A stretch of DNA of 63,662 bases, the filler included, from Octopus bimaculoides (lineage: Eukaryota): NCBI RefSeq assembly GCF_001194135.2. It is 5 parts of 5 records of this genome, joined end to end, with 100 filler letters (N's around TTAATTAATTAA, not from the genome) between each part and the next. Parts side by side here need not be neighbours in the genome. Positions count along the whole stretch, not along the records: positions 1 to 23,168 come from NC_068984.1; 4 more parts are not named here. One strand, 5' to 3'. Below are positions 1 through 63,662 of the stretch, in pieces; position 1 is the stretch's first letter, and every line of letters starts with the position of its first letter. The translations under genes and the position numbers were made by a program. The notes beneath the pieces were generated by a model. That model was not told where the DNA came from. It was given only the letters and a program-made list of their open reading frames with translations, and made no database searches.

Positions 1-32
<32 letters not shown>

Positions 33-299
33 GTATTGGTATCCAGAAAACTGAAGATGACAGGTAACGCTATGTAAGTGCTACGGGGGGACAGTAGATA
101 AACTCTCAGTTCGATAGTAATACTAGTGAGGAGTCTAATGCAGGTCATGTGTGACCATGTATGAGTTAAATAAAATGAGACAAATATTATATTTAGCTGA
201 CACACACACACACACATATATATATATATCTATATATATATATTATATGCGTGGCTAATTTGCAATTATACCATCTAAGGGCAGAAATATATATGTCAC

Positions 300-560
300 T
301 AAAGTGACGAAGGGAGCTAAACAGTACCAGTATTGACAGAAATAAGATTGAAAACAATTGAATAGCCACCGAATGAACCATACACTGCATCATGACGCCA
401 TGATTAACTCCAAAAGATTCTTTTTGTTCTCTCTCAGTTTAATTCCTCGTGTTCCTTTCTTTTGAAGAGCGTAGGCTCGAAACGTAAAACACACTCTCAC
501 CTTCCCGAGCGTCAAACTAATACACCTGTCTTCATCTGTTTTTCTGTAAATTTCAGCTAT
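300..560 (+). mobile_element. Probable Penelope-like terminal repeat fragment with a degenerate hammerhead-like motif
   Basis: CTTTTGA-A-GAGC-GTAG-GCTC-GAAACGTA at 459-486 has a stem II hairpin followed by GAAAC, but the CUGANGA core is mutated. The left boundary is approximate. Confidence 0.35.
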
Positions 561-779
561 ATANNNNNNNNNNNNNNNNNNNNNNNNNNNNNNNNNNNNN
601 NNNNNNNNNNNNNNNNNNNNNNNNNNNNNNNNNNNNNNNNNNNNNNNNNNNNNNNNNNNNNNNNNNNNNNNNNNNNNNNNNNNNNNNNNNNNNTATATAT
701 ATGTCATTATACTACATGGTAGCGAGAATTGGGTACTGAATGCCGAAATTGTACAACAGTTTGAATGAATTAAAGGAAG

Positions 780-1040
780 CATGATTTGCAGGGTATGTAA
801 CGTTATGAGGCACTGACCACGAGATACGCTTGAGCTGAGACAAAGACTGGATACAAGAGTAAAGATTTGTAGCATGTAAAGAAAAAATGCTTGCTGCTAT
901 GGAAACATACTGCATGCAAATTATAACAGATGAGTAAAGACGATCCAGAGGATTCACAATGGAGGAATCAAATTTCAAGATGCTGAACTTCTGTCTGCGT
1001 GTACACGTCATTGAAGAAACTCTCAAAAGATCCAAATTCA
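780..1040 (+). mobile_element. Possible highly decayed RTE-type RT fragment
   Basis: CKEKMLAAMETYCMQII resembles the RTE post-RT motif (KxLxAFEMxCxRRI); there are many stops. Confidence 0.2.
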
Positions 1041-1231
1041 TCTGCCACAGCCGGGACTATTTGTCGTGTCACTCGTATATGCATTAGGTTTCTAAACACA
1101 CCATATCGTCTGAGATTTTATCTCGGATGAAAGCCGCAGCATATTACCTGTTAACAGTTTATATATATTAAGCATGGTACGCACGTGTCTCCCCTCTCTC
1201 TCTCTATCCCTATATATATATATATATATAA

Positions 1232-1305
1232 GTACTTGTTTCGGCAGTACATATATTAAAATTGGAACGATAGAGGGAAGATTAGCATGGCCTCTGCGCA
1301 AGGAT
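1232..1305 (+). pseudogene. U6: 3'-truncated U6 snRNA copy (about nt 1-74)
   Basis: GTACTTGTTTCGGCAGTACATATATTAAAATTGGAACGATAGAGGGAAGATTAGCATGGCCTCTGCGCAAGGAT matches the U6 5' stem-loop and downstream sequence. The ACAGAGA box is mutated to ATAGAGG and the 3' end is missing. Confidence 0.93.
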
Positions 1306-1309
1306 CTCA

Positions 1310-1373
1310 ACGGTGGTGCTCCAGCATGGCCGCAGCTTTGTAGCTGAAGGAATTTAAAGATTTAAAGATTTCT

Positions 1374-1375
<2 letters not shown>
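1310..1375 (+). mobile_element. SINE/LINE 3' tail fused to the U6 fragment
   Basis: GGTGGTGCTCCAGCATGGCCGCAGCTTTGTAGCTGAA followed by (TTTAAAGA)2 is homologous to the tail of the SINE-A copies in this window. Confidence 0.8.
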
Positions 1376-1423
<48 letters not shown>

Positions 1424-2687
1424 ATATTTGTGTGTGTATGTGCGCGCGTTGGCGTGTGTGTATTACATATATATGTAATTAACAAAACTGCCATGCAGCC
1501 TAGATAGCTAATTACCCAACCTTGTAGTTACCTAGCTGCATAACTGGATTGGATTACATGTCTTTTACCTGTATAAATGTATGCAACCGCACATACATAT
1601 GTCAAACCCATTGTAATGTGTTCGTGACCAAGTTCACTTAACTATTAAAATGTCCACTCTGAATAGGAGCTGCCCATTAGAAACATCTTAGCGTAGTGAA
1701 AGCATGGACTACTGGCTGATCGTCCTGTAACTCATGTACATGTAAATAAAAGACTATAATGCGTTATGTATAGTTAAATTATTTTCTTTACAGCTGTCCG
1801 ATTTTACAGTGCTTGAAGCTGAATGTATATAAACATTCATTCAATAATATTCTATCTGATGTAATCGAATTTTCCTGTTGTGATTGTAATTGCAAAGTTC
1901 TGATGTTGACGACAAGACAGCGACATTTACACGTTTCTTCATTCTTTCTTGTACTACACCTAGTAAATATGCGTACAATTACCACCAAGTAAAAATCTAT
2001 CCAATCGGCTACTTCCACACATTTTTCCTTATTTAGTTATAATACATTTTGTTGATAAGGAATTATTATGGGTTTTTAAAAAATATTTTATCAATTTTTT
2101 TTTTTTTGCAGATAACGTTTTCCACAAAAAGTTAGTAACATCATCGCCTTTTTATACATTTTTTAAATTTCTTTTATATGTTCAGAAATGATTAAATTCT
2201 GCATTTTAGGATTCTTTCTGTTGATAGACGCAAATAGAATTGCTTTTCTTTCTAAATTTGAGGTTCTAAATATCTTATATTTTTGGTATATTTTTAAAAA
2301 TATTTATTTCTGCTTTAGAGTGGGTTATTTCATCGATGGGAGTTCGTGTCTATCGGATCGCTTTGACAAGTTTTGTTTAAAATAGAAATGATTTTGTTGA
2401 AAATGAAAATGACATTTGGGAAATATTCTCTCTTATCGAATGAACTTTTCTTTCTAACAACTCACGTTCATCTGTCATAACTTTATTTAAACGTATAACA
2501 TAATTTGTGTTATAAATAACTGGTTTGTTGTTTAACAATAAACTACTGGTGAATATAGTTGGTGTTTTTACTGAGTTTCCTGTGTGCAATGTCTACTATT
2601 ATTGGAATCATGAGGGAATCTTCCACCTATTGCAACGATGAGCAGTGAGTGGTTAGAACAAAATTAACTGCCTTTTTATTAATTTGG

Positions 2688-2908
2688 CGCAAGGAGGTGA
2701 GTTGGTAGAATCCTTAAAACGCAGGACAAAATGCTTAGCGGCATTTCGTCCGTCTTTACCTTCATAATTCAAATTCCCCTGAGTCGAATTTTTCTTTCAT
2801 ATTTTCGGGGTCGATAAAATAAGTAGCACTTGAGAACCGGGGCCGATGTAATCGACCAGCCCCTTTCCCCCAAACTTCAGGCCTTGTGCCTATAACAGAA
2901 AAGATTTC
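2688..2908 (+). mobile_element. SINE-B (tRNA-like head, about 220 bp)
   Basis: Aligns with the copies at 39041, 48861 and 49089; ends CAGGCCTTGTGCCTATAACAGAAAAGATT. Confidence 0.85.
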
Positions 2909-4034
2909 TCAATTTAGCGTGAATCTGGTCGAGTATTGCAAGAATGCGGACCTCTTTATTTTAATACTAAAATCTAATCAGAGTGACACAGTGCAAGACA
3001 ACTTTAGACCCTTCTAGTTTAGATTCAATTCACTAAACAAGCTTCTACGCAATTTCTTTTTATCTAACTTCACCAAAAGGGCCTGAATTGACCTGAGTTA
3101 ATGGGGCGTCAACTTGTAAACGAGTCGGTCCTGTCTACGTTCATTAATATGATGAATCTCCTAAGAAATTCATAAAAATCCTATGTTTGTAAAAATGTAG
3201 GGCATATTGTACAGTAAAAGAGAAACTGATCAAACCACGAAAATGATAGCATATTCACATCGATGAACTGACTCAATTTACTGGCAATATTTTCCGTATA
3301 TTGCCAATGGCTATTATTTTAATATCTGCATTTTAAGTTCTTTAAGCCAAAACATCAAATTTTCCTGCGTTGCAAACTTTCTACTCGTGACAAAAAAGAA
3401 GAAAAGAAAAACCACCAATAAAAATTATTGATTTATGCTAAATTCGGGTGTATATAGTCGCCTTTTAGTTCTGGTAAAGATAAATTTATCATATTGTTGG
3501 AATAGATATAACAAGAAGTGTCTGTGTCCTATAACCTACTAAATTCTTTAAGATATTCTATGTATCTTGTTGCATAGTATTAATCATTGCACATTTTATA
3601 GAGATATGTTCGAGTGATACAGGTCTATATTTGGTTGACTGGAGCACTTTTGGTGATGTTGTTTTTGTTATTTTTATGAAACCTCCAGCTATGCTCTGTT
3701 TGAGTAGTGCTATGTAACGCTTTTAGACAGCAACAGATATTTTTTTACCAGTAATAGCATGTCTCCAACTAGCTGAAGACCATAAATCACATTACCCGTG
3801 ATTAATCGTATGGAATGTAGTGTGACAAGCTGTCTCTCTTCCACTGTCCAATCTATCTATTTCTGCATGTCTGTAAATCACGGAGATAGACAAAGATAGA
3901 CACGCAAAGTGGACTTAGTCTGAGTAACAGTTACTCTTCTGTAATTACTGTTCGTCGAGTGCACCTGAGCACTTTGTTTAGAGCAGTGAGTGCACTGCAC
4001 ATTTTCTATACTTAATGTGTAATATATTTTATTG

Positions 4035-4267
4035 TGTAGTAAGAAGCTTGCTTCCCAATCACATGGTTCGGGTTCAGCTCCGCTGCGTGGCGCCTTGGGC
4101 AAGTGTCTTCTACTATAGCCTCGGGCTGACCAAAGCCTTGTGAGTGGATTTAGTAGATGGAAACTGAAAGAAGCCCGCCATTTTTCTAACATTTTTCTGA
4201 CATAATTTAAATATATACTTTAACCAAGTAACACAAGCCTTCTGTAGTTTTTTCACTCTTATTATCT

Positions 4268-4302
<35 letters not shown>

Positions 4303-4520
4303 GTATCTGTCTGTGTGCGTGTCTTTTGTCTGCGTTTGTCCCTCCATCACCCCTTTACAACCGGTGTTGGTGTGTTTACATCCCAGTAACATAGTTGTTC
4401 GGCCAAAGAGGCCGATAGAATAAGTACCAGGCTTTAAAAAGTCCTGGGGTCGACTTAAAAACTTCAAGGCGGTGGTCCAACATGACCGCAGTCAAGTGAC
4501 TGTAACAAATAGAGGAATAA
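4035..4520 (+). mobile_element. SINE-A (tRNA head, CORE-like CCTTGGGCAAGTGTCTT body, internal microsatellite, stem-loop tail)
   Basis: Aligns with the near-intact copies at 21933 and 53020; the head is partly eroded. Confidence 0.85.
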
Positions 4521-4864
4521 AAAAAATGATTGCTTAAAGTACGTACTGTGGTGTCAACGTTGGTGATTGTGGTGTTGTCAAATAATAAAAATATTGATGC
4601 TGGCTTCTAATGGAGCTATGAAAATTAGGCTTTTTTTATCGAGGTTTTCTTTGGACGTTCGTCTGTCAGTGTTGTTATGATAATGGGAGACAACTGGGCG
4701 GTAAAGATATGGCAATGGCTGCGGTGTAAAAATGGGTAAAGCAGAAATGTTGCAATTGATTCGGTCAGCTTATGTGTGTCTTGTTCACCAACTGCAGACA
4801 TTTAGTTGCATTGTTATCACTCAAGCTTTCGCGTTACGAATATTTTCTGAGAACTGTATATAAC

Positions 4865-4985
4865 TTGCAGGCAAAATCGTTCTAGCGTTGGACGAAATGC
4901 CTAGCTGAATTCCTAACACTTTAAACTGCGTTCAAACTCCCCTGGGTCCAACTTTGTTTTTCATCTCTCCGGTTCAATAGTGTTA
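4865..4985 (+). mobile_element. Degenerate SINE-B fragment
   Basis: GGCAAAATCGTTCTAGCG...GAAATGCCTAGC...GTTCAAACTCCCC...CTTTGTTTTTCATC resembles the SINE-B 5' half. Confidence 0.5.
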
Positions 4986-5051
4986 AATTCCCTCAAAATT
5001 GCTGATCTATCTAATTCAGAAACAAGATACAGTATTTGAATATATATATGT

Positions 5052-5497
5052 GGAGGCGCAATGGCCCAGTGGTTAGGGCAGCGGACTCGCGGTCATAGGA
5101 TCGTGATTTCGATTCCCAGACCGGGCGTTGTGAGTGTTTATTGAGCGAAAACACCTAAAGCTCCACGAGGCTCCGACAAGGGATGGTANNNNNNNNNNTA
5201 TTGAGCGAAAACACCTAAAGCTCCACGAGGCTCCGACAAGGGATGGTAGCGAACCCTGCTGTACTCTTTCACGACAACTTTCTCTCACTCTTACTTCCTG
5301 TTTCTGTTGTGCCTGTAATTCAAAGGGCCAGCCTTGTCCCACTGTGTCATGCTAAATATGCCCGAGAACTACGTTAAGGGTACACATGTCTGTGGAGTGC
5401 TCAGCCACTTGCACGTTAATTTCACGAGCAGGCTGTTCCGTTGATCAGATCAACTGGAACCCTCGACGTCGTAAGCGACGGATTGCCAACAACAATA
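5052..5497 (+). mobile_element. SINE-C, tRNA-derived SINE with an (AAC)n tail
   Basis: A box TGGCCCAGTGG, B-box-like TTTCGATTCCC, about 440-bp body and CAACAACAATA tail. A 50-bp duplication flanks the internal 10-N gap. Confidence 0.85.
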
Positions 5498-5559
5498 ACT
5501 AGAGTAATATGTTATATAGTAGAAAGTAGAACAGCTGGTGAATTGGAAATGTTATTTAT

Positions 5560-5710
5560 TCCTCTATTCTTTAATCATTCCGAGGACACCATCTTGAAGG
5601 ATTTAGTCGATCATATCATTCCCAGTAAATACTGCAATAAGTTGTATATATTACGAACCTATATTTCTGCCCGGATCACAGAGGGGTACATCATAAGCAA
5701 AGTACCCATG
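5560..5710 (+). mobile_element. Decayed Penelope-like GIY-YIG N-terminal fragment
   Basis: HIIPSKYCNKLYILRTYISARITE resembles YxIPCxxCxxxYIGxT...RIxEH. Confidence 0.35.
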
Positions 5711-5717
5711 CACACGC

Positions 5718-5759
<42 letters not shown>

Positions 5760-6479
5760 ACACACACACATACACACACACACGCACACACATTTATGTT
5801 TGTTGTTTATTGCTTGAAGATTTATTCAACTGTTTTCAAGATCTGAAGGGAAATTTTGTTGCCATATAAATAGTAAGATGAAGGGAAACCCAAAGCCTGC
5901 TATGTCACATCGATTTGTTTCTGACTTATTACATAGAAGTGAATTCATTTCTATGTTTTTCCTGCTTGTCTTGCCAGGGCCGCTACTATATGAACAAAGA
6001 ACTGCGCTAAGACTAAATTTTAAAATTGTATAAATACACGTATATTTTTACTGTGTACTTTCCTTAACCTTGCTTCTTCTTAATTAATTTTAGGGAGTAT
6101 CCAATGTTCTTTTGTTTTAATAATATAAGTTATTACAAAGTTGTTAAATATAAAATTTATAAATTAAATAATGTCCCTATCATCATGTCCATTAGGCCAT
6201 TCTTATGTTGTAAAAGTTTTAACCTTGATATAATGTTTAGCATATAGTTCATACGTACTACATCTTACAGTCAACTATTTCTCCTTTGACTGGCATTGCT
6301 CTTTGGCCATTATCACTTTGTTCTTTGCCTTCTGTTTTCATTCGGGAAAATCTGTTGCTCCTGAAGCTTGATTATGGTATGTATGGATTTACTATATCTT
6401 AATCTTGTGAAACAGTTTTCCATATATTACTTCACTCTCCAAAAACGAGAAACTTCACATGTTATAATTTACAAGGTCA

Positions 6480-6650
6480 TCTGCTTTCCTAAAAATGGCA
6501 GCCAAATCTTTTTCAAATTACACCTTGTTATCTTAAACTAGGGAAGGCACATTCAGAAATGTATTTCTCGATATATCAAAAAGAACAAACGATCTCGATT
6601 GAAACACTTTGACCATAGGTCCGGTTGATAGAATAGACCTAGGGCTAAAT
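6480..6650 (+). mobile_element. SINE-E-like 3' fragment (ends GACCTAGGGCTAAA)
   Basis: Shares its end with 33050-33205 (+) and 32153-32295 (-). Confidence 0.5.
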
Positions 6651-7729
6651 ATATATATAAAAAAAACATCCTGCTATTAACTATACTAAATGTTGAAGTT
6701 TCAACAAATACATTACACAAATGAGAACTTGAATGACTTCAAGAAATTTGTTTTGGTGGCAACGGATCAGATAAAATTCTATTGATATATAAACAGTACT
6801 TATTTCATTGATGACCATAGACATAAAAGACAAACTTGCACTCAACCAGAATTAAATTCACATTACAAATCGTATTGAAAATAGATACAACTAATTCTCT
6901 GGTTCGGTTATCTTTATACGAAAACTTCTTTCGATCGCCTTAATATAAAACCATACCAAAATAGGCAATAGTAAACTAACAAAAGACGATTAGTTAAGCA
7001 CTAGAACAATAAATGTTAACAAGATGTTTGATTACAGTAAATAAACGCTAACCTTTTCTTATGTTTTGTTATATTGATTGTTCATCTTGTCATTCATTTT
7101 CTTAACATTTGCACTGGCATGATATACATAAGTTGTAGCCATCTTGAAGGAAGTATTTATGAAAGCAATTGATACTAAGAATTAACTGAAGCACGTCTGT
7201 TTCCTAATATTGTTGATTAAATCATAGATATCTTTTCAAAGAGTTTTATTTAATCATCAGCTTTGTTTCTTTATCCACTCTTTGATCTTTCTCTCCCTCG
7301 CTGTCTCTCTCTCTGTCAATATTCCTCACTATCTCTCTCATAGATTTCATTATTTCTGACCTTCTACACATTGTCGCCACTCACTCCTAAATACAGAAAC
7401 ATACACGCATATACACATACGTAGATATATGCTTATATACACGTATATATCAATCCACGCAAGAACACAAGCAAACAAATATAAATACATATATACGAAT
7501 ACACTGAAGGACACATAAGTGTACACGCATACATATATGCATATATGCCCATATATACACCCAGAGACACATAAATGCATAAATGCACATACACATCAAT
7601 ATTCTCAAGGGCAGATGCACACACACATTCAATATCTATCGTTGTCCGTCAAATTCGACGATGACTATTCAGGGTTTCTTGTTGGCTGTACGTTTTATAG
7701 AGCAACAGCAATGGTAACCCTGCGCATAA

Positions 7730-7950
7730 GAGTTTGGAGGTTCACAAGTGATTCTTCGTATGTCATATATACCGTATACCCTCACAAACCAAGAGAGACT
7801 ACAAGTATAGTTATTTCTTCGTCGTGAGCGGACAATATATTTGAACCGCTGTAACGACAGCAACCACTCTGTTCTGGCTTCTTTGTAGAAGATGCCTGGG
7901 CTATATTGGCGATGAACCCTTATAGTAGAGATGAAACTAGTTCCAGCACA
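7730..7950 (+). mobile_element. Possible decayed Penelope-like endonuclease with a hammerhead relic
   Basis: FTSDSSYVIY and SQTKRDYK resemble FTCxSSNVIY and GQTKRxLK. They are followed by GCGATGA-A-CCCT..AGAG-AT-GAAACTAGTT. Confidence 0.3.
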
Positions 7951-8269
7951 AGTTCCAGTACCTCTATTTTAATATTGAATGAGGAGAGGAGATGTAGCAA
8001 GATTGGCCGGGCACCAACTGAAAAATGAATATCAAAGTTTCTTTTTGTCTTGCCTTATCTTCTACAAAATATAACTCCAGTGGCATAACGAGTGTAATTG
8101 CCGTTGAGGGATGCGCTTGAGTTTATTGCCTGCTTCCCACCTGGGCCTATACGACCTATGTAGGCTTATATAGCATACTCAAATGTGCCGTTCATAGACC
8201 AGCGTTTGGGGTGGGCCACTATCTTCCTCTCCCAACCTGTTCTGACAAGTAGACAAGTTCAATATTCTT

Positions 8270-8415
8270 TTCTACTCTTGGCACAAGGCCCGAAAGTTTT
8301 GGGGAGGCACCCAGTCGATTAGATTGATCCCCAATTCGCAGTTGGTACTTAATTAATCGACCCCGAAAGGATGAAAGGCAAAGTCGATCTTGACAAAATT
8401 TGTACTCAGAAACCT
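8270..8415 (-). mobile_element. SINE-B 3' part
   Basis: Reverse complement of GGCACAAGGCC...GTACTTA...TCGACCCCGAAAGGATGAAAGGCAAAGTCGA. Confidence 0.8.
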
Positions 8416-9121
8416 GACTAGCTAAAACATACCACCTACTTACATTCTTATGTGAACCCCTAAAAAATTGCATTACACAAAAAAATGACATGTCCAATTA
8501 CTAAATTTTTAATACTGGATTAAACATTGAACCTTTGACATTTGCATTGTCAAAGCAAAGGATTAAATCGAATAAAACCAAAGATTCCTAAAACTGATAT
8601 CATATCCTATACATACCAAAACAAACACATCTAACTACTCACAGCTGCTTACAAAGGTCTACGTACATGTGTAAATTCTAAACAATAACATAATCCTAGA
8701 CTTAATCAATAAACATTTCCTCCATAACAACCCATCCTGAAACCTAATTACCAATCCACTCCAATCAACATACTTAACGAAGATTTTAACACAACAGAGA
8801 CTATATAAAGTCAAGATTAACCTCAATGCATTGCAGTTTGACAGTGGTTTAACTGACCGAAACTTCGAAGTCAATGTCGATAATATTCATGTTTGAGAAT
8901 AATATATGTGCGTGTGTATGTGTTTGTGTGTGTGTCTGTGTTTGTGTGTGTGTCTGTGTTTGTGTGTGTGTCTGTGTTTGTGTGTGTGTTTGTGTGTGTG
9001 GGCGCACGCGCGTGTTTGTGTGTGTGTGTGTGTGTGTGTGTGCACGCGCGTGCGTATCTGTGTGAGTGTGTGTGTGAATATGCGTGCGTGTGCCTGCATG
9101 AATTGCGTGGAATTATATGAA

Positions 9122-9358
9122 GATCAAAGTGAGCTGAATGACAAAGGAAAGAAAATCATGTTTTGATGCTGATATTATTAAAGATTAAAGATATTCTAAT
9201 ATCCAACGGATGTTAAAAGAAAACTGTACATATTACTGTTCGATTATAAATGATTAGTGAGGGTTACTAATGAGAATATCAAAGGGTATTTTGAGGCCAC
9301 AGATAAGTTTCTGACGTAAGAATTACAGACGTGTTTAATCCAATTTGTCTCTTAGCAT
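9122..9358 (+). pseudogene. Duplicated coding-like segment, copy A (contains stops)
   Basis: DQSELNDKGKKI...KLYILLFDYK*LVRVTNENIKGYFEATD aligns with copy B at 10978-11218; GTAAGA at 9316. Confidence 0.5.
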
Positions 9359-9687
9359 CTAAGGTAACCGGTAAATTAGTTTTTCCTTTGGCAGATTTAC
9401 ATTATTGTATTTCCAAATCTGTCTTCATTGTGCATCTACTGAACTCACAGCATCGCAGAGATGGAAGGGTCCATAGTTCTTTTCCTATTGCTTAGCTGAT
9501 ATTGCACAAAATTACGAGTCGGAAATGAAATATAAATATTCATGCCTCACCATATCAGAGGTCATTTAGTGTTGACTGTCCAGTGTACTATTGTTATTCA
9601 CTACCAGACTATTTAGTGATTCAGTAGACTTATGAACGAAGATATATCTACAGTGACTATTGACTATTCCGTCATTTTTTAGAAATA

Positions 9688-10310
9688 CGAAGTGATGCTG
9701 AAAGGTTCCTGGCTTTGAGTAAAAGAAAACCCAGGAGGATCAGTTAATTATGATTTTATTCAACATATAGGCGCATGCGTGGCTGTGTGGTAAGAGGTTT
9801 GCTTCCCAACTACACGGTTCCGTGTTCTGTGCTACTGCGTGGCACCTTGGGCAGGAGTCTTCTTTTATAACTACGGGCCGACGAAAGCCTTGTGAGTGGA
9901 TTTGGTAGACGGAAACTAAGAGAAGCCCGCCGTCATATATATATATATAATATACTTAGGTTTGTGTGAATATATATTTATGTGTGTGTATTCACTTGAC
10001 AACTGATGTTTGTGTGCTTAAGTTCCTGTAACTTAGCAGTTCAGCAAAACAGAACGATGAAATAAGTACCAGGCTTACAAAGAATAAGTCCTGGGGTCGA
10101 TTTGTTCGACTAAAAGGCGGTGCTCCAGCATGGCTGCTGTCAAATAACTGAAACACATAAAAGAATGCAGGAATACTCCCCTCTCAGATTCACACTCTTA
10201 TTGCAGTGACTTTCAGTCTTCCTAAGCCCTGTAAAAGAACCCGGAAGATTGGGCCTCCTGTCATGTTTTTCGCGAAATCCTTAAAGCCAGAAACTTTTTA
10301 GCGCCCCTTG
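9688..10310. mobile_element. Mariner-type MITE interrupted by a SINE-A
   Basis: TA-flanked imperfect TIRs: TA|CGAAGTGATGCTGAAAGGTTCCTGGCTTT and AAAGCCAGAAACTTTTTAGCGCCCCTTG|TA. No ORF. Confidence 0.7.
9768..10165 (+). mobile_element. SINE-A, full length, nested in the MITE
   Basis: TAGGCGCATGCGTGGCTGTGTGGTAAG head through the GGCGGTGCTCCAGCATGG tail. Confidence 0.9.
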
Positions 10311-10977
10311 TACTCTAACAAGGACTATTCTATCGAATATGTTCTTTTATTCTTATAAAGGTATGCTACCATTTTAAGGTAATTTGGTTGTTATTTGTAT
10401 CTTGACTAGAGGTCGTATTCAGGTTTCTTTGTTATTCACTATTGTACTTCTGGCATTTCCTGCTCATAGAGGTCTATCATCGTGTGATGCCTTCTTCAGT
10501 CAAACTGCTAACGAAATTATCAGTGTCTGTTCCTGTTTATCTAAAAAAAAAGTGCTTCTAAAAGTGGGTTGTACAACCACACTGGCAGCAGTAGAAAATT
10601 TTATGTTGGTACTGATGACAAAACGGGGATAGAGAGACGGTAAATAAATCTTGCGCGTGTGTCTGGGTTTCTGTGTGTGTTTGTGTGTGTATGTGTATGA
10701 CTGTGTGTGCATGTGTGCATGTGTGTATACATGCATGTATATGTGTCTGAATGTGTGTGTGTGTGCATGTGTGTACACATGTATATGTGTGTGTATGTGA
10801 TGTCTACGCAAGTCTGCTTTTTTGCATGTATAGGCACAAATACATATGTTCATGTTTGCCTGTGCGTATGCGCGCATGTGCCTGTGTGTATGTTTGTGTG
10901 TGTATGTGTGTGTATATGTGTGTTGTATGTGTGTGTGTGTGTGTGTCTGTCTGTCTGTTTGTAAGCTTAGTAGGATG

Positions 10978-11218
10978 GATAAAAGAGAAATGAACGACAT
11001 TGGGAAGAATATTACTTCTCGCTATATTATATCAGTAAAGTTCTAGAAGACTCTGACGTACACAGGATTTTCATTGTAAGTTGTACATATTAGCATTGGA
11101 TAACAAAAAACAATTACTTATGTTTACTAATGACTCTACAAAAGGATATTTTGAGCCTAGAGATACTGTTAGGAAGTAAGAATTACTGACGTATTAAATA
11201 GAATTAGTCTGTTAGCCT
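10978..11218 (+). other. Duplicated coding-like segment, copy B (frame open 11057-11175; candidate exon)
   Basis: DKREMNDIGKNI...KLYILALDNKKQLLMFTNDSTKGYFEPRDTVR; CAG at 11063-11065 and GTAAGA at 11176. Confidence 0.45.
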
Positions 11219-11313
11219 ACGCAGAGCTTTGAATGACCGGAAAATTCGTTCTGCCTGGCAGAAGTACATACATGAATACAGTACATAATACATACATACA
11301 TACATAAATACGT

Positions 11314-11365
<52 letters not shown>

Positions 11366-11432
11366 GTTACATATATATCATGTGTTATGCATAATGCATG
11401 CCATATGCAGATACATACGTACGTACGCACAT

Positions 11433-11607
<175 letters not shown>

Positions 11608-11732
11608 CTTTTATCTTTTCGTTTGTACATTTTTTCAATCATGTAACTACAGCCATGCTGAGCACAACGTTGAAACATTTTAAATCGAATAAATAGACCC
11701 TAGTTCATATTTCTTTTCAAAGCCTGTTACGT

Positions 11733-11810
11733 ATTCTATCGATGTCTTTTGCCGAACCGTTAAGTTATGATAGTAAGCCAACACCAGGTGTCAAGCGATG
11801 GTAGGAGAAA
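11733..11810 (-). mobile_element. SINE-A internal fragment
   Basis: TATTCTATCGATGTCTTTTGCCGAACCGTTAAGTTA...GTCAAGCGATG. Confidence 0.7.
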
Positions 11811-12197
11811 CGATGATTAAATAAAATAAAATAGATAATTACTTTTATTCTATATACCACATGGATGTAAAAAGGGAAATCTTCTATAAGGAAAAAGTTA
11901 ATTCCTCGGTTTATGTATTTTGGCCATAGTTATGAAAATTGCATATGAATCAACTTCGTACTATGTATATATGTGTAGTATGTTTTCGCTTCAAATTGAA
12001 CCCGGACTGTTTGGTTTCTAATTTAAGGAAATTTTCATGAACAAGATCCGGATCATCCAAATTGAGTGTTGACGTCATAAAAAATCTCATCGACGCCCAC
12101 CAATTACGCATCAGTTTTATTGATTGATATCGCCAAAATTAATGATGTGTAAATATTGAAGATTGTGAATAAGTTAAGATTTGATTCAGCTGAATGA

Positions 12198-12266
<69 letters not shown>

Positions 12267-13629
12267 ACAAACCGTAGACGACCATAGAATCAGAGAAAGA
12301 CAGATAGAGAGAGGGGAGAAGAGAGAAGTGAGAGGGGTAAAGGGTGAGAGGCTATTGGCTGACAAGAGGAACCGAACACAGTCGTACTTACTATCAGCGT
12401 TATTATGTTTCGGTCGATGTAAACGACTGGAACTAATACAAATATTGAAATGGCAGGGACCACAAGCACTCACTCTTTCGAATTTACTCTCATCTACACT
12501 GAATCACAGAAGCTGCCCAATTAAATAACTAACAGCAACATAATTTCCCGACGTTCCTCATTACTTTCGCTTTCTTGGAACCGTTGCCTTCCATTCAAAC
12601 TATTAACAATAAAAGATGATGACATTGTTTTCATTTTTGTTAAACATACCTCCATGAATAGAACACCTAATAACTACAAAACACTAAGATAAACTCAAAA
12701 TAGTTTAGTTGTTAAAAAATCTCCGGCCACAAGGATTCCCAGAGATAAATATTTAAAATACATCGACTTCTAAAGTTGGAATTAATAGTCTGATTAGGTT
12801 TAATCATATTTCGATGAAGATTCAACTTTAACTATAAACAGTTCCGTTGTTTTAAACATACTAAAATAATTTAGTTGATCATATCCCTATGCCTGCATTT
12901 TGAACCATTGCAAGCATGCTAAAGAGGTCTTTATTTCATCATAAATGTCTCCTTTTGTTTCAGCAGAGCGTAATTCATCAGTTCTTATATGGTTATTGTA
13001 CGCTTTACGCAGACTAGTGCTAGACTTACTCCACGTGAAATCTACGATACATATTTCATTACCACTCGATACAGTTTATTTCGCTTTTTCTATTCGACAG
13101 TTCAACTGTAACACAATAACCTATATATTTTACTCTATATCTTTGACTCGCTATTTGAAAATATATTACTTGGTCTTGACCAGACAAACCATTTTTGCAA
13201 AAAGTTTTCACTTTCTTAAATTTCTCAATTCTGCTCTATAAGCATCTGAGTCTGTCAAAACATATCTGAATATTTCAACGTTAAAGGAAGCCATGCAGTG
13301 ATATTCAGTTGGTTGACGATCACAATAGATTCTAAGAGAAAGATAATGACTCATATAAATGAAATCAATGGATTTTCGGTCTGGTTTCGGAGATAGTATA
13401 TAATGAAAGCACTCAATGGAATGTATTATTATGATGGTTATACATTTAAAATTTGTATTGCCAGATTTTAGTATCTTCAATAGTTCTGAAGAAATTGCGG
13501 TTGTATATAAACAAAGCTATATATATATATATATATNNNNNNNNNNNNNNNNNNNNNNNNNNNNNNNNNNNNNNNNNNNNNNNNNNNNNNNNNNNNNNNN
13601 NNNNNNNNNNNNNNNNNNNNNNNNNNNNN

Positions 13630-13661
<32 letters not shown>

Positions 13662-13915
13662 CGAAACATGACAAATAAGAGCATAAATGGAAATTGATAT
13701 ATTGATAAACGGAAAGAAAAACAAACCGATAAATATAAAACATTGATTGATATTTGGAGTGGCAAGAAAACAGTAAGATATTGATTATAGAGATTATGGC
13801 AACGTTTATATTCGTCGGTTGTGAGTGTGTGTGTTTATATACCCGTGTTTGTCTCTGAGAGAGTTTGTGCATATATTTCTATATACATAAACAGTAGACT
13901 TTATATTTGTCCTTG

Positions 13916-13966
<51 letters not shown>

Positions 13967-14189
13967 CTGTGTGTGTGTGTGCGCGTGTATGTATGTATGT
14001 ATATATCTGGTGATACAATGTATATACATACACCCATATGTATGGATCTTAGTCGGTATATATGTATATATATGAGTCATTTCTAGTTTCTATCACGTGA
14101 AAGTGTGTGTCTGTGTGTATCCATCTTCTGGTTCGTATACCTGATTCTTTGCTATTTATTATACCAAATCATATAGGTTCGTGTGCGTG

Positions 14190-14233
<44 letters not shown>

Positions 14234-14416
14234 CACACACACACACATATATATACATGCAATGTAGAAATTCTGCAAGATATACAAATAAATGATAAGT
14301 AAAGCACCGGCACATTTTCGATTCCCTGTTGTTATCCGTAGATCTATTGCAGGAACTTCGTAGTGGCGGTTGGGGTAGCAGTAATAATATAATAGGAGAT
14401 GGAATGTATAATAGTC

Positions 14417-14476
14417 TTTATTGGATACAACACATGTTTCGACCCTTTCTGGATTTCTTCAGGTACATCAATAAAA
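14417..14476 (-). ncRNA. Minimal type I hammerhead ribozyme (partly decayed), Penelope-associated
   Basis: Minus strand reads TTTTATTGATGTAC-CTGAAGA-AATCC-AGAAA-GGGTC-GAAAC-ATGT-GTT-GTATCCAATAAA: intact core, stem II with two transitions, interrupted stem I and a palindromic ACATGT stem III. Confidence 0.6.
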
Positions 14477-14879
14477 AGTCTCACTAGAGGTTTCTTGAAT
14501 CGGCTTACGTACCGCTATATATCCATCAAATTCGAGAATGAACACGATCAGAGAAAAATTATTGAAACGCAAAAAAAATCAAATATGAACGCGGCAAGTG
14601 TACATTCTAGTTTAGAGAAAATGACGTAATGAGCGATCGGTGTTCTAACTGTTAAGAGAAAGAAGATGAAGTAGAAGTTGAAAGAAAGATAATACTTAGA
14701 CGAATTTTTTTATACTACCAATCAACAAAGCAATAATTCCAATATCCATAATAATGATCCAAAACATAACACCAGTAACAATTCAAATAATAAACTGAGA
14801 ATACCTAGTGATAATAAAACGATAATATTAACAACCGACATACCGTACAGAACCAATCCCTCCAGCGCTCGATGTACAC

Positions 14880-15300
14880 AAACCAACGAAATCAAACTGT
14901 TATGCTCATGCACGGATGGATGAAATTGTCCTTTGCATAACCAATGCATAACTAAGAACGTGGTATACAAGTGTACTATAAACACTAGAGGAGGCCCATA
15001 CATATATATCGGGGCAACCATATCGCCAGCTTTCGAAATAGCCTTAAACGACATGTAACATCACTGGCCAATTTTAACTGGAGGCGTAAGGAAGAGAAGA
15101 GAAAATACTACCTTACATGGTCCATACTTAGACACGCGAGTCACTACAATACTATATCGCGGAAATGTCAGTTATGTTCCGAGGAGTCGCTCTAGATACT
15201 GTTAACAAAAGTACGCATTATAAATAACTTCATTGAACAATTACCCAGATGCCTACACGCAGCTAAACACGCTTCACATATTACAATCCCAACATTACAT
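14880..15300 (+). mobile_element. Penelope-like element GIY-YIG endonuclease pseudogene
   Basis: CSCTDG*NCPLHNQCITKNVVYKCTINTRGGPYIYIGAT, then after a frameshift HIASFRNSLKRHVTSLANFNW...LTWSILRHASHYNTISRKCQLCSEE...RCLHAAKH. Confidence 0.85.
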
Positions 15301-16378
15301 AACTTGATATATACATGGCACCCACAACTCTCAATACACATGAACTTGTGGAACATGGGTGGGACACTCAACAACTTGTTCAGGAGCATCCGGCAGTACA
15401 GATGTATCTCATCGGGTGATAAATAGATGCAGCTCGTTAGAATAACAGTCCGGAATGTAACTTCTCGATTTGTAGAAAGCAAAACAGCCAGACGGAGGAA
15501 ATATCTTCATTTATATAGAAGATCAAAAATAAAATCATAGATGGGGAAAAAAGGAGAAACGAACATGCAGTACAGCGAGAAAAATATTAGAAATAACCGT
15601 TAACAAATATGGATGTATAAACGCCCTCGGGCAAGCTGCATGGCGCGAGTACAATCGCACACACAAGCATCCGAGAAATGAGAGCATACGCACAGGTGAG
15701 GTTTGGTGCACTCACGATCACTCGCTAATTAAATATCGGTAAAATAATTACAAGACGAAACCAATTGATTGCATCGTAATGACTAACAAAAACCTCTGAT
15801 GGCGATGGCCCAACATAGGTATAGCAAAACGCTTGAAATAACAGAGCAAAATATTAAAGCAATACCAAAAATCAAAACAAAGAACAATGCATATGAGTGC
15901 AGTGGTAAAATGATCGGTTTGATAGATAATAGATTGATCCATTAAACAGTTGAACAGAGATTGAATGAATGCGCATTGAATAGGTATTGTCTATGACGGC
16001 TCTAATGCATTTGTGGTACAAAATTGTTGTTTTTCATTTCAGTTACGAAAACATAGCATATGTGGCTGTCATTAGTATGCTTGTACTCTTTCGGACGTTT
16101 TTTTTTTTTAAACTGTAGATGTCTATAGTGTGTATTGTGAATGCTATCAAATGCTATACGTGATGCCTATTATTGATATACTCTGATTGCATTTTTTTGT
16201 TGCTGCGTGTAATGTTTCTTTGCATTTGATGTTCTTTGATATCGGTTATAAGAAGAGCGACAGATGATTTAACTGAGGTTACTGTTGAATGTGTAGATTT
16301 CGAACGACGTTTCTGCTTGGTTTAAGTGTCTGCGGAATGATGGAAGGCTGTCAGTATGATATCGAATATGAACGAGGC

Positions 16379-16427
<49 letters not shown>

Positions 16428-16636
16428 ATGTATGTTCGAATATGTGTACGTATGAATGCATACATGCATATATGTATGCATATATGTATTCACATATGTA
16501 TACATGTATACATATGTATACATGTGGCGGTGTTTTGAATACATCATTTAAATGGCCGATTTTGTAGGATGGCTATTACAAAGTGAAATGGAGGAAGAAA
16601 GTCAGAAAGACCCACTAACACACACACATGACTCTG

Positions 16637-16674
<38 letters not shown>

Positions 16675-16710
16675 CAGGGGCATGTGTGTGGGTGGGTGGC
16701 TCTTTCGGAC

Positions 16711-16750
<40 letters not shown>

Positions 16751-16763
16751 CATATACATAGAG

Positions 16764-16794
<31 letters not shown>

Positions 16795-16844
16795 AACAGA
16801 GAGAGATATATGCGTGTGTATTTGAATGCTTGCAGGGTTACCTG

Positions 16845-16883
<39 letters not shown>

Positions 16884-17140
16884 CCGTGTTTCTGCGTGTT
16901 TGCGTGTTTATGTATGCGTGTTCCTGCGTTTGTGTGTTTGAGAAGGACAGAGAGAGAGAGAGAGAGAAAAGAAAGGGCGAGCGATANNNNNNNNNNNNNN
17001 NNNNNNNNNNNNNNNNNNNNNNNNNNNNNNNNNNNNNNNNNNNNNNNNNNNNNNNNNNNNNNNNNNNNNNNNNNNNNNNNNNNNNNNNNNNNNNNNNNNN
17101 NNNNNNNNNNNNNNNNNNNNNNNNNNNNNNNNNNNNNNNN

Positions 17141-17177
<37 letters not shown>

Positions 17178-17190
17178 CATATACATAGAG

Positions 17191-17221
<31 letters not shown>

Positions 17222-17271
17222 AACAGAGAGAGATATATGCGTGTGTATTTGAATGCTTGCAGGGTTACCTG

Positions 17272-17310
<39 letters not shown>

Positions 17311-18391
17311 CCGTGTTTCTGCGTGTTTGCGTGTTTATGTATGCGTGTTCCTGCGTTTGTGTGTTTGAGAAGGACAGAGAGAGAGAGAGAGAGAAAAGAA
17401 AGGGCGAGCGATACAGACAGAGAAACAGAGAGAAAAAGAGAGAGAAGGAGAGAGACAGCAGACAAACAAAGAGTGATTAAAAAGAAAGGGTAAGCCGGTG
17501 AGTGTGAATACATCACAAGCGACGGGGAGAGACAGAACTAGAGCTTTGGTCCGAATTAAAGATGATAGAGAGAGATATAGAAGGGGAATAACGATATTAA
17601 TTAGCAAATTTGGCAAATAGAATTATGATTAATTTCATAAATACAAAAGATTTCAAGCTGGAAATCAATTTACTATCAAACAAGTTCAAATATCGACGGA
17701 TATTACTTGTATCGTGGACAAAGTATATCGGTAATTATTATTGCACTTAGCATCGGTTGAATGGGCTGGTAGTGAGATCCTGCGACATGGCAACCTGTTA
17801 TTAGGTGGCTTTGAGAATTATATTGATTTCCTATGTCATGAAACCAATCGTCTATGATAGTTAGTGACCACTTCTCTACAAATCTCGGCGAATGATAAAC
17901 GCGAGAGAAGGGAAATGGAAGAAATTTGCATAGACAAACAGACAATGATATATGCATGAATGTATGTATGTATATAATTAAGTACATATATAAGTATAAG
18001 TATATANNNNNNNNNNNNNNNNNNNNNNNNNNNNNNNNNNNNNNNNNNNNNNNNNNNNNNNNNNNNNNNNNNNNNNNNNNNNNNNNNNNNNNNNNNNNNN
18101 NNNNNNNNNNNNNNNNNNNNNNNNNNNNNNNNNNNNNNNNNNNNNNNNNNNNNNNNNNNNNNNNNNNNNNNNNNNNNNNNNNNNNNNNNNNNNNNNNNNN
18201 NNNNNNNNNNNNNNNNNNNNNNNNNNNNNNNNNNNNNNNNNNNNNNNNNNNNNNNNNNNNNNNNNNNNNNNNNNNNNNNNNNNNNNNNNNNNNNNAGGGT
18301 AAAAAATTTGAAGTTAAGCAGCATGAATAAATGGAGCTTGTACGAAACGTACGTACTGCTATAACCTATTGAATTTTTGTTGCTTATCTTC

Positions 18392-18429
<38 letters not shown>

Positions 18430-18604
18430 TATGTATATGTGTGTGTTTGTGTGAGTCTGTGTGTGTGTGTGAGTGTGTATATGTCTGTGTATAGATATAT
18501 ATATATATATATATGCATGTATATATACTTATATACATAATTGTGTATGTGTTTGTCTCTCTCTCTCTCTCTCTCTCTCGTTCTCCTTCTCTTTCTCTCA
18601 GGCT

Positions 18605-18637
18605 TTATCTATCTATATATCTATCTATCTATCTATG

Positions 18638-18718
<81 letters not shown>

Positions 18719-18744
18719 ATCTATCTATCTATCTATCAATCTAT
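18605..18744. repeat. (TATC)n microsatellite forming the tail of SINE-D
   Basis: Directly contiguous with the 3' end of the minus-strand SINE-D. Confidence 0.9.
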
Positions 18745-19067
18745 CTTTGGTCAGGAATGACCATAGGATTGCACAGAAATTTTCTCTCCGAAGCATGTCT
18801 GGACAAAATTGTTCGTAGAAGAACAGTAGCTGCCCATGCATACCAGTTTTCCATCTCCACACCACAGATGTTGTCCAAAGGAAAATTATATGCCGTTGCA
18901 GCTTGGCACCACTGACGTCGCAACTCATTTCTATAGCTGAGTGAACTAGAGCAACGTGAAATAAAAGCGTCTCGTTGAAGATCAGAACCCACAGCCCGGT
19001 CCAGGAATCGAAATCATAACCACAGGATTGGAACTCCGACGCTCTAACCACTGAGCAATGCGCCTTC
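18745..19067 (-). mobile_element. SINE-D, tRNA-derived
   Basis: Minus strand GAAGGCGCATTGCTCAGTGGTTAGAGCG...TTTCGATTCCTGGACCGG (A and B boxes), then TTTCACGTTGCTCTAGTTCACTCAGCT. Confidence 0.85.
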
Positions 19068-19108
19068 GCGCGCGCGCGCGCACACACACACACATACACA
19101 CACATTGG

Positions 19109-19206
19109 TGGTCGAATCAGTCTTTGGCGACCTTGAATTTCACCTCTAATGAAGACTTTCTATAGCTACAGGTGAAACTCTGACTAATAAGAGACTGATT
19201 CGACCA
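19109..19206. other. About 98-nt fold-back hairpin
   Basis: Perfect 15-bp inverted repeat TGGTCGAATCAGTCT/AGACTGATTCGACCA plus an inner TTTCACCT/AGGTGAAA pair. Confidence 0.75.
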
Positions 19207-20333
19207 AATTAGAATATATTAACAATCTATTTTATATTATACAAGGCAATGTAATATATAGTGTAAACATGTCGGGAATCATTCTAACATCGTCACTGTT
19301 TTTCCAAATCCTGCTGAATTCCGTTCGGAATTTTGGGTCCTCCTAATTCGTCTTGGCATATGTTGCGGTCTACCTTTTATAGTTGTAAATTTTGGTCTGC
19401 CTGAAAATACGGCAAATCAACGTGCATGCCTTTGAGGCATCAAATTGAATAAACGTAAGCTAATTCGTTACTTGTCTACTTTTATTTCCATCGGTATTTA
19501 TTTAACTAATGATCAGCATATTTCTAGAAGGTCTTTTCATTGACATGAAATGATACGATAATTTAAAAGGTTAAGGATTCATGTATTTAACACCAAAGTA
19601 ATGTATATGTTAAATTGCCTGCTAGAGAGACCACACCTTCCCTTCGTTAAGCCCATAGACTAAACTCGAAACTTTTATTTGAGCACGTCGCTGCAAACAA
19701 TGAACTATAGTACTGTGCACTCCCTGTATCTGCACTCTATCTCTCCTTATCTCATTCCACTCTCTCTCAATAAATAACATGGTTGGTTAATCATCAGATA
19801 TAGCATGTCACTTGAATGGGATGTGACTATTTTGAAATGTAACTCACTATAACAGAATGGTTGTGCTTGTTTCCGATATGATTTCGTATATTTGCAGCAA
19901 GCCTCTTCATTTATAGTCTTATATACTTAAAACTTCTTGCTCATACATCGTGGTAAAGGAATAGTTTAACCATGTTGCTCTTATGTATGGAATTGGTGTA
20001 AATCTTAGGAAGGTGAACCCTATATACATATATATATGTATATATATATATATATATATNNNNNNNNNNNNNNNNNNNNNNNNNNNNNNNNNNNNNNNNN
20101 NNNNNNNNNNNNNNNNNNNNNNNNNNNNNNNNNNNNNNNNNNNNNNCGTACGCACACGTACATACATGCATAAACACACCCACGTACTCATATATATATA
20201 TACGCATATATCTATCTATCTATATATATATAATGTACAACTCCGAGATTTACACTACACATAAACAAAAATATTCTCTCCCTCTCACACACACATGCAT
20301 ACACGCACACAAAGAGACACAAACGCACACAAG

Positions 20334-20365
<32 letters not shown>

Positions 20366-20520
20366 TGTCTGTGTAGAAGAGTGAGTGTGAATAATTAAAT
20401 GTCATGATCTACACCATCTCATTCATGCAAACGTAAGTTTTCGCTGTTTAATTTTTGTTTTTGTTTATAACCCTCCAATCATGCGAGATATCACATCAAA
20501 GACACCCATCCACAGATTCA

Positions 20521-20590
20521 CAGTCGTATACTCATGCTCATATACTCACTTTCTATTTCTGATTGTTCTTTCTTTTTATTTTAGGTAAGT
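20521..20590 (+). promoter_or_regulatory. Strong 3' splice site fused to a perfect 5' splice site (recursive splice site)
   Basis: About 59-nt AG-free zone, branch-like TACTCAC, long pyrimidine tract, TTTTAG|GTAAGT (AG at 20583-20584). Confidence 0.65.
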
Positions 20591-20678
20591 ACGCTGCAAA
20601 TTTTCTCTACATCCACTCATGAATAAACGAGGTCGTAGTGGTGTACCAATTCGCTTAGCTGATAAAACCAGACAGAAG
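20585..20678 (+). other. Candidate 94-nt exon (RS-exon, or first coding exon MNKRGRSGVPIRLADKTRQK from ATG 20619)
   Basis: Bounded by the strong acceptor and by AAG|GTAAGT at 20679. All three frames entering from the acceptor hit stops; the ATG frame is open exactly to the donor. Confidence 0.55.
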
Positions 20679-21932
20679 GTAAGTAGTACAGACAGACATT
20701 AGATACAGATGGAAAAAATAAATATCTACTTTACATCTTCGTTTAATTGAATGTCATTGTCTCTCACAAGACTTTGTACTTCTATTAACAAATTTATTGC
20801 TAAGCTTAAAACCAACAGGCATCTTCTCTTTTTATTTATGTCTTGTTTGTATTTCTGTGAAATTGTAAATTTACATTAAAGATAATTTACATTAAAGATA
20901 ATTTACATTAGGTGAATATTTAAAGTTAAAGAAGACGACTGAACAGGGAACGTCTTAATATGAGCAAAAATGGCCTGATTAAAAATCTGAATCGTATGGA
21001 CAATAAATAGAAAAAGCGACACATTAAGTGGAAACATTTGATTGACACACACACACACACATTGTCACACAAACTCACAAACTCTCTCTTTCACACACAA
21101 ATACACAAATATATACTAAGTAACAGATCGATTTCACTCCTCGTATTACGTAAAGTGAATGCGAAAGACGTCCGCCTCTTCGGACATTCAAGCGCAAACT
21201 GAAGAAAAATCAAATTATTCGATATGTATTCGCGTAAGTGTGTGAGTATATATGTGTGCACTGATGTATGTGTGAGTGCTTATGTGTGCATTAATGTGTG
21301 TGTATGTGTCGATCATGTGCTTCCAATAATGAGTTACTTTTTTAAAATTTATTGTTCATATGATTCAAACTTTTAACCAGGCCTTATATATATATCGTTG
21401 CACATGCAACTTTAAGACGATTCTGTCTACTACAAGACTTGAAAAACAATATTCCACTCAAATAATAATCAGACAATATGTCAGTACACACTTGCATATA
21501 ATCGGGCGTTTTGTAAGGCATTTTTCTATTTTTCTTTAATAACCAATAGAGAAAAAATTGAGATGAGTTAAGCAGAAACATAGGTATTAAAAACAAAGAA
21601 AGACAGATCTTTTCACGTAGTATAATGCCTGGAATAACACTTTGCTCTCTCTAGGGGAAAAAAAAATTACTGAATTAATATCTTAATTAAAAGTGTTATT
21701 GCCTGGGGTTAGATATCATAAAAAGAATTCTGGTAAACATCTATCGTTTTGTATAATTTTCATGTGTTTATCAAATTTGATCCTATGACAGAGATTAAAA
21801 TCAATGGTATATGAAGTTTCTCGTCTAGTTTAGAAACACACGCATGCATCGATTTTGCGTCGATAGTTTGACACTTAAATGAATACATAGATACGTAGAT
21901 ACACACACATAAATATTATATATATACATATA

Positions 21933-22333
21933 TAGGCGTAGGAGTGGCTGTGTGGTAAGTAACTAGTTCCGGGTTCAGTCCCACTGCGTGGCACCTTGGG
22001 CAGGTGCCTTCTACTATAACCTCGGGCCAACCAAAGCCTTCTGAGTGGATTTGGTAGACAGAAACTGAAAGAAGCCCGTCGTATATATGTATATATATAT
22101 ATATATGAGCGTGTGTATGTTTGTGTGTCTGTGTTTGTCCCCCAACATCGCTTGACAACAGATGCTGGTGTGTTTAGGTCCCCGTAACTTAGCGGTTCGG
22201 CATAAGAGACCGATAGAATAAGTACTAAGCTTACAAAGAATAAGTCCTGGGGTCGATTTGCTCGACTAAAGGTGGTGCTCCAGCATGGCCACAGTCAAAT
22301 GACTGAAACAAGTAAAAGAGTAAAAGAGTAAAA
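21933..22333 (+). mobile_element. SINE-A, young and near full length
   Basis: Head, CORE-like body, internal (TA)/(TG) tract and (GTAAAAGA)n tail. Confidence 0.92.
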
Positions 22334-23599
22334 NNNNNNNNNNCGGCTGTTAACATTGCAATATGTGTCTATTATTTTCAGATAGGAACAAAAGCATATT
22401 TTTATAACTCGAAAGAAAAGTTTAAAACTTAATGTTAATGATGATAATATTCTCAAGAAACAAACAAAAAAGATACAGAGAATGTTGGGAGAGGATGAGA
22501 GAGAGGGAGAAGGAGAGAGAGAAGAAGAGAGAGAGGGAGAGAGAGAAGAAGAGAGAGAGAAAGAAGGAGAGAGCGAGGTGATGATGTTGATGATGTTGAT
22601 GATGTTGGTGATGACAAACTTCTATGTTACTTTCGTTCTTTTGATGAATGTCTTAAACGAAATGACGAATTAATGTAGAATAAAATATGTTGTATGAACG
22701 AACAATTTATATTCGCATAATTTCAAAGCCAATCAGTCAAGACAACAGCAAATATGTAAATACAAAAGAGGAAAATAAAAGAAACACGATAGAACACAAA
22801 ATTTGGTTTGTTGTAAATGAAGAGCAGCTGGCTTTTATCGTCTTACAGTTTTCATACTTATTTTTATTGCTGTGTAGCTATGTATATGAGCATATAGATG
22901 GCAGTGTGGAAAGAAAGAAGTTAAAAGTAATGCTGCTTATAGTTTTGTTATTCTTTACTTTTATAATGTTGTTGAGTAATCTATAATATCGACACAACCT
23001 CAATCGTCCTGCTTTTAAAAATTGCAATTAATAACGTAACGGAAGCCATTCTCGGGTTTGTATGTCACCGTCACAGTCTCTTCGGCCGCCATACTTACAA
23101 GTTTGCAATAATATTATTTAGCAAACGAAGACGTTTTATGTAATATATATATATATATATATATATATNNNNNNNNNNNNNNNNNNNNNNNNNNNNNNNN
23201 NNNNNNNNNNNNTTAATTAATTAANNNNNNNNNNNNNNNNNNNNNNNNNNNNNNNNNNNNNNNNNNNNAAACAATGTAATCTTCTCATCAGGGAAAGAAA
23301 GAAAGAAACCAAATTTATCAATAAGACATTTTAGCAGAATGTGATGGATGTGTATAATGATGAACGGAAGGCTATTAAGTTGTTTGTAAAAAACCGTTAG
23401 AAGATATAACGTCAAAGGTAGCCTATAGAAAGAGAAAGGGCAAAGGAAAGAAATAAGCACAAAACTAATAAAGGAGAAATATAGAGCGATATGTGAATTA
23501 AAATAAGAGCTTAAAGGCATGGAGATAGATATATCTAGTGGAAGTGAAATGTAAGAAAATCAATGTTCAAATTTTATATAATGGAAGATATCACTTATA

Positions 23600-24660
23600 T
23601 GAACTAAAGGTATGCTTCTGCCAAAGTTTATATCGATAAGCACGCTCTATAAACGTGTTTACAAGGGGATTCTTAGAAAATAGAATAGAAAATAGTTCAC
23701 TATTACAGAGTTAGCAGAATTCTTTGCCTTTATCGTATGGGAATGAAATGGAGAGAATCAACCAATCTAAATTAAATTGTTTATTATGGTGTTTTAGATA
23801 CCAAATTAATTTACTAAGCCCTGTACTGTTGCGTTTATTACTATCCCTAAATGTAGAGTAATAATTAGAAATTTTTTTAGATAACCGTGAAGAAGAACTA
23901 CCTATATAAAAAGAGACATCGGTACCGGAAGTAATTTTACACTGGTATATGGATTTTTTAATCTTAGAATTACTAGACATAAACTTAATTCTGTTGGAAT
24001 TGACTTCAGAGACAATAACCTTGTTGTTAATATTTCTAGGGGGATGGTTAGTATTAGCTAAATTAATGTTAGTATTAGTATTTGGAGACTTATTTAACAG
24101 ACTGATATTAGTGAAGAGATAATTTGTGAGAGATTTTTGGAACAACCAATCCTTACCGTGTGCGAGTTGATAATCGAGTAATACCTAGAATTCTTTGGAA
24201 AATTCCTAATAATAGCTTCCCGAAACTGGAAAGGAAGATTAGATGTAATTTGCCTCTCATACGGAATAATCAACTAAATAGTTTTGCTAATAGTTGCCTT
24301 ATTTTTAGTGTAACTATCTTTAAAAGACATCGATTTACCTTTAGAATGAAAAACGGTGGTTAAATAACGGTTATCTCCCTTACGTTATAAAAAAAACCTT
24401 CCTCTGTTTGGTGTTGGCATATAAATTAAAATTGAAATCGTTCATATTGTTACAACTAGATTTCATATCTCCATTACTAAAGGTAGCATAAGATTGAATA
24501 GAATTAATGTAGGTAACTTTCTCTGCATAACCTGCTTTAAGTAAGGCAGAGTTATAAAATTCAGCCTTGTTGAAAACGTCAACATTAGCTGATAACGTAG
24601 ACAATCTAGATGAAATATTCTTAACTAAATTCTTAGTGAGTGCCCTAGAATGATTACTAA
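23600..24660 (-). mobile_element. Penelope-like element 3' part (RT C-terminus and GIY-YIG)
   Basis: FNKAEFYNSALLKAGY; SIYQCKI...FYIGSSSSRLSKKI...STGLSKLIWYLK...LDWLILSISFPY...C*LC. Confidence 0.85.
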
Positions 24661-24767
24661 ATTGCCTAATATATTTAAGATTGGTTGATGCTTTGTGGTT
24701 TAACTCCAGTTATTTATTTACACACAAACACACACACATATATGTGTGTGTGTGTGTGTGTGTGTGA

Positions 24768-24812
<45 letters not shown>

Positions 24813-24824
24813 CATATGTATATA

Positions 24825-25346
24825 CAGGGTTTGGACAAAATAATGGAAACACCTAGCATCATAACATCATAATTTTGAAATATCTATAAAACCGTCAAAA
24901 GCTTGTTTATTTTTATGTTTTTTCATTTATTATTAGTGTTGCTTAACATATTTTACTAAGATTGCTGTTCCCTTTCAAATATCATCAGAAAAGGATAATT
25001 AAAATTCATTCAAATGACAGGTCTATCAGACTTTCAAAGAGGTTAAATGGTTGGTGCTCGTATGGCAGGCACTAACGTAACGATAATAGCTTAAATGTTT
25101 GGTGTATCAAGAAGAATTGTCTCGAAAGTAATGACAGTCTTTGAGAAAGGGGGAAAAACCTCCTCGTCGAAACAAAACTCCGGAAGAAAACCAAAACTTT
25201 CAGATAGGGACCGTCGGACTCTTACACGAATTGTTAAAAAGGATCAGAAAAGTACAGCTGCCAAAATTACTTCAGAGCTTAATGACCACCTCGAGAACCC
25301 AGTTTCCACAAAAATTGTTCGCCAGCAGCTGCACAAAGCCGGATGA
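24825..25346 (+). mobile_element. Tc1-like transposon left end (TIR and HTH domains of the transposase), truncated
   Basis: TA|CAGGGTTTGGACAAAATAATGGAAACACC; MTGLSDFQRG*MVGARMAG...GVSRRIVSKV...SGRKPKLSDRDRRTLTRIV...TAAKITSELN...VRQQLHKAG. Confidence 0.9.
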
Positions 25347-26770
25347 GTCTGTGAAACACGAACATGAATGAGAATATCATGATTTTCATGGGGATCAGCA
25401 ACCATGAGGATGGCTACTTCATTAGATGTGGGCTCATTAAAACAGCGTAAAATGTTCTTTACTATAGTTTACTATAGACGTAAGGAACGCAGAATCACAC
25501 TCATAGAATTGATAATATTGAAAACAGCAAAATGTACATATACGAAGTTCAAGCGAAACGAAATGTAATCAATATAGGTGCAAAACATATTTTCTGTAGC
25601 ATAGTTATCTTATTAAAAAAATAGTAAGTCACCGATTTAGCAAAAGTTACTTAATGTAGTCAGTATAAGTGCAAAACATACTTTCTGTAGCATAGTTATG
25701 CGTCACCAATGTAACAAAGTACAGAAAGTCAACACTTATTTGGAACATGTACTAAATCTTATAAAATTCACGATTGAATTTCACGGAGAAGAAAGTGAAA
25801 GTCCAAGAAATTTCAGAAGGTATAATTCAATTTTTCGTACAAAAATAACTTATTTCACAATTTTGAAATGAACACTGAACCAAGTATATAGAAAGGAAGA
25901 TACTGTTGTTGTAACGTGAATTTAAAATATTTGCTGAAGGATGTACGTAGCAAGATATAAATTAAATTGACATTACTACATATCTTTTTAACTGTGTATC
26001 ATTATAGGCTGTAGAATAAATACTGACTAATGCAGTAAAAAAGTTGTCCGACGTTGATACTCACAGTGATGAAGAATACAAGGATTGTTAAAAAAAACAT
26101 TGTCTTGAAACTGGTTAGAAGGAGTGGAATAACATTTCTGCAATTACATTGAAAGAGCTGCTGAGACTTTCCACTTCGCCAAGTTTCCGAATTTGTTATA
26201 GTAACCAGAATAACATTTTTTCTTTCAGATATATTTGCGGGTATTGTGAGTGGTGTTAAATCATCCAAATCTTCATGCTGGTAGCACTTGAAAGTAAACG
26301 CTGTTGTTCGTTTAACGTCCAGGCCACAAATGAACTTTCCTTATTGGCGCGTTCCACTGTTGGGTGGGAGAAAGTTACATAAACTAAGACACATGTACAC
26401 ACACACACGCACATATATTAACGAACACCTGAAGCCTATCTCTGTCCCTGTATGTGTCGGTCGTCACAAAAATGTATGTATACTGACAGACACATACACC
26501 GTCACACACATATACTTGTCAGTAATCGGCCTAACGTTGGTAACGAACGCGCGAACACACTCATATAGAAAATGTGACGTCATTGTCGTTGTGGTGGTAA
26601 TATAAAATCTTTGCGATAGGTGAGTAAAAGAAAAATGACAATGTTATATTTTTGAAATGCAAATATGTGAATTAAAATATAGTTTAGTTGGTAGCCAAAA
26701 GCATACTGAATCTTTTGATACCCTATACGTCAAAATTGGCAATTCGGGTTTGGAATGCATAAGGAACATA

Positions 26771-26830
<60 letters not shown>

Positions 26831-26861
26831 CTCTTTTATATATAAATAAGATATATATATT

Positions 26862-27225
26862 CTTTTATTCTTTTACTTGTTTCAGTCATTTGACTATGGC
26901 CATGCTGGAGCACTGCCTTTAGTCGAACAAATCGACCTCAGGACTTATTCTTTGTAAGCCTAGTATTTATTCTATCGGTACTTTTGCCGAACCGCTAAGT
27001 TACGGGGGCGTAAACACACCAACGTTTGTTGTCAAGCAATGGTAGGTGGGGTGGGGGGAGGCAAACACAAACACACAAGTACATACATGCATACATATAT
27101 ATATACGAAGGGCTTCTTTCAGTTTCCGTCTACCAAATCCACTCAGAAAGCTTTGGTCGGCTCGAGGCTATAGTAAAAGACACTTGCCCAAGGTGCCATG
27201 CAGTGGGACTAAACCCGAACCATGT
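26862..27225 (-). mobile_element. SINE-A, young, 5' eroded
   Basis: Reverse complement closely matches the copy at 21933. Confidence 0.92.
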
Positions 27226-27243
27226 GATTATATATATACATAC

Positions 27244-27305
<62 letters not shown>

Positions 27306-27629
27306 ATATATATACACATAAACACATTATCTCGTTTAGGCATAGCAATTCTAAGAACCTGGTGTTAGAACTCAATACACATATACTTCAGAATAACCCA
27401 TCAGTCGAATACGGAGCAGTAATAAGAAATTAGAATGACAAAAGAATTAGAAATTATATCATGGACTTCATGAGCTTTACTGCTGTTTCTTCTATACGAT
27501 GGAATGCACTCAAAGTTGATTGCTTAAGTATCACCCTAAAGCTTCATCAGAGCTTCAAACATGAAGTGTAATTCCATGCACACACACACACAGACACACA
27601 AACACAAACTTGCAAATATGTGTGTATCT

Positions 27630-27840
27630 GTGTGTCTGTGTCTGTGTTCGTTCACCCCCACCCCATGGCCTGACAGCTGGTGTTCGCGTATGTCTCCATA
27701 ACTTAGAGGTTCAGCAAAGAAGAGCTGCTAAGTATCAGGCTCAAAACCACAACAATACTGGTCAAATTATTCGACTAAAATTCTCTAAGGCTGCTCCTCA
27801 TCCTGGCCGTAGTCTAATTATTGAAATAAGCAAGAAATTA
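27630..27840 (+). mobile_element. Old SINE-A 3' half
   Basis: Degenerate match: CATAACTTAGAGGTTCAGCAAA...TTCGACTAAA...CTGGCCGTAGTCTAATTATTGAAA. Confidence 0.65.
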
Positions 27841-28518
27841 TCCATCCATCCATATATATATATATATATANNNNNNNNNNNNNNNNNNNNNNNNNNNNNN
27901 NNNNNNNNNNNNNNNNNNNNNNNNNNNNNNNNNNNNNNNNNNNNNNNNNNNNNNNNNNNNNNNNNNNNNNNNNNNNNNNNNNNNNNNNNNNNNNNNNNNN
28001 NNNNNNNNNNNNNNNNNNNNNNNNNNNNNNNNNNNNNNNNNNNNNNNNNNNNNNNNNNNNNNNNNNNNNNNNNNNNNNNNNNNNNNNNNNNNNNNNNNNN
28101 NNNNNNNNNNNNNNNNNNNNNNNNNNNNNNNNNNNNNNNNNNNNNNNNNNNNNNNNNNNNNNNNNNNNNNNNNNNNNNNNNNNNNNNNNNNNNNNNNNNN
28201 NNNNNNNNNNNNNNNNNNNNNNNNNNNNNNNNNNNNNNNNNNNNNNNNNNNNNNNNNNNNNNNNNNNNNNNNNNNNNNNNNNNNNNNNNNNNNNNNNNNN
28301 NNNNNNNNNNNNNNNNNNNNNNNNNNNNNNNNNNNNNNNNNNNNNNNNNNNNNNNNNNNNNNNNNNNNNNNNNNNNNNNNNNNNNNNNNNNNNNNNNNNN
28401 NNNNNNNNNNNNNNNNNNNNNNNNNNNNNNNNNNNNNNNNNNNNNNNNNNNNNNNNNNNNNNNNNNNNNNNNNNNNNNNNNNNNNNNNNNNNNNNNNNNN
28501 NNNNNNNNNNNNNNNNNN

Positions 28519-28578
<60 letters not shown>

Positions 28579-28669
28579 GGGAGAGAAAGAGAGTGACTGA
28601 GATATAGATATATATGTCTATGTGTATGAATGGATGGATGGATGGATGGATGTGTGGATAAAGAAGTTC

Positions 28670-29100
28670 AGCCTAATAAGTTCCAGACCAGGAGGAACGC
28701 CATTCCATTTCTCAAAGCAACAGAGGAACCCCGTTCTTTAACACGGGCAAGATCAAAATCACTTTCCATACACCTAGATAGGGGAAAGCCCTGAGTATAT
28801 TCAGAGTCAGATTAGAACATGGCTACTCTTTGAGGAAAACGAGAAAGGGCGGAAAGGAACAACAGGAAAAAAGTAAAATGAGAACTGGAATGAAAAAGCA
28901 GAAAAACAAAAAGATGCACGGTTGAAGAGGAGGCGTGAATTGCGTCATAATGGTCCGTTAGAATGGAATATAGTATGGATAGTATAATTAGTTCAACGAG
29001 AAGCGGGTAAATTATGTGAGAATGTATGCTTAATTCCGGAGAGGGAAGTGTTTTCCAATTCAACCACATGCTCATGTTGAGTGAAAAATGTGGATCTAGA
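28670..29100 (-). mobile_element. Possible decayed CR1/L2-group endonuclease fragment
   Basis: GC-richer island; MWLNWKTLPS...ILTDHYDAIHASS...RFPQR weakly resembles APE motifs. Confidence 0.25.
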
Positions 29101-29306
29101 ATTCAGTAGGTGAGATAGATTACACAGACGCTATACAAGCTTTTCCGATCATTGTACTTTCTGAGGCATGAAATTAATAGTAGTTCGCATTTAAAACCTA
29201 TGTATATTAAATGACTTCTATCTCTCGTTGCAAAGAGCACTTCTTCGTTGATCCTACCTATAATAGAACAGTACACAATATAAATACATATATACGTACA
29301 TTCGCT

Positions 29307-29361
<55 letters not shown>

Positions 29362-29450
29362 CCACACACACACACAAATATGTATATACATGTGTGTGTG
29401 TGTGTGTGCGTGCGTTTGCGTGTGCATTTGTGTGTGTGTATTACTATTTT

Positions 29451-29660
29451 ATTCTTTCACTTGTACCAGTCATTTGACTGCGGCCATGCTGGGACACTGA
29501 CTTGAAGAGTTTTAGTCGAAGAAATCGATCCCAGGACATTTTAAAGTTTAGTACTTGTTCTATCGTCTTCTTTTTGTTGAACTGTTAAGTTACGGGGTCA
29601 TAAACACACCAACACCAATTGTCAAGCGGTGATGGGGACAAATCACACAAAGACACACAC
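29451..29660 (-). mobile_element. SINE-A 3' half
   Basis: CAGTCATTTGACTGCGGCCATGCTGG...AAGTTACGGGG...GTCAAGCGGTG. Confidence 0.85.
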
Positions 29661-29671
29661 ACACACATATA

Positions 29672-29726
<55 letters not shown>

Positions 29727-30319
29727 NNNNNNNNNNNNNNNNNNNNNNNNNNNNNNNNNNNNNNNNNNNNNNNNNNNNNNNNNNNNNNNNNNNNNNNNNN
29801 NNNNNNNNNNNNNNNNNNNNNNNNNNNNNNNNNNNNNNNNNNNNNNNNNNNNNNNNNNNNNNNNNNNNNNNNNNNNNNNNNNNNNNNNNNNNNNNNNNNN
29901 NNNNNNNNNNNNNNNNNNNNNNNNNNNNNNNNNNNNNNNNNNNNNNNNNNNNNNNNNNNNNNNNNNNNNNNNNNNNNNNNNNNNNNNNNNNNNNNNNNNN
30001 NNNNNNNNNNNNNNNNNNNNNNNNNNNNNNNNNNNNNNNNNNNNNNNNNNNNNNNNNNNNNNNNNNNNNNNNNNNNNNNNNNNNNNNNNNNNNNNNNNNN
30101 NNNNNNNNNNNNNNNNNNNNNNNNNNNNNNNNNNNNNNNNNNNNNNNNNNNNNNNNNNNNNNNNNNNNNNNNNNNNNNNNNNNNNNNNNNNNNNNNNNNN
30201 NNNNNNNNNNNNNNNNNNNNNNNNNNNNNNNNNNNNNNNNNNNNCTTATATATATATCAAACACAGGATAATGCTAATATAGCCTGAACAGGTTAAACTA
30301 CCCCTATTTTGCAGAAAAA

Positions 30320-30960
30320 AGTGTGGGCGGCCGGCGAGAGAGGAGAGAGGAGGAAAGTTAGATGAAAAGGGGAGGAGAGTTGAGTCCATATGGCACAAAG
30401 AAGCGAAGAGAGAAGATTAATGCTTGTTCACGGCGAAGACGAGAGTCTGGATGGCCCCTGTGCAAGGACAATCCGAACACAGACAGGTGTTGTAAAGTAT
30501 GACCGGTTGACCGGAAATGTCGCGAGACCAGGGTGTTGTTGCTGAGTTTGATGTCTCGGAGGAACCGGTCAGCCAAGCAGCGTCCCGTTTGACCGATGTA
30601 TAGAGAAGGACAGAGAGAGCAGGAGATGCGGTAGATGACGCTGCTAGAAGTGAATATGAAGGAGTCAGTGATATGATAGGGTCGATGATGGGTGCCTGTG
30701 AGGAGGGTGGTGTTGGAGAGGTAGGAGCAAGTGCGACAGCTTGGGCGGGAGCAGGGGAACGAGCCGGGTTGGGATGTTAGGTCAGGGAAGAAGCTTTGGA
30801 CCAAGAGGTCTCGTAGGTTGTGGGCTCGTTTGAAGGAGGGTTAAGGAAAATGTGCGAAGTGGAGAGGTCGGACTGGAGTCACCGGAAAGCTCGGAGAATG
30901 GTGCGTTGGAGGGTGGCGGAATGGTAGATGAGGGGAAACGGAAAACGGGTGACGGTGAGG
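30320..30960 (-). mobile_element. Penelope-like element (GIY-YIG with upstream Cys motif), 3' fragment
   Basis: FKRAHNLRDLLV; PGSFPCSRPSCRTC...SSSVIYRISCSLCPSLYIGQTGRCLADRF...VSRHF...RLRREQALIF...GLN. Confidence 0.92.
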
Positions 30961-31100
30961 CGGGTGCGGGGGCAGAGAGCATATGCACGGTCGACAGAAC
31001 GTGCTCTGGCGGTGTGAATAGTGATGAGGGGATATCCATGTAGGATGAAGTGGCGAGCCATATGAACACTTAGAAATATATATATACATATATATACGTT

Positions 31101-31134
<34 letters not shown>

Positions 31135-32152
31135 GTATATACACTTATAAGTATACATACGATATACATAAATACATACATGCAGACAGACAGACAGACA
31201 TAGATACACACACGCGCATACACATTTATATATGTAATGCATTGCATAATTTGTGTATACAAATATATACGAGTCTATAACTACGATATACGTATATAAG
31301 TGTGTGTATTCCTATGTCTATGAACACGAATACACACTTGATTCATGTGTGTTATTTGGAATATTATCAAAGTTAATCAAATGTTTTCATTGAACAGATA
31401 TATCGACTTTATATAGCATTACAGCTACAGAGATAGAGTTTCAATACGAAATTTATTGCTCCATCAAAGCTTTTAAGTACAAACATAGCAATACATTAAT
31501 GGCTGCACTTTAGTCAAAGATAAGCTGGAAATATGGCAGTAAGTTTAGTATGTTGTTAGGAAAGTCGTCCATCATATCGGTGTGTGTATGTGTATAGATG
31601 CCGTTATTTGTAGTTTTAGTATATGATTTTGATGACTGTTCATATTTAACTTAGAAATAGTAAAATATTTTATTAGCTAGACTGTAATATACCGACATTA
31701 GATTTAAAGCACTGAGTTATGTCATTTTGTTTCCACGATAAAGTCTCAGTTGACCGAATCGATATGGTACCAGCTTGTAAAATGGAGGATAATGGCTCTT
31801 ATGCAGTCAGTTTCTAGTGCCTCGTTGTGTCAGGAGCAAATAAACTTAACTGCTTATGAACCAGTATACCTAACTTTAAGTCCCATGATGGAGTACAATT
31901 CACTTGCTGTCAGTCATATAAGAGATGGATAATCTGAATTTTTTATCATGAATTATTGAACTTAATCCTCACAGCAATGTATTTAACAAACATTATTTCA
32001 GTGTCTCTCCTTCGTTATGGAGACACTGTCTTTAATGTTTCCACAATGTATACAGGATATTACTTATTGTTCGCTAATATTCTGAACATTTGAGATATTA
32101 CTTTTTAGAGATATTAAATGTACAAGTAGTAAATGTACTTTCGTTTTTGGTG

Positions 32153-32295
32153 TTACTGTTGTTTAACCCCAAGTCAGCTTTAACTGAAGAGTTCATGCAA
32201 TGCTCATCCTGTCATTTTTAAGATATATGTTCCTTTGTTTTATAAGACAGTACGGGCTGCTTTGAGGGAGACCTTTGACAGCTATTTCTATCTGA
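32153..32295 (-). mobile_element. SINE-E-like fragment
   Basis: Minus strand ends GCTGACTTGGGGTTAAACAAC. Confidence 0.5.
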
Positions 32296-32313
32296 TTGTG
32301 TTACTGCATAAAG

Positions 32314-32597
32314 TAGACTTTCCCAAACCTGGGTGTGCGGATACCAGAATGTTCACAAAGATAGTTTTGCGGCTTCATGAGCTGTATTAAAAACTTTCAA
32401 CGGCTGAAGTGTAAAATGTTTAAATTATTCATTTACAAATAATTATATCTTTCAATTGAAAGATTAAAGTAGAAAAACGACTGTACTTAATTAATAAAAC
32501 CAGTTTATTGGGTAGTCTGATCTTTCAAATGTCCGAAATACATGAAACAAATCAATGAATGTGGGTCTCTTGATAGTGAAACGGTAGGGAACTATTG
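32314..32597. mobile_element. Possible hAT-type MITE
   Basis: Degenerate TIRs TAGACTTTCCCAAACC and GGTAGGGAACTATTG; TSD not clean. Confidence 0.3.
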
Positions 32598-33049
32598 CAT
32601 AACGGCTGAAATTTGTCATTAGTGGCTCAAACAAAATGTCTGAAATCAACTACGATGCAGTAGATTACGTCCATACACTAATTATATATTTCGTAGTAGA
32701 GAATCAATGTGCACGCGTATGTTTCTATGTGATGGTGTATAGCGGTGTAGATAGGTGTAAATACATTTTCGTGGGTGAAACTAAGTATTGCGGTTGATGT
32801 AAGTGGCATAAAACCATGAAAGTGGTAAACCAGCGTGGCTGTATTTCTGTGATTTAAAATAGTAAATGACTTTAAGAATATTATCGTCTCCGTGTGGAGA
32901 AATATTGCGCACAACACTTTGTAGTTAGTTTGATCACTTATATGCTTGTTATGTTAACAAACAGGAAAGTGCACGCAAAGAGTTAACGATTCTGTTGTGG
33001 TTATGTTTGAGTATCAACATAAGTACAGTAGTGGTTAGAGGAAGGCCAG

Positions 33050-33205
33050 GGTAAGACAAGCATATCAAATCATTAACTTAACGTATGAAACAAAACAAAA
33101 AAAAAAGGACAAGGAGTAAAGACAATACAAAAAGTTAAAATGGTTTTGGATCATAAATCTATCCGATCAGTAGTAACCTGGGGCTAAATAACAAAAAAAA
33201 AAAAA
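33050..33205 (+). mobile_element. SINE-E-like 3' fragment with an A-rich tail
   Basis: GATCATAAATCT...AACCTGGGGCTAAATAACAAAAAAAA. Confidence 0.5.
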
Positions 33206-33631
33206 ATATCATAGCAATCAACTTTACAATCTAATCTATTAATCTCATAAATGTAATTTATTCATTTCACTGCAGATTGGTTACCTCTATGTTAACATTA
33301 ATACAGGCTCACAGATTCCATGCGAAAACCAGGGTTGAACCACTACTTTGCATTTTGTTTAAGGCTGTTTCATTACACAACAGTTCCGATTCTAGGAATG
33401 TTGTTGGTATCGAACTTCCATCTCTGTTAACTGAGATGCTATAGTGTTCATTCTCATGCGAAATATCGACGTTATATTAAATGATTTACTGTTGGTTTAG
33501 CCGAGTCAATCATTTATCAATCAGTGCCGCAGTGTTTGCTTAATTTAAAGGAAAATTTATGTTAGTTTCTTCCAAATAGCAGCAAATAGCAAAAAAATGT
33601 TTAAAAGGCAACTAACTACAACAGCCAGCAG

Positions 33632-33890
33632 TGGTTATATCAACAAGAAACAACATCAACAATAATGGCTGCAGCAATAACAACAACAACAACAATAATT
33701 ACAACAACAACAACAACAACAACAACAGACAACAGACAACAGCTAGGGAATGGAAATGTTACCTTATTGTGTTACGCAAGTTGATTCTCACTAGAACACA
33801 TCATGGAAAACGATATCAAAAACTACATTATCAACAACAACAACAATAATAACACCATCATCGCCACCGACAACAACAACAACGACAATG
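33632..33890. repeat. (AAC/AAT)n compound microsatellite
   Basis: Read directly from the sequence. Confidence 0.9.
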
Positions 33891-35267
33891 AAGCGTGGGA
33901 TAAAAGAACTGGAGTTCAGTTTCACGCCTCGTAGGTCCCTTTTGAATAGTTCATCATTATATTTTTACGGTAAAACTCCCTTTCGGGAGTGGAAATGCGC
34001 TGACATTCTTATCTTCACAACTGATCTTAGCAACGCTTCCGATTACTCTTAGCGACTCCTTTTTACCGAACTAAACTAATTAACAATTCCTTATGTGATT
34101 TATTAACGTTTTGATCGAAAGTTATCGATTATAAGTGGGACATAACAGAAATAAATGAATGAACGAAAGAGAGAAAGAGAAAAAGAAAAACAGAAAGAAA
34201 GAAAGACAGAAAACTAGAGAGACGGAAAGAAAGTGATGAAATAAGAAACCAAGTGAGAAATATAAATACAACTATATAGATACATAAAATTCGTATGTAT
34301 GTAGGATGAGATTCAGCAAGTGTGATGTCACAGCAACTAACGAAGAAGGTTTTGGGTGAGTGAGTGAGTGAGTAAGAGAAGATGGAAGTGACTTGCTTGC
34401 GAGAAGATAATTTTGATATGATTTATAGTCATTGAAATCTGCTTCACAGCACCACAACGGTGTGAATATTTAGAATATATTAAGGAAATTTGCCCTGGGG
34501 GTCTTGACTAGCAATCTTGAAAATTCTATTTCAGAAAGATCAAAAGAGACTTTTATAAATTTTGATTAACATTCTATTCAATTACCCAATATAAACGAAC
34601 TAAATTTCATAGGAAGTTGCGATTTTCCTAAAGATCTAAATTTAGTATCTCCATGTATGTATGTGTATGTATATATATATATATATATATACATATGCTA
34701 TGTATGTACATATATATACACACTATGTATCTATATATATGCATTATACGTATGTTATTTGGTATTTTTTATGTTTCTTTTTGTTTACTTATTGTCATTA
34801 TTTGCAAAGAAAAATCCACAGTAACAACGACAAGAATAAAAACAAGAACATTTTTCTGAATTCTTTTTCAATTTCGATATTATCATGTTAGGTGTTTGCT
34901 TTTACATGAAATANNNNNNNNNNNNNNNNNNNNNNNNNNNNNNNNNNNNNNNNNNNNNNNNNNNNNNNNNNNNNNNNNNNNNNNNNNNNNNNNNNNNNNN
35001 NNNNNNNNNNNNNNNNNNNNNNNNNNNNNNNNNNNNNNNNNNNNNNNNNNNNNNNNNNNNNNNNNNNNNNNNNNNNNNNNNNNNNNNNNNNNNNNNNNNN
35101 NNNNNNNNNNNNNNNNNNNNNNNNNNNNNNNNNNNNNNNNNNNNNNNNNNNNNNNNNNNNNNNNNNNNNNNNNNNNNNNNNNNNNNNNNNNNNNNNNNNN
35201 NNNNNNNNNNNNNNNNNNNNNNNNNNNNNNNNNNNNNNNNNNNNNNNNNNNNNNNNNNNNNNNNTAT

Positions 35268-35320
<53 letters not shown>

Positions 35321-35367
35321 ACACATATGTATATACATACATACATATATATATATATATACACATG

Positions 35368-35400
<33 letters not shown>

Positions 35401-35599
35401 GTATACTTATTTGCATATACATATATACGCATACACGCGCGCACACACACACATACACACATATATATACATATATGTGCGTGTGTATGTATATATAAAT
35501 ATATATCTGTATGTATATACACCCTTGAGCAATCAATCTTGCATGCTAGTTAAACTGTAATACAACCAGCTGATAAACATTTACAGCAACATGTCGATT

Positions 35600-35625
35600 A
35601 ACTACTACTACTAATAATAATAATG

Positions 35626-35677
<52 letters not shown>

Positions 35678-35765
35678 CAACAGCAACAACAACAACAACA
35701 ACAACAGCAACAACTGCAACAGCAACAACAACAACAACAACAACAATTATTATCATCATCATGAT
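35600..35765. repeat. (ACT)(AAT)(AAC)(ATC) compound trinucleotide microsatellite
   Basis: Read directly from the sequence. Confidence 0.95.
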
Positions 35766-36384
35766 GCGAATATTTCTTTTTGAAATAAGCTACAGAATAT
35801 TCCATACAAAGAAGGTGAAAAAAAAACCCATTAGTATAATTTCAGTCACAGAAACATTAATTCTTGCGGTGATTAATACGATGGCTGCAATATAAGAATC
35901 ATTTCATAGCCTATATCATTAATACTGTTATTATTATATTATTGATGTTATCATTGGTGTTATTGTGTGTGTTTTTTTTATAATAATCATAATATAAAGG
36001 ATTTATTTCTAACATTGGCACATGACGATACACTTTAAATGAGTGCGGACAGTCGATTAAACCGATCCCACTGTTTGATTATTTCATTGCCCCAAAACAC
36101 ATGAAAAACGTGAGCCGTAATAATAATGGTTCCTACTACGTTTACGTGTTTCTGTTTTTTTAAATTTTTTAATTGCGAGGTCAAATTCCAGCTGGTTACT
36201 GGAAGATGAGCTCTCTATATTCCCGGCGTCTAAAGCCTAGAGAGACCAGATTAAAGTTCTCTGTTGAATGGCAGACAACGGAGATAACCGTATACAACCG
36301 TTGGTGGTAGGTTGTCCTGAATAGGGTGATTAGAAAAGAATCGCTAGTCTTAAGAAAAGAGCTAGCAATGAAGAGAAAATATTG

Positions 36385-36590
36385 GTTTCAAGTTTTGGCA
36401 CAAGGCCAGGAAAATTGGGGGAGGGGTTAGTTGATTACATCGACCCCCAGTACTCAACTGGTACTTATTTTATCGACCCCCGAAAGGATGAAATGTAGAC
36501 TTCGAATTTGGACTTAGAACGTAAAGACAGACAAAATGCCGTTAAGCATTTTTTCCCGGCGTGCTAATGATTCTGACAGCTTGCTGCCTC
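36385..36590 (-). mobile_element. SINE-B, full length
   Basis: Reverse complement GAGGCAGCAAGCTGTCAGAATCATTAGCACGCCGG...GGCCTTGTGCC. Confidence 0.88.
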
Positions 36591-36629
36591 GATAGAGAGA
36601 AAATATTCTTTTCTACTCTAGGCACAAAG

Positions 36630-38075
36630 TCCGAAATGTAAATGCATGAAACCTGGAGATCTCAATGGAAGCAGGGTCACCAAGGTCTCTTGATATAGAA
36701 GCGGTGGCCATCACTTAGAAAAAAGTTTCCAATCCACAAGCCTTCATGCCCATTTTCGGAGGAGATCTACTTACCCCAATTTGACCGATATTGAGGGGCA
36801 GAGCTACTTGTTATTTCGAAAGGCTCTCAATCGCTCGATACGGCTCGACTTCTTGTACACAGAAGATAAATTGGTGGTCCTGGATGTGAACATTAGCGGA
36901 GGAAATGTCTTCAGAAAAGTAACTGTTTATACTCCGACGGGCGGAGCAACCAGATTTTCCTGGGAACATCCGATCTTTAGTGCTAATGGCTGGTTGGAAC
37001 ACGTATTTGCATACATGCTTGGGTTGTGTTTGCTAGCTAATAAGAGAGGGAGTGCAAAGGCATCGGAAGCCTGTCCAGACACTTACAGCTGTGTGACAGG
37101 CACCACTGTGAACATGGACAAACCGCATTGTGTCATCCAGATCATGTCTAAGCCAGTAGAAAAGGATAGCATAGGTTGTCCACAATATGGAGGGTAACTT
37201 GAAAGAGACGCTTAGGAAAGGAAGAGCAACCGACGTGCTCACGGTGAGATTGGCCCTCGACCAGTCCTTCAACGCCAAACACGAATGCTGCTTAGTTAGA
37301 ACCAAGGCGCGCTCTAAGACACGACAGAATGAATGCCGTTCGATGGGCCCAGGGTGAAGAGACATAAAGCGGAAGAAAGCCACAATTCAATGTTTGGTAG
37401 ACTATAATGGGCGCATGTTACTCAATCCCAAGCAAAAGTGTACGGCTTTCAGCAGAATTTTGCTGGATTGTTTGGGTCGAATGGCGGGTCGGAACGCAGG
37501 ATAGTTTTCAGTACCTAACTTGACAGCTTGCTGCAATTCTTGACAAGTAAAGTGGAGTCCTGAGAAAAACTCATAGCATCTACAGAAATACGCGAAGCAA
37601 TGGTTGACTGCATGAGACATATTGAGAAATATCTCGTGCAGGCCAGGGTTGGAAAAACCGTGTTGGCACACGTGGACGGCGTTACTGTGATAATATCAGA
37701 CACCAGACACATCGATGTTTTTGACACTGTTCTAAGGGAATACGAAATGGGTGACAGAAGCAAAAATCAAGCCAGAAATGTCAGTGAGCTGCCGCCCTTA
37801 CCTGGGAAGGCAGGTCCATGTCCTCTAACAGCGTCATCGGACACTGGACATATGGATTCCTTAAGTTACCCGGGGTCCAGTTTGGGGAGGACTTGGATAA
37901 GCTGAAGAGCAGAGTAGCCATTCTCACCCAGCTTCTGTCATATCCTGCCCGATGGTTGTGTTTTGCCTCAGTTCACGTCCCACCGGACTAGAGCGTCTGC
38001 TGTTCCACTTTATGTGGAAGGAACGCGCACGTTGGTCAGACGTGCCATACAAATTTTTGGTAGACTTTATGAAAT
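36630..38075 (+). mobile_element. Tx1/L1-clade LINE ORF2 relic (APE and RT, internally deleted)
   Basis: LLFRKALNRSIRLDFLYTEDKLVVLDVNISGGNVFRKVTVYTPTG (APE); AHVDGVTVIIS (degenerate YADD); GVQFGEDL; LERLLFHFMWK. Confidence 0.8.
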
Positions 38076-38261
38076 GTTATATTTCAATGATCCAGAAGCC
38101 ATGGGCTATAACCTGCCCGCTGTAATGTAAAATTTCCCAATGTAAGATTTTGGCACTTCCAGTTATGAACAACAATATAGTAGAAGCAGAATCATGAAAA
38201 TGAGTTAACCTGATCAACGCAAGTGGAATTTAATTTTATTTATAAATATCATGTTTCCAAA

Positions 38262-38440
38262 ACGCTTAGCAACATTTATTCCGGTTGCTTATGTTCAGAG
38301 TTCAAATGTCGCCGAGGTCCACTTTACCTTTTATGGTTTCGAGTTCGATAATATAAATACTAGTTGAGCATTGGGGTCGATGTCCTCGACTTCCCCAACC
38401 TCTCAAATAACCGGTCTTGTTCCAAAATAGGAAAGAATTA
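38262..38440 (+). mobile_element. Old SINE-B
   Basis: GCTTAGC...GAGTTCAAATGTCGCCGAGGTC...TGGGGTCGATG. Confidence 0.75.
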
Positions 38441-38610
38441 TTGTATGCTTTGTCACATTCTTTTAATCATTTCATTGAAATTTTTTGTAGTTTTATAAAT
38501 GTTAATTTGTCCAGTTATATATTGTATGAAGTCTTTCACCCTCCATTCGTCTTTATATAACTTCTCCGTCCCATCGCACACGACCTCTTTTATCCTTTAT
38601 CTTTTAATTT

Positions 38611-38960
38611 AGACTGGGGTCATACTGGGGCACCGCCTTGAAGAAGTTTTAGTCAAATGAAACGATCCTAGTACTTTTTTCTTAAGCCTGGAAATTATTT
38701 TATCGATAGTTTTTGCCGAACGACTAAGTTACGAAGACATAAACACACCGACATCAGTTGTTAATCAAGCGGTGAAACACACATACATATAAACGACGGG
38801 CTTCTTTTAGTTTCCATCTACCAAATTTACTCCCAAGGCTTTGGTCGGACCGAGACTATAGTAGAAGACACTTCGTCGAAGGTGCCACGGAGTAGGACTG
38901 AATAGGGAACCATATGGCTAGGAAACACAGCATCTTACTACACAGCCACTCCTGCGCCAC
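38611..38960 (-). mobile_element. SINE-A, old, full length
   Basis: Minus-strand head TGGCGCAGGAGTGGCTGTGTAGTAAG through to the tail. Confidence 0.85.
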
Positions 38961-39040
38961 TGTTTAAGTTTCTTTAATATATTTTTCTTCTGTATCACTC
39001 CGAACCCTTGTGTCGAACATTATTATTAACATTAAATTTA

Positions 39041-39260
39041 AGGTGGCGAGCTGGCAGAACCGTTTTCACGCCAGGAGAAATGCTGAGCGGTATTTCGTCT
39101 GTCGCTACGCTCTGAGTTCAAATTCCCCTAGGTCACCTTTGCCTTTCATCCTTTCGGATCGATGAAATAAGTACAAGTCAAGTGCTGGGGTCGATGTAAC
39201 CGACTAGTCCCCACCCCCACGCAAATTTCAGGCCTTGTGCCTATAGTAGAAAGGATTACT
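39041..39260 (+). mobile_element. SINE-B, full length
   Basis: AAGGTGGCGAGCTGGCAGAACCG...CAGGCCTTGTGCCTATAGTAGAAAGGATT. Confidence 0.92.
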
Positions 39261-39616
39261 AACATTAGATTTGAGAAAATATGAAGAGAAAAAATCTTCA
39301 AAGAATGCACCAACCGACAAACTATCAAATTAAACATGTCTTTACACACACACGCTCAATGATATTTTAAAACTTGAGACATGATATATATGCGTTTCGT
39401 CCAGCTAATATATTTTAAAACTTAGCATATGGACGCTAAGCCTATGGACATAAAAGAAAATGTCAAAAGAATTTCTCGTTGTATAGACTGCAATATTCAC
39501 AGGTGCATACAATTACGCACACACTTTGCATATATGTGTATACTTTTAATCTATCACGGCTGCTTCATTCCTTCTTCATGATACACGTTGCAGCGAATCG
39601 CCCCCACCATATATAT

Positions 39617-39659
<43 letters not shown>

Positions 39660-40047
39660 NNNNNNNNNNNNNNNNNNNNNNNNNNNNNNNNNNNNNNNNN
39701 NNNNNNNNNNNNNNNNNNNNNNNNNNNNNNNNNNNNNNNNNNNNNNNNNNNNNNNNNNNNNNNNNNNNNNNNNNNNNNNNNNNNNNNNNNNNNNNNNNNN
39801 NNNNNNNNNNNNNNNNNNNNNNNNNNNNNNNNNNNNNNNNNNNNNNNNNNNNNNNNNNNNNNNNNNNNNNNNNNNNNNNNNNNNNNNNNNNNNNNNNNNN
39901 NNNNNNNNNNNNNNNNNNNNNNNNNNNNNNNNNNNNNNNNNNNNNNNNNNNNNNNNNNNNNNNNNNNNNNNNNNNNNNNNNNNNNNNNNNNNNNNNNNNN
40001 NNNNNNNNNNNNNNNNNNNNNNNNNNNNNNNNNNNNNNNNNNNNNNN

Positions 40048-40088
<41 letters not shown>

Positions 40089-40387
40089 ATACACAGATAT
40101 ATATGCATATATATATATTATTTATATATATATACATACATTCATATGTACATGCATACATATACACACATATGTGTGTATGTGTATGTATATATATAGT
40201 ATATGTCTGTCTGTCTGTATGTATATCTGTATGTATGTCTCTATGTATGTATGTATGTATGTATGCATGTATGTATGCATGTATGTATGTGTATGCGTAT
40301 GTATGTGTATGTGTATGCATATATGTGTGTCTGTACATATGTTCATCTGCCTGTCTTTCTCATTGTCTGCCTGTCAGTATTTATGTA

Positions 40388-40600
40388 TTAGGTTGTCGCG
40401 GAATTTTAAATTTCGGTTTTAAATGATTTATTTTCTTGACTTTATATATCATTTAAAGCCCGTTTTTTTCGTTCTATCTAATGGTGTTACTCTTTTTCTT
40501 TTCTGAATAATTAGGCCATTTTTTTCCGGAACGTTGAATACAACATGGACCAAAAGCAAATTCGCACAATTTTCTTATTCCAGTTCAAGCTAGGCCGAAA
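40388..40600 (+). mobile_element. Mariner transposon left end (Hsmar1/cecropia-like), cut by a gap
   Basis: TA|TTAGGTTG... TIR start; MDQKQIRTIFLFQFKLGRK resembles the mariner N-terminus KQIRAIFLFEFKMGRK. Confidence 0.8.
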
Positions 40601-40701
40601 ANNNNNNNNNNNNNNNNNNNNNNNNNNNNNNNNNNNNNNNNNNNNNNNNNNNNNNNNNNNNNNNNNNNNNNNNNNNNNNNNNNNNNNNNNNNNNNNNNNN
40701 N

Positions 40702-40744
<43 letters not shown>

Positions 40745-40764
40745 ATTTGTTTGTCTAGATCTCT

Positions 40765-40840
40765 CGCACTCTCTCTCTCCCCCCTTACTCTCTCTCTCCC
40801 CCCTTACTCTCTCTCTCCCCCCTTACTCTCTCTCTCCCCC
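40765..40840. repeat. 19-bp minisatellite (TCTCTCTCTCCCCCCTTAC)n running into an 832-N gap
   Basis: Three to four visible units. Confidence 0.85.
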
Positions 40841-42493
40841 NNNNNNNNNNNNNNNNNNNNNNNNNNNNNNNNNNNNNNNNNNNNNNNNNNNNNNNNNNNN
40901 NNNNNNNNNNNNNNNNNNNNNNNNNNNNNNNNNNNNNNNNNNNNNNNNNNNNNNNNNNNNNNNNNNNNNNNNNNNNNNNNNNNNNNNNNNNNNNNNNNNN
41001 NNNNNNNNNNNNNNNNNNNNNNNNNNNNNNNNNNNNNNNNNNNNNNNNNNNNNNNNNNNNNNNNNNNNNNNNNNNNNNNNNNNNNNNNNNNNNNNNNNNN
41101 NNNNNNNNNNNNNNNNNNNNNNNNNNNNNNNNNNNNNNNNNNNNNNNNNNNNNNNNNNNNNNNNNNNNNNNNNNNNNNNNNNNNNNNNNNNNNNNNNNNN
41201 NNNNNNNNNNNNNNNNNNNNNNNNNNNNNNNNNNNNNNNNNNNNNNNNNNNNNNNNNNNNNNNNNNNNNNNNNNNNNNNNNNNNNNNNNNNNNNNNNNNN
41301 NNNNNNNNNNNNNNNNNNNNNNNNNNNNNNNNNNNNNNNNNNNNNNNNNNNNNNNNNNNNNNNNNNNNNNNNNNNNNNNNNNNNNNNNNNNNNNNNNNNN
41401 NNNNNNNNNNNNNNNNNNNNNNNNNNNNNNNNNNNNNNNNNNNNNNNNNNNNNNNNNNNNNNNNNNNNNNNNNNNNNNNNNNNNNNNNNNNNNNNNNNNN
41501 NNNNNNNNNNNNNNNNNNNNNNNNNNNNNNNNNNNNNNNNNNNNNNNNNNNNNNNNNNNNNNNNNNNNNNNNNNNNNNNNNNNNNNNNNNNNNNNNNNNN
41601 NNNNNNNNNNNNNNNNNNNNNNNNNNNNNNNNNNNNNNNNNNNNNNNNNNNNNNNNNNNNNNNNNNNNNNNNCCCCCTCTCTGTTTATCTAGCTATCCAT
41701 TTTATCTTCTGTCTGCACCAAACCTGTCCCTATACTCACCCCCTCTATACACTGTCGTACTTACCCTTTCATAAACTCCTCCACCCCGCCGCGGCAAACA
41801 TCAGAATAATCTCCCCTTCCAGCTCACATCTAATTCTTCCTCCACTCCACTCGTCAACTCTTCTTTGCGTGCTAAACTTCCTCTTTCTACTGCTTCCTCC
41901 CACCTCATTGAGTCTCCCTCTCACTCCTTTATCTCATCTCATTCGTCTCATCTCAGTTTCTTGCATTTTGGACAACTTAGAATGTGGCTTAGAATTTATT
42001 GCAAATAGCTTTGAAAAATAAATATATTTATAGAGAAGATTTATATACATTGATAATTTTATAGAATTTAGACCAATTCCATAAATCAGTAAATTTTATG
42101 CTGCAGACTTCTTTCGTCCCCGCCTTCTCTCTCTCTCTCCTTCCCTCCCTCTCTTTCTCAGCTTTCTTCTCTACCCACACACTTAAATATACACGTACAC
42201 ACACATGCACTCAGACACCCGCAATTTTAGACATGCACCCTTCTACGCAAATTTGCACATACATACATAATTACAAACGTTCACGTGCACACACGTATAT
42301 TCATAATATATATGTATATACATGTCTTTATATCTTTGTATCTCTCTCTTTGTTTATATATATATACATACATACACACACATACATATATATATGTATA
42401 TATGTGTGTGTATATATATATTTGTATATACATGTATATATATATATGTTTGTTATATATGTATGTATATATATGTTTATTGTGCTTTTGGTA

Positions 42494-42527
<34 letters not shown>

Positions 42528-42677
42528 NNNNNNNNNNNNNNNNNNNNNNNNNNNNNNNNNNNNNNNNNNNNNNNNNNNNNNNNNNNNNNNNNNNNNNNNN
42601 NNNNNNNNNNNNNNNNNNNNNNNNNNNNNNNNNNNNNNNNNNNNNNNNNNNNNNNAGAGAGAGAAAGAGAGAGGAAT

Positions 42678-42734
<57 letters not shown>

Positions 42735-42999
42735 CACACACATATGCATACACACATACATGCTTAAATACACCCAAAAAAGCAATCTAAGGGAAATAAC
42801 TCAATGTCAGAAGCATGGATTTCCCTAGCAACAACTGTTAGAGACTTTCAAGGCATATGGCAGATAATTTGAAGAAATTAACTATTGATCTTACAGAAAA
42901 TAAAATTTTCATGCTGAGGTGAAAGTGGGACCTGAAATTGTGCGTAAATCATTTAGTAAATAACTACCTTTCCCTCTGTATACATAGATGCATACGTAT

Positions 43000-43428
43000 A
43001 TGATGATGGCCGTCCACTCGTGACTGTGTAAGACCATCAGGAACATTGTGCGCTCTAGGACTAATTTATAGTTTGCATTTGCGACTCCATTGGAGGCTAA
43101 TGAGCCCCGTTCTTGACAAGCATACACGACTGCAAACATTGCAAACCAAGCTTTCCTCATTCACTACACCAGTAGTGCGCTTTCGAGCAGCACGCTTAAG
43201 TTTTTCATGCAGAATACATGCTCTCTCAAAAGTGTCGACCCCCTCCTTAACCCGCCTTCTCCATCTCTGGTAGTGCTCTCTCAGTCAGTCTCCTGCATCT
43301 CACAGGACTTTAATGAGGATTTGATACAGTCTTCAAATCGCAGCCTTGGTTTCTGCCGGGGTCTCTTTCCATTCACAAGTTCTCCATATAGCATCTACTT
43401 AGGGATCCTGCTATCCTTCATTCTAATA
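43000..43428 (-). mobile_element. RTE-clade LINE 3' end
   Basis: RMKDSRIPK*MLYGELVNGKRPRQKPRLRFEDCIK...CNVCSRVCLSRTGLIS zinc finger; (CAT)n tail. Confidence 0.88.
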
Positions 43429-44134
43429 CATACATACATACATACATACATACAAATCTATACATACATACATACATACATGCATACATACGTAAGTTCG
43501 TACATACATGCGTACATACATACATACATACATACATAGAAATGCACATACGTACATATACATGTATATACATGTGCATATACATGCAAACTGGTTCGAA
43601 GATTACAGATCTAAGTCATCACCAGAACAGTAAAATTCTGTAAAACTTTTCATAAGTTTATCATTTTAGTATATATATGCGCATGTCTAGACGTGCAACT
43701 ACGTGCATAGGAATAATATATAAAGCAAAACATACAAATCTGCACTTGCACTGACTCTAAATACTGCACATATACACACATACATGAAAAAATACCGTGT
43801 TGATGTTGTAGAAATTCCAATGAAAGTACCTTGGATCTAGGTTAGAAACCGACTCTTTCTCTATTGGCAAGAACTCTTGAAATAAAACTGAATAATGACA
43901 TAGATACATATCTATATATAGCATGCATACATGTATACATACATCATCCATTCATATATACATACATACAGCCACGCATACTTTCATGCATAAAGATAAA
44001 TAACTATAAACAAAATCCCATTAAATACGATTTTTCAAAGTCGGAAGACAGGTGTTTAGGGCCACCTGATTGCCAAACGTATGTGCCCTCTTTTACCTGT
44101 CGTTTACTGGCTTTACTAAGTGTAGGTCCTCTTT

Positions 44135-44615
44135 GATGCTTATCCATATCACCCAATTAACACAAGAACAATATTCACCTTTGCGTATTATAATCCCTTT
44201 ATCTTTTTGACCAGGTTTTGGTATTTCTCAATTTTCTCTGTTTCCTTGATATCCATATGAGATCATAAAGTCAATGAGATCACTCTGTTTATTCTGTCCT
44301 CTACGATTATATCTGCTCGTATTGTTTTTAATGATAACTTACAACATTCACTGAAATGATGGATGGTACTTTCGTTGTCTTTCCTAAACATTTTGCGTTT
44401 GCTCTGACTGAGTTATAGAATTCATTATCTTTGCCACATTTGTTTAAATGGATTGTTGCTGAGTGTTAAAATTAGCGATTCAGTTTCTGGTTTCAGGTGT
44501 TCATCTGTCAGGTACACCCATCCTTTTTCACTTCAGACTACCTCAGTTTGATTCCTGATTTATCTATAGAGTTCTGTGCCTTTCCAGCTTGTTGCTCTTC
44601 TGTTTTTAAATCTCT
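44135..44615 (-). mobile_element. Old R4/Dong-type RLE domain relic
   Basis: HLKPETESLI; RKMFRKDNESTIHHFSEC; RADIIVED; KETEKIEKYQNL...VNIVLVLIG. Confidence 0.7.
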
Positions 44616-44623
44616 CAATTTTT

Positions 44624-46207
44624 CAGTGCGAAATCCCGAATTGGTCTATTCCGACAACATCCACCTTATGCGATAGTACATCATAAAAGGGACCAGGACT
44701 AAAGCTGGCTTCGGTGGGGCTCTGATCAATTTGGATTAATCCAAAGTATTCGACTGGGTCGGCCATCGCTACTTGGAAGCCATCCTGAAAGCGGCCGGTT
44801 TCGGACCCGTTTTCAGAGGCTGGATCGCTCTGCAATTCACAGCAGGACCAATCGGAACAGTTTCGTATCGCACGCTCGGTCCGTCAGGGCTACTCGCTAT
44901 TGTCTTTTCTTTGCATGCTACTTCTCGAACCATTACTGCAGAAGTTAGAACAGTTGAGGGACATCACTTTCGAACTGAGACACATGAGGTTAGTGTCGGC
45001 GAACGCAGACGATGTCATCGTCATGTTGTCAGATGCCTTCGAAGTGGAGATGGTCAGTACCATTCTAAAGAAATATGAGCCAGTTGCGCTCCTAAGCCCA
45101 AACACATGTTCAGGTGGCGCTACTTCCAACAATTTGTGGACGATGAGCTTGTTTCGACTGTGTTTGTGAGTCACGTCTTTCCGCAGCTCGTCTCCTTGAC
45201 GGAGCTACAGTCCTGAGTGAGGAAAAGACCAAGACTGGGCACGTGGCACCTAGAATGTTATCAGGCGCTCATAGCATTCTATCAGTCAGGGTAACGGAAT
45301 TAGTGGATGTTCTACTTTAGCAAAATATAGTGGATTAGTGGTAGGGAAGTGCGACGACGTTCTCGGGGAGAGCGAATTGGTTTGCCTGTTCCGGCGGACT
45401 TTTTGGTCGGGGACTAACATGGATAATCTCCAGTTGTCCCTGGTCTGACAGTCCGACAGCTCTGCTGGTTCGAGATAAACACTACAAGCAGAGATGTACT
45501 GTCAGACGGGCTTGTCCGAGGTGAGTGCAGAGCAACGAAACCATTCAGAATGCATTCGGTCAGTGCCTGGGTATTGCTGACTCGTGGAGTTATGTCAAAC
45601 AGCTGCTTTCGCATGTGGGACGGATTCGTTTGTCGGCCGAGTCCATAATGACGATTGCCTTGCTGCCTTCCAGATAAGGTAGGTTTCCTTTGCCTGGTGG
45701 CTGTGGCGAAAGAGGTTGACAAGCATGAGAACAGAGACAGAGACATTTCTCTTTGCTAGAGCCCTCTTCAACTTTTTCAAGTTGCACTTAAGAAGGAAAG
45801 TGAAAGTAGAGAGGGAGGTACCGTTCTAGAGTGAGTTTACTGAAACGTAGGTGAAAGTTGCGAAAATGGCAAGGGTGGGTTGTACCGCTCTAAGTATAGA
45901 CCTTTGAGTCGGAAAACAGGAATTGGCGAGGGCATTTGCACTTGATGTTCAGAGAGATTTTGAACGGTGTGGTTCCTCGATTGTTGCTAGACGCCCTCTT
46001 GTATGAGGAAGACCACATTACTATCATCCCTTTTTCGTTCCCTTCTTTCCATATAGCAGTTGTAAACTATGTATACTTCGCCTCCTTGTTTAATTGTTTA
46101 CCTTGTATGCTTTTTCCTTTATCATATTATATCTAAATACCCAACACTTTATGTCTATCTTTATATTGTCTTCCTCATACTTTGCCCCATTGGCAAACAA
46201 AAGAAAT
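44624..46207 (+). mobile_element. Tx1/L1-clade LINE, 5'-truncated (RT, zf-RVT, 3' UTR)
   Basis: GALINLD*SKVFDWVGHRYLEAILKAAGFGPVFRGWI; LEPLLQKL...VSANADDV; CPR...ET; 3' end GGCAAACAAAAGAAA. Confidence 0.88.
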
Positions 46208-46219
46208 CATCAACATTAT

Positions 46220-46250
<31 letters not shown>

Positions 46251-46421
46251 AGCATCATCATCATCATCATCGTTTTCATCTCCTGCTCCTGCCCCTGCGC
46301 CTGCGCCTGCTCCTGTTCCTGCTCCTGCTCCTGTTCCTCCTGTTTCTGCTCCTCCTTCTCCTCCTCCTCCTCCTCCTCCTGCTCCTCCTGCTCCTGCTCC
46401 TGCTCCTCCTCCTCCTCATCA
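46208..46421. repeat. (ATC)(CAG)(CCTG/CCT) compound repeat between two LINE tails
   Basis: Read directly from the sequence. Confidence 0.9.
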
Positions 46422-46434
46422 TTATAATTTTATT

Positions 46435-48331
46435 GTTTTTGCACAGCTTCTATCGCTGGACGCATACTACGGTATCAGCAGTTCACTACCACTGAACTAA
46501 GGTAGCACCTCTTATTTTTCGAGCACCATTCGGAATATTCGAGCAGTTTCAAGCAGTCTTGTTTTCTGCAAGTACTCCACCCTTATTGCAGCTCCTATTT
46601 GTTCCGTGTACTTCTCAAAATTTTTATTCACTGTTTCTAGGGCTCCGAAAATTATTGGTACTATTACCATCTTTTTCAGTGACCAAAACAGCTTAAACTC
46701 CCAAGTTAACCTGTGATATGTATTGACTTTTCTTTCTTCCTTATCACATACCTTGTTGTCAGCTGGGCATGGTATATCTATGCCTCAGCACCGTTTGCTT
46801 TCTTTCTCAATTAACACTATGTCTGGTTTCCTATTCTCTATCTCATTGTCGCACTGAATCATAAAATCCCACAGGATCTTTGCATTATCCTTTTTGATGA
46901 TGCCTTCGGGTTTATGTTTGTACCACTTTTTTGCTCTGTTAGATCCATACTTGTTGCAAAGTGTTCAATGGACAATCCTTGCTATGTTGTCATGACGTAT
47001 CTTATATTCTTTCTGGGCTAGTGGCGTACATTAACTAGTAATATGCCATACGGTTTCACCATTTTGTTCACAAATTCTGCACTTATCACTTTCTGATGTG
47101 TTGTCTATTCTGTATTTGATGTAATTTGTTCTTGATACTTGCTCTTGGGTAGCACAGGTTAGAGCTTCCGTTTCCGGTTTTAAATCACTTTTAGTCATCC
47201 ATAGCCATCTTTTTTCTTTGTCTGTCTTATCTTCAACATCCTTATGAAATTGTCTTTTCTTTATCCACTTATTTTCAGTTTCATTCAAGCTCAAATGCTT
47301 GCACACTGCTTTATCTTTGCAATCTTCCATCCTACACAAGGCTGACCGTCTTACTTCCAATAATAGCGGTTCTATGGCATATTTTTAACATACCATGCTA
47401 TTTTGTTTTCTTCTACTCTAAATCTGTGTTCGTATCCAGTCAGTCCTTTTCCACCACTTTTTCTTGGTATATACTGTCTGTGTCACTTTTTGGGTGGAGT
47501 ATCCCAAATTTAATCAACAACTTCCATGTCTTTCTGTCTAAACCTGTTTAGTTCGTTCACTATCTATGTGATTACTCCCGCTCCATATCTAAGGAGTGAA
47601 ATCGCCCAGGTTTTGATAGCTTCAATCTTATTCTGTCCGTTTAATTTTGACAGAATCAGTCTCAGTCTGCGCAAGTACTATACCTTAAATTTTTCATTCA
47701 TTTCTTTCTCCATCAGTTTATCCATTTCCCAAATCCCCAAGTACTTATAGCCCGTCTCTTCTATCTGCTTCATAACCTACCCCGACGGTATCGCTAGCCC
47801 GTTCATACATTTAATTTTGCCTCTCTTCAAGACTAATACTCCACACTTTTTCAGTCCCAACGCCATTCTGATATCAGCACCGAAAGTATACATCGTATCA
47901 ACGAGAAAACTGACTTTGGATTCATCTTTACCATAAAGTTTGAAGTCATCTATATGAATAACAAATGATTTATTTTGTTGGTGGCTCTTGAATACATACC
48001 CAGCCTTTGCTTTCCTTAGAATCAATGTTAGTGGTATCACACACAATACAAAGATCAGTGGGGACAGACAGTCCCCTTGGAAGATGCCTCTCCTGATTTC
48101 TGTTGTCCCTAAACCTCTTCCATATGCTGTCAGTTCCGCCCTCCACTTCACCATACTTTTTTCCAAGCAATCGCTCGACATTCGATGCAATACCAAATAG
48201 GTTCATACACTCCATAATCCAAGAATGTGGGATCACATTGTAAGCCTTACAATAACCAATCAATGACATGGTTAAGTTAGTTTTCCTCCTCTCTCAGTCT
48301 CTAAGTACAGTTTTGTCTACCAGTAATTGAT
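46435..48331 (-). mobile_element. R4/Dong-clade non-LTR retrotransposon, 5'-truncated
   Basis: IPHSWIMECM; RGIFQGDCLSPL; DDFKLYGK; CRICEQNGETVWHITS (CCHC); KPDIV (RLE); stop at 46512-46514; flanked by degraded (ATT)n and by (TTG)(TTA)n. Confidence 0.93.
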
Positions 48332-48342
48332 TGTTGTTGTTG

Positions 48343-48399
<57 letters not shown>
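48331..48399. repeat. (TTG)n(TTA)n microsatellite at the Dong 5' junction
   Basis: Read directly from the sequence. Confidence 0.95.
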
Positions 48400-48401
<2 letters not shown>

Positions 48402-48414
48402 ATCATTACTAAAG

Positions 48415-48605
48415 TGACAACAAGCTGGCAGAATGATTACCGCGTTGGAAAAATACTTGACGCCATTTCTTCCGGTTCTTTACATTCTAAGTTCAAATGC
48501 CGTTGTGGTTGACTTTACCTTTCATTCCTTCGTGGTCGCTAAAATAAAGTACTAATCAAGCATTTAGATCAATATAATCGACTTCCCCTCCCCTCAGAAT
48601 TATTA
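48415..48605 (+). mobile_element. Old SINE-B
   Basis: AAGCTGGCAGAATGATTACC...AAGTTCAAATGCC...AATCGACTTCCCC. Confidence 0.75.
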
Positions 48606-48860
48606 TTGTTAATGCCAGAGGGTCAACAGGATTAAGACTTTGCGGACAAAATGAAAATGTAGTATTTAGTCGCGTCTCCTTTCTGAGTTCAAATTCTTGA
48701 CAAGTGAAAGTTGTCTATCACAATTCCTTGGTTGTTGAGATATGCACCAGCTAAGTTCTGTAACCAATTTATTTGCCAATTTTCTTCTTTACAATATCTC
48801 GACTGTGAATCAAAATCATCATCATCATCATCATCATTGTCATCATTATCATCATCAAAG

Positions 48861-49078
48861 GGCGGCGAGATGGCAGAATCGTTAGCACGCCAAGCAAAAT
48901 GGTTAGCGGTATTTCGTCCTTCCTTACGTCCTGCGTTCAAGTGCTGCCGAGGTCGACTTTGCTTTTCATCCTTTCGGAGTCAATAAATTGAATACCAGTT
49001 GAGCACTGGGGTCGATGTAATCGACTTAACCCCATCTCCAAAGTTTCAGGCCTTGTGCCTGTAGTAGACAGGATTATT
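48861..49078 (+). mobile_element. SINE-B, first of a tandem pair
   Basis: Full-length match to the family. Confidence 0.92.
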
Positions 49079-49088
49079 ATCATCAAAA

Positions 49089-49304
49089 GGCGACGAGCTG
49101 GCAGAATCGTTGATACGCCGGAAAAGATGCTTAGCGATATTTATTCTGTCTTTACGTTCTGACTTCAAATTTCTCCGCGGTTAACTTTGCCGTTAGTTAT
49201 TTCGGGGTCGATGAAATAAATACCAGTTAAGCACTTGGGTCAATGTAGTCGACTTCCTCTTCCCCCAAATTTCAAACCTTGTGTCTATAATAGAATGAAT
49301 AATT
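49089..49304 (+). mobile_element. SINE-B, second of a tandem pair
   Basis: Full-length match to the family. Confidence 0.9.
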
Positions 49305-50429
49305 ATCATCAAAGATATTTGATTTAATAAGTCCTAAAGGAGAACAAAATTTAATCCAAATTACATGTTTTGAGTAGAGGTGCATCACTTCTTCTTCACT
49401 GGGACACCAACGTATGTCATAGGAATGTGCTACCTTATCCAAGAGTTTCTATGTAGAGAATATGTCTGATATAAAAACATTTCTTGAACTTCGCAGCAAT
49501 TAGAATATTCATGAGACTCATAATAAATCTTCTCATCTTTAGTCTATAGAAGTGATCTATATCTCCAGTCTTGCCACTAGAATTAAATATTTTTATTTAT
49601 TACATACAGCTGTTTATTACGGAGACATTTACATTTATCTTCTTTTGATTTTTCATATACATTTATGACACACNNNNNNNNNNNNNNNNNNNNNNNNNNN
49701 NNNNNNNNNNNNNNNNNNNNNNNNNNNNNNNNNNNNNNNNNNNNNNNNNNNNNNNNNNNNNNNNNNNNNNNNNNNNNNNNNNNNNNNNNNNNNNNNNNNN
49801 NNNNNNNNNNNNNNNNNNNNNNNNNNNNNNNNNNNNNNNNNNNNNNNNNNNNNNNNNNNNNNNNNNNNNNNNNNNNNNNNNNNNNNNNNNNNNNNNNNNN
49901 NNNNNNNNNNNNNNNNNNNNNNNNNNNNNNNNNNNNNNNNNNNNNNNNNNNNNNNNNNNNNNNNNNNNNNNNNNNNNNNNNNNNNNNNNNNNNNNNNNNN
50001 NNNNNNNNNNNNNNNNNNNNNNNNNNNNNNNNNNNNNNNNNNNNNNNNNNNNNNNNNNNNNNNNNNNNNNNNNNNNNNNNNNNNNNNNNNNNNNNNNNNN
50101 NNNNNNNNNNNNNNNNNNNNNNNNNNNNNNNNNNNNNNNNNNNNNNNNNNNNNNNNNNNNNNNNNNNNNNNNNNNNNNNNNNNNNNNNNNNNNNNNNNNN
50201 NNNNNNNNNNNNNNNNNNNNNNNNNNNNNNNNNNNNNNNNNNNNNNNNTACACATTTCAGCGTTGAGTAGAAGGTATCAGCATCCAATTGAAATCAGATT
50301 TAAACTTGAATTCAAATCTAGACGGAGCTTATATAAACAAATAAGTATGGAAATATAGTGTTATTTAACCCGACATGTTCCGTCTATTTTACTAAAACCA
50401 AAGTAGTCAACGTAATATGTTAATTGGAC

Positions 50430-50550
50430 TAAGGGAGCGATCTGCCAGAATAATTACCGTACCGGATAAAATGTTTGGAATTATTTCTTCCGGTTCGATT
50501 TCAAATTTCACCGAAATCAACTTGCTTTTCATCCCTTCAGGGTGAAAATA
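50430..50550 (+). mobile_element. Degenerate SINE-B 5' fragment
   Basis: GGAGCGATCTGCCAGAATAATT...TTCAAATTTCACCGAAATCAACTTGCTTTTCATCCC. Confidence 0.55.
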
Positions 50551-50562
50551 TAAGTTAAGAAA

Positions 50563-50780
50563 ATATTATGGCAGCATCCTTGAACAAGGAGACCGTCCAG
50601 AAGAGTTGCAGGAAATTACGAAATCATCAGGTAATTGTGGTCGAAGCCAATGGCAATTTTATTGAATAAATTTACTACTTAGTATTTCAAGATATTTTAA
50701 TGCAATTTTGGTAAATATATCTGTTAAAATGAGATGTCAGTGTTATTTTCATTTTTGCATAATTTAGACGACAATTTATT

Positions 50781-50785
<5 letters not shown>
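50563..50785 (+). mobile_element. maT/DD37D-like transposon 3' end (C-terminus, UTR, partial TIR)
   Basis: LNKETVQKSCRKLRNHQVIVVEANGNFIE*; overlaps in sequence with the minus-strand fragment at 51160. Confidence 0.7.
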
Positions 50786-50818
<33 letters not shown>

Positions 50819-50869
50819 CACACACACACACAAATATATAGATGTGTGTGTGTGTTTGTGTGTGTCTAT

Positions 50870-51145
50870 GTAGGCACAGGCATATCTGTCTGGAAAGGAG
50901 ATTGCTTTCCATCAACACGTTCCAGGCTCAGTCGTACCGCGTGACATTTTGACTTGGTATCTTCTACGATAGCCCCGGGCAAACCAAAGCCTTGTGAATG
51001 GATTTGGTAGACAAAAATAGAAAGAAGCCCGTCGTGTATATAGACAAACGGTGTTGGTGTGTTTAAGTCTTCGTAACTTGACGGTTCGGCAAATGAGCTC
51101 ATTACAAAAAGTACCAGGCTTTTTAGGAAACAGGTCCTGAGATCA
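50870..51145 (+). mobile_element. Old SINE-A
   Basis: TAGGCACAGG...CCAAAGCCTTGTGAATGGATTTGGTAGAC...GTAACTTGACGGTTCGGCAAA. Confidence 0.8.
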
Positions 51146-51159
51146 AAACATTCGGCTGA

Positions 51160-51742
51160 TATTTCTTCTGGATGGTCTCCTTATTTAAGTTGGTGAATGC
51201 TGCCATAATACTTGCCTTTAGTTTATCTTTGATATTACAAGCAGTGTTGGTCTCTCGTTCAACTGCGTCTCACACATAATAATCAAGGAGGTAGCGGTCT
51301 GGGGAGTTAGGTGGCCAGATGTTAGGGGTGATGTGGTCGCAGAAATTGTCTGACAGCCATGACTTGGTTCTCCTGCTTGTGTGGCATGGTGCAGAATCCA
51401 GTTGCCAGACATAGGGTCTTCCAGCAGCCACTTTCTTCATCCAGGGCAGCACTACGTCCTCCAGGCACTTGATGTAGGCCTCCGTGTTGAGTCTGAGACA
51501 GTGTGGGAAGACGAATAGAGGTATAACATCGCCATCACTAGTGATCACTCCAAACACCATTATGTTGACTAGATGTTTGATTTTATCTCTCTTGGTACAT
51601 GTCTTCAGATTGCACTGTCCTCGGATTGATACCCAATCGTTCCAAAATATTCGTATTGGAGCTTCCGGCGTGAATACCGAGCAATACAGCATGTCGTTTC
51701 CAAATTTCTGGCAGATTGAATTGCATCATGGTCGTATTTTTC
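51160..51742 (-). mobile_element. maT/DD37D-like Tc1/mariner transposase relic, internally deleted
   Basis: IWKRHAVLLGIHAG (HTH); IMVFGVITSDG...YIKCLEDVVLPW...YVWQLDSAPCHTS...WPPNSPD..LLDYYV. Confidence 0.88.
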
Positions 51743-51744
51743 TC

Positions 51745-51840
51745 ACAGACAGTTGCCCAAGGTGCCACGCAGTGGGATTGAACCCGAAACCCCGTGGTTC
51801 ATAAGAAAGCTACTTACCACACACCCACTCCAGCGCCTAT
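51745..51840 (-). mobile_element. SINE-A 5' head
   Basis: Minus strand ATAGGCGCTGGAGTGGGTGTGTGGTAAGTAGC...CACCTTGGGCAACTG. Confidence 0.85.
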
Positions 51841-52094
51841 ATATATATATATATATATATNNNNNNNNNNNNNNNNNNNNNNNNNNNNNNNNNNNNNNNN
51901 NNNNNNNNNNNNNNNNNNNNNNNNNNNNNNNNNNNNNNNNNNNNNNNNNNNNNNNNNNNNNNNNNNNNNNNNNNNNNNNNNNNNNNNNNNNNNNNNNNNN
52001 NNNNNNNNNNNNNNNNNNNNNNNNNNNNNNNNNNNNNNNNNNNNNNNNNNNNNNNNNNNNNNNNNNNNNNNNNNNNNNNNNNNNNNNNNNNNNN

Positions 52095-52136
<42 letters not shown>

Positions 52137-53019
52137 TGTACATGTTTACATACGTACTTACGTATACAGAGGAAGGATGTTCCGACTTTTAGATTAATTA
52201 CATGGTTACAATAAACTAAAGAACACCTCAAACCTATATCTAAAATGTAATAAAGGTGAATAATCTGTGATATTCAGACCATTATGATTTTGAATTTCTT
52301 GTAATGACAGTGTAAGATTCAAATGTTTCTATAAAGAGAATGTTTGATGTAAATTTAAATTGTAATGTAAATTTGTAATTCATTTTTAACTTCGCTTTGT
52401 CAGTTTATCAATTCATTCTACCTTGCAGTATATCTTCTCTGAATTATATAATGGCACATTTTATCTGTTATTTGTCATATACACAAGTTTATCTACATTT
52501 ATCTATATCCATCTACATTTATTTTACATTTATCACGCCTTCGTTTTTCTTGAATGGGAAATACCATCGAAAGTGTTGTAGCAGAGTAATTTAAGCAGAG
52601 AGGATTCAAATAAGAATTGTAGGCCTAAGTCCTGAATTAATCCAGCAACGATACAAGGTATTAAATAATTTTATCTATTAGAATTGTTTATTGGATTGCT
52701 TTGGCACATTGAAATTTTACTACGAAATTTTTCCTTTAAAACAAATAGGTGCAGACCCTAAAACCATGAATTAACTTCTCTAAATGAAGTCCCCATAGAC
52801 AAATATCGAACGGTGGTCAAAAGGTGAGTTATACCAAAATAAAAAAAGATCATAGGATCGAAGAAATACAAGTATAATTTCACATTAATCGTTACTGTGA
52901 TAGATATATCTATGATAGGAAGAATGTTACGAATAAATACAACTCAACAAATAAGAAGACCCTTGCCAAAGTATATTGCAATCTCAAGAATTATCATCTG
53001 TTTTCCATTTTTTTTTACG

Positions 53020-53332
53020 GGATGGCTGTGTGGTAAGTAGCTTGCTTACCAACCACATGGTTCCGGGTTCAGTCCCACTGCGTGGCACCTTGAGCAAGTG
53101 TCTTCTACTATAGCCTCGGGCCGACCAAAGCCTTGTGAGTGGATTTGGTAGACGGAAACTGAAAGAAGCCCGTCGTATATATGTATATGTATGTATATGT
53201 ATGTGTGTGTATATGTCTGTGTGTCTGTGATTGTCCCCCCAACATCGCTTAACAACCGATGGTGGTGTGTTTACGTCCCCGTAACTTAGCGGTTCGGCAA
53301 AAGAGACCGATAGAATAAGTTCTAGGCTTCCA
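53020..53332 (+). mobile_element. SINE-A, young, cut by a gap
   Basis: Near-consensus head and body. Confidence 0.92.
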
Positions 53333-53889
53333 NNNNNNNNNNNNNNNNNNNNNNNNNNNNNNNNNNNNNNNNNNNNNNNNNNNNNNNNNNNNNNNNNNNN
53401 NNNNNNNNNNNNNNNNNNNNNNNNNNNNNNNNNNNNNNNNNNNNNNNNNNNNNNNNNNNNNNNNNNNNNNNNNNNNNNNNNNNNNNNNNNNNNNNNNNNN
53501 NNNNNNNNNNNNNNNNNNNNNNNNNNNNNNNNNNNNNNNNNNNNNNNNNNNNNNNNNNNNNNNNNNNNNNNNNNNNNNNNNNNNNNNNNNNNNNNNNNNN
53601 NNNNNNNNNNNNNNNNNNNNNNNNNNNNNNGGAGGGAGGGAGAGTGAGACACAGAGAGAGAGAGAGAGTTTGGCGTGTATGGGAGATAACTTTGAAGTGC
53701 AGTATTTGAAGTTAACGTAAAGTGCATTCCAGGTGTTGAAGCTACAACAGTGGAAATACCTTAAACAAAAGCTGCATAGACTCTAAACTAGATGAAGAAA
53801 CTGGATGTAAATTTAAATCACATTGCGAAATATCCATGTAGCACAAACATATGTTGGACAGAAAAGAGAAGGTGGGTAAGAGTGAAGAG

Positions 53890-54350
53890 AAGAAGTAGGC
53901 GTCGGCGGAAGAGAGGAGAGGGGGGAGTTAGATGAAAAGAGGAGGGGAGCTGTGCCACGTGGCACAAAGGAATGAAGTGAAGATTAATTCCTATTCACGG
54001 CGAAGGCAGGAGTCCAGATTGCCTCTGTGCAAAGACAATCCAAACACAGACAGATGTTATAGTTAATGACCGGTAGAGCGGAAATGGCGCGAGACCGGAG
54101 TGTCATTGCCGAGTTTGATGTCTCGGAGGTGCTTGGTGAACCGGTCAGCCAAACAGGATCCCGTTTGACCAATGTACAGAGAAGGGCAGAAAGAGCAGGG
54201 CATGCAGTAAATGACGTTGCTAGACGTGCAGGTAAAGGAGTAGGTGATATGATAGTGCGGCAGCGTGTTCAGGAGCAGGGAAACGAGCCAGGTTGGGAGG
54301 TGGGGTTAGGGAAGAAACTGTTGACCAGGAGGTCACACAGGTTGTGGGCA
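53890..54350 (-). mobile_element. Penelope-like GIY-YIG fragment (same family as 30320-30960)
   Basis: AHNLCDLLVNSFFPNPTSQPGSFPC; SFTCTSSNVIYCMPCSFCPSLYIGQTGSCLADRFTKHLRDI...SPPLFI*. Confidence 0.9.
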
Positions 54351-54385
54351 TATACACATGTATGTATGTATACACACACACACGT

Positions 54386-54655
54386 GAAAGCGCGTGGACT
54401 AGTGGTTAGACTGTCGCACTCACGATCGCTAGATCATGAGTTCTATTCCAAGACCGTGCGGCGCGTTGTGTTCTTGAGCAAAAGATTTCATTTCACGTTG
54501 CTCTAGCCCCCTTTCGATCAGTGGGGAGTGTTGGCTTGCTCACCAAGCCAGCGGTGTGGCGTCATTTGAAGGCTAAAACAACGCAAAGGCACATTATGAC
54601 CAGCGATGTGTAACAACATCTGATAGCCTGGTCGGCCACGTGATCACGTGATATA
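54386..54655 (+). mobile_element. SINE-F, tRNA-derived (head related to SINE-D)
   Basis: GAAAGCGCGTGGACTAGTGGTTAGA (A box), GAGTTCTATTCC (B-like), TTTCACGTTGCTCTAG; ends CACGTGATCACGTGATA. Confidence 0.75.
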
Positions 54656-54666
54656 TTTATATGTGA

Positions 54667-54716
<50 letters not shown>

Positions 54717-55696
54717 NNNNNNNNNNNNNNNNNNNNNNNNNNNNNNNNNNNNNNNNNNNNTTAATTAATTAANNNNNNNNNNNNNNNNNNNNNNNNNNNN
54801 NNNNNNNNNNNNNNNNACGCATCTTCACCAAATAATATATCTGATAGTGAACGACTAAGAATTCTATATTTTTAGTGTTGATAAAAATAGGGAATTCTAA
54901 TGCGCGTAGCCATCACAAAGACATTAGTAGAGTAATAAATATGAATTTGCATCAACTGAAACCAGAGTGCTTGTCGGTCTTCGTTCAGTAATCGAAGACT
55001 CAAACATCCTCGTTTCAATATCATTCGTTCCTAACACTTGTTTACATAGAAAGATGTAAGTATAGTTGGTTAAAATAGTTGACTAAATTGATACTAATAT
55101 ATTGTGAATATGGCTCCCTTCACCGATATTATTATTCCGCCACATTTCAGCCTTCCATTCCAGCTGTGATTATTTCATCTTTTGGGAGGTATTCAAAACT
55201 ACGTTAACCATTGTGTCCTTCTCTCATGACACAGTATGATGTAATTTCAAAGGTGATTGGATACTATTTCTGGCTCTTCAAGAAACTACGAAGAAGCGTG
55301 ATAGTGAATTCTTGGTATCACACAGGTACCACAAAAGCTTTCATTACTTTTAGGGTTAAGATCTACGTATCTTGAAAGAAAATCAGCCTTGCGTAACCTC
55401 TTTCTCCCGACAAGAAGATTTCACCCCATTTGTCCCGACTAGCGGAGTCAAAAACTGAGATTCTCTGAGATAATTATTTTCAGTAAAGTAGGCTGAGATA
55501 TTTGAGGGTCAAGTTCCTTAACAAATGATAGTGCGTTGCTGGACATAAGGTACGACCGCTGGTCTATCGGTCAGTTGTTGATCGGTACGCTTTCCGCTTG
55601 GCGTCTGCACTGTAATTAGAATATTACATTTTTAATCCTTATTTTATCAATCCTGAATTTAGTTTGCCTTTCTTCAGTTCCTTCATTATGAGAGAA

Positions 55697-55835
55697 AGCA
55701 TGGCTTAGTGTTAAAGATATTTGCTTCGAAACTGCAACGTTTCGGGTTCGATCTCATTGCGAAACAGCTTGAGCAAGTGTCGAGTTGATCTCTCTTGTAA
55801 GTGACATTTGGCTGTCAGAAATTCTGATCGGAAGC
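55697..55835 (+). mobile_element. Old SINE-A-like head
   Basis: GCATGGCTTAGTGTTAAAG...GGGTTCGATCTC...CTTGAGCAAGTGTC. Confidence 0.6.
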
Positions 55836-56814
55836 CATCGGAATAAACTCATTGAGGTTCGGTTTAATCTGTCAACTACTTTTAATTCTGTTTACATGGC
55901 CTTGTCGATGACTTTGGCAGTGTCCTGTCTGTTGCAATCATCCAGACCAACTTTTTGGTCTAAAGATAACTGCTCCCTTTCTCTCACCAGTTTCTAAAGC
56001 CTAGAAAAGGTTCACCGGAGCTGCCCTTCTTCTTCTGATTAAACTGTTAAAAAGAAATCTCATGTACCTATAACAAAGCATTTCTAATTACACTAGAATT
56101 GATTAAGTCGAATATTCCTGATTTCGATTCTAGGATAGGATTACACGTTCTATTTTTGAACGAGGTACTTCATTTCGTGTTGCTCTAACTGACAAAATGA
56201 CTCCACCGGCTACTGAGTGGTACTTTGAGGACAGATAGGCCCAAATCTTACAAACAAAAGGCATCAATGACATGTGATGGTTACAGCACAGTGGATGGTG
56301 ATGTTAATGACAGAGATGCTTCCGATCTTGTCTATTCAGGATAATCCCCGCCTCCGTACACAGATATAGTTTGATACTTGCATCTATTCACACATCCGTT
56401 TCTCCATTCTTAATTCGCCTCTCCATATAACAGGATTCCTTCTTGGTTTCGAGCCCTTTGTCTTCTTTTTCACTATTGACTATTTCTCTTTCTCTGAGTG
56501 AGTGTATGTGTGTGTGTGTGTGTGAGCTTACATATGTGCCTACATGTGTAAACATGTACATTTATCTTTGTCTATATGTGTATATAAATGTATGAGAGTA
56601 TTCTGTATGTGTGTATATATGCGTGTATGTGTGAGTGTGTGTGTGTCTACATATGTGTAAGTATGTATATTTATGTTTGTCTATATGTGTATATAAATGT
56701 ACACAAGTGAGAGTACGTGTGTGTATATGTGTGTGTGTGCGCGCGCACATGCGTGCATGTGTGTGTATGCGTGTGTGGATATGTGTGTGATTGCGTATAT
56801 TTTCACTACTAACA

Positions 56815-56950
56815 CAACTACCGCCACCGCCACAACCGCCACCAGACCACCACCACTACAACCATCACCGCCTCTACTATCGCTCTCACCACCACGGCCA
56901 CTACTACTACTACTATCACCACTACTACCACCACCACCGCCGCCGCCACC
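56815..56950. repeat. (ACC/GCC/ACT)n compound trinucleotide repeat
   Basis: Read directly from the sequence. Confidence 0.9.
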
Positions 56951-57165
56951 ATTTTTGTCTAGAGAAATGTCTTTATTCCTGTTCTTTTATCGCTCACTGC
57001 CATGTTTAGTTTCCGCGACCAACACACAAACACCCATTAGCACCGATAAAACAAACCGATTCACAAACACATTCAAGAATACGTCCACATATTAATGATA
57101 CACACACACACACATACAGTGGAAACGCACTAACGAATGCATGTAGTCATATATTCAATGTATAC

Positions 57166-57200
<35 letters not shown>

Positions 57201-57567
57201 GATACATACATACACACATACGTACATACATACATACACAAAGACATGTAATCACATACATATTGAGAGACGAACAGACATACGCTCTCGACACAGACAC
57301 ACACACACACACACACACGCATAGACAGGAAAGCAAGCATACTCTGCCTATGTTCGTGGATGCATACATACATGCGTACATGCGTACATACATACAAACA
57401 TACATACATACATACATAAATGCATATATATACACGTTCGCAAACAGAGATAAATACACACACACCCACACACACACACGCGCGCACAGAGAGTCACACA
57501 TACATATATATTCAATCAGGCAGAACCTACACGCACACGTACGTGTGTGTGTGTGTGTGTATGTGTG

Positions 57568-57648
<81 letters not shown>

Positions 57649-57663
57649 NNNNNNNNNNNGTGT

Positions 57664-57703
<40 letters not shown>

Positions 57704-58232
57704 ACACAAACAGCCATACCCACAAACGCGCTCGCGGATGCAAACTTACATCTACATACACAAATGTATACATGCTCATTTCACGTACACATATAGTCGC
57801 ATTACCTCATACGTACCTCCTACTCTCACACACACAAGCATACACATACATACATCCCCATATATACACATCCTCAGACGCCCCCCATACCATCTCTTTC
57901 TCTCCCACAGCATCCTTTGACCAATACAAAATCAAACTCTTATCCCAATGTTCATCGTTCTACTAGTATCATGGTACGCTGGGAGTTTTTGCTTTGTNNN
58001 NNNNNNNNNNNNNNNNNNNNNNNNNNNNNNNNNNNNNNNNNTTAATTAATTAANNNNNNNNNNNNNNNNNNNNNNNNNNNNNNNNNNNNNNNNNNNNCTG
58101 TCTGTGTTTGTTCACAAAATGAAAATAAATAAAGAAGAAAAAAAGTTTTGGTTTTGCTTTGTTTGTGATATGTGTTTTCGTATGCGTGAGTGTGTCCTGT
58201 GATTTTCACGTAGTTGTGTAAACATTAAGATG

Positions 58233-58233
<1 letters not shown>

Positions 58234-58296
<63 letters not shown>
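58234..58296. repeat. (ATT)n target microsatellite at the Dong 3' junction
   Basis: Perfect repeat abutting the element end at 58297. Confidence 0.97.
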
Positions 58297-61200
58297 GTCT
58301 TTGCACGGCTTCTAACGCTGGAGATGTACTACAGTGTCAGCTGTTCACTACCAGTGAACTAAGGTAAAAATTCTTATTTTTCGAGCACCTTCCAGAGTAT
58401 TCGAGCAGTTCCAAGCACTGCTGTTTTCTGCAAGTGCTCCACTCTTATTGCAGCCCCTATTTGTTCCACGTACTTCTCGAGATCTGTGCTCACTGTTCCC
58501 AGGGCTCCGACAATTATTGGTACTACTGCTACCTTTTTCATCAATCACAATTGCTCAACTTCCCAAGCTCTCGACTTTTATTTCTTCTTTATCGCATATC
58601 TTGTTGTCAGTTGGGCATGCTACATTTATGATCTAGCATAGTTTGTTTTCTTTCTCAATTAAGACTACGTCTGGCTTCTTCTTCGCTATCTCATGGTCGC
58701 ACTGAATCATAAAATCCCATAGGACCTTTGCATTTCTATTTTCGACAATGCCTTCAGGTTTGTGGTCGTACCAATTTTTTTACTCTGTCAAGTCTATACT
58801 TGTTGCAAAGTGCCCAATGGACAAGTCTGGCTATATTGTCGTGGCGTCTCTTATATTCCTTCTGGGTTAGTGGTGTACGCTTATCACTTTCTGATGTATT
58901 GTCTATTCTGTATTTTATGTAGTTTGTTCTTAGTGCTTGCTCTTGGGCAGAACAGATTAGAGCCTCCGTTTCCGGTGTTAAATCGCTTTTAGTCATCGAC
59001 AGTCATATTTTTTCTCTGTCTGTCTTATCTTCAACATCCCTATGAAATTGACCATGCATTCTTTTCCTTACCCACCTATTTTCAGTTTCATTCGTTTTCA
59101 ATTCTTGTAGTGCTTTATCTTTGCAATCTTTCATCCTACACAAGCCTGACCTTCTTACTTCTAATAATAGCGGTTCTGTAGCATTTTTTACATACCATGC
59201 TATGTTGTTTTCTTCTGCTCTAATGCTGTGTTTGCATCTAATAAGTCCTCTTCCCCTTCTTTTTCTTGGTACATACAGTCTGTGTCACTTTTTGGGTAGA
59301 GTGACCCAACTTCTTTGTCTTTCTGTCTAAGCTATTTAGTTCGTCTACTGTCCATGCAATTACCCCTGCTCCATATCTAAGGAGTGAAACCGCCCAGGTG
59401 TTGATAGCTTCAATTTTATTCCTTCTGTTTAAATTCGACTTAAGAATCAGTCTCAGTCTGCGTAAGTACTCCACCTTAAATTTTTCTGTCATTTCTTTCT
59501 CCATCAATTTATCCATTTCCAAAATCCCCAAGTATTTATAGCCCGTCTCTTCTATCTGCTTCATAACCTCTCCCGACGATATCTTTAGACCGTCCATACA
59601 TTTGATTTTGCCTCTCTTCAATACTAACACACCACACTTTCTCAGTCCGAACTCCGTTCTGATATCAGCACTGAAAGTATATACTGTATCAACGAGGGAA
59701 TTCACTTGGGCTTCATCTTTACCATAAAGTTTGAGGTCATCCATGAATAGCAAATGGTTGACTTTTTGTTGGCGGCTTTTGAATACATACCCAGCTTTTG
59801 CTTTCCTCAGAATCAGTGTCAGTGGTATCAAGCACAGTACAAAGATCATTGGGGACAGGCAGTCCCCTTGGAAGATGCTCCTCCTAATTTCTACTGTCCC
59901 TAAACTTCTTCCGTATGCTGTCAGGTCCGTCCTCCAATTCGCCATACTTTTTCCAAGCAATCGCTCAACATTCGATGCAATACCAAATAGGTTCATGCAC
60001 TCCATAATCCAAGAATGTGGGATCATATAGTACGCCTTACGATAGTCGATCCATGACATGGCTAAGTTACTTTTCCTCCTCTTGCAGTCTCTAAATACAG
60101 TTTTGTCAATCAGAAGTTGATCTTTGGTACCTTCTGCTCATGTGGCAGGAATCCATTTTTTTCCAGATGTTCGTACATTGACTCTGTGAGTATTCCAGTC
60201 AATAACTTCCACATAAGTAGCAAACAGGATATCGGCCTGTAATTGTCAACCGTATTGCCTTTTTCGATGTTTTTCAAGCACAGCACTGTCATACCCAATG
60301 TCAACCACTCTGGTGTTGCTTGGTCGGCATTTAACAAAGAGTTGAGTTGCGCGGCTATTCGTGCATGACATTCACCAAATCTTTTGATCCAGTAGCCTTG
60401 AACTCCATCTGGTCCCGGGACCTTCCAGTTGCTAATTTTTTTGCTGATTTCCTTCACTTCCCTAACTGAAATGACTAGTTCTGCCTGTTTTAGACAGACT
60501 ACTGTTTATTTCAGTTCTTTCAACAATTCAGCATCCTTCTTGTGCTCCTTGTCTTTGCTCCAGATGTCACTCCAAAACCTTTGACTTCCAATGTTATTTG
60601 GTATCAACTTTTCATCTGTACACCCTTCATTTATTTCCTTATAGAATCTCTTCTGATCTACTTTGAATAACCTATTCTGGTGGTAACCCTTCATTGTTTG
60701 GTCGTATCTTACCATCTTTGCTTTATTTGCAACGAGGCGCTATTTCAGTTCCCCCATTACTACTTTCATGTCCTTTCTTTCAATATTATACTTCCTTTTC
60801 AGCGCCCTGTATTTTTGCTGACTTTTTAGCTCCCCATTTTCTTTTCGGTCTAACACAGAGATTTCCTTCGAGAGCATGTCTAACACTGCCTGGATTCTTC
60901 TTTTCCACCATGGATCTTTTCTTTTGTCACTCCCATTATGTTTCTTTTTCTTGACATCAACACCCACGTTTTCTGCTACAACAATACTTGTTGCCTTGAT
61001 CAAATTATTTGTTTCTGTGATGTTGTTTGTTCTGATGTATTTCAGAATTTCATTGACATTTTTCATTTCTTGGTTCAATTTCCATCGATCAACCTTTTTA
61101 AGGTTGCAAATAATGTCTCTATCGTTCTCCTGTAGTCTTACCTTTATTCTGTCGTAGATTGCCTTTTATTTATCCATCATGTCACCATTAGTTTTATTGT

Positions 61201-61750
61201 CTTCTTTTATATCATCTATATGTCTCTCATCAAGTAAACTACCATTGCTCCTTTCCTGTGCTATGAGATTACTCTTATTAGTAAGAACTGTATTTTCATT
61301 GTTATCTCTGTTGCTATTTTCCATTACCCGTCTTGTGATAACTTCGAGCTCTACTTCTGTGAACCAACATTTTTTCTTATTGCTCTAGCTTGATCACATT
61401 GTCTCTGTTCCGTAAGTCGAAACAATTCCTTTTCTCTCCAATGATCATACATACGTTGTAGGTAACCACTAATCTGAGCACCATTTTCATCTACCAGGCT
61501 GCTCAGGTAGTAACACTCCTTGACCACAGCATTCATTTGCTTGCTCCATCTACGCCGTGTATGGTGGTCCCTTTGTGGATATCGACAGGCTGGAGCCGGA
61601 CCAGAATCTCTGAGCCTACCGGGTGTAACACTGTCATCATCATTGGCTTCAGTTTCATCACCACCGTTATTCACAATATTTTGTTTTTTCATTGTCACTC
61701 ATGAGGTAGCGATCAAGTTGCGCAATTACCAGTGTTTTTTTATGTGACAC

Positions 61751-61751
<1 letters not shown>
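58297..61751 (-). mobile_element. Near full-length R4/Dong-clade RLE retrotransposon (frameshifted)
   Basis: N-terminal RRRWSKQMNAVVKECYY; WKVPGPDGVQGYW; NYRPISCL; WIDYRKAY; QGDCLSP; LFMDDLKLY; KYLG; RHDNIARLVHW; KPDVV; ARILWKVLEK* (stop 58374-58376); (TAA)n on both sides. Confidence 0.96.

Positions 61752-61808
<57 letters not shown>
61752..61808. repeat. (ATT)n microsatellite
   Basis: Perfect repeat. Confidence 0.97.
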
Positions 61809-62363
61809 GAGTGAGAGAGCAGTGCATGCCATCAAAGTGACACTGGGGTAAAATATACGAAGCCCATTATACCCATCATAACTACCTGTCTGATAAGAGT
61901 ACACCAGGTACATGCATCACAACCATATGTGCGCGACATGATGATCTCATATCAAGATAAACAGCGCATGTCCTCGCAGATGGGGCCCAGTTAGAATTTT
62001 CTTCAGGTCTAGTAGCTCATCCCGCTCAAAAGGTCCCCCAATAAGGTTTGTTTAAGGATGTTGAGAAAAGCACCCAAAGTTTCCAAAGATGAATTATTCA
62101 AACCCCAAAGAATTCCTCTCAACACATGGCTATGATGCTCCCCCACTACTTCTGCTCATGATCAGAGATTCACATATCGTCAGCCACCAAGGGACATGCT
62201 CAACTGGTTAAGGTCAAACAACTGACAAGCAAATCTGTGGTATTGAGCAGAATATTTGCTGTAGCCCATCTTTTATACCAAGACAAAACAATGTACATGA
62301 TAACACTTCCAATCAATTAAGATCAGAAGTCATGAGAGCCACTGCCTGGTACTGCATCCGGGC

Positions 62364-62365
<2 letters not shown>
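61809..62365 (-). mobile_element. 557-bp non-coding module bracketed by (TAA)n (Dong 5' UTR or non-autonomous partner)
   Basis: Sharp boundaries against (ATT)n on both sides, no ORF, GC-richer than its flanks. The strand is inferred from the adjacent Dong element. Confidence 0.6.

Positions 62366-62424
<59 letters not shown>
62366..62424. repeat. (TTA)n microsatellite
   Basis: Perfect repeat. Confidence 0.97.
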
Positions 62425-62427
<3 letters not shown>

Positions 62428-62541
62428 ATTATTAATTTTTTNNNNNNNNNNNNNNNNNNNNNNNNNNNNNNNNNNNNNNNNNNNNTTAATTAATTAANNN
62501 NNNNNNNNNNNNNNNNNNNNNNNNNNNNNNNNNNNNNNNNN

Positions 62542-62815
62542 ACTGAAAGAAGCCTGTCGTATATATGTATATATATATATATGTGTGTGTGTATGTGTTT
62601 GTATGTCTGTGTGTGTCCCCCAACATCGCTTGACAACCGATGCTGGTGTGTTTATGTCCCCGTAACTTAGCGGTTCGGCAAAATAGACCGATAGAATAAG
62701 TACTAGGTTTCCAAAGAATAAGTCCTGGGGTCGATTTGCTCGACTAAAGGCGGTGCTCCAGCATGGCCACAGTCAAAAGACTGAAACAAGTAAAAGAGTA
62801 AAAGAGTAAAAGAAT
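62542..62815 (+). mobile_element. SINE-A 3' two-thirds, young
   Basis: Near-consensus with a (GTAAAAGA)3 tail; the 5' end is lost in a gap. Confidence 0.92.
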
Positions 62816-62979
62816 ACATATATTTCTGTGTGTGTGTGTGTACACACACACACACACACATTTATATATATACCTATATATATATATGAATACCTTCCAA
62901 CACATACACACACACACACGAGTGTGTGCTATATACCCTCATATATACATATAAACAGAGTGAGAGAGAGAGAGAGAGG

Positions 62980-63034
<55 letters not shown>

Positions 63035-63069
63035 TGTTGAAGGGATAAGGAAAAGGGAAATTTATAAAC

Positions 63070-63270
63070 ACTGGCGGTGCTCTAGCATGGCCACNNNNNN
63101 NNNNACAACCGATGCAAGTGTGTTGACGTCCCCGTAACTTAGCGGTTCGGCAAAAGAGAACAATAGAATAAGTACTAGGCCTACAAAGAATAAGTCCTGG
63201 GGTCGATTTGCTTGACTAAAGTCGTTACTCTAGCATGATCTCAGTCAGATGACTGAAACAAGTAAAAGAT
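63070..63270 (+). mobile_element. SINE-A 3' fragments either side of a 10-N gap
   Basis: GGCGGTGCTCTAGCATGGCCAC, then ACAACCGATG...GACTGAAACAAGTAAAAG. Confidence 0.85.
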
Positions 63271-63284
63271 TAAAAGAATAAATA

Positions 63285-63500
63285 TGTGTGTGTGTTTGTC
63301 ACTTCACCATCATTTGACAACCGATGTTGGTGTGCTTACGTTCCCATAACATTAGCGGTTCGGCAAAAGAGACCGATAGAATAAGTACTAGGCTTACAAA
63401 GAATAACTCATGGGGTCGATATGCTCGACTAAAGGCGGTGCTCCAGCATGGCCGCAGTCAAATGACTGAAACGAGTAAAAGAATAAAATAAAAAGAATAA
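63285..63500 (+). mobile_element. SINE-A 3' half
   Basis: TTGACAACCGATG...GGCGGTGCTCCAGCATGGCCGCAGTCAAATGACTGAAAC. Confidence 0.9.
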
Positions 63501-63662
63501 AGCGAATAACGTTGAGTGATAAAAGAAATTGTATGAATAATACTGAGTGATAAAAAAAGATGTACGAATTATCCTGTTGTACATGAATTCAAAAAGTTTA
63601 AAGCAACTGAGTGAAGGGCTGAAAAAGTAAATATGAAAGAGGGCGTTTGAACTGGCTGAAAG

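What the first reader, a model, noticed from the sequence alone, without database searches (positions are those of the whole stretch)
1232..1375. U6 snRNA head fused to the SINE/LINE 3' stem-loop tail: chimeric retrocopy or a U6-headed SINE
Seen: about 74 nt of U6 joined through CTCAAC to GGTGGTGCTCCAGCATGGCCGCAG...CTGAA and a (TTTAAAGA)2 tail, with (TA)n on both sides. The tail is the one that terminates SINE-A copies in this window. Established: U6-LINE chimeras form by template switching or RNA ligation in vertebrates, and snRNA-headed SINEs exist in crocodilians. Inference: a cephalopod LINE machinery recognising this tail captured U6. If the junction recurs, this is a U6-headed SINE family, which I do not know to be described in molluscs. 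U6 lacks an internal Pol III promoter, so amplification would need an explanation.
Basis: partly seen in the sequence, partly recalled or inferred. Interest (0 to 1): 0.75.

Follow-up and report, generated by a model that had tools for sequence, protein, structure and literature searches.

The report
Decayed U6 fused to a LINE/SINE tail
A dead copy of the first 72 bases of the U6 spliceosomal RNA is joined directly to the two-hairpin 3' "recognition tail" used by this genome's LINE/SINE retrotransposons; this kind of chimeric retrocopy is already known in vertebrates, and I could not test whether it founded a repeat family here.

Summary
Rfam places U6 at 1232-1305 (66.3 bits, E 5.6e-15, model positions 1-72 of 105), starting exactly at U6 base 1. 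Its catalytic ACAGAGA box reads AGAGGGA, so it is a pseudogene. With no intervening DNA it runs into a 71-nt retrotransposon tail (1306-1376): two adjacent hairpins, then (TTTAAAGA)2. (TA)n lies on both sides.

The tail is not simply the SINE-A tail. Hairpin 1 (24 nt) matches two SINE-A copies with 1 and 3 mismatches; a third, more diverged tail aligns over the region. Hairpin 2 differs at 7 of 14 bases yet still pairs, with two base pairs changed on both sides. The 8-mer repeat also differs. The donor was therefore a related but distinct LINE or SINE lineage.

The missing U6 3' half is nowhere in the window, which argues against a nested insertion.

Best reading: one retrotransposition event by a "stringent" LINE that copied its tail and then continued on U6 RNA. 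Such chimeras are documented in platypus and Anolis.

I could not count whether the junction recurs. A U6-headed SINE family stays open at roughly 30%. Interest is moderate to low.

The parts
1211..1231 (.). 5' flank: (TA)10 plus A. Possible target-site duplication or target microsatellite.
   Evidence: Read directly. A TA tract also lies 3' of the element, so the TSD cannot be delimited.
1232..1305 (+). U6 snRNA head, model positions 1-72 of 105. The 5' end is complete and the 3' third is missing. ACAGAGA is mutated to AGAGGGA.
   Evidence: Rfam RF00026, 66.3 bits, E 5.6e-15. No A or B box (best matches 3 and 4 mismatches) and no T4 run.
1306..1311 (+). CTCAAC, the first bases of the tail donor. 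It sits where SINE-A has CTCGACT (AAA) before hairpin 1; the resemblance is read by eye across a 3-4 base gap.
   Evidence: Read from the rows printed and; the aligner itself did not put CTCAAC in register with CTCGAC.
1311..1332 (+). Tail hairpin 1 (CGGU.GUGC[UCCA]GCAU.GCCG), shared with SINE-A tails.
   Evidence: Fold. 24-mer matches. Pair counts: 84% of cells paired.
1333..1346 (+). Tail hairpin 2, CAGCU[UUGU]AGCUG. The structure is kept but the sequence differs from SINE-A (CAGUC[AAAU]GACUG).
   Evidence: Fold. Two pairs changed on both sides, U-A to C-G and C-G to U-A. Variant unique in the window.
1353..1368 (+). (TTTAAAGA)2 terminal 8-nt tandem repeat. SINE-A has (GTAAAAGA)n at the same place.
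1369..1376 (+). TTTCTGTT: a degenerate third repeat unit or the first bases of the target.
   Evidence: Read directly. Not resolved.
1377..1411 (.). 3' flank: (TA)17.5.
   Evidence: TRF.
22270..22333 (+). Comparator: tail of SINE-A copy 3 (runs into an N gap).
10115..10165 (+). Comparator: tail of SINE-A copy 2.
4467..4527 (+). Comparator: tail of SINE-A copy 1 (older, diverged).

Best explanation
This is a single-event chimeric retrocopy, now a decaying pseudogene. A 'stringent' LINE, one whose reverse transcriptase must bind a structured 3' tail (two hairpins plus an 8-nt repeat), began target-primed reverse transcription in a TA-rich site. The template was its own RNA or a dependent SINE's RNA. 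It copied about 71 nt of tail and then continued on U6 snRNA from about base 72 to base 1. It got there either by switching template inside U6 or because a U6 fragment had already been ligated to the tail RNA. The product has no internal Pol III promoter and a broken catalytic box, so it most likely never moved again. Shown here: the anatomy, the RNA-defined 5' end, the direct junction, the conserved tail structure, and the absence of the U6 3' half. Inferred: the order of events, the template switch, and singleton status.
For: U6 model positions 1-72 in sense orientation, starting at base 1. The tail follows directly, with no target DNA between the parts. The tail folds into two adjacent hairpins, as SINE-A tails do (z -2.4 and -2.7), with 86.5% of cells paired against 21-50% in slid controls. 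Hairpin 2 keeps pairing through two double-sided changes, as expected for an RT recognition element. The U6 3' half is absent from the whole window. There is no A or B box, whereas SINE-A heads have an A box at 1 mismatch. The catalytic box is mutated. Both flanks are (TA)n. Precedent: U6 chimeras with short L2, RTE, Mon-1 and AnolisSINE2 tails, attributed to template switching by stringent LINEs (PMC4476161).
Against: Singleton status is untested. Known U6 chimeras carry the U6 3' end: full-length U6 in human L1 chimeras (PMC11838501) and 5'-truncated U6 in platypus. Here the 3' third is missing, which looks more like a SINE head. The TSD cannot be delimited because both flanks are (TA)n. The partner LINE was not seen. 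An O. vulgaris repeat annotation lists one 'SINE/U' family of 369 kb (PMC13282606). The giant squid has about 1,300 U2-like loci (PMC6962438). snRNA-headed amplification in cephalopods is therefore plausible.
Confidence: 0.5

Rival explanations
1. It is one copy of a U6-headed SINE family. A founding U6(1-72)-tail chimera landed where it could be transcribed, and its RNA, carrying the LINE recognition tail, was amplified in trans.
For: Head-plus-tail architecture with a 3'-truncated small-RNA head, typical of SINEs. The tail belongs to a distinct lineage with a structure-preserving hairpin 2, so it could be a family-specific tail. There is no T4 Pol III terminator inside the 145 nt, though 48% of shuffles also lack one. 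A 'SINE/U' family is annotated in O. vulgaris, and U2-like loci are amplified in squid. Finding such an element in a single 23-kb window is more likely if copies are numerous (inference).
Against: There is no second copy of the head or of this tail variant in the 23 kb. There is no internal promoter. No paper in the library describes a U6-derived SINE. The recent 'SINE/U' insertions in O. vulgaris average about 730 bp, unlike this 145-nt unit. U6 was not among the inflated counts reported for squid.
Confidence: 0.3
2. Two independent events produced it. Either a 5'-truncated LINE/SINE tail inserted into or next to an older U6 pseudogene, or a 3'-truncated U6 retrocopy landed beside an existing tail fragment in the same (TA)n tract.
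For: (TA)n tracts look like favoured targets: TA tracts cover about 2% of the window, yet they flank this element. 3'-truncated, tailless U6 retrocopies exist in other animals (25 in Anolis).
Against: No (TA)n or any other target DNA lies between the parts. The U6 3' half that a nested insertion would displace downstream is absent. A stringent LINE would not mobilise a tail-less U6. Exact abutment by chance is improbable.
Confidence: 0.08
3. It is an assembly artefact: a false join of a U6 copy and a SINE tail in a gapped short-read assembly.
For: The piece has seven N gaps and two exact duplications beside gaps, so the assembly is imperfect.
Against: The element lies in a gap-free stretch, 694-5188. 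The longest word shared by the U6 and tail parts is 9 nt, which I take to be shorter than any assembly k-mer, and it is not at the junction.
Confidence: 0.04

Closest known systems
U6 chimeras with stringent LINEs and their SINEs: U6-L2 and U6-Mon-1 in platypus; U6-L2, U6-RTE and U6-AnolisSINE2 in Anolis (Doucet et al. 2015, PMC4476161)
   Same: Sense U6 joined directly to a short 3' end of a LINE or SINE whose RT needs a structured tail ending in a simple repeat. TSDs are small or unclear. Attributed to template switching.
   Different: In platypus the U6 is mostly 5'-truncated. Here the 5' end is complete and the 3' third is missing. The host is an invertebrate; I take it to be an octopus from memory of its SINEs, and that was not tested.
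Human and mammalian U6/L1 chimeric retrotranscripts (Buzdin 2002; Garcia-Perez 2007; PMC11838501)
   Same: U6 lies 5' of a 5'-truncated LINE 3' end, in sense orientation, as one insertion.
   Different: In L1 chimeras the U6 is consistently full length, fitting ligation at the U6 3' end, and the insertion ends in poly(A). Here U6 stops at model position 72 and the tail is two hairpins plus an 8-mer repeat.
SINEU, the U1/U2 snRNA-headed SINEs of crocodilians (Kojima 2015, PMC4494074)
   Same: An snRNA fragment serves as head, with a retrotransposon-type tail and no internal Pol III promoter. The founder is thought to have arisen by template switching.
   Different: SINEU heads are U1 or U2, not U6. 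SINEU is shown to be multi-copy with subfamilies and master copies. Copy number could not be tested here.
CR1- and L2-type SINE/LINE tails in molluscs (MetaSINE paper, PMC4824008)
   Same: Conserved 3' stem-loops with compensatory changes between SINE and LINE tails, as between this tail and SINE-A.
   Different: The partner LINE and its clade were not identified here. The 8-nt terminal repeat resembles the CR1 type only from memory.

Membership tests
Functional U6 snRNA gene | Full-length RNA (about 105-107 nt) with the 3' telestem region and a terminal U tract | tested here: not met
   Only model positions 1-72/105 match. The 3' half is absent from the window.
Functional U6 snRNA gene | Invariant ACAGAGA box | tested here: not met
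   It reads AGAGGGA (alignment). The AGC triad is intact.
U6/LINE (or SINE) chimeric retrocopy | U6 in sense orientation directly 5' of a LINE/SINE 3' terminus, with no target DNA between them | tested here: met
U6/LINE (or SINE) chimeric retrocopy | The 3' part is the genuine 3' terminus of a retrotransposon active in the same genome | tested here: inconclusive
   Hairpin 1 and the layout match two SINE-A tails within 3 mismatches, plus a third, more diverged one. Hairpin 2 and the 8-mer are of another lineage, and that source element was not seen.
U6/LINE (or SINE) chimeric retrocopy | One target-site duplication encloses the whole chimera | tested here: inconclusive
   Both flanks are (TA)n. 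This is compatible with a TA-repeat TSD of up to about 20 nt, but it cannot be delimited.
U6/LINE (or SINE) chimeric retrocopy | An RNA-defined end of the U6 part | tested here: met
   The match starts at model position 1, window 1232.
SINE (snRNA-headed, SINEU-like) | Many copies share the same head-tail junction at different loci, each with its own TSD | not testable with these tools
   There is no second copy in the window. The protein, metagenome and viral routes found nothing relevant.
SINE (snRNA-headed, SINEU-like) | A LINE-derived 3' tail that allows mobilisation in trans | tested here: met
   Two-hairpin tail plus 8-mer repeat, as in SINE-A.
Classical Pol III SINE (tRNA, 7SL or 5S head) | Internal A and B box promoter | tested here: not met
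   The best A box has 3 mismatches and the best B box has 4. SINE-A heads have an A box at 1 mismatch.

The most novel reading that the evidence does not exclude
The element is a member of a so-far undescribed U6-headed SINE family in octopuses. It would be a SINE whose head lacks an internal promoter and is truncated within the 3' strand of the U6 internal stem-loop, mobilised through a lineage-specific two-hairpin LINE tail.
Probability: 0.3. Interest if true: 0.65.

Novelty: new member of a known kind. Interest (0 to 1): 0.35.

Why it matters
As a singleton, it extends to a mollusc what is documented in amniotes: LINEs that need a structured 3' tail still capture U6 RNA. It does so with an unusual internal junction in U6, which bears modestly on the debate between template switching and RNA ligation. 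It also shows that at least two tail lineages with a co-varying distal hairpin coexist in this genome, which helps in pairing SINEs with their LINE partners. If the junction recurs, it would be a new SINE class, and it would raise the question of how a promoter-less head gets transcribed.

Tried and rejected
2. Searching the 5.8-billion-protein set with the open minus-strand frame through the element found only an unrelated U6 antisense ORF.
3. The same search with a SINE-A ORF, as a control for octopus non-coding ORFs, found no candidate. That database therefore cannot sample this genome, and I left the third search unused.
4. Exact look-up of 10 window ORFs found none in the collection.
5. 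The metagenome scan for U6...tail junctions gave one hit, a GC-rich bacterial contig with no U6.
6. The viral-contig scan for hairpin 1 gave 0 hits.
7. A full-text search for the tail sequence found 0 papers, and a search for a 'U6-derived' SINE found none.
8. No LINE coding fragment is apparent among the stop-to-stop frames (read by eye; no profile search run), so the partner LINE could not be fetched.
9. Idea that the tail itself derives from U6, based on the shared 9-mer AGCATGGCC: the local alignment is not significant (p 0.03-0.09). Rejected as chance.
10. Idea that the chimera sits in the internal microsatellite of an older SINE-A: the flanks do not match the SINE-A body. Rejected.
11. 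A site-specific element inserted in a U6 gene: rejected, because the U6 3' half is absent.

Full report
**Observation**

Rfam's U6 model matches 1232-1305 on the + strand at 66.3 bits (gathering score 44, E 5.6e-15). The match covers model positions 1-72 of 105 and starts at U6 base 1. It is the only U6 signal in the piece, even at E<=1; every other sub-threshold hit lies on microsatellites.

The 5' stem-loop still pairs. At highly conserved positions the copy differs from the consensus three or four times. ACAGAGA reads AGAGGGA and GGCCCCUG reads GGCCUCUG. It is therefore a decayed pseudogene.

Immediately after ...GCGCAAGGAT comes CTCAAC GGTGGTGCTCCAGCATGGCCGCAG CTTTGTAGCTGAA GGAA (TTTAAAGA)2 TTTCTGTT. 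(TA)10 lies upstream and (TA)17.5 downstream.

**The tail**

The 24-mer of the tail recurs at 22271 (1 mismatch) and at 10116 (3 mismatches). No match was expected by chance. A more diverged copy lies near 4468. All three are the 3' ends of a tRNA-headed SINE ('SINE-A'), whose A box TGGCTGTGTGG is seen.

Folding gives the same layout in the chimera and in the best SINE-A copy: two adjacent hairpins followed by an 8-nt tandem repeat. The z-scores are -2.4 and -2.7. On the four-sequence alignment, 86.5% of cells pair, against 21-50% when the 3' partners are slid.

The tails are not identical, however. Hairpin 1 is shared. Hairpin 2 differs at 7 of 14 bases (CAGCU[UUGU]AGCUG against CAGUC[AAAU]GACUG) while the adjacent 24 nt are unchanged, and two pairs change on both sides: U-A to C-G and C-G to U-A. 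With only four sequences this covariation is not statistically strong, since 160 of 500 shuffles reach it. A block of 7/14 changes beside 0/24 is still not random decay.

The terminal repeat also differs, TTTAAAGA against GTAAAAGA. The variant occurs nowhere else in the window. The donor was therefore a related but distinct LINE or SINE lineage, not SINE-A itself.

The six bases CTCAAC sit where SINE-A has CTCGACT (AAA) before hairpin 1. By eye, across a 3-4 base gap, they look donor-derived rather than filler.

**What it is**

Several features together are the signature of an RNA-derived chimera made in one retrotransposition event:
- The 5' end is defined by the RNA (U6 base 1).
- U6 is in sense orientation.
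- The junction is direct.
- The 3' end is a complete retrotransposon terminus.

A nested insertion into a U6 copy would leave the U6 3' half downstream. It is absent from the whole window.

A misassembly is unlikely. The element lies in a gap-free stretch. The longest word shared by the two parts is 9 nt, and it is not at the junction.

Both flanks are (TA)n. This fits insertion into a TA microsatellite, but the TSD cannot be delimited. TA tracts cover only about 2% of the window. That hints at a target preference; this is inference.

**Mechanism**

This section is inferred, with precedent. A stringent LINE's reverse transcriptase binds the two-hairpin tail and primes on the nicked target. It copies about 71 nt and then continues on U6 from about base 72 to base 1. 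It reaches U6 either by template switching or because a U6 fragment was already ligated to the tail RNA.

Doucet et al. (PMC4476161) documented this class of product for L2, RTE, Mon-1 and AnolisSINE2 in platypus and Anolis. They attributed it to template switching by stringent LINEs.

The difference here is that the U6 3' third is missing. Human U6/L1 chimeras carry full-length U6 (PMC11838501), and platypus ones are mostly 5'-truncated. From established U6 structure, recalled rather than tested, the last U6 base lies in the 3' strand of the internal stem-loop.

From three to four substitutions at about 50 near-invariant positions (roughly 6-8%), and the rate implied in PMC13282606 (JC 0.065 is about 18 My), the insertion is roughly 20 My old. 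The Poisson error on that figure is very wide. This is inference.

**Singleton or SINE family**

This is the crux, and I could not test it. The protein collection holds no ORFs from this genome's repeats. The metagenome scan gave one chance bacterial hit. The viral scan gave none.

Against a family:
- There is no second copy in 23 kb.
- There are no A or B boxes.
- No paper in the library describes a U6-derived SINE.

For a family:
- The head is 3'-truncated, as SINE heads often are.
- The tail is lineage-specific.
- O. vulgaris has an annotated but undescribed 'SINE/U' family of 369 kb.
- The giant squid has about 1,300 U2-like loci, for which the authors suspect SINEs.

I put the singleton at about 0.5 and the family at about 0.3.

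**Verdict**

The feature is real and is correctly described apart from the tail's identity. It is best filed as a new member of a known kind: a U6/stringent-LINE-tail chimeric retrocopy, probably in an octopus genome. The host assignment comes from my memory of its SINEs and was not tested. Interest is moderate to low unless the junction proves recurrent.

Noticed in passing
window 4040-4527, 9770-10165, 21935-22333: Three + strand copies of a tRNA-headed SINE ('SINE-A'). Each has the A box TGGCTGTGTGG, an internal (TA)n/(TG)n microsatellite, and a two-hairpin tail plus (GTAAAAGA)n. Copies are 80-85% alike.
   Followed up: partly
window 5053-5450 (+): A second, different tRNA-derived SINE. It has a perfect A box TGGCCCAGTGG at 5062 and a B-like GATTTCGATTCCC. 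It is interrupted by a 10-N gap.
   Followed up: no
window 5139-5188 = 5199-5248; 16714-16986 = 17141-17413: Exact 50-nt and 273-nt duplications lie on either side of N gaps. They look like gap-closing or scaffolding artefacts. The long 'inverted repeats' reported around 13504-13629, 17052-17177 and 20021-20146 are mostly or wholly N runs.
   Followed up: partly
window 20607-20669 (+): A 21-codon ORF starts with ATG and ends at a consensus splice donor (CAGAAG|gtaagt): MNKRGRSGVPIRLADKTRQK. It may be a first coding exon.
   Followed up: no
window 1284-1292 and 1323-1331 (also 22282-22290): The 9-mer AGCATGGCC, which includes the U6 AGC triad, occurs both in the U6 head and in tail hairpin 1 and a SINE-A tail. 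It appears in 1.5% of shuffles, and the local alignment gives p 0.03-0.09. It is probably chance and is not at the junction.
   Followed up: yes
whole window: Microsatellite density is very high (60 TRF rows; TA, TG/AC, TCTA, TATC, TCTG and AG arrays). These arrays produce dozens of spurious sub-threshold Rfam miRNA and snoRNA hits.
   Followed up: partly

What the first reader, a model, noticed from the sequence alone, without database searches (positions are those of the whole stretch)
20521..20684. Textbook recursive splice site with an RS-exon that also carries a start codon
Seen: an AG-free stretch of about 59 nt with branch-like TACTCAC and a long pyrimidine tract ending TTTTAG, followed immediately by GTAAGT (20585) and, 94 nt later, a second perfect donor AAG|GTAAGT (20679). 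All three frames entering from the acceptor hit stops, but ATG 20619 is open exactly to the donor (MNKRGRSGVPIRLADKTRQK, phase 0). Established: AG|GT ratchet points with a cryptic downstream exon are the architecture of recursive splicing in long Drosophila and vertebrate neural introns. Inference: recursive splicing in a giant cephalopod intron, which I do not know to be documented in molluscs. It may act as a switch that includes or removes the translation start of the host gene.
Basis: partly seen in the sequence, partly recalled or inferred. Interest (0 to 1): 0.82.

Follow-up and report, generated by a model that had tools for sequence, protein, structure and literature searches.

The report
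Candidate recursive splice site, octopus DNA
A short stretch of non-coding, octopus-like DNA has the sequence layout of a "recursive" splice site, where a long intron is removed in steps, and this layout is too rare to be easy chance; no RNA or cross-species data could be reached to show it is used, and its supposed start codon is no better than chance.

Summary
A 59-nt AG-free, pyrimidine-rich tract ends in TTTTAG (20579-20584) and abuts GTAAGT (20585-20590). A second donor, AAG|GTAAGT, lies 94 nt downstream (20676-20684). These are the only two AGGTAAGT octamers in the 23-kb piece on either strand.

The 94-nt unit is the best exon-like acceptor/donor pair in the piece. None of 1200 simulated windows held an exon-like pair that also starts with GTRAGT. 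I estimate 2-5e-5 such loci per window by chance, or a few per octopus-sized genome.

The layout meets the sequence-level criteria for fly and vertebrate ratchet points with an RS-exon. The exception is donor strength: the downstream donor is as strong as the recursive one, which predicts partial inclusion.

Transcription, intron context, conservation and splicing intermediates could not be tested, because no cephalopod data were reachable.

The start-codon idea is not supported:
- A comparable open ATG occurs in 10-17% of random 94-nt segments.
- The Kozak context is weak.
- No protein matches the peptide.

I found no paper reporting recursive splicing in molluscs. Verdict: a plausible (about 0.45) new member of a known kind, unproven.

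The parts
20524..20582 (+). AG-exclusion zone with polypyrimidine tract upstream of the acceptor
   Evidence: The stretch is 59 nt without AG. Pyrimidines make up 18/20 and 33/40 of the last bases. TT at -5/-6 matches 99.5% of fly ratchet points.
20543..20549 (+). Candidate branch point TACTCAC (branch A at 20548, 36 nt from the acceptor G); a second candidate, TACTCAT, lies at 20530-20536
   Evidence: Read directly from the sequence. It matches the yUnAy consensus. Its function is inferred, not shown.
20579..20584 (+). 3' splice acceptor TTTTAG (AG at 20583-20584)
   Evidence: PWM score 11.6, rank 9 of 2443 AG sites on both strands. It is the only acceptor scoring above 4 within 20150-21300.
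20585..20590 (+). Candidate recursive 5' splice site (ratchet-point donor) GTAAGT, directly abutting the acceptor
   Evidence: After splicing to an upstream exon it would form xxx|GTAAGTA. It out-scores the downstream donor only if the upstream exon ends in CAG, and ties with AAG.
20585..20678 (+). Candidate RS-exon: 94 nt, not a multiple of 3, with stops in all three entering frames
   Evidence: Best exon-like pair in the piece. Stops shown. GC is 41.5% against 33% and 27.5% in the flanks. No copy exists elsewhere in the piece.
20619..20678 (+). ATG-initiated 20-codon open frame (MNKRGRSGVPIRLADKTRQK) reaching the donor in phase 0; judged a chance feature
   Evidence: Chance frequency is 10-17%. 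Context is weak, with C at -3 and A at +4. No homologue was found. An AATAAA at 20622-20627 overlaps it.
20676..20684 (+). RS-exon 5' splice site AAG|GTAAGT (9 contiguous bases complementary to the U1 5' end, positions -2 to +7)
   Evidence: PWM score 11.7, rank 3 of 2791 GT sites on both strands.
20433..20438 (+). Third GTAAGT (AAC|GTAAGT), 152 nt upstream of the acceptor; role unknown and probably unrelated
   Evidence: PWM score 7.5. No acceptor scoring 2 or more lies upstream of it between 20150 and 20523, so it does not close an internal exon.

Best explanation
The locus is a recursive splice site (ratchet point) with its RS-exon, on the + strand inside a long intron of an unidentified octopus gene.

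Proposed mechanism, all of it inferred:
1. The 94-nt unit 20585-20678 is recognised by exon definition, through its strong acceptor (long pyrimidine tract, TTTTAG) and its consensus donor AAG|GTAAGT.
2. The upstream exon is spliced to 20585, which removes the upstream intron segment.
3. That junction rebuilds a donor, xxx|GTAAGTA. This donor competes with the donor at 20679.
4. If the rebuilt donor is used, the 94 nt and the rest of the intron are removed, leaving no trace in the mRNA. If the 20679 donor is used, a 94-nt frame-shifting, stop-containing exon is included (a poison exon).

The two donors are identical from +1 to +7, and the downstream one has AAG on its exonic side. I therefore predict balanced competition and detectable inclusion, closer to an 'expressed' RS-exon than to a fully cryptic one. 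The ATG in the unit is incidental.

Only the sequence layout and its rarity are shown. Transcription, strand, intron context and the two-step pathway are inferred.
For: The sequence layout is exact.
- The only two AGGTAAGT octamers in 23 kb, on either strand, are 94 nt apart. The first sits on a pyrimidine tract that is 18/20 Y with 59 nt free of AG.
- The unit is the best exon-like acceptor/donor pair in the piece.
- 0 of 1200 Markov-simulated windows have an exon-like pair that starts with GTRAGT. The analytic chance rate is about 2-5e-5 per window.

Published sequence criteria are met.
- Tandem acceptor-donor, a short downstream-donor-defined RS-exon, and out-of-frame or stop-containing exon content (PMC8605326).
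- TT at -5/-6 and a prominent pyrimidine tract (Duff preprint).

The context is compatible.
- There is at least 20.5 kb upstream with no coding exon or Pfam domain. This lies within the 2.6-63.6 kb range of fly recursive segments.
- The unit is not part of a repeat, not a known RNA, and not structured.
- PMC6224609 shows that a very strong rebuilt donor is used even when the exon junction complex is present. So if this is an exon at all, some recursion is expected.
Against: - There is no evidence that the + strand is transcribed or that the piece is intronic.
- No conservation data could be obtained.
- In flies and mammals the ratchet-point donor is generally stronger than the RS-exon donor. 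Here it can exceed it only if the upstream exon ends in CAG.
- A few such loci per 2.7-Gb genome are expected by chance. A similar number of ordinary exons should start with GTAAGT by chance. The posterior therefore depends on how common recursive splicing is in octopus, which is unknown.
- A strong exon-like pair alone occurs in 4.7% of simulated windows.
Confidence: 0.45

Rival explanations
1. The unit is an ordinary internal exon: a cassette or poison exon, a 5'-UTR exon, or an exon of a long non-coding RNA. It happens to begin with GTAAGT, it is spliced conventionally, and the rebuilt donor is not used (for example because the exon junction complex represses it).
For: Strong acceptor and donor scores make it the best pair in the piece. 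Its own donor is at least as strong as the rebuilt one for 62 of 64 possible upstream exon ends, which favours inclusion. Hundreds of annotated human exons start with donor-like sequence and are still included (PMC6224609). At 2-3e-4 per position for GTAAGT, dozens of real exons in a genome should start this way by chance.
Against: Given an exon, the chance that it starts with GTAAGT is only about 2-3e-4. Raising the strength of the rebuilt donor drives recursion even with the exon junction complex present, and GTAAGTA is the maximal intronic half-site. Stops in all frames mean it cannot be a constitutive coding exon. No protein contains its translation.
Confidence: 0.25
2. This is a chance juxtaposition of splice-site-like motifs in AT-rich, pyrimidine-tract-rich non-coding DNA. 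It is either not transcribed on this strand or ignored by the spliceosome.
For: No transcript, annotation or conservation evidence is available. Exon-like pairs this strong arise in 4.7% of simulated windows. AG-free runs of 59 nt or more are common, at 59 of 1190 AG sites. A few full composites are expected per 2.7-Gb genome, and the first-stage scan selected this locus because it looks textbook. The ORF, the stops, the CpG content and the RNA fold are all within chance.
Against: The full composite is expected about 2-5e-5 times per window and appeared in 0 of 1200 simulations. Both AGGTAAGT octamers of the piece fall exactly here. GC content in the unit is higher than in the flanks, as in exons.
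Confidence: 0.25
3. This is the reader's version: the unit is the translation-start exon of the host gene, and the choice between recursion and inclusion switches the start codon at 20619 in or out.
For: The ATG at 20619 is the only ATG in the unit and is open in phase 0 to the donor. The in-frame TAA at 20586 would stop any upstream frame, so translation would have to start at this ATG.
Against: An ORF of this kind occurs in 10-17% of random 94-nt segments. The context CTC ATG A lacks a purine at -3 and a G at +4. No protein shares three 5-residue words with the peptide in 5.8 billion clusters. The only HMMER hit in 1.84 billion representatives is a spurious match to a bacterial-type repeat protein, and it includes residues upstream of the ATG. 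Caveat: a control search with an octopus SINE ORF also found nothing, so cephalopod coverage of that database is doubtful.
Confidence: 0.04

Closest known systems
Drosophila intronic ratchet points with cryptic RS-exons (kuz, Bx, the Ubx ratchet point, luna; Burnette 2005, Duff 2015, Joseph 2018/2021)
   Same: Both have a tandem acceptor|donor with a very prominent pyrimidine tract, TT at -5/-6 and GTAAGT. Both have a short downstream-donor-defined exon that is out of frame and carries stops. Both sit many kb from any coding exon.
   Different: This is a different phylum, and no RNA evidence exists. The RS-exon is 94 nt against about 50 nt in flies. Its donor is a perfect consensus and is not weaker than the ratchet-point donor. 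The acceptor is TAG rather than the commoner CAG. Conservation is untested.
Expressed RS-exons: Drosophila Ubx mI/mII, msi, heph, ps (Hatton 1998; Joseph 2021)
   Same: The exon starts with a functional donor, so inclusion or skipping is decided after the first splice. Balanced donor strengths predict mixed outcomes.
   Different: The Ubx microexons are 51 nt, frame-preserving, coding and ultraconserved. This unit is 94 nt, frame-shifting and full of stops, so including it would be non-productive inside a coding region.
Vertebrate cryptic RS-exons in long neuronal genes (CADM1/2, ANK3 and others; Sibley 2015) and annotated RS-exons repressed by the exon junction complex (Blazquez 2018, PMC6224609)
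   Same: Both use exon definition of an RS-exon with premature stops, followed by competition between the rebuilt donor and the exon's own donor.
   Different: Vertebrate sites lie in introns longer than 100 kb and were found from sawtooth RNA profiles. Here the intron length and the host gene are unknown. The seven species surveyed by Blazquez et al. include no mollusc.
Poison or decoy cassette exons
   Same: All are short, strongly defined exons with stops in all frames, whose inclusion would trigger nonsense-mediated decay or hold up splicing.
   Different: Poison and decoy exons do not need a donor at their first base. The exact AG|GTAAGT abutment is what sets this locus apart.

Membership tests
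Recursive splice site (ratchet point) with RS-exon | Juxtaposed 3' acceptor and 5' donor: (Y)n-NAG|GTRAGT | tested here: met
   TTTTAG|GTAAGT at 20579-20590. It is the only YAG|GTRAGT in 23 kb on either strand.
Recursive splice site (ratchet point) with RS-exon | Unusually prominent pyrimidine tract, with TT at -5/-6 (99.5% of fly ratchet points) | tested here: met
   Pyrimidines are 18/20 and 33/40 of the last bases, with 59 nt free of AG and T at -3 to -6.
Recursive splice site (ratchet point) with RS-exon | A downstream 5' splice site defining a short RS-exon | tested here: met
   AAG|GTAAGT lies 94 nt downstream. This is the best exon-like pair in the piece.
Recursive splice site (ratchet point) with RS-exon | RS-exon content is out of frame or carries premature stops (cryptic class) | tested here: met
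   94 nt is not a multiple of 3, and all three frames have stops. This is weak evidence, because 50-76% of random segments do the same.
Recursive splice site (ratchet point) with RS-exon | Ratchet-point donor stronger than the RS-exon donor (needed for traceless removal) | tested here: inconclusive
   The result depends on the unknown upstream exon end. The ratchet-point donor is stronger only with CAG, equal with AAG, and weaker with the other 62 triplets.
Recursive splice site (ratchet point) with RS-exon | Lies deep inside a long intron on the sense strand of a transcribed gene | not testable with these tools
   No annotation or transcripts were reachable. The piece has no coding exon or Pfam domain, which fits either intron or intergenic DNA.
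Recursive splice site (ratchet point) with RS-exon | The acceptor|donor motif is conserved in related species above the intronic background | not testable with these tools
   No cephalopod collection is available. The metagenome scan gave 0 matches. Four window ORFs are not on record. The SINE-ORF control found no homologues.
Recursive splice site (ratchet point) with RS-exon | Splicing intermediates: exon-to-ratchet-point junction reads, sawtooth coverage, recursive lariats | not testable with these tools
   No RNA data were available.
Translation-initiation exon | ORF longer than chance, favourable ATG context, and homologous N-termini in other proteins | tested here: not met
   The ORF has a chance frequency of 10-17%. 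C at -3 and A at +4 give a weak context. No homologue was found, although database coverage of cephalopods is doubtful.
Interspersed repeat or transposon-borne exon | Further copies of the unit, or overlap with a repeat family | tested here: not met
   No copy exists in the piece. A genome-wide copy number could not be tested.

The most novel reading that the evidence does not exclude
This would be a functional recursive splice site in a lophotrochozoan, which my literature searches did not find reported. Its RS-exon would be more than a poison exon: it would carry the host gene's start codon. The competition between the rebuilt donor at 20585 and the donor at 20679 would then decide whether the mRNA receives this ATG and a 20-residue N-terminus. 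That would be a translational switch built on recursion.
Probability: 0.04. Interest if true: 0.65.

Novelty: new member of a known kind. Interest (0 to 1): 0.35.

Why it matters
Recursive splicing with RS-exon definition has been shown in flies and vertebrates. I found no paper reporting it in molluscs or cephalopods. Coleoid cephalopods have large genomes with long introns and large nervous systems.

A validated ratchet point in octopus would do two things:
- It would extend the mechanism to the third great bilaterian branch, which would argue that it is ancestral or readily re-evolved.
- It would give a concrete locus for studying how donor competition is set when both donors are consensus.

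The gain is incremental. A specialist would expect recursion in long cephalopod introns, and a single sequence-only candidate is a lead, not a discovery.

Tried and rejected
1. Peptide homology.
- A doubled peptide against 5.8 billion clusters gave no candidate.
- HMMER of the 37-aa read-through against 1.84 billion representatives gave one spurious hit, a bacterial-type repeat protein.

2. Retrieving the locus or relatives.
- An exact 27-mer in JGI metagenomes gave 0 matches.
- Four window ORFs looked up by identity were not on record.

3. Control for database coverage. An ORF through the octopus-type SINE found no homologue. The negative peptide result therefore carries little weight.

4. 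Host-gene search. ORF lists and stop-to-stop frames are all microsatellite or N-gap artefacts. Pfam on the ten longest complex frames gave nothing above threshold.

5. Repeat or transposon origin. There are no copies in the piece.

6. Known RNA or RNA structure. Rfam gave only sub-threshold microsatellite-type miRNA hits nearby. The fold z-score is 0.18.

7. A short intron from 20433 to 20584 with an upstream internal exon. Rejected, because no acceptor lies upstream of the 20433 donor.

8. Minus-strand readings. ACTTACCT is the reverse complement of the donor motif and resembles the U1 5' end. Rfam finds no U1 there, and there is no minus-strand ORF of 20 aa or more across the unit.

9. CpG and GC as exon marks. 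GC is higher in the unit, but four CpGs are within chance: 24% of 94-nt windows have as many.

Full report
**Observation.**
- The nearest upstream AG is at 20522-20523, so 20524-20582 is a 59-nt AG-free stretch.
- The stretch contains TACTCAC at 20543-20549, with a branch-type A at 20548, 36 nt from the acceptor.
- It ends in a tract that is 18/20 and 33/40 pyrimidine.
- The acceptor TTTTAG (AG at 20583-20584) abuts GTAAGT at 20585-20590.
- A second donor, AAG|GTAAGT, lies at 20676-20684, which makes a 94-nt unit.
- All three frames entering at 20585 hit stops. The single ATG (20619) is open for 20 codons to 20678.

**Is it more than chance?**
- AGGTAAGT occurs only twice in the 23-kb piece, both on the + strand and both at this locus. 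Markov models of order 0-4 expect 0.14-0.47 per strand.
- I scored sites with a simple metazoan splice-site weight matrix whose frequencies I supplied from memory. On that scoring, 20585-20678 is the best acceptor/donor pair in the piece on either strand, at 23.4 against 19.7 for the next.
- In 1200 order-3 Markov windows of the same size, a pair this strong appears in 4.7% of windows. Splice-site strength alone is therefore only mildly unusual.
- No simulated window had an exon-like pair that also begins with GTRAGT.
- An analytic estimate multiplies the octamer rate, a 2% fraction of positions with a good tract, and the rate of a second octamer within 25-250 nt. It gives about 1e-9 per base per strand, which is 2-5e-5 per window and a handful per 2.7-Gb genome (the genome size is from my own knowledge).
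- The ORF is not unusual. An ATG open for 20 or more codons to the end occurs in 17% of random 94-nt segments of the piece and in 9.6% of shuffles. Stops in all three frames occur in 50-76%.

**Surroundings.**
- The piece is AT-rich (36% GC), crowded with microsatellites, and interrupted by seven N gaps.
- It carries three same-strand copies of a tRNA-like-head SINE. From my own knowledge I recognise this as the abundant octopus SINE, so the cephalopod attribution is reasonable.
- Long ORFs are all microsatellite or N-gap artefacts. Pfam finds nothing above threshold in the ten longest complex frames.
- The piece could therefore be intron or intergenic. 'Giant intron' is an assumption.
- The unit itself is not repeated in the piece. 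It matches no Rfam family and folds no better than shuffles, with z = 0.18.
- A third GTAAGT at 20433 has no acceptor upstream of it, so it does not define an internal exon.

**Comparison with the defining features of recursive splicing.**
- Joseph et al. (PMC8605326) define ratchet points as tandem acceptor-donor pairs that sit at the 5' end of a short cryptic RS-exon (about 50 nt) flanked by a downstream donor. [quoted passage not shown] The ratchet-point donor is usually stronger than the RS-exon donor, so the exon is removed.
- Duff et al. add a very prominent pyrimidine tract, TT at -5/-6 in 99.5% of fly sites, and recursive segments of 2.6-63.6 kb.
- Blazquez et al. (PMC6224609) show that exons starting with a donor-like sequence can also be constitutively included, because the exon junction complex masks the rebuilt donor. 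Very strong rebuilt donors are used anyway.
- This locus meets every criterion that can be read from sequence, with one reservation. The two donors are identical from +1 to +7 (GTAAGTA) and the downstream one has AAG on its exonic side. The rebuilt donor therefore out-scores it only if the upstream exon ends in CAG, and ties with AAG.
- On the competition model this predicts substantial inclusion of a 94-nt frame-shifting, stop-containing exon. That behaviour is closer to an expressed or poison RS-exon than to traceless zero-length recursion.

**The start-codon idea.**
- The context is weak: C at -3 and A at +4.
- The ORF length is within chance.
- No protein in 5.8 billion clusters shares three 5-residue words with the peptide.
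- HMMER against 1.84 billion representatives returns one hit at E = 1.2e-4, a 2026-aa bacterial-type repeat protein. The match runs through residues upstream of the ATG, so it is spurious.
- A control query, an ORF through the SINE, also found nothing. Four window ORFs are not on record in the assembly index. The databases therefore seem to hold little octopus sequence, and this negative is weak.
- Overall the start-codon reading is unsupported, but it is not strictly excluded.

**What could not be tested.** I could not test + strand transcription, host-gene identity, conservation in other cephalopods, or splicing intermediates. The one exact-match scan of metagenome contigs found nothing.

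**Weighing the readings.**
- Per window, a chance composite and an ordinary exon that happens to start with GTAAGT and end in a consensus donor are each expected at roughly 2-5e-5.
- A true ratchet point of this quality is expected at a similar or somewhat higher rate if octopus has a fly-like number of sites, and at a lower rate if it resembles mouse.
- A rebuilt GTAAGTA donor is likely to be used at least part of the time if the unit is spliced at all.
- I therefore put about 0.45 on functional recursion here, about 0.25 on an ordinary exon without recursion, and about 0.25 on a non-functional coincidence. The start-codon switch gets about 0.04, nested within the first two.

**Novelty.**
- Full-text searches combining 'recursive splic*' with cephalopod, octopus or mollus* returned only coincidental reference-list or passing mentions.
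- The cross-species survey in PMC6224609 includes no mollusc.
- If validated, this would be a new member of a known kind in a new phylum. That is useful but expected by specialists, so interest is moderate.

Noticed in passing
window 1232-1371 (+): A U6 snRNA-like sequence (Rfam RF00026, 66 bits, model positions 1-72 of 105) is fused directly to the 3' tail of the local SINE family (ACGGTGGTGCTCCAGCATGGCCGCAG...). It looks like a truncated U6/SINE-tail chimeric retrocopy, reminiscent of the U6-LINE template-switch chimeras known in mammals.
   Followed up: partly
window about 4065-4527, 9745-10175 and 21910-22330 (all +): Three same-orientation copies of a composite SINE, 76-85% identical. Each has a tRNA-like head (GGCG..GTGGCTGTGTGGTAAGAAGC..GGTTCAGTCCCACTGCGTGGCACC), an internal TA/TG microsatellite and a conserved tail. 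From my own knowledge this is the abundant octopus SINE. The GTAAGT at 21955 is a variant inside the SINE head.
   Followed up: partly
window 16714-16986 = 17141-17413, and 5139-5188 = 5199-5248: Blocks that are 100% identical lie immediately before and after N gaps (16987-17140 and 5189-5198). These are almost certainly scaffolding artefacts of a draft assembly, not biological tandem duplications.
   Followed up: yes
window 20622-20627 (+): A canonical AATAAA polyadenylation hexamer overlaps the ATG of the candidate RS-exon (ATGAATAAA). The hexamer is common here, with 29 on the + strand and 27 on the - strand, so this is probably chance. It would still matter if the unit could act as a cryptic terminal exon.
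   Followed up: no
window 14844-15077 (-) and 14513-14648 (-): These are the next-best exon-like acceptor/donor pairs in the piece, on the minus strand (scores 19.7 and 18.3). Neither has a coding signal or a Pfam hit. I did not examine them further.
   Followed up: no
window 20433-20684 (+): Three GTAAGT hexamers fall within 250 nt, against about 0.05-0.09 expected. The first, at 20433, has no partner acceptor upstream, and its role, if any, is unexplained.
   Followed up: partly
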